NCBI GenBank assembly: GCA_963555825.3
Contig: CAUVXB020000001.1
Location: 288,001 to 352,000 of the forward strand
Length of the DNA: 64,000 nucleotides
Direction: 5' to 3'
DNA from: Alphaproteobacteria bacterium
GTDB lineage: Bacteria > Pseudomonadota > Alphaproteobacteria > JAAXGF01
Shown here: piece by piece, positions 1 through 64,000 of the stretch
Layout: each line of letters opens with the position of its first letter
How positions within the stretch are numbered: the stretch's first letter is position 1
Translations under genes and position numbers: made by a program
The notes under the pieces: generated by a model
What the model was told of the DNA's origin: nothing
What the model saw: the letters and a program-made list of their open reading frames with translations, nothing else
Database searches by the model: none

Positions 1-1500
1 TGATCAGGGCGCGGAAGGTCAGAACAGCCTGTCCGCCGACGATCCGCCAGCGCATGCCGGAGCGCTTCATGCGCTGTGTCACCAGGGTCTTGTTGGCAGC
101 TTCGACCACGCCTGAGCCGATGGCGATGCCCTCTTCCTTCAGGGCGTGGTAGCGCATGCGATGGCGATGCTTGCGGAAGAAGGCGAGTTCCCGCTCGGTC
201 TCGGCCCGGTCCGGCGCAGCGGCGGCATCGCGAAGGTGGCGCAGCGCCCGGATCACCTTGGCGACGCCACGGGGATCGTGACGGAGGATCTCGCGGTACT
301 TCTCGAACCAGCCGGGCGCCACGGCATGGTCGGACGCGGTTTGCAGATGTTCGCAAGCATGCCAGAAGTCGATCACCTCGGTTTCGGGCGACAGGGTCTC
401 CAGGAAGGTCCAGTTGTCGGCGGCGCCATCGGCGATAGCGACGATCCCGATCTCGGGGCGTGCTCGCCTGATGTGTGCGACTTCGCTTGCAAGCTGCGCC
501 TTCAGCGTGAGCTTGCCGCTCTCCGGCATGCGGCCGAGATAGAGGGTCTTCAGGCGCTTGCCCTCGGCGTCGTGGAAGGAGACCGTGCCGCAGGCAGCCT
601 CGCGCCAGGAGGCCTTGGCGCGACCGTCCTCGCCGGGTCTCAGCGGCACCATGACGCCGTCGAGGGAGACCGAGGCGGTGGTCGCGTCCTGCGGGTATGC
701 CCTCGGCCTCACGGATGCTGCCCAGCGTCTCCGGGCCGAGGCTCTCCCAGCATTCGTGCATGCTCAGGGTCAGGCGCTGCAGGGTGCTCACCGACGGCGT
801 CATGGCGCCGGTCTTCGCAAAGAACGCCGCCGCTTCCCGGGCCGTGCAGTGACCCATCATCAGCAGACCGAGCTCGGCCGCCGGCCGCGTCAGGTAATCG
901 TCGACGAGGCCCAGGCTCTCGTCGACCGGCACCGGCGATGCCCCGCTCGCGCCGCTGCGGTAACGCGCTCGCCGGTAGGTCACCGGACCGAGCGAGGTCA
1001 TGATCGTCTTCGGCGTCACCGCGACCCGGAACCAGCTCTGCCCGTCCCGCTCGATCCGGGAAGCGCCATCGTCCCGGTTCTCGATGACGGCGCCCATGAC
1101 ATCGCGAGCGAACTCGTTCGTGGCCTCACGCACCCGCAACTCGACCTCCTCGGGCGCCTCGGGGCGCGGCTCGGAACGAAGCTCCTCGCGACACAGTGCG
1201 AGCACCCGGGCGGCCGCCTCGACGACCCGAGGAGGCAGGCCGGAAAGATCGATGGACGAAGGCGCCGGAGGCGGGGATACTGCCATGGGAATGCTCCCGA
1301 TGTTGGGTTTCGAGACACGGCATCGTACCGCTTCTGGCGGTGCGGAGCGTTCCCACCTTCCCCTGCTCGACCCTGCCGTCGTGACAAAATCCTGCCTTGG
1401 AGCGGCCCATTGTCACGAATAGCCGATTTCGGCCGTTCGTCTCGACACAAAAAACGCACTAAATCAATGACTTAGATTTTCCATACCAGACCCACACCCC
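1..1500 (-). mobile_element. ISKra4-family IS, running off the window start; transposase ATG at 1286 with a frameshift near 693
   Basis: Minus-strand translation gives SVSLDGVMV, IADGAADNW, DFWHACEHL and IGSGVVEAANKTLVTQRMKRSGMRW; the N- and C-terminal parts are in different frames. Probable end GGGGTGTGGG at 1500. Confidence 0.75.
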
Positions 1501-1712
1501 ATCCATGCCCTAAACCGCGGCCCGCCCGGGTGACACAGGCCGGATGATGGGCCATGAGGGTCTTCGTGGAGGTTTTTATGCGGATCCGCATAAGATGTTG
1601 TGATAACAAGACCCAAGAGGCGCAACCGGCTGATTCTCAAGGGGGTTATCGTCGCCGTATCTGCCGTTTTGACGGTAGGTTATAGGGACTGAAAACCGGG
1701 TTCCCGCATCTT

Positions 1713-4072
1713 ATGCGGGCCCATCTAATCATTGTTAGATCTCACGGGACATTTCGAGACATGCCAGATGTAAATTTCGATGAGAAGCTCAAGCTAGTGG
1801 AGTTTGAGCTCCGAGCGCGAGTCGAATCGTACGTGTGGCAGCGTCTTTCGCGCCTAGGATGGACGTTGGGCATACTGGCGACGATTCTCGGTATTCTCGG
1901 CGTACCTACGGCGTTGAATCAAATTGAAGTATCGGTCGCAAGTGCCATCAAAGCGGAATTGAAAGAAGAAACCGAGGCACTGAAGGATCGAATTCAGAAG
2001 GATCTGGCGGGTCTCGCAATTGAGACTGAGAAGCTCCATCAAGAGGCGGAGAAAGGACGGACACTGCTGGCGCAGATCGCTTCTGACTCCGAGAAACTTC
2101 GTACCCTCCAGGAAAACTACGCCTCTCTTGAGCAGACGACCTCGGAACTCAGTGAGAGGATCAGGCAGACCCAGTTGGTGTCAGCGAAAGCAGCTAAGGA
2201 CACTGCTTCTCTCAAAAGCGACGTAACGGGCGCCGAGGGGATGTCCCGGTATTTGTTGAAACTTTGAATTAGGGTGGCGTTGCTTCCCCTGAGCCGTAGG
2301 CTCGGGGTGCTTAAACCAAGAAAGGAAGCAACACCATGAAGACGACTACCACATCCGCGACCGCGCTGGCCAGTGCGGCGAATGTTCACGCCCTTGTTAA
2401 AGAGGCCTTTGACGCGGTCGGGGCGAGCTTTGAGCGGTTCTGCCTGATGGCTGGCATTGAAAGCCTGACACAGATGCTGGGAGAAGACGTGGACACGCTT
2501 GCGGGTGGGCGATATGAGCACCGTCCAGACAAGCCTGGCTACCGATGGGGTCAGGCCAAGGCGCAGGTTGGGTTCCATGGGGGCAAGATCGAAGTTGATC
2601 GCCCGCGTGTCCGCAACAAGGCGACGGGTAAAGAGATGACGCTGCCGAGTTGGGAAGAGATTGCCGCTGGCGGCTTTCTCGATCAGTGGGCCGTGAACCT
2701 GATGGTGATGAACGTCGATTGTTCGGAGGCAGAAGCGCTGGATGGGGAAGTGCGACCCGACAATTTGGCCGGGCGGTGCGCCTGCCGGAAGCCCGGGTTC
2801 CGGCACAAGTTGGCAGCGGGCTTTCAAAGTCTGCGGTCTCACGTCGCTTCAAGGCCCTGACGCAGGCGCATTTCAATGATTGGATGGGGTCCGATCTGTC
2901 CGAGCACGACATCATTGCGATCCAGATCGACGGACTGCATCTGGACGATCGCCTATTGATGATCGGAGCCGTCGGCATTGACGTTTTGGGGGAAAAGCAC
3001 CCTCTGGGCGTCATTGAGGGGGCCACAGAGAACACCGCTACCGTGCAGGCCCTGCTCGATAACCTGATTGAGCGCGGCCTTGATCCGGAGGGCTGTTACC
3101 TCTTCATCGTGGACGGTGCCAAAGCGCTCACCAAGGCCATCCGGCGTACCTTCGGCGCAGACATCCCCATTCAGCGTTGCCAGATCCACAAGGCTCGCAA
3201 CATTACCGACAGGCTCGACCCGAAGCATCACGCAGCTGTGCGACGTGCTCTGAAGCAGGCATGGGAACTGGATGACGCCGACAAGGCTGAGCGCTTGATG
3301 CGCAATCTGGCGCGGAGGCTGGAGATGGAAGCGCCGGATGTGTCGAAATCGATCCTCGAAGGCATCGATGAAATCCTGACTGTCGTCAGACTTGGCCTTC
3401 CGTTGGAATTGCGGCGCTCACTGGCCAGTACCAACATCATTGAATCCATGAACAGCGTTATCCGCCGCGTCTGCCGAAATGTGAAGCGCTGGCGGGATGC
3501 AAAAATGGCCTTGCGCTGGACTTCCGCCGGGATGTTCGAAGCGCAGAAAGGCTTTCGCCGCATCAAAGCATACAAGCAACTGCCCATTCTCAAGCAAGCT
3601 CTCATCGATCACCGCGAAAAAGCCAAACTTGACCAGTTGAAGGACGCAGCATAACCTCCCATCAAGCAGCGCCGCTCAGGCGAGTTTCAACACAGACTGG
3701 GACATTCCCGGCGCCGAGGCAGAACCGGTTATTACAGAATGGAGCGGTAATGTCGCCGGTGATATGCTCGAAATTGGCGGCTCCAATTTTGGCGCGTCAC
3801 CCGGCAGGGTAACGATGTTCTGGATCGCTCACCCCTCGGCACCCTTCGTCCAGGATGATACGCTTTTCTCCGACGCGGTAGAGCTGGACGGGACAGACTC
3901 TGAAGTCTGGACGGATTCTGAAATTACGATACGTTACTCGGACGAAGTGAGAGAACGAGCAAGACAATGGGAAGCAGATCATGCCGGCGAGGAAACAAAT
4001 ATTATGGTAAGGATAACGACAGCCGACGGACGAAATGCTACCACGTCGGACCGACTTCCGGAGAGCCCCTAG
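1713..4072 (+). pseudogene. Membrane-anchored coiled-coil protein with C-terminal IPT/TIG-like domain, split by IS256
   Basis: Removing 2237-3709 and one 8-bp duplication joins ...KSDVTGAE|AEPVITEWSGNVAGDMLEIGGSNFGASPGRV...WTDSEIT in frame. TM segment LGWTLGILATILGILGV; the true start may be 1761. Confidence 0.75.
2237..3709 (+). mobile_element. IS256-family element; transposase 2336-3654 frameshifted by a 35-nt insertion
   Basis: Imperfect terminal IRs (GGGGATGTCCCGGTATTTGTTGAAACT / GGGAATGTCCCAGTCTGTGTTGAAACT), 8-bp duplication GGCGCCGA (2229-2236, 3710-3717), and motifs QIDG, IVDGAKAL, QRCQIHK, STNIIESMN. Confidence 0.92.
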
Positions 4073-4425
4073 GGTCAGTAGTTTAGCGTCGAATACTACA
4101 CCTATTCCGATCTAACTTCTGGCTGAAGCCGACGCCGTGCCCGCGCGGCTGAGCCACACGTTCGTCTTGCGAGCCTTCACGAACCGAGACTTGATTAGTT
4201 CCCGGTTGGCGGGGGGTACCAATAAGCTGAAGGTCCGCCTCGGGATTCGAAATCTCACGGCACTTCCGCATATGGCGAATCCCCGAAGCCGGGGCCACCG
4301 ACGAGTTGCTTCCGCTTTGCCCTCATGACCGGGTGTTCGGGTCCGCGCGGCATGTTTCGCGGATCAGATTTCAATCCGCGAGAGGCGACCCGTCGTCGCG
4401 GGCGGACGATGTCGATTGCTTCGCT

Positions 4426-6651
4426 TCAGCGCCGCGCCTTGCCTCGCCGCCCCTTGCCGCGGCCAGAACGCGGCGCCGGTCGGCGCGTCTTGCCGTCGGG
4501 TTCGCTGCCGCCCGAGATCAGCTCGAAGACCAGCCCGCCGGTGACGATCTCGGCCTCGCGCAGGCGCACCTCGACGGCGTCGCCCAGGCGCAGCACACGG
4601 TCGTCGCCGATCAGGCGCTGGTTGGCTTCGTCGTGGATGACGTCGCGCGCCAAGCTGCGCCTGGGCACGATGCCCTCGGCGCCGGTCTCGTCGAGCGCGA
4701 CGAACAGGCCGAAACGCGTGACGCCGACGATGCGGCCAGCGAACACGCCGCCGACGCGCTCGGCCATATAGGCCGCGGTGAAGCGCTCGACCGCGTCGCG
4801 CTCGGCGCCGGCGGCGCGGCGTTCTGTCACCGACAGATGTTCGCCAATCGCCTCGAAGCGGTCCTCGGCGCCCTCGGGCAGGCCGTCGGGACCGAGCTTT
4901 AAGCCGCCGATCATCGCGCGGTGGACCAGCAGGTCGGCGTAGCGCCGGATCGGCGAGGTGAAATGACTGTATCGCCTGAGACCGAGGCCGAAGTGGCCGA
5001 TGTTGCCCGGTTGGTAGGCGGCCTGCGACTGGCTGCGCAGGATCGCCAGATTGACGGCGGGGGCGTGCGGCAGATTCTCGACGCGGCGCAGCACCTCGGT
5101 GAAGTGGCTCGGGCTCGGCCGGTGGGTGTCGGCCAGGCGGTGGCCGAGGCTGGTCAGGAAGCCGCGCAGCTCGACCAGCTTCTCGGCGCTCGGCCGGTCG
5201 TGGACGCGGTACATGACCGGCGCGCGCAGCGCCTCGAGCGTCTCGGCGGCGGCGACGTTGGCGGCGATCATGAGTTCCTCGATCAACCGGTGGCTCATCA
5301 ACCGGGTCCGTGGCTTGATCTCGGCGACCTGGCCGTCGGCGTCGAGCACGATTTGGCGTTCGGGCAGATCGAGGTCGATCGTGCCGCGCTTCTCGCGCGC
5401 CCGGAGCAGCGCATCGAAGACGCCGTAGAGTGGCGCGATGACCGTCTCGACGAGCGCTGCGGTCGCCTCGTCGGGGTGGCCGTCATGCGCCGCCTGGACC
5501 TGTTGGTAGGTCAGGCGCGCCGCCGAGCGCATCAGGCCGCGCACCAAACGGTGGCGGGTTAGCGATCCGCCGCGGTCGATCCACAGGTGCATGGCGAGAC
5601 AGGGCCGCGGCTCGCCGGGCTTGAGCGAGCATAGCGTGTTCGACAATTCCTCGGGCAGCATCGGCACGACGCGGTCGGGCAGGTAGACCGAATTGCCACG
5701 CGCGAAGGCGGCGCGGTCGAGCGCGCTGCCCGGCCGCACGTAATGAGCGACGTCGGCGATCGCGACGATGGCGTGCCAGCCGCCTCGTCGTTCCGGGTCG
5801 GCCTGCGCCCAGACCGCGTCGTCGAAGTCGCGCGCGTCGGCGCCGTCGATGGTGACCAGGGGAATGTCGCGTATATCGTCGCGTCCGCCCGGCGTTTCGA
5901 CCGGCCGGGCGGCGGCCGCATCGGCCAGTGAGTCGGCCGGGAATTCGATCGGGATGTCGCGGCTGTGCAGTGCGATCAGGCCGATCGCGCGCGGGTCGCC
6001 GAGCGACGAGCCGAGCCGCTCGACGATCTTGCCCTGGGGCAGGCCGAGCCGGCCGCCGGGCAGCGCCTCGACGAGCACCAGCTCGCCCGGTTTGGCGCCG
6101 ATGGCATCGGTCATGGCGACGACGAACTCGGTCTTGACGCGGCGATCGGTCGGCTGCACCCGGCCTTCGCCGCCCTTGACGCGGTAGACGCCGAGCACGC
6201 GGCCCGTTTCGCGCGGCAGCCGGCGGATCGTGCGGCCCTCGTAGCGGTCGTTGCCCAGCTTGGTCAGCCGCGCGAGCACCCGATCGCCGATCGCGAGTCC
6301 GGATCGGCCGCGTTTCTCGGGCTGCATGATGACGTGCGGCGGTGCGCCTTCGCCGCGCCAGCCGACCGGCCGGGCGAGCGGCTCGCCATCGCCGTCGAGG
6401 CCGGTGATCTCGACGACGGATACCGGCGGCAGTCGCGACGTCGGGCTGAGCCGGCGGCCGCGGCCGCGATCGACCAGGCCATCGCGCTCGATCTCGCGCA
6501 GCATCTCCTTGAGCAACACGCGGTCGTTGCCGAGCAGGTTGAAGGCGCGCGCGATCTCGCGCTTGCCGACCGGGCCGGTGCTTTCTTCGATGAAGGCGAG
6601 CAGTTCGTCGCGGCTCGGCAGCTGCGTCAGCTTACGGAGCTTCTTAGCCAT
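4426..6651 (-). CDS. rnr: Ribonuclease R
   Basis: RNB motifs TIDGADARDFDDA and HFTSPIRRYADL, C-terminal S1 domain, basic tail; next to topA. Confidence 0.95.
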   Translation of the reverse strand: MAKKLRKLTQLPSRDELLAFIEESTGPVGKREIARAFNLLGNDRVLLKEMLREIERDGLVDRGRGRRLSPTSRLPPVSVVEITGLDGDGEPLARPVGWRGEGAPPHVIMQPEKRGRSGLAIGDRVLARLTKLGNDRYEGRTIRRLPRETGRVLGVYRVKGGEGRVQPTDRRVKTEFVVAMTDAIGAKPGELVLVEALPGGRLGLPQGKIVERLGSSLGDPRAIGLIALHSRDIPIEFPADSLADAAAARPVETPGGRDDIRDIPLVTIDGADARDFDDAVWAQADPERRGGWHAIVAIADVAHYVRPGSALDRAAFARGNSVYLPDRVVPMLPEELSNTLCSLKPGEPRPCLAMHLWIDRGGSLTRHRLVRGLMRSAARLTYQQVQAAHDGHPDEATAALVETVIAPLYGVFDALLRAREKRGTIDLDLPERQIVLDADGQVAEIKPRTRLMSHRLIEELMIAANVAAAETLEALRAPVMYRVHDRPSAEKLVELRGFLTSLGHRLADTHRPSPSHFTEVLRRVENLPHAPAVNLAILRSQSQAAYQPGNIGHFGLGLRRYSHFTSPIRRYADLLVHRAMIGGLKLGPDGLPEGAEDRFEAIGEHLSVTERRAAGAERDAVERFTAAYMAERVGGVFAGRIVGVTRFGLFVALDETGAEGIVPRRSLARDVIHDEANQRLIGDDRVLRLGDAVEVRLREAEIVTGGLVFELISGGSEPDGKTRRPAPRSGRGKGRRGKARR

Positions 6652-6675
6652 CGCCGCCCCGTGACCCCGCGCCGC

Positions 6676-9270
6676 TCATTCGTTGGGCGCGGCGCTCTTC
6701 GACCGTTTGCGCGCCGGGGCCTTCTTCTTGCCGCCCGAGGAGCGGCGCCGGCCGCTCGGCGCCTTGCCGCGCTCGGCGAGCTGGGCGACCGCCTCTTCGA
6801 GCGTGATCTTCTCGGCGTCGGCGTCCTTGGGCAGCGGCGCGTTGATGCCGTCGTGCTGCAGATAGGGTCCGTAGCGGCCCGACTTGACGGTGACCGGTTT
6901 GCCACCCGTCGGGTGTGGCCCGATCTCGCGCAGCGGCGCCCGCGCACCGCGGCCCTTGGCGCCCTCGGCGAGCAGCGCGACGGCGCGGTTGAGCCCGACG
7001 GTCATCAAGTCGTCGTCGGGCGGCAGCGAGACGAAGGCGTCGCCGTGCTTCAGATACGGCCCGCGCCGGCCGATGCCGGCGATGATCGGCTCGCCGGTCT
7101 CGGGATGCGCGCCGACGTTGCGCGGCAGTGCAAGCAGCGCGATCGCCACCTCGAGGTCGACGTCGTCGGGTGATTGGCCCTTGGGCAGCGACGAGCGTTT
7201 CGGCTTTTCGGCGCCCTTCTCGGCTTCGCCGAGCTGGACGTAATGACCGTACGGCCCCTTGCGCAGCGAGACCGCGAGGCCGGTCGCCGGGTCGTCGCCC
7301 AGCGCGCGTGGCCCATTGTCGGCGCCGTTGCCGCCGTTGGTGCCGCCGGCGAGCGGCCGCGTGAAGCGGCAGTCGGGGTAGTTGGCGCAGCCGACGAAGG
7401 CGCCGAACTTGCCGAGCTTGAGGCTGAGACGCCCGTCGGCGCAGGACGGGCAGGCGCGCGGGTCTTGGTCGGAGCCCTCTTCCGTGGCGAAGATGTGCGG
7501 TCCAAGAATATTGTCGAGCGCGTCGAGCACCTCGGCGACGCGCAGGTCGCCGATGTCGTCGACCGCGACCTTGAAGGCGGTCCAGAAGTCGCGCAGCACA
7601 TCCTTCCAGTCGAGCCGGCCGTTGGAAATCTCGTCGAGCTGGTCCTCGAGCTGAGCGGTGAAGTCGTACTCGACATAGCGGGCGAAAAAACTTTCCAGGA
7701 AGACGGTGACCAGCCGGCCGCGGTCCTCGGGCACGAAGCGCTTGTTGATCAGCTGCACGTAGTCGCGGTCCTGCAGCACCGTGATGATCGAGGCATAGGT
7801 CGAAGGCCGGCCAATGCCGAGTTCCTCGAGCCGCTTGACCAAGGTCGCTTCGGTGAAGCGCGGCAGCGGCTCGGTGAAATGCTGCGCCGGCTCGACGTCG
7901 TTTCGCGCTAGCCGCTCGCCCTCGTTGACGTTCGGCAGCACGCGGCCTTCCTCGTCGCCCTTGGTGGCGTCGTCGCGGCCCTCCCGATAGACCTTGAGAT
8001 AGCCGTCGAACGCAATCACGGACCCAGTCGCGCGCAGCACGACTTGGCGGTCGGGCGAGGCAATGTCGACGGCGACCTGATCGAGCACCGCCGGCATCAT
8101 CTGGCAGGCGACGGCGCGCTTCCAGATCAGCTCGTAGAGGCGGCGCTGGTCGTCGTCGAGAAGGCGCCCGATGTCGGCCGGTCGGCGGTCGAAGCCGGTC
8201 GGCCGGATCGCCTCGTGTGCCTCTTGGGCGTTCTTGGCGCGCGCGCGGAAGCGGCGCGCCTCGTCAGGCAGATAATCGGCGCCATAGTCGCGGCCGATCA
8301 TGGCGCGACAGGCGTTGAGAGCCTCGCCAGCCAGGTTGACGCTATCGGTCCGCATATAGGTGATAAGGCCCGTCGTCTCGCCGTTGAGCGAGACGCCCTC
8401 GTAGAGCCGCTGCGCCACCTGCATGGTGCGCTTGGCGCCGAAGCCGAGCTTGCGCGCCGCCTCCTGCTGCAGCGTCGAGGTGGTGAACGGCGGCGGCGGA
8501 TTGCGCCGCGCCTGCTTACGCTCGACCGTGGCGACGGCGAAGTCGCGGCCCTCGATGGCGGCGACCGCGGCCTCGGCGGCGGCCTGGTCGGGCAGGCCGA
8601 ACTTGTCGAGTTTATCGCCGTTCAAATGAGTCAGACGGGCGGTCAGCGGCGCGCCCGCTGGCGTGCCGAAATCCGCATCGACGGTCCAGTACTCGCGCGG
8701 CTTGAACGCCTCGATCTCGAGCTCGCGGTCGCAGATCAGGCGCAGCGCGACCGATTGTACGCGGCCCGCCGAGCGGCTGCCCGGCAGCTTGCGCCACAAG
8801 ACGGGCGACAGGGTGAAACCGACCAGGTAGTCGAGCGCGCGGCGCGCCTGCTGGGCGTTGACCAGATCCATGTCGATATCGCGCGGCGCGTCCATCGCCG
8901 CGCGGATCGCGTCGCGCGTAATTTCGTGGAATGCCACGCGCTTGACCTCGACGCCGTTGAGTGCCTTGCGCTGGGCGAGTTCCTCGACGACGTGCCACGA
9001 AATCGCCTCGCCCTCGCGGTCGGGGTCGGTGGCGAGAAAGAGCCGCTCGGATGCCTTGACCGCACGGGTGATGGCGGCCAGGTGCTTGGCCGCGCGTGGG
9101 TCGGTCTGGTAGATCACCGAGAAGCCGTCCTCGGGCTTGACCGAGCCGTCCTTGGCCGGCAGGTCGCGGACATGGCCATAGCTCGCCAGCACCGTGAAGC
9201 CCGGCCCGAGGTAGCGCTCGATCGTCCGCGCCTTGGCGGGAGACTCGACCACGACTACGTTTGCGGTCAT
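6676..9270 (-). CDS. topA: DNA topoisomerase I
   Basis: Toprim VVVESPAKA, LATDPDREGEAI, SAGRVQS, ITYMRTDS, Zn-finger and C-terminal repeats. Confidence 0.97.
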   Translation of the reverse strand: MTANVVVVESPAKARTIERYLGPGFTVLASYGHVRDLPAKDGSVKPEDGFSVIYQTDPRAAKHLAAITRAVKASERLFLATDPDREGEAISWHVVEELAQRKALNGVEVKRVAFHEITRDAIRAAMDAPRDIDMDLVNAQQARRALDYLVGFTLSPVLWRKLPGSRSAGRVQSVALRLICDRELEIEAFKPREYWTVDADFGTPAGAPLTARLTHLNGDKLDKFGLPDQAAAEAAVAAIEGRDFAVATVERKQARRNPPPPFTTSTLQQEAARKLGFGAKRTMQVAQRLYEGVSLNGETTGLITYMRTDSVNLAGEALNACRAMIGRDYGADYLPDEARRFRARAKNAQEAHEAIRPTGFDRRPADIGRLLDDDQRRLYELIWKRAVACQMMPAVLDQVAVDIASPDRQVVLRATGSVIAFDGYLKVYREGRDDATKGDEEGRVLPNVNEGERLARNDVEPAQHFTEPLPRFTEATLVKRLEELGIGRPSTYASIITVLQDRDYVQLINKRFVPEDRGRLVTVFLESFFARYVEYDFTAQLEDQLDEISNGRLDWKDVLRDFWTAFKVAVDDIGDLRVAEVLDALDNILGPHIFATEEGSDQDPRACPSCADGRLSLKLGKFGAFVGCANYPDCRFTRPLAGGTNGGNGADNGPRALGDDPATGLAVSLRKGPYGHYVQLGEAEKGAEKPKRSSLPKGQSPDDVDLEVAIALLALPRNVGAHPETGEPIIAGIGRRGPYLKHGDAFVSLPPDDDLMTVGLNRAVALLAEGAKGRGARAPLREIGPHPTGGKPVTVKSGRYGPYLQHDGINAPLPKDADAEKITLEEAVAQLAERGKAPSGRRRSSGGKKKAPARKRSKSAAPNE

Positions 9271-9303
9271 ATACTCAACTCAATCCTGATCAAAAATCTA
9301 TGC

Positions 9304-10437
9304 CTAAGGTTCTCTTAGAATTAAGGAAACCTGGCCACCTGAGTGGCGGTCGAGACGCCCTGCGAGTTCGAGCTCGAGGAGCACCGTCAATACCACGGAC
9401 GGTGTTACTTGGCATTGCCGGATGATTTCGTCAACCGTCACCGGCGTCGGACCGAGCTTTTCGAGCACATCGCGGCGCGCCGCATCCAGCGTCGCCTCGT
9501 CGACCGTCGCTTGCGGCGGCGTACCGAACACCGGGCCAGCGGGTTCGGCGACCGGGCGACCAAAACCGCTTTCCAGGACCTCGACGACATCGGCCGCGCT
9601 CTCGGTCAGGATGGCGCCTTGGCGGATCAGGTTGTTGCTGCCGCGGCAGCGCGGATCGAGCGGCGACCCGGGCACGGCGAACACGTCACGGCCCTGCTCG
9701 CCGGCGAGCTGGGCGGTGATCAACGAGCCCGAGCGCTGCGCTGCCTCGATCACCACGGTACCGAGCGCGACGCCCGCGATGACGCGGTTGCGGCGCGGGA
9801 AGTGGCGGCCCTGAGGTACGGTGCCGGGCGGCATTTCGGCGATGACGACGCCGCCCTCGGCGATGCGCGCGTGCAAATCCTCGTTCTCGGGCGGATAGAC
9901 GACATCGATGCTGCCGGCGACGACCGCGACCGTGCCGGTGGCAAGCGCGCCCTCGTGGGCGTTGGTGTCGATGCCGCGCGCCAACCCCGAGGCGACGACA
10001 TAGTCGGCGGCGCCGAGGTCGCCGGCGATCTGGCGGGCGAAACGGTTGCCACTCGCCGACGCGTTGCGCGCGCCGACGACGGCGACGATGCGCTTGTTCA
10101 GGAGATGACCGTGGCCGATCATCGAAAGCAGCGGCGGCGGATCGGCGATCGCGGCAAGCGGCCGCGGATAGTCGGGCTCGCCGAGCGCGATCAAGCGGGC
10201 GCCCGCCGCCCGCAAGGCGTCGACCTCGCGCTCGGCGGCGGCGCGCGAGCCAATGCGCAAGCTGCCCCGCCGGCCGCCGCGCCTGGCCAGATCGGGCAAG
10301 GCCCGGAGCGCGTCCTCGGCCGAGCCGAAGTGGCGCATCAGATCGAAGAAGGTGATCGGCCCAACGTTCTCACTACGGATCAGGCGCAACCAGGCGAGCC
10401 GCTCGGCGTCGGTCAGCTCGCGCCCTGTCTGAGCCAT
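9304..10437 (-). CDS. dprA: DNA-processing protein DprA
   Basis: VGARNAS, SGLARGID, FPRRNRVIAG, SGSLITA. Confidence 0.95.
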   Translation of the reverse strand: MAQTGRELTDAERLAWLRLIRSENVGPITFFDLMRHFGSAEDALRALPDLARRGGRRGSLRIGSRAAAEREVDALRAAGARLIALGEPDYPRPLAAIADPPPLLSMIGHGHLLNKRIVAVVGARNASASGNRFARQIAGDLGAADYVVASGLARGIDTNAHEGALATGTVAVVAGSIDVVYPPENEDLHARIAEGGVVIAEMPPGTVPQGRHFPRRNRVIAGVALGTVVIEAAQRSGSLITAQLAGEQGRDVFAVPGSPLDPRCRGSNNLIRQGAILTESAADVVEVLESGFGRPVAEPAGPVFGTPPQATVDEATLDAARRDVLEKLGPTPVTVDEIIRQCQVTPSVVLTVLLELELAGRLDRHSGGQVSLILREP

Positions 10438-10491
10438 TTACGAAACCTTTAGCAGAATATTAACGATAGGTAATCTCCCGATGAGAGATGA

Positions 10492-11112
10492 TCAACTCTT
10501 GCCAAATTTGATCCTGGGCTCTTCGCCCTTGACCAATCGCCGGATGTTGGCGGTGTGTCGGGCGATGACGATAACGGCCAGAAAGGCGACCAGCTCGACA
10601 CGCTGTACGTCGGCGAACCAATAGGCGTAAAACGGGCTGGCGGCGAGCGCCACGACGCCGGCGAGCGACGAGATGCGAAACACCAGCGCCGCCGCGAGCC
10701 AGGTCAGGCAGGCGGACACGCCGACCGGCCAAGCGATGGCAAGCAGCACGCCGAGCGTCGTCGCGACGCCCTTGCCGCCGTGAAACTTGAGCCACACCGG
10801 GAACAGATGGCCGATGACCGAGCAGGCCGCGGCGATCACCGCCATGTCGGGTCCGAACATCGGCCAGGCGACCAGCACGACGGCCGCGCCCTTGCCCGAA
10901 TCGAGGACCACCGTCAACGCGGCGAGCGGCTTGCTGCCGGTGCGCAGCACGTTGGTCGCGCCGATGTTGCCCGAGCCAATTTTGCGGATGTCGCCGTGGC
11001 CCGCCAGCCTGGTCAGCACCAGGCCGAACGGGATCGAGCCAATCAGATAGGCGATCACGCCGCCGAGGTAGAGCGGCCAGGTGTATTCCAATCCGCCGAG
11101 CGGGTCGGGCAT
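10492..11112 (-). CDS. plsY: Glycerol-3-phosphate acyltransferase PlsY
   Basis: YLIGSIPFG, GSGNIGATNVLR, FHGGKGVAT. Confidence 0.95.
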   Translation of the reverse strand: MPDPLGGLEYTWPLYLGGVIAYLIGSIPFGLVLTRLAGHGDIRKIGSGNIGATNVLRTGSKPLAALTVVLDSGKGAAVVLVAWPMFGPDMAVIAAACSVIGHLFPVWLKFHGGKGVATTLGVLLAIAWPVGVSACLTWLAAALVFRISSLAGVVALAASPFYAYWFADVQRVELVAFLAVIVIARHTANIRRLVKGEEPRIKFGKS

Positions 11113-11115
11113 GGC

Positions 11116-12450
11116 TCAGCCGTCGAACCGGTAGACCGTGCGGCCGCCGACCACTGTCCGAAGTGCGCGACCCTGCACCGGTCGCTCGTCGAACGGCGAG
11201 TTCTTCGATTTCGAGTGGAAGGCGTCGACCTCGATCCGCCACGGCGTATCGAGGTCGAAGACGACAAGGTCGGCGGGCGCGCCCACAGCCAACCGACCGA
11301 CCTCGAGCCCGAGCAGCTCGGCGGGGCGCACGGTCATCGCGCGCAGCAGGTCCAGGAGGCCCAGGTGGCCGTTGTGATAAAGCTCGAGCGACAGCGGCAG
11401 CATTGTCTCGAGCCCGACGATGCCGTTGGCCGCATGGGCGAAGGGCAGGCGCTTGCTGTCCTGGTCGTGCGGCGCGTGGTCGGTCGCGATGGCGTCGATG
11501 GTGCCGTCGATCAGCCCCTCGACGATCGCCGCGCGGCTCGTCTCGTCGCGCAGCGGCGGCGCCATCTTGGCGAAGGTGCGATAATCGCCTATCTCGGTCT
11601 CGTTGAGTGCGAAGTGGTGCGGCGCCGCCTCGCAGGTGACCGGCAGGCCGCGCGCCTTGGCGCTGCGCACCGCGTCGACCGCCTCGGCTGTCGAGATATG
11701 GGCGACGTGATAGCGCCCTTGCGTGATGCCGACCAGGGCGATGTCGCGTTCGACGATGACCGTTTCGCTCGCGTTGGGGATGCCGGGCAGGCCGAGCCGC
11801 ATCGAGCTCTCGCCCTCGTTCATGCAGCCCGAGCCCGAGAGGTGCCGGTCCTCGGCGTGCTGGATGATGAGCACGTCGAAGGCGGTCGAATAGCTCAGCG
11901 CGCGGCGCATGACGAGGCTGTTGGAGATCGGCAGCCCGTCGTCCGAGAAGGCGACCGCGCCGGCCTCGCTCAACAGACCCATCTCGGTCAGTTGCTCGCC
12001 GCCGAGGCCTTTGGTCACCGCGGCGATCGAGTGGACCCGGACGATCGAGGTCTCGCGCGCGCGGCGTTCGATGAACTCGACCAGCGCGATGTCGTCGATC
12101 GCCGGGTCGGTGTTGGGCATGCAGGCCATAGTGGTGACGCCGCCGACCGCGGCGGCGCGGCTGCCGGTCGCCAGCGTCTCCTTGTGCTCGTGTCCGGGCT
12201 CGCGCAAGTGCACGTGCATGTCGACCAGACCCGGCGCCAGGCAATGGCCACCGCAATCGACCGTGTCGGTGCCCTCGGGCACGCCGTCGGCGAACAGCCC
12301 AGGCCCCGCCTCGACGATGCGGCGTCCCTCGGTCAACAGCGCGCCCGGCGCGTCGAGGTCGCTCGCCGGGTCCAGGAGCCGTGCGTTGATGTAGGCGACG
12401 CGACCGGGCGGCGGGGCCTTGGGGTCGGGCTGGGCGAGGAATTCGGGCAT
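11116..12450 (-). CDS. pyrC: Dihydroorotase
   Basis: DMHVHLREPG, MPNTDP, IATDHAPH; adjacent to pyrB. Confidence 0.93.
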   Translation of the reverse strand: MPEFLAQPDPKAPPPGRVAYINARLLDPASDLDAPGALLTEGRRIVEAGPGLFADGVPEGTDTVDCGGHCLAPGLVDMHVHLREPGHEHKETLATGSRAAAVGGVTTMACMPNTDPAIDDIALVEFIERRARETSIVRVHSIAAVTKGLGGEQLTEMGLLSEAGAVAFSDDGLPISNSLVMRRALSYSTAFDVLIIQHAEDRHLSGSGCMNEGESSMRLGLPGIPNASETVIVERDIALVGITQGRYHVAHISTAEAVDAVRSAKARGLPVTCEAAPHHFALNETEIGDYRTFAKMAPPLRDETSRAAIVEGLIDGTIDAIATDHAPHDQDSKRLPFAHAANGIVGLETMLPLSLELYHNGHLGLLDLLRAMTVRPAELLGLEVGRLAVGAPADLVVFDLDTPWRIEVDAFHSKSKNSPFDERPVQGRALRTVVGGRTVYRFDG

Positions 12451-12458
12451 TGCCGGCG

Positions 12459-13424
12459 CTACTCGTTGTGGTGCGGGTCGTCGGTGCCCGAACCGAGCAT
12501 CTCGAGGCAGGCCTGGCGCACCGCGACGCCCATCTCGACCTGGTCGAGCACGACCGTGCGCGTGATGTCGTCGGCCAGCGCGCTGTCGATCTCGACGCCG
12601 CGGTTCATCGGCCCGGGGTGCATGATCAACGCGTCGTCCTTGGCCAGCGCGAGCTTGTCGTAATCGAGGCCGTAGAAGTGGAAATACTCGCGCACCGAAG
12701 GCACGTAGCTGCCCTTCATGCGCTCGGTCTGCAGCCTGAGCATCATGATGATGTCGCAGCCGGCCAGGGCCTTGCGCATGTCGGTGTAGACCTCGACGCC
12801 GAGCCGATCGACGGCGACCGGCAACAGCGTCGGCGGCGCGACGAGCCGGACGTGCGCGCCCATCGTCGTCAGGAGGTGGATGTTCGAGCGCGCCACGCGG
12901 CTGTGCAGGATATCGCCGCAGATCGCCACGGTCAGCCCGGCGATGTTGCCGCGCCGGCGGCGGATCGTCAGCGCGTCCAAGAGCGCCTGGGTCGGGTGTT
13001 CGTGGCTGCCGTCGCCGGCGTTGATGACCGCGCAGTTGACCTTTTCGGACAACAGCTTGACCGCGCCGCTCTCGGGGTGGCGCACGACCAGGACGTCGGG
13101 GTGCATGGCGTTCAGCGTCATCGCCGTGTCGATCAGCGTCTCGCCCTTCTTGATCGCCGAGTCCGCGACCGACATGTTGATGACATCGGCGCCGAGCCGC
13201 TTGCCGGCGAGCTCGAACGAGGTGCGCGTGCGCGTCGAGCTTTCGAAGAACAGGTTGATCTGGGTGCGGCCGCGCAGCACGGCGGTCTTCTTGTCGGCGC
13301 GCCGGTTGAGCGCGACGTAGCCGTTGGCGCGGTCGAGCAGCAGGGTGATTTCGCCGGGCGACAGCCCCTCGATACCGAGAAGATGGCGGTGAGGATATTC
13401 GGCTATCGACGGTGCGGCAGTCAT
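12459..13424 (-). CDS. pyrB: Aspartate carbamoyltransferase catalytic subunit
   Basis: [41 protein letters not shown]; start taken at ATG 13424. Confidence 0.95.
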
Positions 13425-13636
13425 TAAAACGTGGTTATACGCGGCCACGGGCCACGACGGCAAGCGGTGCGAACGAAGATCGTCGGTAGGTTCGAAGTTT
13501 TACGACGTCCGAGCGACCTTTTTGTGACCGAGGCATACGCCGCGGCAAATTCGTATTTCGAATTTAGAAGAGGTGGTTCAGCCGCGTTGGATCACACCGG
13601 CTTGATGCTATTCGTTGTACGTACTACATATAATTC

Positions 13637-13918
13637 ATGATCAAGGGCTTCAAGTCGAAGGTGACGGAGGTACTTTTCAACGGCAGAAAGACGGCGAAGC
13701 ATCTGCGACCGATTGCCGAGTTCGCGCTGCGCAAGTCGGATATGATCGACTTTGCCGAGGTTCTCGATGACCTCTGTGTCCCGCCGCGTAACCGGCTCGA
13801 AGCGCTCAAGGGCGACCGCCAGTGGCAGCACAGCATCCGCATCAACGACCGGTGGCGGGTCTGCTTCGTCTGGCGCGACGATGGCGCCGACGACGTAGAG
13901 ATTGTCGACTACCACTGA
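13637..13918 (+). CDS. higB: HigB (RelE/ParE-superfamily) toxin
   Basis: MIKGF...PPRNRLEALKGDRQWQHSIRINDRWRVCFVW...VEIVDYH; toxin-first order. Confidence 0.9.
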   Translation: MIKGFKSKVTEVLFNGRKTAKHLRPIAEFALRKSDMIDFAEVLDDLCVPPRNRLEALKGDRQWQHSIRINDRWRVCFVWRDDGADDVEIVDYH

Positions 13919-13932
13919 TGAGGGAGAACGTC

Positions 13933-14220
13933 ATGCGCATTAGGACATCGCCGGGAGATATCCTGCGGGAGGAATTCATGAAGCCGCTCGGCCTGAGCGG
14001 AAACGAGCTCGCCCGGCAGCTCAAGGTGCCGGCAAACCGGATCAACGACATCGTGCGCGACCGTCGCGAGATCAGCGCCGACACCGCGCTGCGACTGGCG
14101 CGCTACTTCGGCACGACCGCGCGCTTCTGGCTCAATGCCCAGGCTGCCTACGCCCTATCCAAGGCCGAGGCGGAGGTCGGCGACAAGATCGCGTCGCAGG
14201 TGCGGCCGCGCGCGGCGTGA
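13933..14220 (+). CDS. higA: HigA antitoxin (Xre HTH)
   Basis: PGDILREEFMKPLGLS...ISADTALRLARYFGTTARFWLNAQ; RBS AGGGAG upstream. Confidence 0.9.
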   Translation: MRIRTSPGDILREEFMKPLGLSGNELARQLKVPANRINDIVRDRREISADTALRLARYFGTTARFWLNAQAAYALSKAEAEVGDKIASQVRPRAA

Positions 14221-14357
14221 TGTGCGGCCCGGCCGCGTCGACCCGCGAAAGCAGATGAGTCTGCTCGTACGCCATAAGAGATGACGAAACTCTCTCGAAT
14301 CGACGTGAAGTGTAGGGAGCGGTTCGCCGTCTACCCAGGTCACGGGAGGGATCGGCC

Positions 14358-16691
14358 ATGAAGGCCACTGACGTCGCACTCGCCGTATTGGTCGCCGCGA
14401 TCTGGGGCTTCGCATTCGTGGCGACCAAGATCGGCCTCGAAAGCTTCACGCCGACGCAACTGACTGCGATTCGATTCCTCGTCGCCTGTCTGCCGATCTT
14501 GTTCGTTGCGCGGCCGAGCGTCTCGTGGATGTGGTTGATCGGTATCGGGCTGGTCCTGTTTGCCGGGCAGTTCCTGCTTCTTTTCTTCGGCATGGTGCAT
14601 GGCATGCCGCCGGGCATTGCGTCGGTGACGATGCAGACGCAGGCGTTTTTCACGATTCTGATCGCGGCTCTGATACTGCGCGATGTCCCTACCGCCAAGC
14701 AGCTCGTGGGCATCGGCATATCCTTTGTGGGTCTCGTCCTGATCGGTCTTAGCGTTGGCGCCGATCTCACCTATCTGGGTCTCGGACTGACCCTAGGAGG
14801 GGCTTTGAGCTGGGCTGTTGGCAATGTGCTCGTCAAACGCATCGGCAACGTCGACATGCTGTCGCTGGTGGTCTGGGCGAGTCTCGTCCCGCCACTGCCC
14901 GTGCTCGCGGTCTCGGCGTTGATCGACGATCAGGCATCGCTGGTCACGGCGGTGGCGAACGCATCCTGGATGAGCATTTGGTCAGCCCTCTACTTGGTGA
15001 GTCGGACCCGATTTCCTTGGACACAGAATTGGCTTAATCGAAGTGTCCAAGGAGGACCGGAACATGACCGACAATTTTGAGAACAAAGTTGCTGTTGATG
15101 GGCCTGTGGTAAACGAGGGCGAGCTTGGCTCGTCCACGTTTTCCCCGGGCCAGGTTTCGCCGGCAGGCCCGCTGGGACTTGGCCAGCGGTGGACGGTGAC
15201 GCGCAAGCGTGAGGTTGCCCTGCGGCTTTTGCGTGGCGAGCCGGTGGAACTTTTGTCGCGGCAGTTGGGCGTGGAGATTTTCCGGCTCGAGCAGTGGCGT
15301 GAGAAGGCGATCGCCGGGATCGATGCCTCGCTCAAGGAACGCAAGGGCGATCCGGTGAAGGCGGAACTGGACATCGCCATGAAGCGGATCGGGGAGTTGA
15401 TCATGCAGGTGGAACTGCTGGAGGCCAAGACGGAGACGTCCGGCCCTTTGGGGCGGCGGAGGTCGCGGCGATGAGTGCCGCCACCTCTCCCGGCACGGGT
15501 TTGGCCTACGGCCTCCAGCGGGTCTGTGCGGCCTGGGGTTTTGCCCGTTCCTCGTTCTACGCCATGAAATCCCGGCAGCAGGCCACCGCTGAGCGCCCAC
15601 CAGCAAAGCGCCGGGGACCGAAGCCCTCGATCTCGGACGAGGCTCTGCTGGTGGCCATCGAGGCCGACCTGGAGGCATCCCCCTGGGAGGGCGAGGGACA
15701 CCGCAAGGTCTGGGCTCGGCTTCGGGTCTGTCGTGGCATCCGTGTTTCCCGCAAGCGGGGGCTCCGGGTGATGCGCGAGAACAACCTGCTCTCGCCCCAT
15801 CGCTGCCGCCGCCGTGGCGGAAATCCCCATGTCGGTGAGATCATCACCCATGCCCCCAACCTCATGTGGGGCACGGACGGCGTTCGGGTGTTCACGGTGG
15901 ACGACGGCTGGGGCTGGATATTCACCGCCATCGAGCATTGGAACGCCGAGTGCGTCGGCTGGCATGTGTGCAAGCGAGGCGACCGCTTCGCCGCCCTTCA
16001 GCCGATCTCCATGGGGCTTGCGAGGCTGTATGCCTCGACCTCCGCCGGTGCGGCGCGGGGGCTGGCCTTGCGGATGGATCACGGCTCCCAGTATCTGTCG
16101 GACCACTTCACCAACCAGATCAAGTTCTGGGGCATCCAGCCGTCCTACGCCTTCGTCGAACAGCCCCAGACCAACGGCGTCGCCGAGAGGTTCAATCGCA
16201 CGCTCAAGGAACAGATCATCCATGGCCGCATCTACCGCAACATCGCGGAGCTGCGGAACGCCGTCCGCGGGTTCGTCGAACAGTACAATGCCCAGTGGAT
16301 CGTGGAGAAGAACGGCTACCTGAGCCCCGCTCAAGCTCGTCAGGCGTGGCACACCGCGATGTCACTCAGGCCCGCCGCATGAGACAAACTTGTGTCCAAG
16401 GAACCGGGTGCGATACAAGCCCTCTACTTGGGCCTCGTTGCAACGGTCTTCGCCTATGCAATTTGGGGAAAACTGTTGCGCGATTACTCGACGGCGCTCG
16501 TCGTGCCCTTTGCGCTCTTGGCGCCCTGCACCGGGGCGGTCTTCTCGGCGATCGTATTCGGCGAGCGGTTCGGCATGTTGCGATCCGCCGGCATGGGCCT
16601 GATCCTCATCGGTTTGGCACTGACCGTCGTCTCGCCGAAAACGCTCGCTTTCGTACGAGCCGCCGTTCGGCGTCGCCGGTCTGGCCATTAA
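14358..16691 (+). pseudogene. EamA/DMT-family transporter split by an IS
   Basis: Multi-TM N-part (IWGFAFVATKIG) rejoins ALYLGLVATVFAYAIWGKLL in frame after removing 14998-16417 and one 14-bp duplication. Confidence 0.9.
14998..16417 (+). mobile_element. IS3/IS481-like DDE element; orfA 15064-15474, orfB 15471-16382
   Basis: TG...CA ends with IRs around CCTTGGACACA / TGTGTCCAAGG; integrase-core motifs WGTDG, DHGSQY, PQTNGVAERFNRTLKE; 14-bp flanking direct repeat. Confidence 0.88.
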
Positions 16692-16692
16692 A

Positions 16693-16723
16693 GTCGGCGC
16701 CGGGCGGGGTTCGCCGCGCCGAC
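16693..16723. terminator. GC-rich hairpin between eamA and the orphan TPP-gene 3' end
   Basis: GTCGGCGC...GCGCCGAC stem between two convergent stop codons; no clear U-tract. Confidence 0.4.
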
Positions 16724-16729
16724 ATCGGT

Positions 16730-16899
16730 CTCACATATACCGCCCATACGCCGCCGGATCGATGCGTGCGGCGATCAGGGTGAAGCGCTCGGCGGCGAGC
16801 GCGGCCTCGACCGCGGCGCGGGTCGCGTCGCGCGACTCGACGACGATGCCGTGGCCGCCCATCGCCTGGGCGAGCGCGACCCAGTCGGTCTCGACGAAG
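16730..16899 (-). repeat. Orphan 170-bp copy of the TPP-enzyme 3' end (direct repeat of 27134-27303)
   Basis: Ungapped alignment at offset 10404 with a handful of substitutions; encodes ETDWVALAQAMGGHG...DPAAYGRYM*. Confidence 0.93.
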
Positions 16900-17009
16900 A
16901 GGCCAGGTCGCGATGCAAACTGCCGGTTGAGGACAGAACTCGCCCGCGACCGCGATATTTGCTACTCTACCGGTGCCCCCAAGTGGTGATCCGGAGAAAT
17001 CACACTTAG

Positions 17010-18651
17010 CCGACATTCCCCATATACCATCCAAATTCGTGGAAATCGTAGCACTTTCCCACCGCCAAGGGAACTGTATCCCCTATGCAGCCATCCGATG
17101 GCATGATTTTGGTAATCGGCCCGCGCTTGGAAGGCCACTCGGTCATTTTTCTCGCCATCCAGACACACCTCTCCTGTCGCTTTCTCCTCGCCGTCGATTC
17201 CCTCGGCCTACGCCGGAGCGGGTCTTCGTCGCAGATCATCAATCAAGCTCAGGATTTTCCGGAACAGGTCCCTCGGCACCGCCACCTCAGCCAATTGGAA
17301 CGTAACGTAGCGGCCATGTCGGACAACCTTGGCCCCGATCTTCACCAGCTTGTCGCGCAACGTCGTCATCGACCAGTGCTCCACCTCCTTCGGCAAAGCC
17401 AGTGTCCTCATGAAGTTGCCCAGATTGTAGGCCAGGGCGTGAAGCTGGAGCCGAACGGCATTGTTGCGGAACTTGCGACATGACAGACGGGTCCAGTTGA
17501 TGGCGTTCTTGCCTTCCTTGATGTGCTGCTCCGCCGTGCCACGGTGATTATAGAACGCCACCACCCGCTTGGTAGGGCGCGACAGATTAGTGACGATGAA
17601 ACCGACGCGAGGAACCAGCTCGCCGGGGTGCCACTCCACTTTGGCCACGACACGGCGCTTCTTGTTCCACGATCCGGCCTGATAGCTGAAGCTGGCGTGG
17701 AAACGGCGAACATGGTCGGGCGGGCGACCGACAGGTCGCGTAAGCAGATGGGCAATGTTCCGCTGGAGAATCGCGTTCGCTTTGAGGCGGATGACGTAGA
17801 GTAATCCCTCGGCTTCGAGATATTCGTATATCTCCGGTGAGGCGAAGGCGGCATCGCCACGAAAATACAGCCGCACCTTCCTTTCCTTATAGCGCATCAC
17901 CACCGGCTCCAGAACATTCCGCCATCCGTCGGCACTGTGAACATTACCGGGGCGCAGGGAACATCTCTCCAAGTCGCCGAACTGGTTGAACAGGAATAGC
18001 GGATGCTAGCAGGTACAGCCGAAGTGACCATTGTACGCTGTTCCCTCTTGTTCGCCATGGGTCGGGCTGACGCTGCTGTCCATGTCGAGAATGATCATCT
18101 TCGGCGGATGGCGGTCATGAACCTTGTCGATCCACACCCCGTTCATGTCGACCAAGGCTTCAACGTTCTCGTCGGTGGCCAATAGCTCCGTCTCGAAGCG
18201 TCCCATCTGGCTGGTGGAAGCGGCCTGTCTTTCGATGGCCTTGCCGCCAACAATCCAGCGCATGGCGGGATCGCGTCCCAGACGGTCGGCGTCGTTCACA
18301 TCGTCATAGCCGCCAAGGCGCCCGAAAACGGACTGGCGAAACTGACCCGTCATGCCGTGCCATCCGTTCTTGCCGGTACGGCTATCCTGGAAAACACCCT
18401 CGGCCATCTCAGTCAGGCCGAGGGCATCGTCAAGCTCCCGGTAGGCGAGCAACCCGGCATCAGAGGTGATCTTGGAACCGTGGAATTCAAGCTTCAATCG
18501 ACGGTCAAAAACGACCCGAAGGCACCCCGGTTTCGATTCACCCATCGGGTGTGCCATATCCGCCGCTCCATGTATGCTACAACTTCATGATTCTTATAGC
18601 AGAATCGCCTTCTCGCCGCACTGAATATCGACGATACTTGGGAAATGCGGG
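17010..18651 (-). mobile_element. IS1380-family element, copy 1; transposase 18557-17208 with an internal TAG
   Basis: Ends CCGACATTCCC / GGGAAATGCGGG, 5-bp duplication CTTAG, motifs ITSDAGLL, LDMDSS, FRGDAAF, YNHRGTAEQHIKEGK. Confidence 0.93.
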
Positions 18652-19096
18652 CTTAGTAAACTGGCATATGGGAAATGTTGAAAAATTTTTGCCGGACTGC
18701 GTTTAAAAGGAGAGCGAAGATGGAGGATCATTCTCTATCAGGACAAACTTGGGTCATTTTTGCGCTGACTGCCGTGACGATAATCTTAGGCGCGGTTGTC
18801 TTTTACCTGTGGTTGCGAAGGCGCCGATTCACCCGGCAGAGGTATGCTTTTTTTGCGGCGTTGGCCATCGCATCAATTGTTTCGTTGGTGATAACCAGCA
18901 TTACTTCACAGAATCCTTGGTACGCCGTCGCATCAGTTCTCTCTTACTCATTCGGAATAACTAATCCACTTTCGGACTCTAATCATTGGGCAGAGAACGT
19001 TCTGGTATTAGTTATGGGGGTTGCGGGTTGTTATCTCATCTATAAGATATTTGCCATTTGGGATGGTGGGCAGACTGAGAGCGGCTACAAGTTAAG

Positions 19097-20738
19097 CCCG
19101 CATTTCCCAAGTATCGTCGATATTCAGTGCGGCGAGAAGGCGATTCTGCTATAAGAATCATGAAGTTGTAGCATACATGGAGCGGCGGATATGGCACACC
19201 CGATGGGTGAATCGAAACCGGGGTGCCTTCGGGTCGTTTTTGACCGTCGATTGAAGCTTGAATTCCACGGTTCCAAGATCACCTCTGATGCCGGGTTGCT
19301 CGCCTACCGGGAGCTTGACGATGCCCTCGGCCTGACTGAGATGGCCGAGGGTGTTTTCCAGGATAGCCGTACCGGCAAGAACGGATGGCACGGCATGACG
19401 GGTCAGTTTCGCCAGTCCGTTTTCGGGCGCCTTGGCGGCTATGACGATGTGAACGACGCCGACCGTCTGGGACGCGATCCCGCCATGCGCTGGATTGTTG
19501 GCGGCAAGGCCATCGAAAGACAGGCCGCTTCCACCAGCCAGATGGGACGCTTCGAGACGGAGCTATTGGCCACCGACGAGAACGTTGAAGCCTTGGTCGA
19601 CATGAACGGGGTGTGGATCGACAAGGTTCATGACCGCCATCCGCCGAAGATGATCATTCTCGACATGGACAGCAGCGTCAGCCCGACCCATGGCGAACAA
19701 GAGGGAACAGCGTACAATGGTCACTTCGGCTGTACCTGCTAGCATCCGCTATTCCTGTTCAACCAGTTCGGCGACTTGGAGAGATGTTCCCTGCGCCCCG
19801 GTAATGTTCACAGTGCCGACGGATGGCGGAATGTTCTGGAGCCGGTGGTGATGCGCTATAAGGAAAGGAAGGTGCGGCTGTATTTTCGTGGCGATGCCGC
19901 CTTCGCCTCACCGGAGATATACGAATATCTCGAAGCCGAGGGATTACTCTACGTCATCCGCCTCAAAGCGAACGCGATTCTCCAGCGGAACATTGCCCAT
20001 CTGCTTACGCGACCTGTCGGTCGCCCGCCCGACCATGTTCGCCGTTTCCACGCCAGCTTCAGCTATCAGGCCGGATCGTGGAACAAGAAGCGCCGTGTCG
20101 TGGCCAAAGTGGAGTGGCACCCCGGCGAGCTGGTTCCTCGCGTCGGTTTCATCGTCACTAATCTGTCGCGCCCTACCAAGCGGGTGGTGGCGTTCTATAA
20201 TCACCGTGGCACGGCGGAGCAGCACATCAAGGAAGGCAAGAACGCCATCAACTGGACCCGTCTGTCATGTCGCAAGTTCCGCAACAATGCCGTTCGGCTC
20301 CAGCTTCACGCCCTGGCCTACAATCTGGGCAACTTCATGAGGACACTGGCTTTGCCGAAGGAGGTGGAGCACTGGTCGATGACGACGTTGCGCGACAAGC
20401 TGGTGAAGATCGGGGCCAAGGTTGTCCGACATGGCCGCTACGTTACGTTCCAATTGGCTGAGGTGGCGGTGCCGAGGGACCTGTTCCGGAAAATCCTGAG
20501 CTTGATTGATGATCTGCGACGAAGACCCGCTCCGGCGTAGGCCGAGGGAATCGACGGCGAGGAGAAAGCGACAGGAGAGGTGTGTCTGGATGGCGAGAAA
20601 AATGACCGAGTGGCCTTCCAAGCGCGGGCCGATTACCAAAATCATGCCATCGGATGGCTGCATAGGGGATACAGTTCCCTTGGCGGTGGGAAAGTGGTAC
20701 GATTTCCACGAATTTGGATGGTATATGGGGAATGTCGG
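19097..20738 (+). mobile_element. IS1380-family element, copy 2 (same internal TAG; flanks do not match)
   Basis: Near-identical inverted copy of 17010-18651; flanks are TTAAG and TTTAT. Confidence 0.93.
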
Positions 20739-21264
20739 TTTATACAACATCAGCCAAATTTGGGAGGACTTGGGTGCCGAGGACCGAAGGGAAAAAATCA
20801 CATCCGCCCTCGTCGTTGGCAGATTTCTAGAAAGCAGTTATCGGCGCCAAACGTTAAAGGCATCGAAATATCAAGAACAGGCGAGTATACAAACAGACCA
20901 ATTAAAGGCAGAGTTCATGGCCTTGTCGGAAGCGGAGCGTGCGTATTTCATGGAAGGTATCGCTGTCCACATGGCCGCCCGAAATTACCCTAACCAAATT
21001 TCCGGGCGTGAGTTAAACAATACGATTGAACAGCTGTTAGAGACCATCCCAGAGGGTGTTCCAGCGAAAGATACAATCATTCAAATGGGCAACAGGGCGC
21101 CGTTGAGGATGCGAATTCAGGACAATCCCGATGGCCCGAACCTCTTGAAATTGAACATCCGTACTTATGGAGTTTTGGTGGATGACCCCAGCCGGCACGG
21201 GGCGTTCCAGTTCGCCCATAAGTCGTTTTTTGAATATCTCGTGGGGGCCTACTACGCTTCAAAG

Positions 21265-22449
21265 CTAGTGTCCCGATTCCGAAGTTCGCATGATTTTCGC
21301 CTGCTGTTCAGCGATTTCGATTGTTCGGAGGCAGAAGCGCTGGATGGCGCCGAGGATGTCATCGGCGGATTTGGTCCATTTGAAGGGTTTGGGGTTCTGG
21401 TTTGTCGTGTCGATGTAGTCGAGGATGGTGCGCTCCAACTCCTTGGTGGAGCGATGGACGCCGCGCCTGATCTGCTTGTCGGTCAGCAGCCCGAACCAGC
21501 GCTCGACCTGGTTCAGCCAGGAGGCGCTGGTGGGTGTGAAATGGGCCTGCCAGCGCGGCCGTTTGGCGAACCAGTCGCGGATCGCCTTGGTCTTGTGGGT
21601 CCCGTAGTTGTCCATGACGATGTGGATGTCGAGATCAGCAGGGACGTTCGCCTCGACGAGGTCGAGGAATTTGCGGAACTCTCGGGCCCGATGGCGCGGG
21701 AAACATTTGCCGATGATCTCTCCCGTGGCGATGTCGAGGGCCGCGAAGAGAGAGGTCGTGCCGTGGCGCTTGTAGTCGTGGCTGCGCCGCTCCGCCTGCC
21801 CGGGGCGCATCGGCAAGAGGGGCTGGGAACGGTCCAGGGCCTGGATCTGGCTCTTTTCGTCGACACAGAGAACCAGGGCACGATCCGGCGGCGCCAAATA
21901 CAGACCGACGATGTCGCGGACCTTCTCCACGAAGAAGGGATCGCTCGACAGCTTGAAGGTCTCCGAGCGATGCGGCTGCAAGCCGAAGGCCCGCCAGATG
22001 CGATGAATGGTCGAGGGCGCGTGGCCGCTCGCCCGCGCCATCGAGCGAAGGCTCCAATGGGTCGCGTCCGGCGGCGTCTCTTCCAGCGTCAGCCGGACCG
22101 CTTCCGCGATGGCGTCATCGCCGATTTGACGCGGCGCGCCGGGGCGGGGTTCGTCGTACAGACCGTCGAGGCCCTCCGCCGCATAGCGGCGACGCCACTT
22201 GCCCACGGTGTCCGCGCTCGCCTCGAGACGAACGGCGATCTCCTTGTTCTCCAACCCTTCCGCCGCCGCCAAGACGATCCGAGCCCGCCGCGCAAGCCCC
22301 TGCGACGTCTTGCGACGACGAGACAGCGCCTCCAATTCGGCGCGCTCGTCATCGCTCAAAGAGATCGTCACCGCCACTCTCGCCATCAATCGCGCCTCCT
22401 AAAAACAAATAGAGACATAATCATATCAATTTATCGATCAGGACACTAG
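21265..22449 (-). mobile_element. IS630-family element type A (CTAG target); intact transposase 22389-21265
   Basis: CTAG at both ends; [37 protein letters not shown]. Confidence 0.93.
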
Positions 22450-22757
22450 GGGTTAGCGACCCCGCGGCGGTCATCGCGAAGAACTATGGGTCGGCACCCT
22501 GTTTTGACACCATCCTCGAAAATCGAGAAATATTCTGGATGACGGCGGATATATTATTTGGCTCGTTTGCTGTGAAACACTCGACAATTACTGATGAGCT
22601 TATCTTCAGGCAGTTGGGAATCTCTGGTACATATGGAATATTGAGCAAATCAAGTCGACTGCCAATCTACGGTGTACTCATTAACTTTTTCTTGTCCGCT
22701 CTTGTTGAAGTAGGTAAGCATTCTCCTGATCCGGTAATTCGTTACATGCCTATATTA

Positions 22758-23932
22758 TACCAGTGAGCCTATGAAATCACCTTCATGATCCATGGATAGG
22801 CGCAGAGGGTTCGCATACGATCCGGTTCTGCGATGAGGTCGATCCATGCTTGGCAACAGGCGTCGATGATGGCCTCGGTGTCGTCGAGGACGCGGAGCGA
22901 TAGGAAGCGTTCGCGTAGGTAGAGCCAAACCCGCTCGACGGGGTTGAGTTCGGGACTGTAAGGCGGCAACAGCGCCAAGGTGACGTTGTCGGGGACGGTG
23001 AGGGCGCGCTCGTCGTGCCAACCGGCGCCGTCGCACATCATGACGGCGTGCGCATCCTGGTCCAGGGTATCGGCGAAGTGTGCGAGAAACAGGTCCATGA
23101 CCTTGGCGTTGACGCTCGGCATCACCAGGGTGACGTCGTCGCCGGTGTCCGGGCGCACGGCGGAGAAGATGTAGGCCCACTGGTAGCCGATTTGACGCGT
23201 CCCGGGGGCACGCTCGCCCCTGCGCCACCACCGGTGACACACCCGGCCCTTGTTGCCGACGCGCGCTTCATCCTGAAACCACAGCTGTAGGCGCTTGTCG
23301 GGATGCGCCGCGGCGGTCGCCTTCAGGATGTCGCGAAGCCCCCTTTTTTGAAGCGCTCCTGCGCTTCGGCGTCCCTTCGCGGGTGGCTCGGGCGCGCCTT
23401 CTGGCGGGAAAATCCCATCCGCCGTAGAACCCGGGTCATGCTCGAGGGGTGGTAGGTCTTGGCGAAGCGCTCCTCCAGCCAGCGGCACAGATCGGCCCGG
23501 GTCCAGGCGCAAACCCCGTCGCGCTCAGGCTCCGGCCCGGCGATGATGACCGCCGCCAGCGCCGCTTCCTCGTCTGCCGTCAGCCGCCGCGGCGAGTAGC
23601 CCTTTGGACGGTCGTGAAGCCCCTCCAATCCCTTTGCATTGTAACGAACAACCGCGTCGCGAAGCGTTTGGCGATCCATCCCCGCAAGCCGCGCGGCATC
23701 AGCCCGGGGCATCTCCTCCAAAGCATTCGCGATCCCATAGGCCCGCGCCGCCGCTCGACCGTACGATTCCACGCGAGCCCAGCGCCGAAGCTCCAAAGGC
23801 GTCAAATCATCCCGTATCTTGAGTGCTGATCCCATGACATCCCCCACATCTGGTGGGAGACCATAGAATCACAATCCGCCATCATCCGCCATCAATGAAT
23901 ATCCCGAGAGTCAATTCAGGCGCTCACTGGTA
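22758..23932 (-). mobile_element. IS630-family element type B, copy 1 (two ORFs, -1 frameshift)
   Basis: IR TACCAGTGAGC; HTH ORF plus DDE ORF (WFQDEARVG, CDGAGWH, PPYSPELNPVE); slippery sequence TTCAAAAAAGGGGG. Confidence 0.93.
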
Positions 23933-23935
23933 TTA

Positions 23936-25110
23936 TACCAGTGAGCCTATGAAATCACCTTCATGATCCATGGATAGGCGCAGAGGGTTCGCATACGATC
24001 CGGTTCTGCGATGAGGTCGATCCATGCTTGGCAACAGGCGTCGATGATGGCCTCGGTGTCGTCGAGGACGCGGAGCGATAGGAAGCGTTCGCGTAGGTAG
24101 AGCCAAACCCGCTCGACGGGGTTGAGTTCGGGACTGTAAGGCGGCAACAGCGCCAAGGTGACGTTGTCGGGGACGGTGAGGGCGCGCTCGTCGTGCCAAC
24201 CGGCGCCGTCGCACATCATGACGGCGTGCGCATCCTGGTCCAGGGTATCGGCGAAGTGTGCGAGAAACAGGTCCATGACCTTGGCGTTGACGCTCGGCAT
24301 CACCAGGGTGACGTCGTCGCCGGTGTCCGGGCGCACGGCGGAGAAGATGTAGGCCCACTGGTAGCCGATTTGACGCGTCCCGGGGGCACGCTCGCCCCTG
24401 CGCCACCACCGGTGACACACCCGGCCCTTGTTGCCGACGCGCGCTTCATCCTGAAACCACAGCTGTAGGCGCTTGTCGGGATGCGCCGCGGCGGTCGCCT
24501 TCAGGATGTCGCGAAGCCCCCTTTTTTGAAGCGCTCCTGCGCTTCGGCGTCCCTTCGCGGGTGGCTCGGGCGCGCCTTCTGGCGGGAAAATCCCATCCGC
24601 CGTAGAACCCGGGTCATGCTCGAGGGGTGGTAGGTCTTGGCGAAGCGCTCCTCCAGCCAGCGGCACAGATCGGCCCGGGTCCAGGCGCAAACCCCGTCGC
24701 GCTCAGGCTCCGGCCCGGCGATGATGACCGCCGCCAGCGCCGCTTCCTCGTCTGCCGTCAGCCGCCGCGGCGAGTAGCCCTTTGGACGGTCGTGAAGCCC
24801 CTCCAATCCCTTTGCATTGTAACGAACAACCGCGTCGCGAAGCGTTTGGCGATCCATCCCCGCAAGCCGCGCGGCATCAGCCCGGGGCATCTCCTCCAAA
24901 GCATTCGCGATCCCATAGGCCCGCGCCGCCGCTCGACCGTACGATTCCACGCGAGCCCAGCGCCGAAGCTCCAAAGGCGTCAAATCATCCCGTATCTTGA
25001 GTGCTGATCCCATGACATCCCCCACATCTGGTGGGAGACCATAGAATCACAATCCGCCATCATCCGCCATCAATGAATATCCCGAGAGTCAATTCAGGCG
25101 CTCACTGGTA
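23936..25110 (-). mobile_element. IS630-family element type B, copy 2 (tandem with copy 1, TTA spacer)
   Basis: Same sequence as copy 1; arrangement TTA-IS-TTA-IS-TTA. Confidence 0.9.
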
Positions 25111-25251
25111 TTAGTTGCGCCGGTCATGGCGTTGCTTTTTATTACATGGGGAATTGAGATTAGTTCGGCGAAATTTTCTTTCCTTATGGAGCTAAATACA
25201 GCGTTCGTCATTGCTGTAGTTGGATGGATTATTGTAACGTTTCCTCTCTTA

Positions 25252-26426
25252 TACCAGTGAGCCTATGAAATCACCTTCATGATCCATGGATAGGCGCAGA
25301 GGGTTCGCATACGATCCGGTTCTGCGATGAGGTCGATCCATGCTTGGCAACAGGCGTCGATGATGGCCTCGGTGTCGTCGAGGACGCGGAGCGATAGGAA
25401 GCGTTCGCGTAGGTAGAGCCAAACCCGCTCGACGGGGTTGAGTTCGGGACTGTAAGGCGGCAACAGCGCCAAGGTGACGTTGTCGGGGACGGTGAGGGCG
25501 CGCTCGTCGTGCCAACCGGCGCCGTCGCACATCATGACGGCGTGCGCATCCTGGTCCAGGGTATCGGCGAAGTGTGCGAGAAACAGGTCCATGACCTTGG
25601 CGTTGACGCTCGGCATCACCAGGGTGACGTCGTCGCCGGTGTCCGGGCGCACGGCGGAGAAGATGTAGGCCCACTGGTAGCCGATTTGACGCGTCCCGGG
25701 GGCACGCTCGCCCCTGCGCCACCACCGGTGACACACCCGGCCCTTGTTGCCGACGCGCGCTTCATCCTGAAACCACAGCTGTAGGCGCTTGTCGGGATGC
25801 GCCGCGGCGGTCGCCTTCAGGATGTCGCGAAGCCCCCTTTTTTGAAGCGCTCCTGCGCTTCGGCGTCCCTTCGCGGGTGGCTCGGGCGCGCCTTCTGGCG
25901 GGAAAATCCCATCCGCCGTAGAACCCGGGTCATGCTCGAGGGGTGGTAGGTCTTGGCGAAGCGCTCCTCCAGCCAGCGGCACAGATCGGCCCGGGTCCAG
26001 GCGCAAACCCCGTCGCGCTCAGGCTCCGGCCCGGCGATGATGACCGCCGCCAGCGCCGCTTCCTCGTCTGCCGTCAGCCGCCGCGGCGAGTAGCCCTTTG
26101 GACGGTCGTGAAGCCCCTCCAATCCCTTTGCATTGTAACGAACAACCGCGTCGCGAAGCGTTTGGCGATCCATCCCCGCAAGCCGCGCGGCATCAGCCCG
26201 GGGCATCTCCTCCAAAGCATTCGCGATCCCATAGGCCCGCGCCGCCGCTCGACCGTACGATTCCACGCGAGCCCAGCGCCGAAGCTCCAAAGGCGTCAAA
26301 TCATCCCGTATCTTGAGTGCTGATCCCATGACATCCCCCACATCTGGTGGGAGACCATAGAATCACAATCCGCCATCATCCGCCATCAATGAATATCCCG
26401 AGAGTCAATTCAGGCGCTCACTGGTA
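25252..26426 (-). mobile_element. IS630-family element type B, copy 3
   Basis: Same sequence; flanked by TTA/TTA. Confidence 0.93.
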
Positions 26427-26732
26427 TTATACCTTGGGTTGGGAGTGAGAACGCTGCTCGTGAAAATGTTACTTGGGAGGTATTTGGTCCTTAAATATCT
26501 CAGTTCCGACCAAAGGAGCAGCTTTCGTCATGCGGCGGTTGTCGGTTTGAAAACTCAAGCGTCACCTATTCTTTTCCTTCTCGGAGGGCGTTCTTTGGAT
26601 AATGTGCTAGATCAATATATAAATCGCATACACTTGCCAACACCGGATGGTGATTTGGCGAAATAGGGCAGAACCACGATGGACCCGCTTCTCCCATTTT
26701 TCCTTGAACTACCAAAATTGCGGGGAGGAGTT

Positions 26733-26897
26733 ATGGGGACATTTTACCCGATTACGGACATTTTCGTGTGTCCGCTATGGCCGTCCCCCATTGCAGGAAA
26801 AGCGCGCGTCGTAACGCCGAGACTTCCGGATCGCGTGACCCAGCGGGGCACTCGGCGGCTGGGCATCTTTTCCGGCAATGATGATAGCCGGTTCTAA
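26733..26897 (+). pseudogene. Degenerate REP-associated tyrosine transposase (RAYT) 5' remnant with upstream REP-like inverted repeat
   Basis: ARVVTPRLPDRVTQRGTRRLGIFSGNDD resembles the RAYT N-terminus ARxVxPGxPHHVTQRGNxRxxIF; TGGGGAC...GTCCCC inverted repeat upstream. Confidence 0.6.
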
Positions 26898-26899
26898 AA

Positions 26900-27138
26900 G
26901 CCGACACGTTCTCGACGAGAAGACAGTCGGGCTGTTGGATCATCTCGAATAGAGCGATCAGTTCGCCATTTTCATGGTACAGCTGTATGATGTGTTCGCG
27001 CATCGCGTGATCATAGTCTGCGGTCATCGGCTTGGGTTTTCGACCGACAATCGCTGCCCACTCCGCATAGGCGGCACGCGTTAGTTCCCGCACCGCAGTG
27101 GCATCCGCCGGGCCAGCGCGCCTGACGGGCAGCCTCAC
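26900..27138 (-). pseudogene. GNAT acetyltransferase, 3'-truncated
   Basis: GTG start overlaps the TPP-gene stop; RRAGPADATAVRELTRAAY...PKPMTADY...LLVENV, broken before the acetyl-CoA-binding motif. Confidence 0.7.
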
Positions 27139-28745
27139 ATATACCGCCCATACGCCGCCGGATCGATGCGCGCGGCGATCAGGGTGAAGCGATCGGCGGC
27201 GAGCGCGGCCTCGACCGCGGCGCGGGTCGCGTCGCGCGACTCGACGACGATGCCGTGGCCGCCCATCGCGGCGGCAAGCGCGACCCAGTCGGTCTCGCCG
27301 AAGGTGACACCGCGCTGCGGGTACTGCATGCGGTTCTGCTTGAGATCGATCAGCGAGAGCGTCGCGTCGACGAAGACGACGACGACGACCGGCATTTCGA
27401 GGTCGCGCAGCGTCGCCAGCTCGCCGAGCACCATCTCGAGCCCGGCATCGCCGGTGAAGCAGACGACCGGGCGCTCGGGCGCCGCGAGCTTGACGCCCAT
27501 GGCGAGCGGCAGCGCGCAGCCCATGGTGCAGAGCGCGGTCGACTGCAACAGCCCGCGTGGCGCATAACACGGCCAGGCGTGGCTCAGCAGGATGCGGTGG
27601 GCGCCCGAATCGACCGCGGCCACGGTGTCGCGCGGCATCGCCTCGCGCACCGCCTCGATCGCCGCCGCCGGCCCCCAGTCGCCGTCGTCGCGGAAGCTTT
27701 CGGCGATTGCGGCGCGGGCCCGGCCCGGCTCGCCGTCGGCCCAAGTCTCGCGCGGCGCGACGCCGTCGCCGAGCGCGGCGAGCCCGGCGCCGACATGGCC
27801 GACGAAGTTCATGCTGGCCTGGTGCATGTAATGGGTGTTGGCGACGGCGGCGATGTCGACGACATGCTTGTCGGGCGGCCACGGCGTGCGCCAACCCTTG
27901 CGCATCTCGATCGGGTCGTAGCCGGCGAGCACGACGAGGTCGCTGGCGTCGATCAGCGGCAGCAGCTCCTTGTCGGCGACCGGCGAGAGCCCGGCGCCGC
28001 CGAGCGCCAGCGGGTCGTCCTCGGGCAGCACGCCCTTGGCCTTGTAGGTGGTGATCAGCGGCACGCCGAAATCATGCGCGAAACTGGCCACTGCCGCCTC
28101 GGCACGGTGGTTGAGGACGTCGACGCCGGCGATCATCAGCGGCCGCTCGGCGGCGGCGAGCCAGCCGCGCGCGGTGTCCAGATCGGCGCCGGGGGCCGGC
28201 GCGGCGGGCGAGGGGGGCACGCGACGCACCGGCGCGGCGTCGGCCTGCGCGGCGTCGGCGAGACCGATCGGCATGTCGAGGTGGACCGGGCCGGGCCGGT
28301 CGTCGAGCGCGATGGCGACCGCCTTGTCGACCAGCGTGTCGACCGCGCCGTCGACCAGCGTCAGGCTCGCCTTGGTGACCGGGCGCAGCAGCGCGCCGTG
28401 GTCGAACACCTGGTGGGTGTAGTCGGCGGCGTCGACCGGGTCGACGCAACCGGTCAGGAAGATCAACGGCACCCGGTCCTGCCAGGCGTTGGCGACGGTG
28501 TTGACCGCATTGGCGACGCCGGGGCCGAGCGTCGCGACCAGCACGCCGGGCGCGCCGTCGATGTGCCACACCCCCTCGGCCATGAAGCCGGCGGGGTTCT
28601 CGTGCTTGGTCAGCACGAAGCGGATGCCGGCGCGGTCGAGCGCGTCGATCAGCGTGACGACCTCGCCGCCCGGGATGCCGAAGGCGTAGCGCACGCCGGC
28701 TTCGTGAAGCCGCCGGGCGACGATGTCGGAGGCGGAAACGGTCAT
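27135..28745 (-). CDS. Thiamine-diphosphate-dependent enzyme (acetolactate-synthase-like)
   Basis: FGIPGGE, KHENPAGFMAEG, TLGPGVAN, GPVHLDMP, TGDAG. Confidence 0.88.
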   Translation of the reverse strand: MTVSASDIVARRLHEAGVRYAFGIPGGEVVTLIDALDRAGIRFVLTKHENPAGFMAEGVWHIDGAPGVLVATLGPGVANAVNTVANAWQDRVPLIFLTGCVDPVDAADYTHQVFDHGALLRPVTKASLTLVDGAVDTLVDKAVAIALDDRPGPVHLDMPIGLADAAQADAAPVRRVPPSPAAPAPGADLDTARGWLAAAERPLMIAGVDVLNHRAEAAVASFAHDFGVPLITTYKAKGVLPEDDPLALGGAGLSPVADKELLPLIDASDLVVLAGYDPIEMRKGWRTPWPPDKHVVDIAAVANTHYMHQASMNFVGHVGAGLAALGDGVAPRETWADGEPGRARAAIAESFRDDGDWGPAAAIEAVREAMPRDTVAAVDSGAHRILLSHAWPCYAPRGLLQSTALCTMGCALPLAMGVKLAAPERPVVCFTGDAGLEMVLGELATLRDLEMPVVVVVFVDATLSLIDLKQNRMQYPQRGVTFGETDWVALAAAMGGHGIVVESRDATRAAVEAALAADRFTLIAARIDPAAYGRYM

Positions 28746-30037
28746 CAGACGAACCTCGATTTGAGCCGATGCCACGGCAGCACGACGGTGTTGGCCCAAT
28801 AGGTTCCGATACGCGCGAAGGGTGCGCGGGGCAGGGGGGTGATCGGCAACGCCATGGCGTCCTTGTCGCCGGCGATGATCATGCGCGCCAGCTCGCGGCC
28901 CAGCGCCGTCGCGGTCGGCACGCCGCGGCCCGAGAATCCGATGGCGGCGAACAACCCGGGCGCCAGTTCATGGACGCCGGGAAACTTGTACGGCGAATAA
29001 TCGATCATGCCCTGCCAATAATGCGTGAATTTGACCTCGCCGAGCGCCGGGAACAATTGCGCCAGTTCGACGCCCAGCACCGCTGAGACCTGCTCGGCGG
29101 ACTGATTGCCGCCGAGGCCGACATGGCCGCCGCTCACCAGCCGCCCGGCCTGGTCGAAGAAAAAGAAGAAATGCCGCAGGTGATAGCTTTCCTGAATGTT
29201 GTGATCGTGTGGCAGGACCGCGCGCCGGACTTCTTCGGGCAGCGGCTCGGTCGCGGCGCCGACGGCACGGATGATGTAGTAGGCGTCGTCCAGGCCCGGC
29301 CACAGACCGTGGCGGTGGGCGTTGGTCGCCATCAAGGCGGTCGCGGCGGTGACCGTGCCGCCCGGCGTCGTCACCCGCCAGCGCGCGCCGTCGCGGCCGA
29401 TCGCGGTGGCCGGTGATTTGGCGTGGATGACAGCGCCCGCCTTGAGCGCCGCGTTTGCCAGGCCCCGGCAATAAGCCAACGGGTTCAGGTGGCCGCCGTC
29501 GTCGAACACGATCGCCGACTTGAAGGCGTCCGAACCGACATAGTCGCGGATCTCGGCGCCCTCGACCCAACGCACGTTCTTACCGCGCCGCATCCACTGT
29601 TCCGCCTTGGCCTTGTGTTGGGCGACGAATTTGTCCTTGCGCACGACACTGATCATGCCGTTTTGCACGGCCTCGCAGGAGATCTGGTGGTCACGGATGA
29701 GCGAGAAGACGAGATCGGCTGCCTGCGCCTGCATGTCGTTGACGCGTTCACCGCGTTCCGCACCGAAACGGGCGGTGATGTGGTCGGGTTCCTGCCAGGC
29801 CCACTCGGGCACGCAGTGGCCGTTGTTGCGGCCCGAGCCGCCGAAGCCCGGCTGCTCGGCCTCGACGACGACGACCGAGCGCCCTGCTTCGGCGAGATGC
29901 AGCGCCGCCGAGAGCCCGCAATAGCCGGCGCCGATGATCACGACGTCGGCGCTGACGCTTTCCTTGAGCGGTGGTGTCGGTGGCGCTGCCGGCGCCGTCT
30001 TTGCCCACAGCGCCGGTTCGAGGGGCGGCGGCTTCAT
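28745..30037 (-). CDS. FAD-dependent oxidoreductase (DAO/PuuB-like)
   Basis: IIGAGYCGLSAA, GSGRNNG, GFSGRGV; translationally coupled to both neighbours. Confidence 0.87.
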   Translation of the reverse strand: MKPPPLEPALWAKTAPAAPPTPPLKESVSADVVIIGAGYCGLSAALHLAEAGRSVVVVEAEQPGFGGSGRNNGHCVPEWAWQEPDHITARFGAERGERVNDMQAQAADLVFSLIRDHQISCEAVQNGMISVVRKDKFVAQHKAKAEQWMRRGKNVRWVEGAEIRDYVGSDAFKSAIVFDDGGHLNPLAYCRGLANAALKAGAVIHAKSPATAIGRDGARWRVTTPGGTVTAATALMATNAHRHGLWPGLDDAYYIIRAVGAATEPLPEEVRRAVLPHDHNIQESYHLRHFFFFFDQAGRLVSGGHVGLGGNQSAEQVSAVLGVELAQLFPALGEVKFTHYWQGMIDYSPYKFPGVHELAPGLFAAIGFSGRGVPTATALGRELARMIIAGDKDAMALPITPLPRAPFARIGTYWANTVVLPWHRLKSRFV

Positions 30038-31437
30038 CGTGGCCGATTGTGCATCAGCTTGACGTAACCGTCGCGTGTCTGCGGCAGCTTGCGGCCCAGG
30101 ATGCGCGAGGCGACCATGGTGCGCAAAACCTGCGCCGTGCCGCCGCCGATCGTGAACATGCGCGCGTCGCGCACCATGCGCTCGAGCGGGTTGTTGCGCG
30201 AATAGCCGGCGGCGCCGAAGAGCTGCAGCGCGTCGTTGGTCACCGCGATGGCGGTCTCGGAGGTGAATATCTTGGCCTGTGCCGCCTCGGTGGCGTCGGG
30301 GAAGCCCTCGCCGGCGCCCTGGGCCGCCTTGTAGACCAGCGCGCGGGACGCCGCGAGGCGCGTGCTCATGTCGGCCAACATCCACTGCAGGCCCTGGAAC
30401 TCGGCGATCGGCCGGCCGAACTGCTCGCGCTCCTGGACGTAAGACAGCGCCATCTGGTAGGCGCCCTCGGCGATGCCGAGCGACACCGTCGCGGCGCCGA
30501 CGCGTTGCGCGTTGTAGGCGTTCATCAGGGCGCCGAAGCTATGGCGCAAGCCGCCGGGCGGCACCACCACCATGTCCTCGGCGACCTCGAGGTCGTCGAA
30601 GATGATCTCGGTCTCGGGGATGCCGCGCAGGCCCATGGCCGGCTCGCGCGTGCCGATGATCAGGCCGGGATGCGCGTCCAACAGATTCAGTACGGCGTAG
30701 TGATCGGGCGAATGGCGCGGGAAGCGCCAGTGGGTCCGGCTCTTGTGTGCGGCGCCGAAGTGAGCGCGCAGCCGTCGCCTGACGGTCGTCGGCGAGAGCT
30801 TGATACTGTTTTCCTTAATCACGTCGGCGACGGTGACCGCAGCACTTTGCGGCCCGGCCGCCTGCTTCGGGTCGCGCACGACGATGAAGGCGCCGATGCC
30901 CTGCTCCTGGTCGAATTCGTCGAACACGCGGGCGAAGATCATGTGCAGGCGCGAGACGCCGCCGCCGGTGATCCAGTGCTTCTTGCCGTTGAGCACCCAG
31001 CGGTCGCCGCGGTGTTCGGCGCGTGTCGTCATCTCGGTCGCCGCCGAGCCGGCGTCGGGCTCGGTGATGCAGATCGCCGGCTTGTCGCCGGCCAGCACCA
31101 ATTTGGCGGCGAGCTTCTTCTGCTTCTCCGAGCCATAGGCCATGATCGCGCCGATCGCGCCCATGTTGCCCTCGACGACGATGCGCGCCGTGACGCCGCA
31201 GACCTTGGCCATCTCCTCGATGACCAGCACGACATCGAAATAGGAGAGCCCGGCGCCGCCGTATTTCTTGGCCACGGTCATGCCCATGAAGCCGGCGCGG
31301 GTCAACGCGGCGACGTTGTCCCACGGGTAGGCCTCGGTGCGGTCGACCTCGGCCGCGCGCGGCGCGATTTCCGATTCGGCCAGCGCGCCGGCGCGTTCCT
31401 TGAGCTTTACTTGAGCGGGTGTCAGGGTCGCGCTCAT
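30034..31437 (-). CDS. acdA: 3-sulfinopropanoyl-CoA desulfinase (acyl-CoA dehydrogenase fold) with a ~60-aa internal insertion
   Basis: YPWDNV, LVLAGDKPAICITEP, WITGGGVSRLH, AYNAQRVGA and KLPQTRDGY match the AcdA desulfinase family as I recall it; extra segment at about 30670-30865. Confidence 0.8.
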   Translation of the reverse strand: MSATLTPAQVKLKERAGALAESEIAPRAAEVDRTEAYPWDNVAALTRAGFMGMTVAKKYGGAGLSYFDVVLVIEEMAKVCGVTARIVVEGNMGAIGAIMAYGSEKQKKLAAKLVLAGDKPAICITEPDAGSAATEMTTRAEHRGDRWVLNGKKHWITGGGVSRLHMIFARVFDEFDQEQGIGAFIVVRDPKQAAGPQSAAVTVADVIKENSIKLSPTTVRRRLRAHFGAAHKSRTHWRFPRHSPDHYAVLNLLDAHPGLIIGTREPAMGLRGIPETEIIFDDLEVAEDMVVVPPGGLRHSFGALMNAYNAQRVGAATVSLGIAEGAYQMALSYVQEREQFGRPIAEFQGLQWMLADMSTRLAASRALVYKAAQGAGEGFPDATEAAQAKIFTSETAIAVTNDALQLFGAAGYSRNNPLERMVRDARMFTIGGGTAQVLRTMVASRILGRKLPQTRDGYVKLMHNRPR

Positions 31438-31483
31438 CAGGGCCTCTCCTTAAGTCGCTTGCGCTGGCCGGCAGCCGATATGC

Positions 31484-31783
31484 TCACGCCGCGTGGGGCT
31501 CGACCTCGGCCTTCAGCCGATCGCCGGCCTCGATCTTAGCGACCTCGAGTTCGTAATTGGTCTGGAGATTAAGCCAGAATTGCTCCTCCATACGGAAAAA
31601 CATGCCGAGCCGCAACGCCGTATCGGCGGTGATGGCGCGCTTGCCGTGAACGATCTCGTTGATCCGCCGGGCTGGCACGCTGATGCTCTTGGCCAGGCGG
31701 TACTGGCTGATGCTCATCGGCTTGAGGAAGTCCTCGAGCAGAATTTCTCCGGGGTGAACCGGTGCGAATTTCCGGCCGATCAT
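31484..31783 (-). CDS. higA: HigA antitoxin
   Basis: PVHPGEILLEDFLKPM...RAITADTALRLG...FWLNLQ. Confidence 0.92.
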   Translation of the reverse strand: MIGRKFAPVHPGEILLEDFLKPMSISQYRLAKSISVPARRINEIVHGKRAITADTALRLGMFFRMEEQFWLNLQTNYELEVAKIEAGDRLKAEVEPHAA

Positions 31784-31799
31784 CGTTGCCCTCCTTGGC

Positions 31800-32081
31800 T
31801 CAATGGTAATTCGCGATCTCGACGTCGTAGGCGTCGCCCGCGCGCCATTTGAAACAGATCCGCCACTGGCGATTGATGCGGACACTGTACTGGCCGGCCC
31901 GGTCGCCCGAAAGACGTTCGAGGTGGTTGCCCGGCGGCACGCGCAGCGTCTCGATCCGGTTCGCCGCGTGAATCTGCAAGAGCTTCCTGTGCGCCTGACG
32001 CTGAACCTGAACCGGCAACCGCTTCGAGCGTTGCCGATTCAACGCGCTTTGCGTCTCCTTGTCGGCGAAGCTCTTGATCAC
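31800..32081 (-). CDS. higB: HigB toxin
   Basis: IKSFADKET...LRVPPGNHLERLSGDRAGQYSVRINRQWRICFKW...VEIANYH. Confidence 0.92.
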   Translation of the reverse strand: MIKSFADKETQSALNRQRSKRLPVQVQRQAHRKLLQIHAANRIETLRVPPGNHLERLSGDRAGQYSVRINRQWRICFKWRAGDAYDVEIANYH

Positions 32082-32122
32082 GGCGTGTAATAACGTGGCA
32101 CGTTATTAACGTCAAACGTTAT
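32082..32122 (-). promoter_or_regulatory. Probable leaderless sigma70 promoter with two tandem palindromic HigA operators
   Basis: Minus strand reads TTGACG-N17-TATTAC-N5-GTG, overlapped by two TAACGT-N3-ACGTTA palindromes. Confidence 0.7.
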
Positions 32123-32139
32123 TGTATCGAGGATGGCGA

Positions 32140-32610
32140 TCACGTGCGTGCCATACGATCGAGCGCGCCCTGCAGGATGTAGGCCGCCGCCATCTTGTCG
32201 ACGACCTCGGCGCGGCGCTTGCGCGAGACATCGGCCTCGATCAGCGTGCGCTCCGCCGCGACGGTCGACAGCCGCTCGTCCCAGAAGGCGACCGGGATGT
32301 CGATCTTGGCCAGCAGGTTGGCGGCGAACTGACGCACCGACTGGCAGCGCGGCCCCTCGCTGCCGTCCATGTTGATCGGCAGGCCGATGACCAGGCCGCC
32401 GACGTCGTTTTCGTCGATCAGCCGGCGCAGCGTTTCGACGTCCAGTGTGAACTTCGAGCGCCGGATCGTCTGGCGCGGCGTCGCGACGATGCGGCCGACG
32501 TCCGAGAACGCGATGCCGATCGTCTTGGCGCCGACGTCGAGGCCCATCAGCCGCTGGCCGGGACCGAGCGCCAGCGCCTCGACGGAGCCGAGTGGTGCGC
32601 GTTCGGTCAT
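32140..32610 (-). CDS. ruvX: Holliday junction resolvase-like RuvX/YqgF
   Basis: GLDVGAKTIGIA, IGLPINMDGSEG, WDERLST, VDKMAAAYILQ. Confidence 0.95.
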   Translation of the reverse strand: MTERAPLGSVEALALGPGQRLMGLDVGAKTIGIAFSDVGRIVATPRQTIRRSKFTLDVETLRRLIDENDVGGLVIGLPINMDGSEGPRCQSVRQFAANLLAKIDIPVAFWDERLSTVAAERTLIEADVSRKRRAEVVDKMAAAYILQGALDRMART

Positions 32611-33455
32611 GGCTGCCGGGCCGCCGCCGTATAGGCGTTGTTCAGGGCGCGCGTCGCCGGGCCGGCGGTGCCGTCGCCGATCGGATGGCCGTCGAGCGCG
32701 ACCAGCGGGCAGACGCCGATCAGGCTGTTGGTCAGGAAGGCCTCGTCGGCCTCGGCGAGCCGTTCGAGCGACAGAATCGTCTCGTGCACGCCGAGGTCGA
32801 GCCCGGCCGCCAGCTCGATTACCGCCCGGCGGGTGATGCCGGGCAGGGCGCCTTCGGTCAATGCCGGGGTGACGAGCGTGCCGCCGGAATCGATTGCGAA
32901 GACATTGGCGGCGCTTGCCTCGGCGATATTGCCGGCGGTGTTCAGCATGAGCGCCTCGGCCGCGCCGCGCGATGCCGCCTCGTTGCGCGCGATGACGTTG
33001 TCGAGATAACTCATATGCTTGATCGACGCAGTCGGCGAATGCTCGTTGCGCCGGACCGAGGCGGTCACCGCGGTCATCGTCTGGGGCGGGGCCGACGCGG
33101 CGGTCGCCGTCAGCAGCAGGGTCGGCTGCGGATCGGCCGGCGCCAGCAAACCGCGCTGGCCGACCCCGTGGCTCAGCGTCAGGCGCAGCGCGGCGCACCC
33201 CCGCGCCAGGCCGTTCGCCTCGAGCACAGCCTGCACGGCGCGGCCGACGTCGTCGTCGTCCACCGGCACCGGGATGCCGAGCAGCGCGGCGCCTGTGCGC
33301 AACCGCGCGAGGTGCTCGGCCAGCCGATAGACGTAACCGTCGGCGGCGGCGAAGGTCTCGAAGACGCCGTCGCCGAGCAGGAAGCCGCGGTCGCGCGGAT
33401 CGATCCGCGCCGCGTCGGCCGCGACCAGGTCACCGTTCAGCCAGACGGTGCTCAT
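32607..33455 (-). CDS. pabC: Class IV aminotransferase / aminodeoxychorismate lyase
   Basis: DRGFLLGDGVFET, LPGITR, EAFLTNS; directly downstream of pabB and pabA. Confidence 0.8.
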   Translation of the reverse strand: MSTVWLNGDLVAADAARIDPRDRGFLLGDGVFETFAAADGYVYRLAEHLARLRTGAALLGIPVPVDDDDVGRAVQAVLEANGLARGCAALRLTLSHGVGQRGLLAPADPQPTLLLTATAASAPPQTMTAVTASVRRNEHSPTASIKHMSYLDNVIARNEAASRGAAEALMLNTAGNIAEASAANVFAIDSGGTLVTPALTEGALPGITRRAVIELAAGLDLGVHETILSLERLAEADEAFLTNSLIGVCPLVALDGHPIGDGTAGPATRALNNAYTAAARQP

Positions 33456-34045
33456 CGCCGATCCTGGGTATTTTGCCACTCGTCGGCGCGGCGCAGGAAG
33501 TTCTTCAAGAGGTCGTGGCCGCGCTCGGTAAGCACCGATTCGGGGTGGAACTGCACGCCGACCACCGGGAACCAGCGGTGTGCCAGCGCCATCACCTCGC
33601 CCTCGTCGGTATAGGCGGTCGCCTCGAGACCGGTCGCCGCCTCGATGTCGACGACAAGCGAATGATAGCGCCCGACGCGCAACGGGTTGGGCAGCCCGGC
33701 GAAGACGCCGTGGTCGTCGTGGCTGATGCGCGAGATCTTGCCGTGAACCGGGCGTTGCGCGCGCCGCACCGTGCCGCCGTACACCTGGCCGATGCATTGG
33801 TGGCCCAGGCAGACGCCGAGGATCGGCACCCGTTCGCCGAGGCGGCGCACGACGTCGAGCGAGACGCCGGCGTCGTCGGGCGTGCCCGGGCCGGGCGACA
33901 GGATGATGGCCTCGGGCATCTCGGCGGCGATGTCGTCGACGTCGATCGCATCGTTGCGCACGACACGGCGCTCGCGGCCCAGCTCGCCGACGTAACGCGC
34001 GATGTTGTGGACGAAGGAATCGTAATTGTCGATCAGCAGGATCAT
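33452..34045 (-). CDS. pabA: Aminodeoxychorismate synthase component II (glutamine amidotransferase)
   Basis: [29 protein letters not shown]. Confidence 0.88.
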   Translation of the reverse strand: MILLIDNYDSFVHNIARYVGELGRERRVVRNDAIDVDDIAAEMPEAIILSPGPGTPDDAGVSLDVVRRLGERVPILGVCLGHQCIGQVYGGTVRRAQRPVHGKISRISHDDHGVFAGLPNPLRVGRYHSLVVDIEAATGLEATAYTDEGEVMALAHRWFPVVGVQFHPESVLTERGHDLLKNFLRRADEWQNTQDRR

Positions 34046-35502
34046 GGCCCGGCCGTGCCGCCCGCGAAGCAGTCGATCATCGCGCGCGCCTTGTCGAGCG
34101 TCTCGTCGTATTCGGACGCCGGCTCTGAATCGGCGACGATGCCGCCGCCGACCTGGAACACGGCGGCGTCGTCCTTGAAGGCGACGACGCGGATCGCGAT
34201 CGACGTGTCCATCGCGCCGTCGAAGCCGATATAGCCGATCGCGCCGCAATAGGGGCCGCGCCGCGTCGGCTCCAGCTCGGCGATGATCTCCATCGCGCGC
34301 ACCTTCGGCGCACCGGTGATCGAGCCGCCTGGGAAGGCCGCGCGCAACAAATCGACCGGCCCCTTGCCGTCTTCGAGCCGCCCGGTCACCGTCGAGACCA
34401 GGTGGTGGACCGTCGCGTAGCTTTCGAGCGCGCAGAGTTCCGGCACCTCGACCGTGTGGTCGCGGCAGACGCGCGACAGGTCGTTGCGCAGCAGATCGAC
34501 GATCATGACGTTCTCGCTCAGGTCCTTCTCGCTCTCGGTGAGTTCACGGGCGAGGGCGGCGTCCGCGTCGGCGGTAGCACCCCTCGGCCGCGTGCCCTTG
34601 ATCGGCCGGGTCTCGACCGTGCCACCGTCGATTTTGACGAAGCGCTCCGGCGAGCTCGACGCGATCGTGACGTCGCCGAACCCGAGATAGGCGGCGAAGG
34701 GTGCCGGGCTGGCCGCGCGCAGCCGCCGGTAGAAGTCGAAGCGGTCGAAATCCGCCGGCAGCTCGGCGCGGAAGCGCTGCGACAGGTTGACCTGAAAGAC
34801 GTCGCCCGCCCAGATGTACTCGACGACCCTGGCGACCGCCGCCTCGTATGCTTCCCGCGTGAAATTCGAGACCGGCTCGATGGCGCCCGATGGCGGCGGG
34901 GCGGGCGGCGTCTCGGCGGCGGCCAGGGAGTCCGAGAACGCGTCGGCGCGTTCGGCGGCGCGTCGGGCGCGGACATCGGCGTCGGTCTCGGGCCAGCCGC
35001 TCGAGACGATCCAGGCGCGCCGCTCGGCGATATCAAACGTGGCAACCACGTCGTAGAAGCCGAGCATCATGTCGGGAAAGGCCATGTCGTCGCCGGCCGG
35101 GCCGGCCAAGTCTTCCAGATAGTGGCAGAGGTCGTAGCCGAAATAGCCCAGGGCGCCGCCCTGGAATGGCGGCAGCCCGGCCACCGTGGCCATCGGGTAT
35201 CTTGCCAGCAGTTGCTCGAGCGCGTCGAACGGGTCGCCCATGACGCAGTCGCCATCGATGCAGACGTCGCCGTCCTTGGCGGTCAGCGTCAGGAATGGTC
35301 GCGCCGCGATGATGGCGTGGCGCGCCATGTCCGAGCTGCTCGGCGGGGCGTCCAGCAACACCGCGAACGGCTCGTCCGCGAACGCTGAAAAGGCGCTCAA
35401 CGGCTCGATGAATTCGATTTCCCGGACAATCGGCTCGACCATTGCGGGGGGTGCCTCGGACGCCCGCACGGGGTGTCCCTGCGCGGGCTTGCGATGGGTC
35501 AT
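34042..35502 (-). CDS. pabB: Aminodeoxychorismate synthase component I
   Basis: [37 protein letters not shown]; the start may be 35442. Confidence 0.88.
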
Positions 35503-35590
35503 GGCGGGTGCTAACGTGCCGGCGCAAAATGGCCCGAAAGCCCATATCTCCTTGGCTTTCGGCTCGGTTCTTCGGGGCGGACAATGTCAC

Positions 35591-35878
35591 ATGCCGATCG
35601 ATAAATCCACCGTGGCGAAAATCGCCCGGCTCGCGCGGATCGACGTGCCCGACGACAAGCGCGAGGCACTCGCCGGCGAGCTGTCGAATATCCTGAGCTG
35701 GGTCGAGCAGCTCGCCGAGGTCGATACCGACGGCGTGCCGCCGATGACCAGTGTGGTCGAGGTGACACTGCCCGAGCGCGCCGACGTGGTCGACGACGGC
35801 GACTGCCGCGAGGACATCCTGGCCAACGCGCCCGAGAGCGACGATGGTTTCTTCGTCGTGCCCAAGGTCGTCGAGTGA
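35591..35878 (+). CDS. gatC: Asp/Glu-tRNA amidotransferase subunit C
   Basis: IARLARI...NAPE...FFVVPKVVE. Confidence 0.93.
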
Positions 35879-37350
35879 CGGCCGCCTTGACAGAGTTTTC
35901 ACTGGCCGAGGCGCGTGACGGCCTGGCGGCCGGCGACTTCTCGTCGCAAGAGCTGACCGAGGCGCATATCGTTGCGATCGAGTCGGCGCGCGACCTCAAC
36001 GCATTCATCACCGAGACGCCCGAGCGCGCGTTGGCGATGGCCGATGCATCGGACGCACGCCGCGCAACCGGCGAGGGCGGCGCGCTCGACGGCTTGCCGA
36101 TCATCATCAAGGACCTCTATTGCACCAAGGGCGTGCGCACCACCGCCGGCTCGCACATCCTGGACGGTTTCGTGCCGACCTATGAATCGACGGTGACGGC
36201 GAAGCTCTGGGACGCCGGCGCGGTGATGCTCGGCAAGGCCAATATGGACGAGTTCGCCATGGGCTCGTCGAACATGTTCTCGTTCGCCGGGCCCGCGATC
36301 AGCCCGTGGCGCCGCGCCGGCGACGACCGGCCGCTGGTGCCCGGCGGCTCGTCGGGTGGTTCGGCGGCGGCGATCGCGGCGCGCATCGCGCTGGCCGGCA
36401 CCGGCACCGACACCGGCGGCTCGATACGCCAGCCTGCCTCGTTCTCGGGCATCGTCGGCCTGAAACCGACCTATGGACGCTGCTCACGCTGGGGCATCGT
36501 CGCCTTCGCCTCGTCGCTCGACCAAGCCGGCCCGTTGACGCGCACGGTGCGCGACGCCGCGATCATGCTGGGCGCCATGGCCGGCCGCGACGTCAAGGAC
36601 TCGACCTCGGTCGATGCGCCTGTGCCTGACTACGAGGCCGCGCTGACCGGCGACGTCAGGGGCCTGCGCGTCGGCATCCCCACTGAGTACCGCGTCGACG
36701 GCATGCCCGCCGAGATCGATGCGCTGTGGCGTGACGGCGTCGCCTGGCTCGAGGGGCAGGGCGCCGAGACGGTCGAGATCAGTCTGCCGCACACGTCTTA
36801 CGCGCTGCCGACCTATTATATCGTCGCGCCGGCCGAGGCGTCGTCGAACCTGGCGCGCTACGACGGCATGCGCTACGGCCTGCGCGTCGCCTCCGACGAC
36901 CTGACCGAGATGTACGAGAAGACCCGCGCCGCCGGCTTCGGGCCTGAGGTCCAGCGGCGCGTGATGATCGGCGCCTATGTGCTGTCGGCGGGCTATTACG
37001 ATGCCTATTACCTCAAGGCGCAGCGCGTGCGCACGCTGATCGCCCGGGACTTCCAGGGCGCCTTCGGCACGGTCAATGTGGTGCTGACGCCGACCGCGCC
37101 GTCGGACGCCTTCGCCGTCGGCGACAAGGCCGACGACCCGATCGCGATGTACCTCAACGATGTCTTCACCGTGCCGGCGAGCCTCGCCGGCCTGCCGGCG
37201 ATCTCGGTGCCGGCCGGCCTCTCGGCCGACGGCCTGCCGCTCGGCCTACAGTTGATCGGTCGGCCGTTCGACGAGGAGACCGTGCTGCGCGCCGCACAGG
37301 CGCTCGAGACCGCGGCCCAGTTCACCGCGCGGCCCGGAGGCATCGGCTGA
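35875..37350 (+). CDS. gatA: Asp/Glu-tRNA amidotransferase subunit A
   Basis: [45 protein letters not shown]. Confidence 0.96.
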
Positions 37351-38834
37351 TGGCCGCCCTGATCGAAGGCCGCAGCGGCCCGTGGGAGATGGTCATCGGC
37401 CTCGAGATCCACGCCCAGGTGGCCTCCGAGGCCAAGCTGTTCTCGGGTGCGAGCACCGCCTTCGGCGCCGAGCCCAACAGCCAAGTCAGCCTCGTCGACG
37501 CCGCGATGCCCGGCATGCTGCCGGTGATCAACGCGTATTGCATCGAGCAGGCGGTGCGCACCGGCCTCGCGCTCGGCGCCGAGATCAACCTGGTCTCGGT
37601 GTTCGACCGCAAGAACTTCTTCTACCCCGACCTGCCGCCGGGCTATCAGATATCGCAGTTCAGCCAGCCGATCGTCGGCAAGGGCCGCGTCGCCGTCGAC
37701 GTTGAGGGCGGCGCGACGCGCGAGGTCGGCATAACGCGCCTACATCTCGAACAAGACGCCGGCAAGAGCATTCACGACCGCGCCCCGAACGCGACGCACG
37801 TCGACCTCAACCGGGCGGGCGTCGCGCTGATGGAGATCGTCTCCGAGCCCGACATCCGGAGCCCCGAAGAGGCCGGTGCGTATCTGCGCAAGATACGCTC
37901 GATCCTGCGCTACATCGGCTCGTGCGACGGCAACATGGAACAGGGCTCGATGCGCTGCGACGTCAACGTCTCGATGCGTCGGCCGGGTGAGGCGCTGGGC
38001 ACCCGCACCGAGACCAAGAACGTCAACTCGGTGCGCTTCGTCATGCGCGCGATCGAATACGAAGCGGCGCGCCAGGTCGAGCTGCTTGAGGACGGCGGCA
38101 CGGTCGACCTGGAGACTCGCCTGTTCGACCCCGACCGCGGCGAGACCCGGTCGATGCGCTCGAAGGAAGAATCGCACGACTACCGTTATTTCCCCGACCC
38201 GGACCTGTTGCCGCTGACGCTCGATCAGGCCTGGGTCGACGAGATCGCCGCAGGCCTGCCGGAACTGCCGGATACAAAGAAGGCGCGCTTCATCGAGGTC
38301 TATGGCCTGACGCCGGCCGACGCCGGCCAACTCGTCGCCGAGCGCGACAGCGCCGATTACTTCGAGGCGGTCGCCGAGGGGCGCGCCGCCAAGACCGCGG
38401 CGAACTGGGTGCTCCACGACCTCTTCGGGGCGCTCAACAAGGCCGACCTCGAGATCGCCGCGTCGCCCGTCTCGGCCGCGGCACTGGGCGGCCTCATCGA
38501 CCTGATCGCCGACGACACGATCTCGGGGCGCATCGCCAAGGACGTCTTCGCCGAGATGTTCGAAACCGGCAACGAGGCCGCCGCCATCGTCGAGGCCAAG
38601 GGTCTCAAACAGGTCACCGACGAAGGCGCAATCGAAGCGATCGTCGATGCGATCATCGCCGACAACCCGGACCAGGCGGCCCAGTTCGCCGCGAGCCCCA
38701 AGGTCATCGGCTGGTTCGTTGGCCAGGTCATGAAAGCCACGCAAGGCACGGCCAATCCGGCTATGGTGAACCAGATCTTGCGGAAGAAGCTGGGCGGCGG
38801 GAAAGGCGCGCCGCGCCGAGGAGGGCAGCCATGA
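37350..38834 (+). CDS. gatB: Asp/Glu-tRNA amidotransferase subunit B
   Basis: [35 protein letters not shown]. Confidence 0.96.
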
Positions 38835-40822
38835 TGACAGAGTTTCCGACGCTGTTCACGCCGATCAAGCTGCGCCATGTGACGCTGGACAACCGCATCG
38901 TGTTCGGCGCGCATACCGCCAACATGGCCGAGGACGGGCTGCCGGTCGATCGGCACTTCGGCTATTACCGCGAGCGCGCCAGGGGCGGCGCGGCGATGAT
39001 CGTCGTCGAGCCGGCGCCGGCGCACCGCACCGGCGTCCTGATCCGCGCCAACTTCCGCCATGGCGACGACAGCGTCGTGCCGCATTTCCGGCGCATCACC
39101 GACGAGTGCCACGGCCACGGCACGGTGATGTGCCACCAAATCTACCACGTCGGCGGCCACGGCGATCAGGACAACTCGTGGGAGCCCTATTGGTCGCCGT
39201 CGGGGGTCCCGTCGATGCACGATCCGTGGGGCAGCCACGCGGTGACAGAGGCCGAGATCGAGGAACTGATCGAGGGCTTCGTGGCGCAGGCGCGCATCGA
39301 CAGGGATTCGGGCTTCGACGGCGTCGATATCTTCGCCGGCTACAACTGTCTGGTCGACCAGTTCTGGTCGCCGCTGACCAACAAGCGCGACGACAAGTGG
39401 GGCGGCTCGCTCGAGAATCGCGTCCGCTTCGCCGTCGAGGTCACCAGCCGGATCCGCGAGATGGCGGGCGACAATTTTATCATCGGCATGACCGTCTCGG
39501 GCGCCGAGCCGTCGCCCGGCGGCCTCTCGCTCGCCGACAAGCAGGAGATTGCCGCCTATCTCGATCAGCGCGGCCTGGTCGATTACTTCTCGGTCGGCGT
39601 CGGCAGCTATCTGTTCGGTTTCTCGCAGATCGTGCCGAGCTTCCATTACGACATGATGCTCGGCGTCGACGACGCACGCGCCTACAAGGAGGCGGTCAGC
39701 CACGCGTTGGTCACCTGCGAGGGCCGCGTCAAGACGCCGGCCAACGCCGAGAAGGTGATCTCGGAGGGCAATTCCGACCTGGTCAGCATCGTGCGCGGCC
39801 AGATCGCCGACCCGCATCTGGTCAACAAGGCGCGCGAAGGGCGGGCCGAGGACGTCCGTCCGTGCATCAACTGCAATCAGTTGTGTCTCGGGCGGCGCAT
39901 GCGCGAGAACTGGATCTCGTGCCTCGCCAACCCGTCGGTCGGCCGCGAGTTCGAGTGGGGCGGTGATGCGCCGCCGGCCGCCGAGACGCCGCGCGACGTG
40001 CTGGTCGTCGGCGGCGGGCCCGGTGGCATGGAGACCGCGCGGGTCGCCGCCGAGCGGGGACATCGCGTGACGCTCGCCGAGAGCGGCGCCGCGCTGGGCG
40101 GCCAGTTCCGCCTCGCCGCCGGCCAGCCCGAGCGTGGCGAGATCAGCCAGCTCCTGACCTGGTTCGAGACCCAGCTCGAGAAGCTGCAGGTGCGCGTCCA
40201 GCTGCGCACCGAGATGAGCGCCGAGGATATCGTGGCGTCGGGCGCCGATGTGGTCGTGCTGTCGACTGGCTCGACGCCGTCGCGCGAAGGTTTCCAGCGT
40301 GTGCTGCCGCATGTCGATCGCCTGCCGGGCGTCGACCAGGACAATGTCTGCACGATCCACGACGTGCTCGACGGTTCGGTCGTGCCGGGCAACAACGTGT
40401 TGCTGCTCGACGACATCAACGGCTGGTGGCCGGCGAGCGGCACCGCGCTGCACCTCGCCCTACAACGCCATACCGTCACCGTCGTCACGGCGTCGGAACA
40501 AGCGGCCGGCCAGCTCGACTACAGCCGCACCGGCGACACCACGCGCGAGCGTTTCATGAAGTACGGCATCGAGGTCGTGTTGGCCACCGCGCTGACCAAG
40601 TGGGACGGCAACACGGCGACGCTGGTCAACTTCTATACCGGCGAGGAAGAAACCCGCGAATTCGACTCGCTCGTGCTGGCCTGCACCAACCATCCGGAGA
40701 ACCGGCTGCAGGGCGAGCTCGCCGACGCCGGCCTCGAGGTCCACGAGATCGGCGACACGGTCGCAGCGCGCACCGCCTCGATGGCGTTCTACGAGGGGCG
40801 CAAGCTGGCGCTGAGCCTGTAG
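38831..40822 (+). CDS. NADH:flavin oxidoreductase (OYE barrel, Fe-S and FAD domains; DgcA/TMADH-like)
   Basis: [30 protein letters not shown]...[10 protein letters not shown]. Confidence 0.85.
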
Positions 40823-40868
40823 GCTCGGCCGGCCGGCCCCGTCGCGTCGAAGGGTTGGGAAGATCGGC

Positions 40869-41501
40869 ATGAAGTGGCGGTGCATAGCGGCCATGGCCGC
40901 GGCGTTGCTGGCCGGCGGCGCGCCGCCGGCTGCCGCCGGGACGATCACCCTGGAGGGCATCGCCTTCTCGGATGAGCTCGGTGGTTTCGTGCTGGTCGAG
41001 GGCCGCGGCAGCGGTCGGCTCGACGATCCCTTCGTGCTGGTCGAGGTGATCACCGGCGACCGGCCGGCGATCATGACCATCCGCGGGCTCTCGCCGGCCT
41101 TCGGCAACCGTATCGGCTCGCACCACGCGGCCGGCTTCGCGATCACCAAGGTCGTGCGCAACGGCACCGATCAGACCTGGTCGGCCTACAACCTCGAACT
41201 GCGCGAAATCATCACCGCGCACAGCCCCTACGAGGACGGGCTCTCGTTCGGCCAGGCGTCGCAATCGGGCCGGCCGTTTGTTTCGGACCGTTACAGCGCC
41301 GCCATCGAGCACGACGAGCCCTACGACGGGGTCTCGTTCTCGGGCGGCCTGGTGCGGCCCGGCGAGACCGTGGTCTTCAGCTTCGTCGTCACCGACGCGT
41401 TGCCCAAACCGCTCATCTTCCTGCTGCAGAAACGCGGCGCGCCGATCGCCGGCGTCGCGCCCGATGACAGCGCCGATCGCGTAGTGATAGTGTCGCGCTG
41501 A
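40869..41501 (+). CDS. Secreted hypothetical protein
   Basis: Signal peptide MKWRCIAAMAAALLAGG...AAA; host-like codon usage. Confidence 0.7.
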   Translation: MKWRCIAAMAAALLAGGAPPAAAGTITLEGIAFSDELGGFVLVEGRGSGRLDDPFVLVEVITGDRPAIMTIRGLSPAFGNRIGSHHAAGFAITKVVRNGTDQTWSAYNLELREIITAHSPYEDGLSFGQASQSGRPFVSDRYSAAIEHDEPYDGVSFSGGLVRPGETVVFSFVVTDALPKPLIFLLQKRGAPIAGVAPDDSADRVVIVSR

Positions 41502-41549
41502 CGCGGCGCCGGGCCGCGCGCCGTTTCCCCCGACCTCGAGCGCCATGAC

Positions 41550-42878
41550 ATGACGGCAACGAGCCACCTTGCCCGCGACACCAGCCTCGGCGGCGTGATC
41601 CGCACGATGAGCGCGCTCCTGCTCGGCGTCTCGGTGCTCTCGATGGGCTCGGGCGCGATGCTCGCGGTGATCGGCGTCCGGCTGTCGTCGGCCGGCGCGT
41701 CGACCATGATGATCGGCGCCGTCATGTCGGCTTACTTCCTGGGCGAGCTGATCGGCTCGATGTACGGCGGGCGCGTCATCGGCCGGGTCGGCCATATCCG
41801 CGCCTTCGCGGTGTTCGCCGCGATCGGCGCGGTCTCGACGCTGATGCTGGCGCTGATCGATTCGCTGCCCGTCTGGACGCTGCTGCGCTTCGTCGCCGGC
41901 TATTGCATCGCCGGGCTGGCGATGGTCGCGGAAAGCTGGCTCAATCATCGCGCCACCAACGCGACGCGCGGGCGCACGCTGTCGGTCTACATCATCGCGG
42001 TCAGCGCGGCCTTCGCGCTCGGTCCGCTGGCGCTCAACCTGGCCGATCCGAACGGCGACGAGCTGATCGTGGCGACCGGCATCCTGTTCGTGCTCGCGCT
42101 TTTGCCGGTCGCGCTGACGCGGACCGGCAATCCCGATATCGGCGAGCAGCGCCGGCTAGGCCTGCGCCGGCTTTTCGCGATCGCGCCGATGGGCGTGCTC
42201 GGCGCGCTGACCGTCGGCCTGGTCGAGAGCGCATTCTTCGGCCTCGCCGCGGTCTACGGCCAAGCGAGCGGAATGAGCCCGGCGCTGGTGTCGCTGTTCT
42301 TTTCGGTTTCGCTCGGCGGCCTCCTGGTCATGCAGTTCCCGATCGGTGCGCTGTCGGACCGCTTCGACCGCGAACGCGTCATCCTGGTCATCACGCTGGT
42401 TGCCGGCGCCGCCGCGCTCGCCATCGCCATCATCGGGACGATGCCGTTCGCCCTGCTGCTCGCGCTGACCTTCGTCATGGGCGGCCTGTCGAGCCCGCTC
42501 TATCCGTTGGCGCTCGCCGAGGCGAACGACTACCTCGAGACCGACGAGCTGGTGCCGGCGGCGGGCGCCATCCTGTTGGCCTACAGCCTGGGTGCGAGCG
42601 TTGGGCCACTCGCCGCCTCGGCGCTGATGGCGGCGGTCGGACCCGCCGGGCTTTACGGTTTCATCGCCGCCGTGTTGTTCGCTTTCGGAATATACGCGGC
42701 GCATCGCGTGCGCCAGGGCCTGGCCAAGCCGGCCGACGAGCAGACCCAGTTCCAGCCCGCCATGTCGCATGCCACGCCGCTCGCCGCCGGCCTCGACCCG
42801 CGCGGCCCGGAGGACCCGGCCTACGACACGAGCTGGGAGCGCGAAGAGTCCGACGACGGCGGCAAGGGGTGGTCGTAA
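41550..42878 (+). CDS. MFS transporter (YcaD-like)
   Basis: About 12 TM segments; RVGHIRAFA, ESWLN, GALSDRFDR. Confidence 0.88.
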   Translation: MTATSHLARDTSLGGVIRTMSALLLGVSVLSMGSGAMLAVIGVRLSSAGASTMMIGAVMSAYFLGELIGSMYGGRVIGRVGHIRAFAVFAAIGAVSTLMLALIDSLPVWTLLRFVAGYCIAGLAMVAESWLNHRATNATRGRTLSVYIIAVSAAFALGPLALNLADPNGDELIVATGILFVLALLPVALTRTGNPDIGEQRRLGLRRLFAIAPMGVLGALTVGLVESAFFGLAAVYGQASGMSPALVSLFFSVSLGGLLVMQFPIGALSDRFDRERVILVITLVAGAAALAIAIIGTMPFALLLALTFVMGGLSSPLYPLALAEANDYLETDELVPAAGAILLAYSLGASVGPLAASALMAAVGPAGLYGFIAAVLFAFGIYAAHRVRQGLAKPADEQTQFQPAMSHATPLAAGLDPRGPEDPAYDTSWEREESDDGGKGWS

Positions 42879-42930
42879 CCGCCGGCCGCGCCCTATATGC
42901 TGGGATAACGGACCACGCCGGGAGGGAAAC

Positions 42931-43638
42931 GTGATCGATCTCTATACCTGCGCGACGCCCAACGGGCAGAAGCTCCACATCATGCTCGAGGAGGCCGGAC
43001 TCGACTACACCGAGCACTGGATCGACATCGGCAAGGGCGAGCAGTTCACAGCCGAGTTCCTGGCGATCAGCCCGAACAACAAAATTCCGGCGATCGTCGA
43101 CCAGGATGGCCCCGGCGGCGAACCCATGGCGCTGTTCGAATCGGGCGCCATCCTGTTCTACCTCGCCAAGAAAACCGGTCGTTTCCTGCCCGAGGACCCG
43201 CGCAAGCACTGGGACGTCATGCAGTGGCTGTTCTGGCAGATCGGCGGCTTCGGCCCGATGCTGGGCCAGGCGCATCACTTCAACGCCTACGCGCCGATGA
43301 ACCCGAGCGGCCCGGTGGTGCTGCCCTATGCCCAGGCGCGCTACACCAACGAGGCGGGGCGGCTCTACGGCGTGCTCGATCGCCAGCTGGCCCGACACGA
43401 ATACGTCGCCGCGGACGAGTACACCATCGCCGACATTGCTATCTTCCCGTGGTGCCGCCTTTACAATCGCCAAGAGCAGGACATCGACGACTTCCCCAAC
43501 GTCAAGCGCTGGTTCGTCACGGTCGGCCGGCGCCCCGCGGTCGAGCGCGACATGGGCAAGCTCGAGGACATCGTCGACGGCTGGGATGCCGAGAGTTGGG
43601 ACGTGTCCTTCGGCGGCCAGCAGTACGAGCGGCGGTAG
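42931..43638 (+). CDS. Glutathione S-transferase (Nu-class/YfcG-like), paralog 1
   Basis: IDLYTCATPNGQK, SPNNKIPAIVD, FESGAIL; GTG start after GGGAGG. Confidence 0.9.
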   Translation: MIDLYTCATPNGQKLHIMLEEAGLDYTEHWIDIGKGEQFTAEFLAISPNNKIPAIVDQDGPGGEPMALFESGAILFYLAKKTGRFLPEDPRKHWDVMQWLFWQIGGFGPMLGQAHHFNAYAPMNPSGPVVLPYAQARYTNEAGRLYGVLDRQLARHEYVAADEYTIADIAIFPWCRLYNRQEQDIDDFPNVKRWFVTVGRRPAVERDMGKLEDIVDGWDAESWDVSFGGQQYERR

Positions 43639-43671
43639 GTTCAACGACGCAGATACAGGGGCACAGATTTT

Positions 43672-43700
43672 GTAGGGGCGGGTTTGAAACCCGCCTCTAC
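43672..43700. repeat. GTAG-family REP palindrome
   Basis: GTAGGGGCGGGTTTGAAACCCGCCTCTAC. Confidence 0.8.
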
Positions 43701-43757
43701 GGGGCGGAATTCTCCGTGCCCTGGTATTTAAACATGACATTAGGAAAGGCGATCTAA

Positions 43758-44932
43758 TACCAGTGAGCCTATGAAATCACCTTCATGATCCATGGATAGG
43801 CGCAGAGGGTTCGCATACGATCCGGTTCTGCGATGAGGTCGATCCATGCTTGGCAACAGGCGTCGATGATGGCCTCGGTGTCGTCGAGGACGCGGAGCGA
43901 TAGGAAGCGTTCGCGTAGGTAGAGCCAAACCCGCTCGACGGGGTTGAGTTCGGGACTGTAAGGCGGCAACAGCGCCAAGGTGACGTTGTCGGGGACGGTG
44001 AGGGCGCGCTCGTCGTGCCAACCGGCGCCGTCGCACATCATGACGGCGTGCGCATCCTGGTCCAGGGTATCGGCGAAGTGTGCGAGAAACAGGTCCATGA
44101 CCTTGGCGTTGACGCTCGGCATCACCAGGGTGACGTCGTCGCCGGTGTCCGGGCGCACGGCGGAGAAGATGTAGGCCCACTGGTAGCCGATTTGACGCGT
44201 CCCGGGGGCACGCTCGCCCCTGCGCCACCACCGGTGACACACCCGGCCCTTGTTGCCGACGCGCGCTTCATCCTGAAACCACAGCTGTAGGCGCTTGTCG
44301 GGATGCGCCGCGGCGGTCGCCTTCAGGATGTCGCGAAGCCCCCTTTTTTGAAGCGCTCCTGCGCTTCGGCGTCCCTTCGCGGGTGGCTCGGGCGCGCCTT
44401 CTGGCGGGAAAATCCCATCCGCCGTAGAACCCGGGTCATGCTCGAGGGGTGGTAGGTCTTGGCGAAGCGCTCCTCCAGCCAGCGGCACAGATCGGCCCGG
44501 GTCCAGGCGCAAACCCCGTCGCGCTCAGGCTCCGGCCCGGCGATGATGACCGCCGCCAGCGCCGCTTCCTCGTCTGCCGTCAGCCGCCGCGGCGAGTAGC
44601 CCTTTGGACGGTCGTGAAGCCCCTCCAATCCCTTTGCATTGTAACGAACAACCGCGTCGCGAAGCGTTTGGCGATCCATCCCCGCAAGCCGCGCGGCATC
44701 AGCCCGGGGCATCTCCTCCAAAGCATTCGCGATCCCATAGGCCCGCGCCGCCGCTCGACCGTACGATTCCACGCGAGCCCAGCGCCGAAGCTCCAAAGGC
44801 GTCAAATCATCCCGTATCTTGAGTGCTGATCCCATGACATCCCCCACATCTGGTGGGAGACCATAGAATCACAATCCGCCATCATCCGCCATCAATGAAT
44901 ATCCCGAGAGTCAATTCAGGCGCTCACTGGTA
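43758..44932 (-). mobile_element. IS630-family element type B, copy 4
   Basis: Same sequence as the other copies; flanked by TAA/TAA. Confidence 0.93.
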
Positions 44933-44935
44933 TAA

Positions 44936-45628
44936 GTGATTGATCTGTATACGTGGCCGACGCCGAACGGCCACAAGATCCATATCATGCTCGAGGAGAC
45001 CGGGCTCGACTACACCGTGATCCCGGTCGACATCGGCGCGGGCGATCAGTTCGCCCCCGATTTCCTCAAGATCAGCCCGAACAACAAGATGCCGGCGATG
45101 GTCGACCGCGACGGACCGGGTGGCGCGCCCTACGCGATGTTCGAATCGGGCGCCATGCTGATCTACCTCGCCGAGAAGTGCGGCCGGTTCATGCCGCAAG
45201 AGACGCGGGCGCGCTTCGATGTCATCAAATGGCTGATGTTCCAGATGGGCCACATCGGCCCGATGCTCGGCCAGGCGCACCACTTCCGCGCCTACGCGCC
45301 CGAACCCATTCCCTATGCCGTCGAGCGCTACACCAACGAGGCGGCGCGGCTTTACAAGGTGCTCGATGTGCGGCTCGGCGAATCGGCCCACCTGGCCGGC
45401 GACGACTATACGATCGCCGACATGGCGGTCTTCCCCTGGCTGCGCTCGCACGAGCGCCAGGGCCAGGACCTCGCCGACTTCCCCAACGTCGAGCGCTGGT
45501 TCGAGGCGATCAACGCGCGGCCCGCGGTCGAGCGCGGCCTGCAGGTACTCGCCGATCGCCGCCGCGCCGGCCCGATCAGCGAGCGCGAACGCGAGGTCAT
45601 GTTCGGCGCGACCCAGTACCGGCGCTAA
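44936..45628 (+). CDS. Glutathione S-transferase (YfcG-like), paralog 2
   Basis: IDLYTWPTPNGHK, SPNNKMPA, GPMLGQAHHF. Confidence 0.9.
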   Translation: MIDLYTWPTPNGHKIHIMLEETGLDYTVIPVDIGAGDQFAPDFLKISPNNKMPAMVDRDGPGGAPYAMFESGAMLIYLAEKCGRFMPQETRARFDVIKWLMFQMGHIGPMLGQAHHFRAYAPEPIPYAVERYTNEAARLYKVLDVRLGESAHLAGDDYTIADMAVFPWLRSHERQGQDLADFPNVERWFEAINARPAVERGLQVLADRRRAGPISEREREVMFGATQYRR

Positions 45629-46458
45629 CCGTCAAATCCCCTGAAGATTTTATCGAGAGCGCCGTAACTTGTTGCGTCACTGGGGAAGGCACAGATGCCT
45701 TCATCGCGCAATGCGGCTGCAGCGCGTATGACCGCGTTCAGTGCGAGGCGCGAGAACGTTACGCCGACGCTGATCCGCTTGACGCCGGCCGCGGCCAGCT
45801 CGGCGACGCCGTAGGGTGTGTCGGGCGCGCCGATCATGACATTGACGGGCCGGTTTACCGACGAGCAGACCGTGCGGATGGCGTCGAGGTCGGGCAGGCC
45901 CGGCGCATAGACGACGTCGGCGCCGGCCGCCTCGAAGGCCTGCAGGCGGCGGATCGTATCGTCGAGGTCGCCCTGACCATGCAGGTGGTTCTCGGCGCGC
46001 GCGGTCAGCACGAAATCGCGCGACAGCCCGCGCGCCGCCCCGACCGCCGCGGCGACGCGTTCGACCGCCAACGCAAAATCGAAGATCGGCGCGTCGCGGC
46101 GGCCCGTGGAGTCCTCGACCGAACAGCCGGCGAGACCGGTGTCGGCGGCGAGCCGGATCGTCTCGGCAACGCCGGCCGGGTCGTCGGCGAAGCACTTCTC
46201 GAGATCGGCCGAGACCGGCAGGTCGGTCGCCTCGACGATATCGCGGCAATGGGCCAGCGCCTGGTCGCGCGTGATGGCGCCGTCGGGCAGGCCGAGCGAG
46301 AAGGCGAAGCCGGCGGAAGTCGTCGCCAGCGCCTCGAAGCCCATCGAGGCCAGGATGCGCGCCGTGCCGACGTCCCACGGGTTGGGGATGACGAAGGCGC
46401 CGTCGCGCTCGTGCAGCGCGCGGAAGTTGCGCGCCTTGGTGTCGGGGTCGGTTGTCAT
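45625..46458 (-). CDS. Isocitrate lyase/PEP mutase family protein
   Basis: PNPWDVGTARIL, ATTSAG, PVSADLE, LTARAEN. Confidence 0.87.
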   Translation of the reverse strand: MTTDPDTKARNFRALHERDGAFVIPNPWDVGTARILASMGFEALATTSAGFAFSLGLPDGAITRDQALAHCRDIVEATDLPVSADLEKCFADDPAGVAETIRLAADTGLAGCSVEDSTGRRDAPIFDFALAVERVAAAVGAARGLSRDFVLTARAENHLHGQGDLDDTIRRLQAFEAAGADVVYAPGLPDLDAIRTVCSSVNRPVNVMIGAPDTPYGVAELAAAGVKRISVGVTFSRLALNAVIRAAAALRDEGICAFPSDATSYGALDKIFRGFDG

Positions 46459-46609
46459 GGGGTGCCTCCGCTGGGTTGCCGGTTCGAATTCATGACTCGA
46501 ATATATGGCGGACTGTCGCTCGGCAACAGGTACCGCTTCGTGATGGCCGTGGCGTGCCGCGCTTCGCTCTGCTAGCCTTCGCGCCCGAATTTCACCGCAC
46601 GAGCCCGCC

Positions 46610-47758
46610 ATGACCGACATCCCCGACTTCAAGCCCGCGACGCTCGCCGCGCAGGCGCTCGGCTGGGACGAGCCGGCCTTTCAGGGTATCGTGCCGCCGA
46701 TCTATCCGTCGACGACTTTCGCCCGGCCGCCCGAGGACCAGGCGCGCCATGGCCGCATGTACACGCGCGACGCCAACCCGAGCTACGACCAGGCCGAGGC
46801 GCTGCTGGCGGCGCTCGAGGGCGGCTCCGCCGCGCTCCTCTACGCCTCGGGCATGGCGGCGGCGAGCGCGGTGTTCCAGGCGCTGGCGCCCGGCGACCAC
46901 GTCGTCGTACCGGACGTCACCTACCACGGCGTGCGCACCTGGCTGAAGAACCACGGCATGCACTGGGGGCTCAAAGTCGATTTCGTGCCCAACGGCGACC
47001 TCGACGCGCTGGCCGCCGCGATGCGGCCGGGCGAGACCAAGCTGGTCTGGCTCGAGACGCCGTGCAACCCGATGTGGGACGTCGCCGACATCGCCGCGAG
47101 CGCGCGCATTGCGCATGACGCGGGCGCCCGGCTGGCGGTCGATTCGACCGCCGCGACGCCGGTCCTGACGCGGCCCATCGAGCACGGCGCCGATATCGTC
47201 ATGCACGCCGCGACCAAGTATCTCAACGGCCACTCCGACGTGCTCGCCGGCGCGTTGGTTACGGCGCAAGCCGACGCCTTCTGGCAGCGCATCGCCGACC
47301 ACCGCCACGATGCGGGCGCCGTGCTAGGCACCTTCGAGGCCTGGCTCCTGCTGCGCGGCATGCGCACGCTGTATTTGCGCGTGCTGGCCTGCTCGGCGAG
47401 CGCGCTGACGATCGCCGAACACTTCGCCGACCATGCCAAGATCGAGGCGGTGCTCTACCCCGGCCTCGCCAGCCATCCGGGCCACGACGTCGCGGCGCGC
47501 CAGATGCAGGGCGGATTCGGCGGCATGCTGTCGCTGCGCGTGCGCGGCGGGTCCGAGGCGGCGCTCGCGGTCAGCGCGGCGTGCCAGGTGTTCAAGCGCG
47601 CGACTTCGCTGGGCGGCGTCGAGAGCCTGATCGAGCACCGCCACGGCATCGAGCCGCCCGACAGTCCGGTGCCGCCCGATCTGCTACGCGTCTCGGTCGG
47701 CATCGAGGACACGGCCGACTTGATCGCCGATCTGGAACGCGGCCTGGCCAGCGTATAG
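46610..47758 (+). CDS. Cys/Met metabolism PLP-dependent enzyme (cystathionine gamma-synthase family)
   Basis: YTRDANP, ASGMAA, WLETPCNP, ATKYLNGHSD, SLGGVESL. Confidence 0.9.
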   Translation: MTDIPDFKPATLAAQALGWDEPAFQGIVPPIYPSTTFARPPEDQARHGRMYTRDANPSYDQAEALLAALEGGSAALLYASGMAAASAVFQALAPGDHVVVPDVTYHGVRTWLKNHGMHWGLKVDFVPNGDLDALAAAMRPGETKLVWLETPCNPMWDVADIAASARIAHDAGARLAVDSTAATPVLTRPIEHGADIVMHAATKYLNGHSDVLAGALVTAQADAFWQRIADHRHDAGAVLGTFEAWLLLRGMRTLYLRVLACSASALTIAEHFADHAKIEAVLYPGLASHPGHDVAARQMQGGFGGMLSLRVRGGSEAALAVSAACQVFKRATSLGGVESLIEHRHGIEPPDSPVPPDLLRVSVGIEDTADLIADLERGLASV

Positions 47759-47762
47759 AACC

Positions 47763-48362
47763 GTGGCTTCGCATCGCCGATCGGCGCGACTGTCGCGCGA
47801 GCAAGGCGATCATTGGACAATCCGGGTCGCGACCGACGCGGACGCCGCAATGATTGCCTATATCCACGAGGACGCGTGGCGCACTCTCTATTCTACGTTG
47901 TTGCCGCCCGCGGTTGTCGAAGCGCACGCGCCCCAACGGACGGCCGGTGTGTGGCTCGGTGAGGTCGGAAAATCGAACGTACTTCTCTTCGTTGCCGAGA
48001 ACCGCGACGCCGATATCGACGGTTTCATGCGCGTCGGTCCGACGAGGCTCGACGCCGACGCGTCGTTCGACCGTGAAATCACGCATTTCTATTTACGTCC
48101 CGAGGTGCGCCGACAAGGTCTGGGCCGTGCGATGATCGACCGTATCTTGCATCGGCTCGCGGCCGACGGCGTCGGCAGCGTCGTGGTGCGGGTTATGGAC
48201 GGCAATCCATTTGCGAAATTTTATGATTCTGTCGGGGCCGACCGCCGCGGCACGCGGTCCGTCGAACTTTACGGTCATCGTGTCGTCGAGATCGTCTACG
48301 CTTGGAGGAACATCGAGGAGTCGTGCACGGTGCACGATCGGACGGCAGGAGGATCCCCGTGA
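47763..48362 (+). CDS. GNAT family acetyltransferase
   Basis: IRVATDADA, FYLRPEVRRQGLGR, FYDSVG. Confidence 0.8.
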   Translation: MASHRRSARLSREQGDHWTIRVATDADAAMIAYIHEDAWRTLYSTLLPPAVVEAHAPQRTAGVWLGEVGKSNVLLFVAENRDADIDGFMRVGPTRLDADASFDREITHFYLRPEVRRQGLGRAMIDRILHRLAADGVGSVVVRVMDGNPFAKFYDSVGADRRGTRSVELYGHRVVEIVYAWRNIEESCTVHDRTAGGSP

Positions 48363-48985
48363 TCGATCTCTATACCTGGACGACGCCAAACGGGCGCAAG
48401 GTCTCGATCATGCTCGAGGAGCTCGGGCTCGAGTACCGCGTGCATCCGATCGACATCGGCGCCGGCGAGCAGCACGCGCCCGAATTCGTCGCGATCAGCC
48501 CGAACAACAAGATCCCGGCGATCGTCGATCACGCGGCGTCCGACGGCGGCGAGATCGCGCTGTTCGAATCGGGCGCCATCCTGATCTATCTCGCCGAGAA
48601 ATGCGGCCAGCTGCTGCCGACTGCGTTCCGGCCGCGCCTCGAGGTCATGCAGTGGCTGATGTTCCAGATGGGCAACGTCGGCCCGTTCTTCGGCCAGGCG
48701 CACCACTTCCGCCGTTTCGCCAAGGAGAAGATCCCCTACGCCATCGAGCGTTACACCAACGAGGCGCACCGGCTTTACGGCGTGATGGACCGGCGCCTCG
48801 CCGAGGCGCCCTATCTCGCCGGCGACGACTACACCATCGCCGACGTCGCGACCTTTCCCTGGGCGGCGCGCCACGAATGGCATGGCGTGGCCCTGGAAGA
48901 CTTCGAACACGTCAAGCGCTGGTACGACACGCTGTCGGCGCGGCCGGCCGTCGAGAAGGGCTACAACGTCCCGCCAATGACATGA
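48359..48985 (+). CDS. Glutathione S-transferase, paralog 3
   Basis: IDLYTWTTPNGRK, SPNNKIPAIVD, FESGAIL. Confidence 0.9.
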   Translation: MIDLYTWTTPNGRKVSIMLEELGLEYRVHPIDIGAGEQHAPEFVAISPNNKIPAIVDHAASDGGEIALFESGAILIYLAEKCGQLLPTAFRPRLEVMQWLMFQMGNVGPFFGQAHHFRRFAKEKIPYAIERYTNEAHRLYGVMDRRLAEAPYLAGDDYTIADVATFPWAARHEWHGVALEDFEHVKRWYDTLSARPAVEKGYNVPPMT

Positions 48986-49470
48986 GCGCGTTGCTCGAAA
49001 GGCCTGCGGTTGTGCGCGTCCGCGCGGCATTGACCGCCGCCGGCTCGACCGCCGAGATCATCGCGCTCGCCGATACCGCGCGCTCGGCCCAGGACGCGGC
49101 CCGGAGCGTCGGCGTCGAATTGGGCGCCATCGTCAAGTCGCTGGTCTTCGCGGTCGACAGCCGCGCGGTCATGGCGCTGGTCGCCGGCGACCGGCGCTGC
49201 GACACCGCCGCGCTCGCCCGCGCGCTCGGCCTCGACGGCAAGGTCGGCCGCGCCGACGCCGACATGGTGCGCGAGGCCACCGGCTTCACCATCGGCGGCG
49301 TGCCGCCGATCGCGCATACGACGCCGCTCGCGACCGCGATCGACGCGAGCCTCGGCCGCTTCGCCATCGTCTACACCGCCGCCGGCCACCCGCATTGCGT
49401 CTTCGGCACGTCGCCCGACGAACTCGCCCGGCTGACCGGCGCGCCGGTGGTCGAGGATATCGGCGTCTAG
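48982..49470 (+). CDS. YbaK/EbsC family protein
   Basis: IVKSLVF, VREATGFTIGGVPP, AAGHP. Confidence 0.88.
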   Translation: MSALLERPAVVRVRAALTAAGSTAEIIALADTARSAQDAARSVGVELGAIVKSLVFAVDSRAVMALVAGDRRCDTAALARALGLDGKVGRADADMVREATGFTIGGVPPIAHTTPLATAIDASLGRFAIVYTAAGHPHCVFGTSPDELARLTGAPVVEDIGV

Positions 49471-49619
49471 ACGCGTGGCCCAGGGCGGCGTTGTTGACAC
49501 GCCCTGGGGCGCTCTTTAGATAACGCGGAGCGCGCCGCGTCCGCGGCGTTCGCGCTGGTGGGGTGGCCGAGGTCATCGAGGCAGCCTTGCGAACGGGTGC
49601 CGAACGGTAACCGCGCCCA

Positions 49620-49858
49620 TTGGCACCGGTAATCATTTCATCGAGGTTTGCATAGACGAAAGCGACCGCGATTGGGCGATGCCGCACACGGGATCACGTG
49701 GCTGCGGCAATCGCATCGGAACCTACTTCACCCAGCGGGCCAAGAGCGAAATGGAGCACTGGTTCATCAAATTGCCCGACAAGGACTTGGCCTACTTGGT
49801 CGAAGGCTCCGAACAGTTCGGTGACTACGTTCAGGCGGTCGGCTGGGCGCAACGATAG
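49620..49858 (+). pseudogene. rtcB: Internal fragment of RtcB RNA ligase
   Basis: GTGNHFIEVCIDESDRDWAMPHTGSRGCGNRIGTYF...LPDKDLAYLVEG...YVQAVGWAQ*; no start codon. Confidence 0.85.
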
Positions 49859-49936
49859 GCGGGCAACGCCGCGGGGTCTGCTTCCCGCCCGTTAGCAGAC
49901 CTTAGAGACATTGAATCGCGGGACAGGGTGTTCGAC

Positions 49937-51695
49937 GCCGGCTTACCGTTCGAAATCGGACACCGCGCGGCGCTTCCGCCAACGTCTGCCGTTGACCCAG
50001 CCTGTGTAAAAACGTCGATGGTGTTATGATTCTCTCGTGCTTTGGCGGGAGGGTCTGATGAAGCGTTTTGTCGAGGGTGTCGATCGCAGCCAGGGCACGT
50101 TGTTTCCGGAGCGCCTGGAAGACTGGATCGGCGACGACAACCCGGTTCGGGCGATCGACGTCTTCGTCGATGAGCTCGATCTTGGCGGCCTCGGGTTCGA
50201 CCGGGTCGAGCCGCTGGCGACCGGCAGGCCGGCCTATCATCCTTGCGATTTGTTGAAGCTCTACATCTACGGCTATCTCAACCGGGTTCAGTCGAGCCGT
50301 CGGCTCGAGAGGGAGGCCGGGCGCAATGTGGAAGTGATGTGGCTGGTCGGCCGGCTGGCGCCGGATCACAAGACGATCGCCGACTTCCGCAAGGACAACG
50401 GCCGTGCGATCCGCAAGGTCTGCGCCCGGTTCGTCGCGCTGTGCCGGCAACTCGGGCTGTTCGCCGAGGCGAGCGTGGCGATCGATGGCTCGAAGTTCAA
50501 GGCGGTCAACAGCCGGGACAGGAACTTCACGCGGGCCAAGATGGCGCGGCGGGTGGCGCAGATCGAGGAGAGCGTTGCGCGCTATCTGGACCAGTTGGAC
50601 AGCGCCGACCGGCAAGAGCCGTCGCTGGCGCGCACGACCAAGACGACTCGTCTGGCCGACAAGATCGCGATCCTCAAGGAGGAGATGCGGCGCCTGAAGG
50701 CGCTTGAAGTCGAGCGGCGTGCGAGCCCGGACCAGCAGATCTCTCTGAGCGATCCCGATGCCCGCTCGATGGCGACGAGCGGCCGGGGTTCCGGCGTGGT
50801 CGGCTACAACGTTCAGGCCGCCGTCGACACCAAGCACCACCTGATCGTCGCCCACGAGGTGACCAATCAGGGCACCGACCGCGTCCAGCTCTCAGCCATG
50901 GCGAAGCGGACCAAGGCGGCTCTGGAGACCGACGAGTTGGATGTCGTTGCCGATCGCGGCTACTACAACGGCAAGGAGATTCTGGCCTGCGATGAGGCCG
51001 GCATCACCGTCACATTGCCTAAGCCGCTGACCTCTGGAGCCAAGGCCAAGGGCCGCTTCGGCAAACAGGACTTCGTCTATCTGGCCGCCGACGATGTCTA
51101 TCGCTGCCCGGCCGGCGAGCGTTTGGTCTACCGCTTCACCAGCCAGGAGAGGGGGCTGAGCATGCGGCGCTACTGGACCAACGCCTGTCAGGGATGCGCC
51201 ATCAAGCATCGCTGCACCACGGCCAAGCAGCGCCGCATCACCCGCTGGCAGCACGAGCATGTTCTCGAGGCCGTCGAGAGGCGGCTCGACGAGCACCCGG
51301 AGGCGATGCGTCGGCGGCGCGAGACGGCCGAGCATCCCTTCGGCACCATCAAGTCCTGGATGGGCGCGACGCATTTCCAGACGAAGACGCTGAAACGGGT
51401 GAGGACCGAGATGGCCCTGCACGTGCTGGCCTACAATCTCAAGCGCGTCATGAACATCACGGGCATCGACCCGCTGATCGCGGCGATGAGGACCGCATAG
51501 GCCTCTCTGCGCCGCAAATTGCGCCCATATCCGGCCAAATCGCAGCTCACACCGGCGCCAGCCGGCCGACAGGTCCGCACGAGTGGCGAAAATCCTTAAT
51601 CCCGGAATACCCGCCGCGACGGATCATCGAAGCCAAAGACGCGCCGTACAGATCACGCAGCAAACGTTCTTACACAGTCTGGACCCGAAGCAGAC
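49937..51695 (+). repeat. 71-bp double-hairpin repeat, unit A (49937-49997 plus 51686-51695), interrupted by IS1182
   Basis: GCCGGCTTACCGTTCGAAATCGGAC-N22-GTCTGCCGTTGACC|CGAAGCAGAC; same layout as unit B. Confidence 0.75.
49998..51681 (+). mobile_element. IS1182-family element; intact transposase 50058-51500
   Basis: IRs CAGCCTGTGTAAAAACG / CGTTCTTACACAGTCTG, GACC duplication, motifs SSRRLERE, PDHKTIADFR, IDGSK, ADRGY, EHPFGTIK. Confidence 0.93.
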
Positions 51696-51808
51696 ATAGC
51701 GGGGAGCCGGATCAGCCCTTCCCAGAAACCGTGCTAGGACTAACGTAGGAACTGGTACAAATAATGGGGTAGGGCCACCCCATTGATTAGATTTACGCGA
51801 CTTTTAAG

Positions 51809-53449
51809 CCGACATTCCCCAGATGATATCCAAATTCGCGGAAATCGTACCACGGCCCCAACTCCAAGGGAACTCTGTTCCCATTGCAGCCATCCGATGA
51901 CATGATTTTGGTAATCGGCCAGCGCGTGGAAGGCCATTTGGTCGTTTCTCTTGCCATCCAGACACACCTCTCGTGTCGCAATCTCCTTGCCGTCGATTCC
52001 CTCGGCCTACGCCGGAGCGGGTCTTCGTCGTAGATCATCAATCAGGCTCAAGATTTTCTGGAACAAGCTTCTGGGACTGCAACCTCGGCCAATTGAAATG
52101 TGACGTACCGGCCATGGCTGACAACTTTCGCACCGATCTTGACCAGCTTCTCCCTCAGCGTCGTCAGCGACCATTGCTCCACGGCATCGGGCAACGCCAG
52201 GGTACGCATGAAGTTGCCGAGGTTATAGGCGAGTGCATGCAGCTGGAGCCGGACGGCATTGTTGCGTAACGAACGGCATGACAGCCGCGTCCACTTGATG
52301 GCGTTCTTGCCTTCCTTGATCCATTGCTCGGCAGTGCCGCGCTGATTGTAGAACGCAACAACCCGCTCGGCAGGACGGCTCAGGTTGGTGACGATGAAGC
52401 CGACGCGGGGATACAGTTCCCCTGAGTGCCACTCCACCTTGGCGACGACCCGGCGGGGCTTCGTCCAGCTACCGGCCCGATAGCTGAAGTTCGCGTAATA
52501 CCGACGAACTTCCTTCGGCGGCCGACCGACGGGGCGCTTGAGCAGGTGCGCGATGCTGTCGTGCAGCACCTTGTTGGCCGGAAGCCGGATGGCGTACTTG
52601 AAGCCTTCCGCTTCCAGAAACTCATAAACCTCGGGCGAGGCGAAGGCGGCGTCACCACGGAAATAACGCCGGAGTGTCTTGTTCCGGTATCGAGCGACCA
52701 CCGGGTCCAACACATCGCGCCATTCATGGGCGCTGTGCACGTTGCCCGGACGCAGGGCGCAACGCTCCAGATCGCCGAACTGGTTGAACACGAACAGCGG
52801 GTGATAGCACGTGCAGCCGAAGTGACCGTTGTAGGCCGTGCCCTCCTGGTCACCGTAGGTCGGGCTGACGGAGCTGTCCATGTCGAGCACGATAATCTTC
52901 GGCGGCTTGCGCTCGTTAACCTGGTCGATCCAGATGCCCAAAAGGTCAGCGAGCGCGGCGAGGTTGTCATTGGTGGCGAGTAACTCCGTCTCGAACCGGC
53001 CCATCTGGCTGGTCGATGCGCCGCCGCGCTCGACAGCCCTGCCGCCGACGATCCACCGCATCGCAGGATCGCGCCCCAGCCGGTCGGCGTCGTTCACGTC
53101 CTCGTACCCGGCGAGACGACCATAGACGGATTGGCGAAGGAGACCGATGATGCCGTGCCAACCGTTCTTGCCGGTCCGGCTGTCAGCAATAACGTCACCG
53201 GCCAGCGTGGTCAGGCCGAGGGCTTCGTCCAGTTCACGATAGGCGAGCAGACCAGCGTCTGACGTGATCCGCGAACCGTGGAACTCGAACTTCAGTCTTC
53301 GGTCGAAAAACGCCCGCAGAAGCCCCCGATCCGACTCACCCTCCAGGTTCCGCATTCGACCCACCCTCCGTCTGATCTAATCCACTGATTCTTATACAGG
53401 AATCAGACGGAAACCGCATCAGATGGATCGGTCACTTGGGGAATGCGGG
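51809..53449 (-). mobile_element. IS1380-family element, diverged isoform (no internal TAG; frameshift near the C-terminus)
   Basis: Same terminal motifs, TTAAG duplication; CTCYHP intact; ends AVPEACSRKS, with the ILSLIDDLRRRPAPA tail out of frame. Confidence 0.9.
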
Positions 53450-53459
53450 TTAAGACTAA

Positions 53460-55871
53460 GTGGGCGATCTCATGAATTTGGACCTCGGCCAGACCACCTC
53501 ATGCGGCGGCGCAGACTTTTACGTCGTAATCAAGGAGCAAGGACACAAAGACCCCGATCTGCCTGTCTGGACCTGCACTGAACCCGGAAGTATCCGTTAT
53601 CATGAACGACCTGCTGCTGTCGTAGAACGCAAAGACTTGTCAGAAATCACCGGCGCTTTTCATCTGTTGAATGTGCTGAGCGACGAGGAATGCGATCGTT
53701 TTGTGCAAATCAGTGAAGCTTTGGGCTATCACGGCGATGCTCCTGTTTCACTCCCACGCAGTATTCGTCACAACAATAATCTGAACTGGATCGTTGATGA
53801 GAGTGTGGACGGCCCGATCTGGGGTCGTTGTCGAAGTTTCTTTGGAGTTTCCGCATTCGATGGTCAACATCCGTTGGGCCTCAATGCCAGATTTAGGTTC
53901 TACCGTTATCCGACATTCCCCATATACCATCCAAATTCGTGGAAATCGTAGCACTTTCCCACCGCCAAGGGAACTGTATCCCCTATGCAGCCATCCGATG
54001 GCATGATTTTGGTAATCGGCCCGCGCTTGGAAGGCCACTCGGTCATTTTTCTCGCCATCCAGACACACCTCTCCTGTCGCTTTCTCCTCGCCGTCGATTC
54101 CCTCGGCCTACGCCGGAGCGGGTCTTCGTCGCAGATCATCAATCAAGCTCAGGATTTTCCGGAACAGGTCCCTCGGCACCGCCACCTCAGCCAATTGGAA
54201 CGTAACGTAGCGGCCATGTCGGACAACCTTGGCCCCGATCTTCACCAGCTTGTCGCGCAACGTCGTCATCGACCAGTGCTCCACCTCCTTCGGCAAAGCC
54301 AGTGTCCTCATGAAGTTGCCCAGATTGTAGGCCAGGGCGTGAAGCTGGAGCCGAACGGCATTGTTGCGGAACTTGCGACATGACAGACGGGTCCAGTTGA
54401 TGGCGTTCTTGCCTTCCTTGATGTGCTGCTCCGCCGTGCCACGGTGATTATAGAACGCCACCACCCGCTTGGTAGGGCGCGACAGATTAGTGACGATGAA
54501 ACCGACGCGAGGAACCAGCTCGCCGGGGTGCCACTCCACTTTGGCCACGACACGGCGCTTCTTGTTCCACGATCCGGCCTGATAGCTGAAGCTGGCGTGG
54601 AAACGGCGAACATGGTCGGGCGGGCGACCGACAGGTCGCGTAAGCAGATGGGCAATGTTCCGCTGGAGAATCGCGTTCGCTTTGAGGCGGATGACGTAGA
54701 GTAATCCCTCGGCTTCGAGATATTCGTATATCTCCGGTGAGGCGAAGGCGGCATCGCCACGAAAATACAGCCGCACCTTCCTTTCCTTATAGCGCATCAC
54801 CACCGGCTCCAGAACATTCCGCCATCCGTCGGCACTGTGAACATTACCGGGGCGCAGGGAACATCTCTCCAAGTCGCCGAACTGGTTGAACAGGAATAGC
54901 GGATGCTAGCAGGTACAGCCGAAGTGACCATTGTACGCTGTTCCCTCTTGTTCGCCATGGGTCGGGCTGACGCTGCTGTCCATGTCGAGAATGATCATCT
55001 TCGGCGGATGGCGGTCATGAACCTTGTCGATCCACACCCCGTTCATGTCGACCAAGGCTTCAACGTTCTCGTCGGTGGCCAATAGCTCCGTCTCGAAGCG
55101 TCCCATCTGGCTGGTGGAAGCGGCCTGTCTTTCGATGGCCTTGCCGCCAACAATCCAGCGCATGGCGGGATCGCGTCCCAGACGGTCGGCGTCGTTCACA
55201 TCGTCATAGCCGCCAAGGCGCCCGAAAACGGACTGGCGAAACTGACCCGTCATGCCGTGCCATCCGTTCTTGCCGGTACGGCTATCCTGGAAAACACCCT
55301 CGGCCATCTCAGTCAGGCCGAGGGCATCGTCAAGCTCCCGGTAGGCGAGCAACCCGGCATCAGAGGTGATCTTGGAACCGTGGAATTCAAGCTTCAATCG
55401 ACGGTCAAAAACGACCCGAAGGCACCCCGGTTTCGATTCACCCATCGGGTGTGCCATATCCGCCGCTCCATGTATGCTACAACTTCATGATTCTTATAGC
55501 AGAATCGCCTTCTCGCCGCACTGAATATCGACGATACTTGGGAAATGCGGGGTTATAGTAGGGGCGATTTTTTCGACCCCCACACAGATGGTGCATGGCC
55601 AGGTAGTCGGGTCGTCAATGGCCAACTCGTGGCTGATGCATATGGCGATCGGCTAAGCCAAATGACGGTTCTGATTTTTTTGTCTGATGGGTACGAGGGT
55701 GGTCGCACCTTGTTCCACACGGGCCAGACATCAATCGTCCCAGTTCATACACCGAAGGGGGCGATCTTGTGCTTCCCCCATGGCATGCATCCCCAGCACT
55801 GCATTCATGCTGGCGAGGAAGTGACGGCTGGGCAAAAGTACATTATCCGGACCGATGTGTTGTATGGCTGA
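53460..55871 (+). pseudogene. 2OG-Fe(II) oxygenase (prolyl-4-hydroxylase-like) split by IS1380
   Basis: GLNARFRFYRY|SRGDFFDPHTDG...HAGEEV..GQKYIIRTDVLY rejoins in frame; lower GC than the host genes. Confidence 0.88.
53910..55551 (-). mobile_element. IS1380-family element, copy 3 (same internal TAG)
   Basis: Matches 17010-18651; GTTAT duplication. Confidence 0.93.
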
Positions 55872-56231
55872 TTGACGACGCCAGATTGCCCTACTCCACG
55901 AATACGCGGGTTGGGCAAGGAGGTAATCCGGCTCCTCAACCTCGCTCCTCTAAGCCTGCTGGCGGCTATGAGGAGGCATCCATCCGAATGGCATTTGTCA
56001 GCTTACCGCTCGAAAGCGGACGCCCAGCGTGTCAGCCGCCGAGGTCTGCTCCTGACCCAGGCTGTGTAAAAACCGCCCCCGAGCGCTATTGGCACGATTT
56101 TCTCTGACTTCTCGAATTTCTAAACTCAACAAAATCAACATCTTATCAGACCACCTATAGAAGAATTGACCGGGAATAGAAGAATTGACTGGGAACTCTC
56201 CTGTTAGTGGTATTTGCCGGCGTTTTTACAC

Positions 56232-57592
56232 ATGGCGTAACTCGGGGATCGGGCACTGCTCTCCTTAATGTAGCAACGACCGGCATGGGCCGGGCGAGCA
56301 CACTGAAAGAGCAGGAGAGCAGCTATGGAACTGTATGTTGGAATGGATGTATCGCTCAAGGAGACCTCGATCTGCGTGGTCGATGACAACGGCGAGATCG
56401 TGTCCGAGGGCGTGGTGATCTCGGAGCCGGCGGCAATCGCGGCGTATATCAGGACAACGGCGCCGCACGCAAAGCGCATCGGTCTGGAGACCGGTCCGAC
56501 GACGACCTGGCTGTGGCATGAGCTCAGGGCGCTCGGCTTGCCGGTGATCTGCATCGATGCGCGTCATGCCAAGGCGGCGCTGTCGATGCAGATCAACAAG
56601 AGCGACCGGAACGATGCCGCCGGGATCGCGCGGATCATGCAGTGCGGTTGGTACAAGGAGGTCCAAGTCAAGAGCGTGGCGTGCCACGAGATACGGGCCG
56701 TCCTGAACAGCCGGGCCCAGTTGGTCAAGATCAAGCGTGATCTCGAGAACCAGATCCGTGGCTTGCTCAAGAACCTCGGCCTCGTCATCGGCAAGGCGGG
56801 CGGCAATGTCTTCCGTCGCCGGGTCGAAGAGCTGCTTGGCGGGCAGGGTCTTTTGTCGGAGGCCGTTCGGCCCCTTCTGGAAGTCCGCGAGAAGGTCGGC
56901 CGAGAGATCGCCGCGCTCTATCGCAAGCTGCTGGGCCTGGCGCGGAACGACGAGGACAGCAGACGTTCCATGACGGTTCCAGGCATCGGGCCGATCACCG
57001 CCTTGGCCTTCCACTCGGCGATCGACGAGCCGAGCCGCTTCCGACGTTCCCGGAGTGTCGGCGCGTACATCGGGCTGACGCCGCGCCGCCATGCTTCCGG
57101 CGAGGTCGATTGGACGGGGCGGATCTCCAAATGCGGCGATCGAATGCTCAGGACCTACCTCTTCGAGGCGGCCGGCGTGCTGCTCACCCGGGTGCCGCGA
57201 TGGTGCGCGCTCAAGGCCTGGGGTCACAGGTTGTGGAAACGCATCGGCTTCAAGAAGGCCAAGATCGCCGTGGCACGGAAGCTGGCGGTCATCCTCCATC
57301 GCATGTGGCGTGATGGAACGGACTTCATCTGGTCAACCAAAGAGGCGGCCGCATAGGGAAACAACGTCCAAGCATTCCGCGAGAGCGGAACCGATGCCCC
57401 TGTCGGGACGGCGGCGTCGGCGAGATCGATCCAGGCTTTGCGATGCCTCACCGAGGCAAGCGCGCTTCACACATTGATCCGCCAACGTCCTCCAACGCCA
57501 TCATGCGGAGGGCCGAGCCCCTACCGCGGAGAGAACAGTGAACCCGGCAGGTACGTCACGGAGAGCTTGACAACCAACCCCCGAGTTAGAGA
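56232..57592 (+). mobile_element. IS110 family, IS1111 group; DEDD recombinase 56325-57356
   Basis: [50 protein letters not shown]; subterminal IRs TAACTCGGGG / CCCCGAGTTA; long 3' non-coding end; no target duplication. Confidence 0.93.
57357..57592 (+). ncRNA. Putative bridge RNA/seekRNA (second copy at 57987-58222)
   Basis: Contains TCCAGGCT and TTCACACA (matching the target flanks) and ACGCCAT and AGAGAACA (matching the donor junction), with internal hairpins such as GCCTC-ACC-GAGGC. RNA ends are not determinable from sequence. Confidence 0.75.
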
Positions 57593-58222
57593 ACGTTCCA
57601 TGACGGTTCCAGGCATCGGGCCGATCACCGCCTTGGCCTTCCACTCGGCGATCGACGAGCCGAGCCGCTTCCGACGTTCCCGGAGTGTCGGCGCGTACAT
57701 CGGGCTGACGCCGCGCCGCCATGCTTCCGGCGAGGTCGATTGGACGGGGCGGATCTCCAAATGCGGCGATCGAATGCTCAGGACCTACCTCTTCGAGGCG
57801 GCCGGCGTGCTGCTCACCCGGGTGCCGCGATGGTGCGCGCTCAAGGCCTGGGGTCACAGGTTGTGGAAACGCATCGGCTTCAAGAAGGCCAAGATCGCCG
57901 TGGCACGGAAGCTGGCGGTCATCCTCCATCGCATGTGGCGTGATGGAACGGACTTCATCTGGTCAACCAAGGAGGCGGCCGCATAGGGAAACAACGTCCA
58001 AGCATTCCGCGAGAGCGGAACCGATGTCCCTGTCGGGACGGCGGCGTCGGCGAGATCGATCCAGGCTTTGCGATGCCTCACCGAGGCAAGCGCGCTTCAC
58101 ACATTGATCCGCCAACGTCCTCCAACGCCATCATGCGGAGGGCCGAGCCCCTACCGCGGAGAGAACAGTGAACCCGGCAGGTACGTCACGGAGAGCTTGA
58201 CAACCAACCCCCGAGTTAGAGA
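57593..58222 (+). repeat. 630-bp tandem duplicate of the IS110 3' part (56963-57592)
   Basis: Direct repeat with two visible substitutions (57341/57971 and 57397/58027). Confidence 0.92.
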
Positions 58223-58504
58223 ACAGCCTGGACCCGTTGCGGGCATGACGCGGCATGGCGAAATTGGTCTGCAAGCCTGGGGCGATCTCGCCGACACCGT
58301 TCGGCGTGCTTACGCCCTTCGACCGGAAGGACGTTCACACCTCACCCGACAGGGAGATCGCTTCCGCCCTTGCGGAAATCATGGGGGTTGTTGCTTCTAA
58401 GCGGCCGCCTACCTGGCTGACCAGATGAAATCAGTTTCATCACGCGACATGCGATGCAGCATGACAAAGCCCCCGCGGGCACTTCGGATCGGAATCGGAG
58501 CGGC

Positions 58505-58687
58505 GGCGAGAGCGGCATGACCATGATCGTGGTGACCCATGAAATGGACTTCGCCCGCACAGTCGCCGACGAGATGGTTTTCATGGACGACGGTCGCATC
58601 ATCGAATCGGCTCTGCCCGACGCGTTCTTCTCGACGACCAAGAGCGACTGCACCAAGCTGTTCCTGAGCCAGATTCTATCGCATTGA
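58505..58687 (+). pseudogene. 3' remnant of a polar amino-acid ABC transporter ATPase
   Basis: GMTMIVVTHEMDFARTVADEMVFMDDGRIIE...FLSQILSH; Walker A/B absent. Confidence 0.8.
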
Positions 58688-58900
58688 CGGGCCCGGTTCG
58701 CCGCCGGTGTCGGGCTTTTGCCGTAGGGCCGGGAGTCACCTCCTGCCTGTCCCTCCAGTTCATCTCATTCGGGCCACCAACGGATTCTTCGCCGCCGCCG
58801 GCGACGCGCTTCTCATCGAAACGCAGGTGTAGCGTGACAAGGCGATGGAGGGGTGAAGTGAGCGCGTTCCGAATGCCGGTTGCCGGCCGTAGCCATATCA

Positions 58901-60075
58901 TACCAGTGAGCGCCTGAATTGACTCTCGGGATATTCATTGATGGCGGATGATGGCGGATTGTGATTCTATGGTCTCCCACCAGATGTGGGGGATGTCATG
59001 GGATCAGCACTCAAGATACGGGATGATTTGACGCCTTTGGAGCTTCGGCGCTGGGCTCGCGTGGAATCGTACGGTCGAGCGGCGGCGCGGGCCTATGGGA
59101 TCGCGAATGCTTTGGAGGAGATGCCCCGGGCTGATGCCGCGCGGCTTGCGGGGATGGATCGCCAAACGCTTCGCGACGCGGTTGTTCGTTACAATGCAAA
59201 GGGATTGGAGGGGCTTCACGACCGTCCAAAGGGCTACTCGCCGCGGCGGCTGACGGCAGACGAGGAAGCGGCGCTGGCGGCGGTCATCATCGCCGGGCCG
59301 GAGCCTGAGCGCGACGGGGTTTGCGCCTGGACCCGGGCCGATCTGTGCCGCTGGCTGGAGGAGCGCTTCGCCAAGACCTACCACCCCTCGAGCATGACCC
59401 GGGTTCTACGGCGGATGGGATTTTCCCGCCAGAAGGCGCGCCCGAGCCACCCGCGAAGGGACGCCGAAGCGCAGGAGCGCTTCAAAAAAGGGGGCTTCGC
59501 GACATCCTGAAGGCGACCGCCGCGGCGCATCCCGACAAGCGCCTACAGCTGTGGTTTCAGGATGAAGCGCGCGTCGGCAACAAGGGCCGGGTGTGTCACC
59601 GGTGGTGGCGCAGGGGCGAGCGTGCCCCCGGGACGCGTCAAATCGGCTACCAGTGGGCCTACATCTTCTCCGCCGTGCGCCCGGACACCGGCGACGACGT
59701 CACCCTGGTGATGCCGAGCGTCAACGCCAAGGTCATGGACCTGTTTCTCGCACACTTCGCCGATACCCTGGACCAGGATGCGCACGCCGTCATGATGTGC
59801 GACGGCGCCGGTTGGCACGACGAGCGCGCCCTCACCGTCCCCGACAACGTCACCTTGGCGCTGTTGCCGCCTTACAGTCCCGAACTCAACCCCGTCGAGC
59901 GGGTTTGGCTCTACCTACGCGAACGCTTCCTATCGCTCCGCGTCCTCGACGACACCGAGGCCATCATCGACGCCTGTTGCCAAGCATGGATCGACCTCAT
60001 CGCAGAACCGGATCGTATGCGAACCCTCTGCGCCTATCCATGGATCATGAAGGTGATTTCATAGGCTCACTGGTA
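58901..60075 (+). mobile_element. IS630-family element type B, copy 5
   Basis: Same sequence, inverted; flanked by TCA/TCA, which is the amidase stop codon. Confidence 0.93.
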
Positions 60076-61461
60076 TCAGTCCAACGGCGGCCGCTGCTTG
60101 CCGTAGCCAGTCGCCTGTTCGTAGGCGTGAGCAATCTGAAGAACCAAAAGGTCGGCGCCGGGTGGGCCCAAGATCTGCAGGCCGCGCGGAATACCGGCAT
60201 CAGAAAGTCCACAGGGAACCGTGGCGGCGGGCAGTCCGAGCAGCGGCGCGGCGAAGAGCAAGGACCAGTCGTGCCTGTCTCCCGCTTCCTCGTCGTTGAA
60301 ACCGAAAGGGTCGGAAAGGTCATTCGGCCAGACCAGGACATCGTGCCGGGCGAAGGCCCGCGATACCTCGTTCCACATCTTGTGCCGACGGGCCTCGGCC
60401 GCCATGAAGTCCACGCCGGTCAGGCTGCGGAACCAGTGATACTTCTGCTCGAGCCGGGAATCGAGGCCGCGCCCGACCGCCGGCTCGACCTCGGCGGCGA
60501 CGCGTTGATAGGCCAGAACGCTGTAGTGATCGTAGAGGTCATCTACATGGTCGATCGGGCATTCGGCGACGACGCAACCGAGACCCTCGAACACGCTGCG
60601 CTGAGCGTCGAAGTTACGGCCGATGTCGGGATCGATCTGGAGGCAGTCATGGTCGCGGCTCCAGCCGATACCGAGCCCCGTCATGTCGCGGGCCAGCTCG
60701 GGAAGGCCAGCGGGAAATGGCGCTGACACCACGACCGGGCAGCGGAGATCGGGCCCTGTCAACGCCGACAAGAACAGAGCAGCATCCGCCACGCTGCGGG
60801 CCAGCGGCCCCGGCGCGTTCATGTTGTGCCATATGGCGGGATTGGGGACGTCGGGAATCATCCAAGACGTCGGGCGGTGGCCGACGATGTTGCACCAGGC
60901 AGCGGGGTTGCGCACGGACCCGCCGATGTCGGAGCCGTCAGCCAGCGAACACAGGCCGGCGGCGAGCGCGGCGCCGCTTCCGCCGCTGCTGGCGCCGGGA
61001 CAGAGGGTGGTGTCGTATGGATTGCGAGTCGGCCCGAACACCGGATTGTCGCAGGTGTTGAGCGCCATGGTGTATTCGGGCGTATTGAGCTTACCCAGGA
61101 TAATGGCGCCTGCGGCCTTCTCCCGCTCGACGACCGAGTGATCGAACGCCGGGACATGATCCTTGAAGGCAAGCGACGCGAACGTGGTGCGAATTCCCTT
61201 GGTCGGGAAGCAGTCCTTCACGCCGATGGGAAGGCCGTGCAGGACGCCGATAGTGTCGCTCCGGGCGCGCGCCTCGTCGGCCAATTTGGCCTCTCCGCGT
61301 GCTTCGTCCAGGCGCAGCGTGACGAAAGCGTTCAGCAGCGGATAAAAGCGTTCGATACGGCCTATGTAGGAATCGACGAGCTCGACCACGCTCAGTTCGC
61401 GCCGATCGAGCAAAGATTTTTGTTCGACGGCGGAGAGGAAACAGAGATCGATTGCGTTCAT
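60076..61461 (-). CDS. Amidase signature family protein
   Basis: LHGLPIGVKD, PGASSGGSGAA, GSDIGGSVRNPA. Confidence 0.9.
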   Translation of the reverse strand: MNAIDLCFLSAVEQKSLLDRRELSVVELVDSYIGRIERFYPLLNAFVTLRLDEARGEAKLADEARARSDTIGVLHGLPIGVKDCFPTKGIRTTFASLAFKDHVPAFDHSVVEREKAAGAIILGKLNTPEYTMALNTCDNPVFGPTRNPYDTTLCPGASSGGSGAALAAGLCSLADGSDIGGSVRNPAAWCNIVGHRPTSWMIPDVPNPAIWHNMNAPGPLARSVADAALFLSALTGPDLRCPVVVSAPFPAGLPELARDMTGLGIGWSRDHDCLQIDPDIGRNFDAQRSVFEGLGCVVAECPIDHVDDLYDHYSVLAYQRVAAEVEPAVGRGLDSRLEQKYHWFRSLTGVDFMAAEARRHKMWNEVSRAFARHDVLVWPNDLSDPFGFNDEEAGDRHDWSLLFAAPLLGLPAATVPCGLSDAGIPRGLQILGPPGADLLVLQIAHAYEQATGYGKQRPPLD

Positions 61462-61590
61462 GACACCGCTACGGTTTATCCGCCATGGACCGTGATCCTC
61501 CCGTTAGGTATCGGCGAAACACGCCGGTCCATGTAATACCGTACCCGAACCCGAAGCTCTGTATTGTAGCTCCGTGACACTGAAACCGCT

Positions 61591-62766
61591 CTAGTGTCCC
61601 GATTCCGAAGTTCGCATGATTTTCGCCTGCTGTTCAGCGATTTCGATTGTTCGGAGGCAGAAGCGCTGGATGGCGCCGAGGATGTCATCGGCGGATTTGG
61701 TCCATTTGAAGGGTTTGGGGTTCTGGTTTGTCGTGTCGATGTAGTCGAGGATGGTGCGCTCCAAGGCCCTTGGTGGAGCGATGGACGCCGCGCCTGATCT
61801 GCTTGTCGTCAGCAGCCCGAACCAGCGCTCGACCTGGTTCAGCCAGGAGGCGCTGGTGGGTGTGAAATGGGCCTGCCAGCGCGGCCGTTTGGCGAACCAG
61901 TCGCGGATCGCCTTGGTCTTGTGGGTCCCGTAGTTGTCCATGACGATGTGGATGTCGAGATCAGCAGGGACGTTCGCCTCGACGAGGTCGAGGAATTTGC
62001 GGAACTCTCGGGCCCGATGGCGCGGGAAACATTTGCCGATGATCTCTCCCGTGGCGATGTCGAGGGCCGCGAAGAGAGAGGTCGTGCCGTGGCGCTTGTA
62101 GTCGTGGCTGCGCCGCTCCGCCTGCCCGGGGCGCATCGGCAAGAGGGGCTGGGAACGGTCCAGGGCCTGGATCTGGCTCTTTTCGTCGACACAGAGAACC
62201 AGGGCACGATCCGGCGGCGCCAAATACAGACCGACGATGTCGCGGACCTTCTCCACGAAGAAGGGATCGCTCGACAGCTTGAAGGTCTCCGAGCGATGCG
62301 GCTGCAAGCCGAGGCCCGCCAGATGCGATGAATGGTCGAGGGCGCGTGGCCGCTCGCCCGCGCCATCGAGCGAAGGCTCCAATGGGTCGCGTCCGGCGGC
62401 GTCTCTTCCAGCGTCAGCCGGACCGCTTCCGCGATGGCGTCATCGCCGATTTCCGCGGCGCGCCGGGGCGGGGTTCGTCGTACAGACCGTCGAGGCCCTC
62501 CGCCGCATAGCGGCGACGCCACTTGCCCACGGTGTCCGCGCTCGCCTCGAGACGAACCGGCGATCTCCTTGTTCTCCAACCCTTCCGCCGCCGCCAAGAC
62601 GATCCGAGCCCGCCGCGCAAGCCCCTGCGACGTCTTGCGACTACGAGACAGCGCCTCCAATTCCCGTCATCGCTCAAAGAGATCGTCACCGATGACTCTC
62701 GCCATCAATCGCGCCTCCTAAAAACAAATAGAGACATAATCATATCAATTGATCACAGGACACTAG
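61591..62766 (-). mobile_element. IS630-family element type A, copy 2, with many small indels
   Basis: CTAG ends; near-identical to 21265-22449 but the frame is broken repeatedly. Confidence 0.88.
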
Positions 62767-62944
62767 ACTCCGACCTTCACCGCCACCTTAGTCCTGTATC
62801 CTAGTCCCGCAACTGAGATTTCACATTCGACGCGTCGCGGACAACGGATCCGGCGTGCATCAGTGTCCCTGAGCCCTCGTGCGGGTCCCGATGTCGCACG
62901 GAGCCAACCGGTTGGTCAGGGAATCTACTTTATGGCTACAGAAC

Positions 62945-63652
62945 CTAACCGGCCCCGCGGCTCTTCACCGAGGCCGCGGTCTGGCTGAACAGCACCTTGC
63001 GTTCGTCCTCGCTGGGTGGACCCGAGCGGCGGAATTCCTTGCCCAGATCGACGGCCCGCTGGACGGCCGGGCGCTGCTTCACCGCTTGGCGCCAGCGCGC
63101 CACATTGGGGAAGTCGTCGAGCGGCTGGCCCAGGGGCTTGGCGATCAGCACCCAGGGCCAGCAGATCATGTCGACGATGGAGTAGTCATCGCCGAGAATA
63201 TAGGCGCGGCCCTCGAGCCGGCGCTCGAGCACGCCGAGGCAGCGGTTGTACTCGTTGGCGTAACGCTGCCTGGAATAGTCATGATCCCCGGGCGCATAGT
63301 TGACGAAATGGCTCAACTGCCCGGCCATCGGTCCCTGGTTGCCGACCTGCCAGAACAGCCACTCCATCATCTCCTTCTTGCCCGCCGCGTCGGCCGGCGC
63401 GAAGCGCCCGGTCTTCTCGGCGAGGTAGAGCAGGATGGCGCCCGACTCGAACACCGTGACCGGTTCGCCGCGCGCGCCGTGGTCGACGATGGCCGGCATG
63501 CGGTTGTTGGGGCTGATGGCGAGGAAGGCGGGGTCGAACTGCTCGCCCTTGCCGATGTCGAGGGGCACCAGATTGTATTCGAGGCCGCACTCCTCGAGCA
63601 TGATGGCGACTTTCCAGCCGTTCGGCGTCGGCCAGTAATGAAAATCGATCAT
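62945..63652 (-). CDS. Glutathione S-transferase, paralog 4
   Basis: MIDFHYWPTPNGWK, SPNNRMPAIVD, FESGAIL. Confidence 0.9.
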   Translation of the reverse strand: MIDFHYWPTPNGWKVAIMLEECGLEYNLVPLDIGKGEQFDPAFLAISPNNRMPAIVDHGARGEPVTVFESGAILLYLAEKTGRFAPADAAGKKEMMEWLFWQVGNQGPMAGQLSHFVNYAPGDHDYSRQRYANEYNRCLGVLERRLEGRAYILGDDYSIVDMICWPWVLIAKPLGQPLDDFPNVARWRQAVKQRPAVQRAVDLGKEFRRSGPPSEDERKVLFSQTAASVKSRGAG

Positions 63653-63656
63653 CGCC

Positions 63657-64000
63657 CTAGCCACCTTCGGTGGCGACGTTTTCAGCGATCAGCGCGTCGA
63701 TGTCGGCCGCCGCCAAGCCGCTCTCGCCGAGCACGGCGCGGGTGTGCTCACCGAGCCGCGGCGCACCGTTGCGGTGGTCTGACGGGGTCGCGGAGAAGCG
63801 CGCGGCGGGGCGCGCCTGCCGGATGCGGCCGGCGTGGGGGTGGTCGCTCTCCACCACCGTCTCGTTCTCGACGATCTGCGGGTGGCGGAAGACGTCGCGG
63901 CGCCGCAGCACCGGGGCGCAGGGCACGTCCTCGGCCTCGAGGCGCGCCAGGCACTCGGCGCTGCTCCAGCCAGCCAGCGACTCCTGGGTCACAGCGAGAC
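63657..64000 (-). CDS. CoA-transferase family III (CaiB/BaiF), C-terminal part
   Basis: DVPCAPV...HPQ...HPHAG...RFSATP...APRLGEHTRAVL; runs off the window. Confidence 0.8.
   Translation of the reverse strand, partial: LAVTQESLAGWSSAECLARLEAEDVPCAPVLRRRDVFRHPQIVENETVVESDHPHAGRIRQARPAARFSATPSDHRNGAPRLGEHTRAVLGESGLAAADIDALIAENVATEGG

Follow-up and report, generated by a model that had tools for sequence, protein, structure and literature searches.

The segment at positions 56232–57594 (forward strand) of the window, by which we mean the whole 64,000-nucleotide stretch analysed, is with a probability of about 0.88 an intact insertion sequence of the IS1111 group of the IS110 family, with a two-loop bridge RNA (seekRNA), aimed at IS1182-type ends, encoded in its 3′ non-coding region. 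What we observe directly are the anatomy of the element, its identical insertion sites, the covariation of targets and guides, a conserved fold and the identity of the host elements; the fit to the RNA-guided recombination model of IS110/IS1111 elements, as originally predicted, is supported by the family profiles, the covariation and the two-loop fold. The RNA-guided mechanism is already known, and only the choice of target seems to be undescribed.

The element is complete, with a length of 1363 bp when one AC core is counted, and carries on the forward strand a transposase/recombinase gene (56325–57356) whose 343-residue product matches PF01548, the DEDD, RuvC-like N-terminal domain (1.7e-16), PF02371, the C-terminal domain (1.8e-22), and the profile NF033542, 'IS110 family RNA-guided transposase' (252 bits, with a cutoff of 140). 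It contains the motifs GMDVS, GLETG and KSDRNDA and, within the C-terminal domain at residue 250, a GL-P----S/TG motif that lines up with GLTPRRYESG of IS621 and is described for IS1111-type transposases in PMC11187229; alignment of the same domain to the IS621 transposase (8wt6) places ASG over ESG. There are 238 non-coding nucleotides downstream of the gene and 93 upstream, the longer region being on the downstream side as in the IS1111 group. The left subterminal inverted repeat, TAACTCGGGG (56238–56247, forward strand), is the perfect reverse complement of the right one, CCCCGAGTTA (57579–57588, forward strand), and in relatives the two vary jointly, TAATTCCGGG occurring with CCCGGAATTA. 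At 10 bp these repeats fall within the range of about 7–17 bp that, with short terminal extensions, characterizes IS1111 elements; the extensions are 6 nucleotides on the left (ATGGCG) and 6 on the right (GAGAAC, core included), where 7 and 3 bp are usual and are the lengths reported for IS1111 types in PMC11187229. Matches in a plasmid collection carry only generic 'IS110 family transposase' names, and no ISfinder name resulted from them. An almost invariant TTGACA (57567–57572, forward strand), in which TTGA is invariant and the next C is at least 90% conserved, is possibly a −35 box of a promoter that only circularization would complete, by placing GAAC|AT 18 nucleotides downstream across the joined ends; the junction promoters described in PMC11187229 and PMC12288879 are the model for this reading.

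The left junction reads TTTTAC-AC|ATGGCGT (56224–56238) and the right junction TTAGAGA-AC|AGCCTGGA, with the break at 58224/58225 and the flank at 58225–58232; the target TTTTAC-AC and the donor TTAGAGA-AC-ATGGCGT that had been reconstructed beforehand are found at both junctions as claimed. The span first given, 56222–58234, is not a single element: the sequence at 57595–58224, which the original prediction left unmentioned, is a tandem partial copy of the right end (forward strand) that repeats the 630 bp at 56965–57594 with 2 differences, or 99.68% identity over 632 nucleotides. Because of this tandem repeat the first right end is at 57594, and the real right flank lies only beyond the second right end. 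Five more full copies in the genome (99.6–99.9% identity) have the same flanks. Across the 6 full and 1 partial genomic copies the left flank is ...TTTT(T/C)ACAC and the right flank AG(C/T)CTGGACCC, with one right flank departing from the pattern (AGCCTAGT), and the interior of the host element is on the left of the insertion every time. Insertion is site- and orientation-specific and without target duplication, a single AC being common to each junction; had the prediction been wrong, other copies might have lain at unrelated sites, and instead they share flanks and orientation.

Judged from its insertion sites, the element targets the terminal inverted repeat carried by IS1182-family elements and their MITEs, and crosses over 6 bp in from the tip. 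In the window the host is a MITE of about 180 bp without the IS, whose body with IS1182-type terminal repeats occupies 56058–56231 (forward strand) and is preceded on the left by a GACC target-site duplication at 56054–56057 that is repeated at 58231–58234. The left target TTTTAC (56224–56229) and the core AC (56230–56231) both lie in the MITE, an inverted copy of the target is found 176 bp upstream, and the right target half (58225–58234, forward strand) consists of AGCCTG, the final 6 nucleotides of the MITE repeat, followed by the GACC duplication; the part of it recognised by the right target guide comprises the 6 nucleotides of the repeat tip and 2 nucleotides of the host duplication. A full IS1182-family element of 1684 bp (49998–51681, forward strand; GACC at 49994–97 and 51682–85) lies in the same window, and its transposase scores 451 bits against NF033551, 'IS1182 family' (cutoff 270), and carries the Pfam domains DUF772, DDE_Tnp_1 and DDE_Tnp_1_6. 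The IS1182 terminal repeats are about 17 bp long, CAG(C/A)CTGTGTAA(A/G)AACG, and a 4-bp duplication flanks the copies, with identical 4-mers in 17 of 19 intact ones. A repeat of 73 nucleotides that precedes the left ends of IS1182 and the MITEs was considered as a diverged IS1111 non-coding region and rejected; it is a REP-like palindromic insertion site common to IS1182 copies.

Empty near-matching sites had been expected at the MITE left end and at both IS1182 ends, and we locate these unoccupied sites at 56056–56070 (reverse strand), at 49996–50010 (reverse strand, IS1182 left end) and at 51669–51683 (forward strand, IS1182 right end, CTTACACAGTCTGGA). All 6 full copies sit in the ends of MITEs of ∼180 bp, where 1 of 15 positions disagrees with the guides, and none of the at least 26 full IS1182 copies is occupied, their ends differing from the 15-nucleotide guide-defined site at about 3 positions (CTTACAC|AGTCTGGA and TTTACAC|AGTCTGGG, compared with TTTACAC|AGCCTGGA for the MITE type). 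For the IS1182 element at 49998–51681 the difference is 3 positions at each end. The genome contains no perfect 15-nucleotide guide-defined site, and three MITE ends identical to the occupied type stay empty. Within the genome it is thus the MITE ends that suit the guides best, and they alone are occupied; the claim that the target is the inverted repeat of another transposon stands, with the amendments that the local copies are in MITE ends, not in full IS1182 copies, and that the right half includes 2 nucleotides of GACC.

The four guide segments lie on the forward strand at the positions predicted for them (TCCAGGCT at 57430–57437, TTCACACA at 57466–57473, ACGCCAT at 57495–57501 and AGAGAACA at 57530–57537), and are assigned here by the guide and strand rules of PMC11208160. 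The right target guide (RTG, TCCAGGCT) is the complement of AGCCTGGA, and the left target guide (LTG, TTCACAC, 57466–57472) has the same sense as the left flank and core. The right donor guide (RDG, ACGCCAT) is complementary at 7 of 7 positions to the right donor half (RD, ATGGCGT, 56232–56238, forward strand), which is the left terminal extension and the reverse complement of 57495–57501; the left donor guide (LDG, AGAGAAC, 57530–57536) is identical to the right end at 57588–57594. All four matches together arose in none of 20000 dinucleotide-preserving shuffles of the 238-nucleotide non-coding region; singly they arose 41, 530, 455 and 199 times, at least two jointly in 22 shuffles and at least three in 1. 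The LTG has one mismatch to the actual left flank, TTTACAC, in 5 of 6 local copies, and, unlike in IS621, complementarity is lacking where the RTG and RDG face the core (1 of 2 positions and 0 of 2, respectively). The order of guides, with the top-strand complement first, is that reported for IS1111-type seekRNAs in PMC11187229.

The predicted bridge or seek RNA is a conserved structured block of the 3′ non-coding region (57395–57570, forward strand, its ends placed by inference). Its target-binding loop (57414–57488, forward strand) has an outer stem of 57414–57428 with 57475–57488 and an inner stem-loop at 57439–57464, and its donor-binding loop (57491–57541, forward strand) an inner stem-loop at 57504–57528. 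In an alignment of 56 sequences (A1) there are 42 consensus pairs with 98.9% of cells paired and 5 pairs with compensatory changes; none of 500 shuffles scored as high, and slid controls gave 36–44% paired. Pair 90/149 of the target loop is AU in 30 sequences, UA in 23 and GU in 3, pair 162/214 of the donor loop is CG in 25, UA in 15 and UG in 15, and the inner hairpin of the target loop folds in 54 of the 56 despite 46 distinct sequences. The target guides occupy opposite sides of an internal loop in this conserved fold, as do the donor guides. Folds of single sequences had modest z-scores (−2.3 and −1.4) and drew some guide nucleotides into pairs, and we prefer the comparative fold to them. 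A search of Rfam 15 over 49000–60000 (E up to 1) returned a chance snoRNA-like match only, and no curated bridge-RNA family. Contigs from 4 RNA libraries of 2 studies span the non-coding region with 0–2 differences, although such contigs give no ends, strand or level and DNA carry-over is possible; no joints of a circular form were reported from them.

Covariation of guides and targets at the insertion sites of homologues had been proposed as a check, and 80 homologous loci (69–90% amino-acid identity) provide it, 66 of them, in other genomes, with both ends defined; 63 elements, including that of the window, were scored. Both target guides change with their flanks. Each of the seven LTG positions agrees with the left flank in 56–63 of the 63 elements, with four of the positions varying, and each of the eight RTG positions agrees with the right flank in 40–57; when the 52 unique guide/flank sets were re-paired, none of 10000 permutations was as high on either side. 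There are misfits between the RTG and the right flank in a few relatives (for example L003, L008, L034, L059 and L076). On the donor side, 45 of 67 elements have an RDG complementary to RD at 8 of 9 positions, the constant mismatch being at position 5, and RDG and RD vary little and only partly jointly, with several singletons disagreeing at 2–3 positions. Because the left donor half (LD) and the LDG are both invariant across the alignment (they are complementary at 7 of 7 positions in the window element), no covariation is available for them. The assignment of the target guides is thus upheld by the covariation and the conserved two-loop fold, and that of the donor guides is consistent with a model in which they would recognise the joined ends.

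In 22 relatives, each placed directly at the end of a full IS1182-family element, an IS1182-type coding region ends 22–230 bp from the left end of the IS1111-type element, and in 16 of the 66 loci, as well as in the window, an inverted copy of the target lies 145–225 bp upstream in a MITE-like arrangement; for 28 of the 66 the 1.5-kb flank yielded no recognisable host element. Sampled hosts matched NF033551 in 3 of 3 cases and DUF772, DDE_Tnp_1 and DDE_Tnp_1_6 together in 5 of 5, and in Bradyrhizobium diazoefficiens pNK6c a relative with matching guides adjoins a gene annotated as an ISPsy6 transposase. The guide class tracks the host subfamily, CACAC-type guides going with hosts 62–78% identical to the window IS1182 transposase and CAAC-type guides (the CAAC/AAAATCGG class in relatives) with hosts only 23–47% identical to it. 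The right flanks have a recurrent ...GAC motif at positions 18–20 in 30 of 65 elements. The specificity for IS1182 ends in the original prediction is real, but it belongs to the whole clade and not to the window element alone. We think the odds slightly favour a broader picture, in which a widespread, mainly alphaproteobacterial IS1111 clade uses guide RNAs to parasitize a second transposon family, with target guides that have diverged in parallel with the end repeats of the different IS1182 subfamilies and their MITEs, and recurrent right-end partial duplications are off-target products of the same recombinase at AC pseudo-sites that multiply the guide-RNA gene. If this is true, the host end would be crippled by an insertion 6 bp in from its repeat tip. 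A literature search found no description of IS1182-end target choice or host range; ISfinder was outside its scope, and the supplements of PMC11187229 and PMC11208160 may list the target class.

The tandem copy in the window contains a second full guide-RNA gene (RTG 58060–67, LTG 58096–58102, RDG 58125–31, LDG 58160–66), and at its junction the right end ...GAGAAC is followed by sequence that elsewhere follows an internal AC. The right-end duplication of one local copy, located at C1:936502, begins directly after TTCACAC, the LTG as DNA. Beyond AC and this one coincidence with LTG DNA, the four local right-end duplication junctions and that of L047 show no consistent likeness to the left target or left donor half that would mark a common pseudo-site. 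A related IS1111-type remnant (58273–58465, reverse strand; inverted repeats, 79–89%) comprises a transposase 3′ end and non-coding region and ends just past its RTG.

In the mechanism we propose, the LTG and RTG would recognise the two halves of the target from the two sides of the target-binding loop, with recognition reaching 2 nucleotides into the host GACC duplication, and the RDG (57495–501) and LDG (57530–36) would recognise the joined ends of the excised circle (...AGAGA-AC-ATGGCGT...). The DEDD/serine recombinase, loaded with the bridge RNA, would exchange strands at the common AC dinucleotide, and the element would enter in one orientation and without duplication. That the segments act as RNA, that there is a circular intermediate, and how strands would be exchanged chemically are carried over from IS621, ISEc11, ISPa11 and ISKpn4.

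It could be argued that the recombinase protein itself reads the IS1182-type repeat and that the matching segments are incidental or historical, a captured target for example: being a conserved repeat, the target is open to recognition by a DNA-binding protein, and the invariant donor-side segments would suit a fixed protein site. However, among 27 guide pairs both guide blocks follow the flanks although the transposases are still 69–90% identical, the loops in which the blocks sit are flanked by stems that carry compensatory changes, and RNA dependence has been demonstrated experimentally for relatives (PMC11187229 and PMC11208160); we regard recognition by protein as extremely unlikely. The compensatory stem changes, together with a hairpin that conserves its structure while its sequence varies, also point to a folded single strand, and so speak against the segments working as DNA, for instance as pseudo-targets or pseudo-donors within the element that serve synapsis or regulation. 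In favour of such a role one can cite the use of LTG DNA as a recombination site at C1:936502, and sequence covariation alone does not separate DNA from RNA, nor did the RNA contigs show ends; but these contigs do span the non-coding region, homologous RNAs co-purify with their transposases (PMC11187229), and we judge it very improbable that the segments work as DNA.

The true target might alternatively be the REP-like palindrome used by IS1182 elements and MITEs, with the association with transposon ends a by-product, and both the ...GAC motif of the right flanks and the extension of the RTG 2 nucleotides into the flanking GACC lean that way. Yet the entire left half and 6 of the 8 nucleotides of the right half are inside the host-element repeat, the host-element interior is always on the left, and the REP-like part is beyond the guide footprint and freely variable, which leaves this scarcely credible. 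The relatives constitute a natural reprogramming series for an IS1111-type bridge RNA, in which an almost unchanged scaffold carries 27 different guide pairs. The series sets the working footprint without experiment (a left guide of 7 nucleotides including the AC core and a right guide of 8), and shows right-hand guides without core pairing and tolerance of one mismatch at left-guide position 3. It could aid the engineering of the less-studied IS1111 branch, and it would present a case in which one transposon family systematically exploits, and probably disables, the ends of another.

A comparable habit is reportedly that of IS4321 and IS5075, IS1111-group elements with subterminal inverted repeats that insert at one position and in one orientation inside a Tn21-type terminal repeat. 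The element described here is like them in its group, its subterminal repeats and its fixed site and orientation in the terminal repeat of another transposon, but the hosts are an IS1182-family DDE element and MITEs instead of Tn3/Tn21, the site is the repeat tip plus 2 nucleotides of the host target duplication, and a whole clade with graded guide variants matching host subfamilies is involved. As in ISEc11, ISPa11, ISKpn4 and ISPst6 (PMC11187229), there is a long non-coding region downstream of the transposase gene, a top-strand-complementary segment 5′ of the bottom-strand one, and the GL-P----S/TG motif in a transposase of 330–350 residues; those elements are directed at REP sequences, at attC sites and at a short linear site, whereas the predicted targets here are IS1182-type ends. 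The common core dinucleotide and a homologous C-terminal domain with the SG serine are shared with IS621 as described in PMC11208160, but here the right end and not the left encodes the RNA, each loop has its guides in the reverse order, AC is the core, core pairing is absent from the right-hand guides, and the subterminal repeat is 10 bp long, not 2–3 bp. Finally, in ISPpu9 (PMC12288879) an IS110-family element likewise has behind it an additional module with a repeated end sequence and a common dinucleotide at its borders, an arrangement that suggests alternative recombination products in both cases; that module is a distinct small-RNA gene, ssr9, beside an IS110-group element with a REP target, whereas the module in the window simply duplicates part of the right end of the IS1111-group element.

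The prediction that a bridge RNA with four readable guides directs an IS1111-group element of the IS110 family into the terminal repeats of IS1182-type transposons holds as an overall reading, and we regard the finding as real. The element spans 56232 (ATGGCG...) to 57594 (...GAGAAC), with perfect 10 bp subterminal inverted repeats at 56238-47 and 57579-88. Its transposase gene (56325-57356, + strand) encodes a 343-residue protein with PF01548 and PF02371 domains that scores 252 bits on NF033542 ('IS110 family RNA-guided transposase'; cutoff 140 bits) and contains the motifs GMDVS, GLETG and KSDRNDA, plus a 10-residue motif of the GL-P----SG type that aligns with GLTPRRYESG of IS621 (8wt6); GL-P----SG is given as a motif of IS1111-family transposases in PMC11187229. 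The non-coding DNA around the gene (93 nt upstream, 238 nt downstream) has the IS1111-group layout. All four guide segments lie in the sequence where the original prediction had placed them, and when the non-coding region is shuffled 20000 times with dinucleotides preserved, no shuffle contains all four and one contains three. We also note a candidate circle-junction promoter: a nearly invariant TTGACA (57567-57572) lies 18 nt before GAAC-AT, a sequence that arises only when the element ends are joined, the integrated -10 being GAACAG.

The window occupies C1:288001-352000 of the genome. A BLAST search of the genome finds six full copies (99.6-99.9% identity), one of which (contig C1:935247-935279) has a 33-bp in-frame insertion in the transposase gene at element position 141. 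All six have the left flank ...GGCG(G/T)TTTT(T/C)ACAC, with the interior of the host element on the left side in every case, and the right flank is AG(C/T)CTGGACCC in five and AGCCTAGT in one. Because each junction has a single AC, the proposal is correct both on the target, TTTTAC-AC-AGCCTGGA, and on the circle junction, AGAGA-AC-ATGGCGT.

The target was said to be the inverted repeat of another transposon, and comparison with IS1182 and MITE ends identifies it as an IS1182-type terminal repeat. The genome contains about 28-35 IS1182 copies, of which 19 are intact (1682-1686 bp); identical 4-bp duplications flank 17 of these, mostly GACC, with matched GGCT, GAAC and GTCC pairs as well. The window copy (49998-51681; transposase ORF 50037-51500, 487 aa, 451 bits on NF033551 with the cutoff at 270) has the ends CAG(C/A)CTGTGTAAAAACG... 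and ...CGTTCTTACACAGTCTG, which places the IS1111-type crossover 6 bp inward from the repeat tip; of the 8 nt in the right target half, 6 are thus repeat and the other two are the GA of the duplication. The occupied MITE (180 bp, 56058-56231 plus 58225-58230, with GACC on both sides) shares only its terminal repeats with the IS1182 copies. A genome-wide scan with the 15-nt guide-defined site yields 107 sites with at most 3 mismatches and no perfect one. IS1182 right ends (CTTACAC-AGTCTGGA) and most left ends (TTTACAC-AG(T/G)CTGGG) have 3 mismatches to the guides, and MITE ends (TTTACAC-AGCCTGG(A/G)) 1-2. All six insertions in this genome are in MITE ends and none in full IS1182 copies; the occupied type of MITE end also occurs empty, at three sites. 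One MITE (C1:1664544-1664823) is occupied at both ends, by a full copy at one and by an inverted truncated left end (131 bp, 93% identical) at the other.

The IS1182-family element and the MITE insert into a REP-like palindrome, approximately GTCTGC-N4-GACC-N4-GCAGAC, with duplication of GACC (window 49941-49997 and 56001-56057, and flanks of IS1182 copies genome-wide), which explains a 73-nt repeat outside the element ends. In several IS1182 copies (6 of the 28 listed; for example locus L081, contig C2:1095850-1097160), a TA of the right terminal repeat is occupied by an IS630-family element of ~1.18 kb (NF033545, two overlapping ORFs with an apparent frameshift at an A/T run), a second inhabitant of this repeat; since the junctions are identical, the composite appears to spread as a unit. 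An adjacent pair of IS1380-family elements (NF033539; 51809-55500, 81-88% identical, 2102 bp spacing), the second degraded in appearance, brings the IS families crowded into 49.9-58.5 kb to at least four.

Covariation was examined in 80 homologous loci, whose transposases are 69-90% identical. Both ends could be placed in 66 by conserved subterminal repeats, and the non-coding regions of these can be aligned from end to end; leaving out L047 (odd length) and L062, L072 and L073 (short flank or N), we scored 63 elements including that of the window. The left target guide (57466-72) equals the left flank at its seven positions in 63, 62, 56, 63, 63, 63 and 63 of the 63 elements, with four positions variable (TTCACAC, TTTACAC, CTCACAC, TTGCAAC, CTGCAAC, TTTCAAC, CTTCAAC, TATCAAC, TTTCGAC). 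The right target guide (57430-37, as reverse complement) equals the right flank in 57, 47, 40, 57, 54, 55, 56 and 54 of 63, examples being AGCCAAGA, AGCCAGGG, AGCCTCGG, AAAATCGG, AAAATCTG, AGCATCGA and AACCAAGA. Right flanks of L003, L008, L034, L059 and L076 do not fit, and a single left mismatch occurs in each of L020, L060 and L065. When guides and flanks were re-paired among the 52 unique sets, the observed match sums (left 395 versus 316±8 permuted, right 376 versus 286±10) were reached in 0 of 10000 permutations on either side; the homologue covariation called for by the original prediction is therefore present on the target side, both guides tracking their flanks.

On the donor side, the left donor half and its guide (AGAGAAC) are invariant across the elements compared. 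The right half and its guide agree over 7-9 positions and covary in few elements (for example ATGGGAT with ATGGCAT in three), which leaves donor pairing as a plausible reading. Position 5 seems not to be read, as in 45 of 67 aligned elements the right donor half, ATGGGGT, has the same mismatch to its guide there.

For 56 distinct non-coding regions RNAalifold predicts a consensus of 42 pairs, with 98.9% of cells paired (36-44% in slid controls); five pairs change on both sides, a number equalled in 0/500 shuffles. The target loop has an outer stem (57414-28 with 57475-88), the right guide on its 5′ side (57429-38), an inner stem-loop (57439-64) and the left guide on its 3′ side (57465-74). Pair 90/149 of the outer stem varies among the sequences (30 AU, 23 UA and 3 GU), and the inner hairpin, which has 46 different sequences, nevertheless folds in 54 of 56. 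The donor loop has the right guide on its 5′ side (57493-503), an inner hairpin at 57504-28 and the left guide on its 3′ side (57529-39); its closing pair 162/214 also varies (25 CG, 15 UA and 15 UG). An Rfam scan of window 49000-60000 found no matching family. RNA-library contigs from four libraries in two studies cover the non-coding region (57266-57594, 57398-57594 and 57466-57594) with 0-2 differences, a weak hint of expression, since the contigs give neither ends nor strand and may reflect DNA carry-over.

Use of such hosts extends to the relatives. In 22 loci the distance between the end of an IS1182-type coding region, on either strand, and the IS1111-type left end is 22-230 bp, indicating that both IS1182 repeats are used; Pfam architecture was confirmed in 5/5 sampled hosts and NF033551 in 3/3. 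An inverted copy of the element's own target lies 145-225 bp upstream, MITE-like, in 16 of 66 loci plus the window, and no host was recognised within the 1.5-kb flank in 28 of 66. Identity to the window IS1182 transposase is 62-78% for all nine hosts adjacent to CACAC-type left targets and 23-47% for all 13 hosts of CAAC-type elements. As a named example, plasmid pNK6c of Bradyrhizobium diazoefficiens carries an IS110-family gene and, 137 bp from it, a broken 'ISPsy6, transposase' gene that matches NF033551 at 9e-53; the flanks are GTTTTCACAC (left) and AGCCAGGGTC (right), with left guide TTCACAC and right guide CCCCTGGCT.

The predicted span (56222-58234) does include a full element with all four guides, but a tandem partial right end within it went unmentioned: 57595-58224 repeats 56965-57594 (630 bp, 2 differences) and contains a second complete guide-RNA gene, and the true right flank, AGCCTGGACC..., begins after this second right end at 58225. 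Such partial copies follow four of the six full genome copies (630 bp, ~124 bp, two of ~205 bp, and 23 bp; window 57595-58224, C1:936502-936625, C2:1372885-1372476 and C1 just after 1666187), and among the 66 homologous loci only L047 (142 bp) has one. All of them begin just past an internal AC and extend to the true right end, with one junction exactly at the left-target-guide DNA (TTCACAC-ATTGATCC). This suggests a recombinase acting at AC pseudo-sites, perhaps by nested insertion and then homologous deletion, or by unequal exchange. A related IS1111-type element has left a remnant (58273-58465, - strand, 79-89% identical) to the right of the MITE, at a distance of ~40 bp; what is left is the 3′ end of the transposase and the non-coding region, with an additional ~45-nt insert, ending abruptly just past its right target guide (CCCCAGGCTT). 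Decayed solo right ends lacking a transposase gene occur at C2:2842537-2842355 and C2:840560-840646. The former, also present as a loose end in RNA-library contigs, retains both loops with a different right guide (CCGAGGTA) and adjoins AGCCTCGGCC, so that guide and flank differ in step even within this genome.

A full-text literature search, with ISfinder and the supplements of two 2024 papers outside its scope, found no paper describing IS1111-type elements in association with IS1182 ends or with MITEs; papers containing both IS1111 and IS1182 appear to be genome surveys. Another transposon's terminal repeat is reportedly already known as a target, for IS4321/IS5075. The mechanism is not new, and the value of the finding lies in a natural guide/target series and in transposon-on-transposon ecology. 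In both loops the complement of the top strand comes first, which is the order of IS1111 seekRNAs and the reverse of that in IS110-type elements, according to PMC11187229; the strand rules are taken from PMC11208160. Unlike those of IS621, the right-hand guides here are not complementary to the core (1/2 positions for the target guide, 0/2 for the donor guide).
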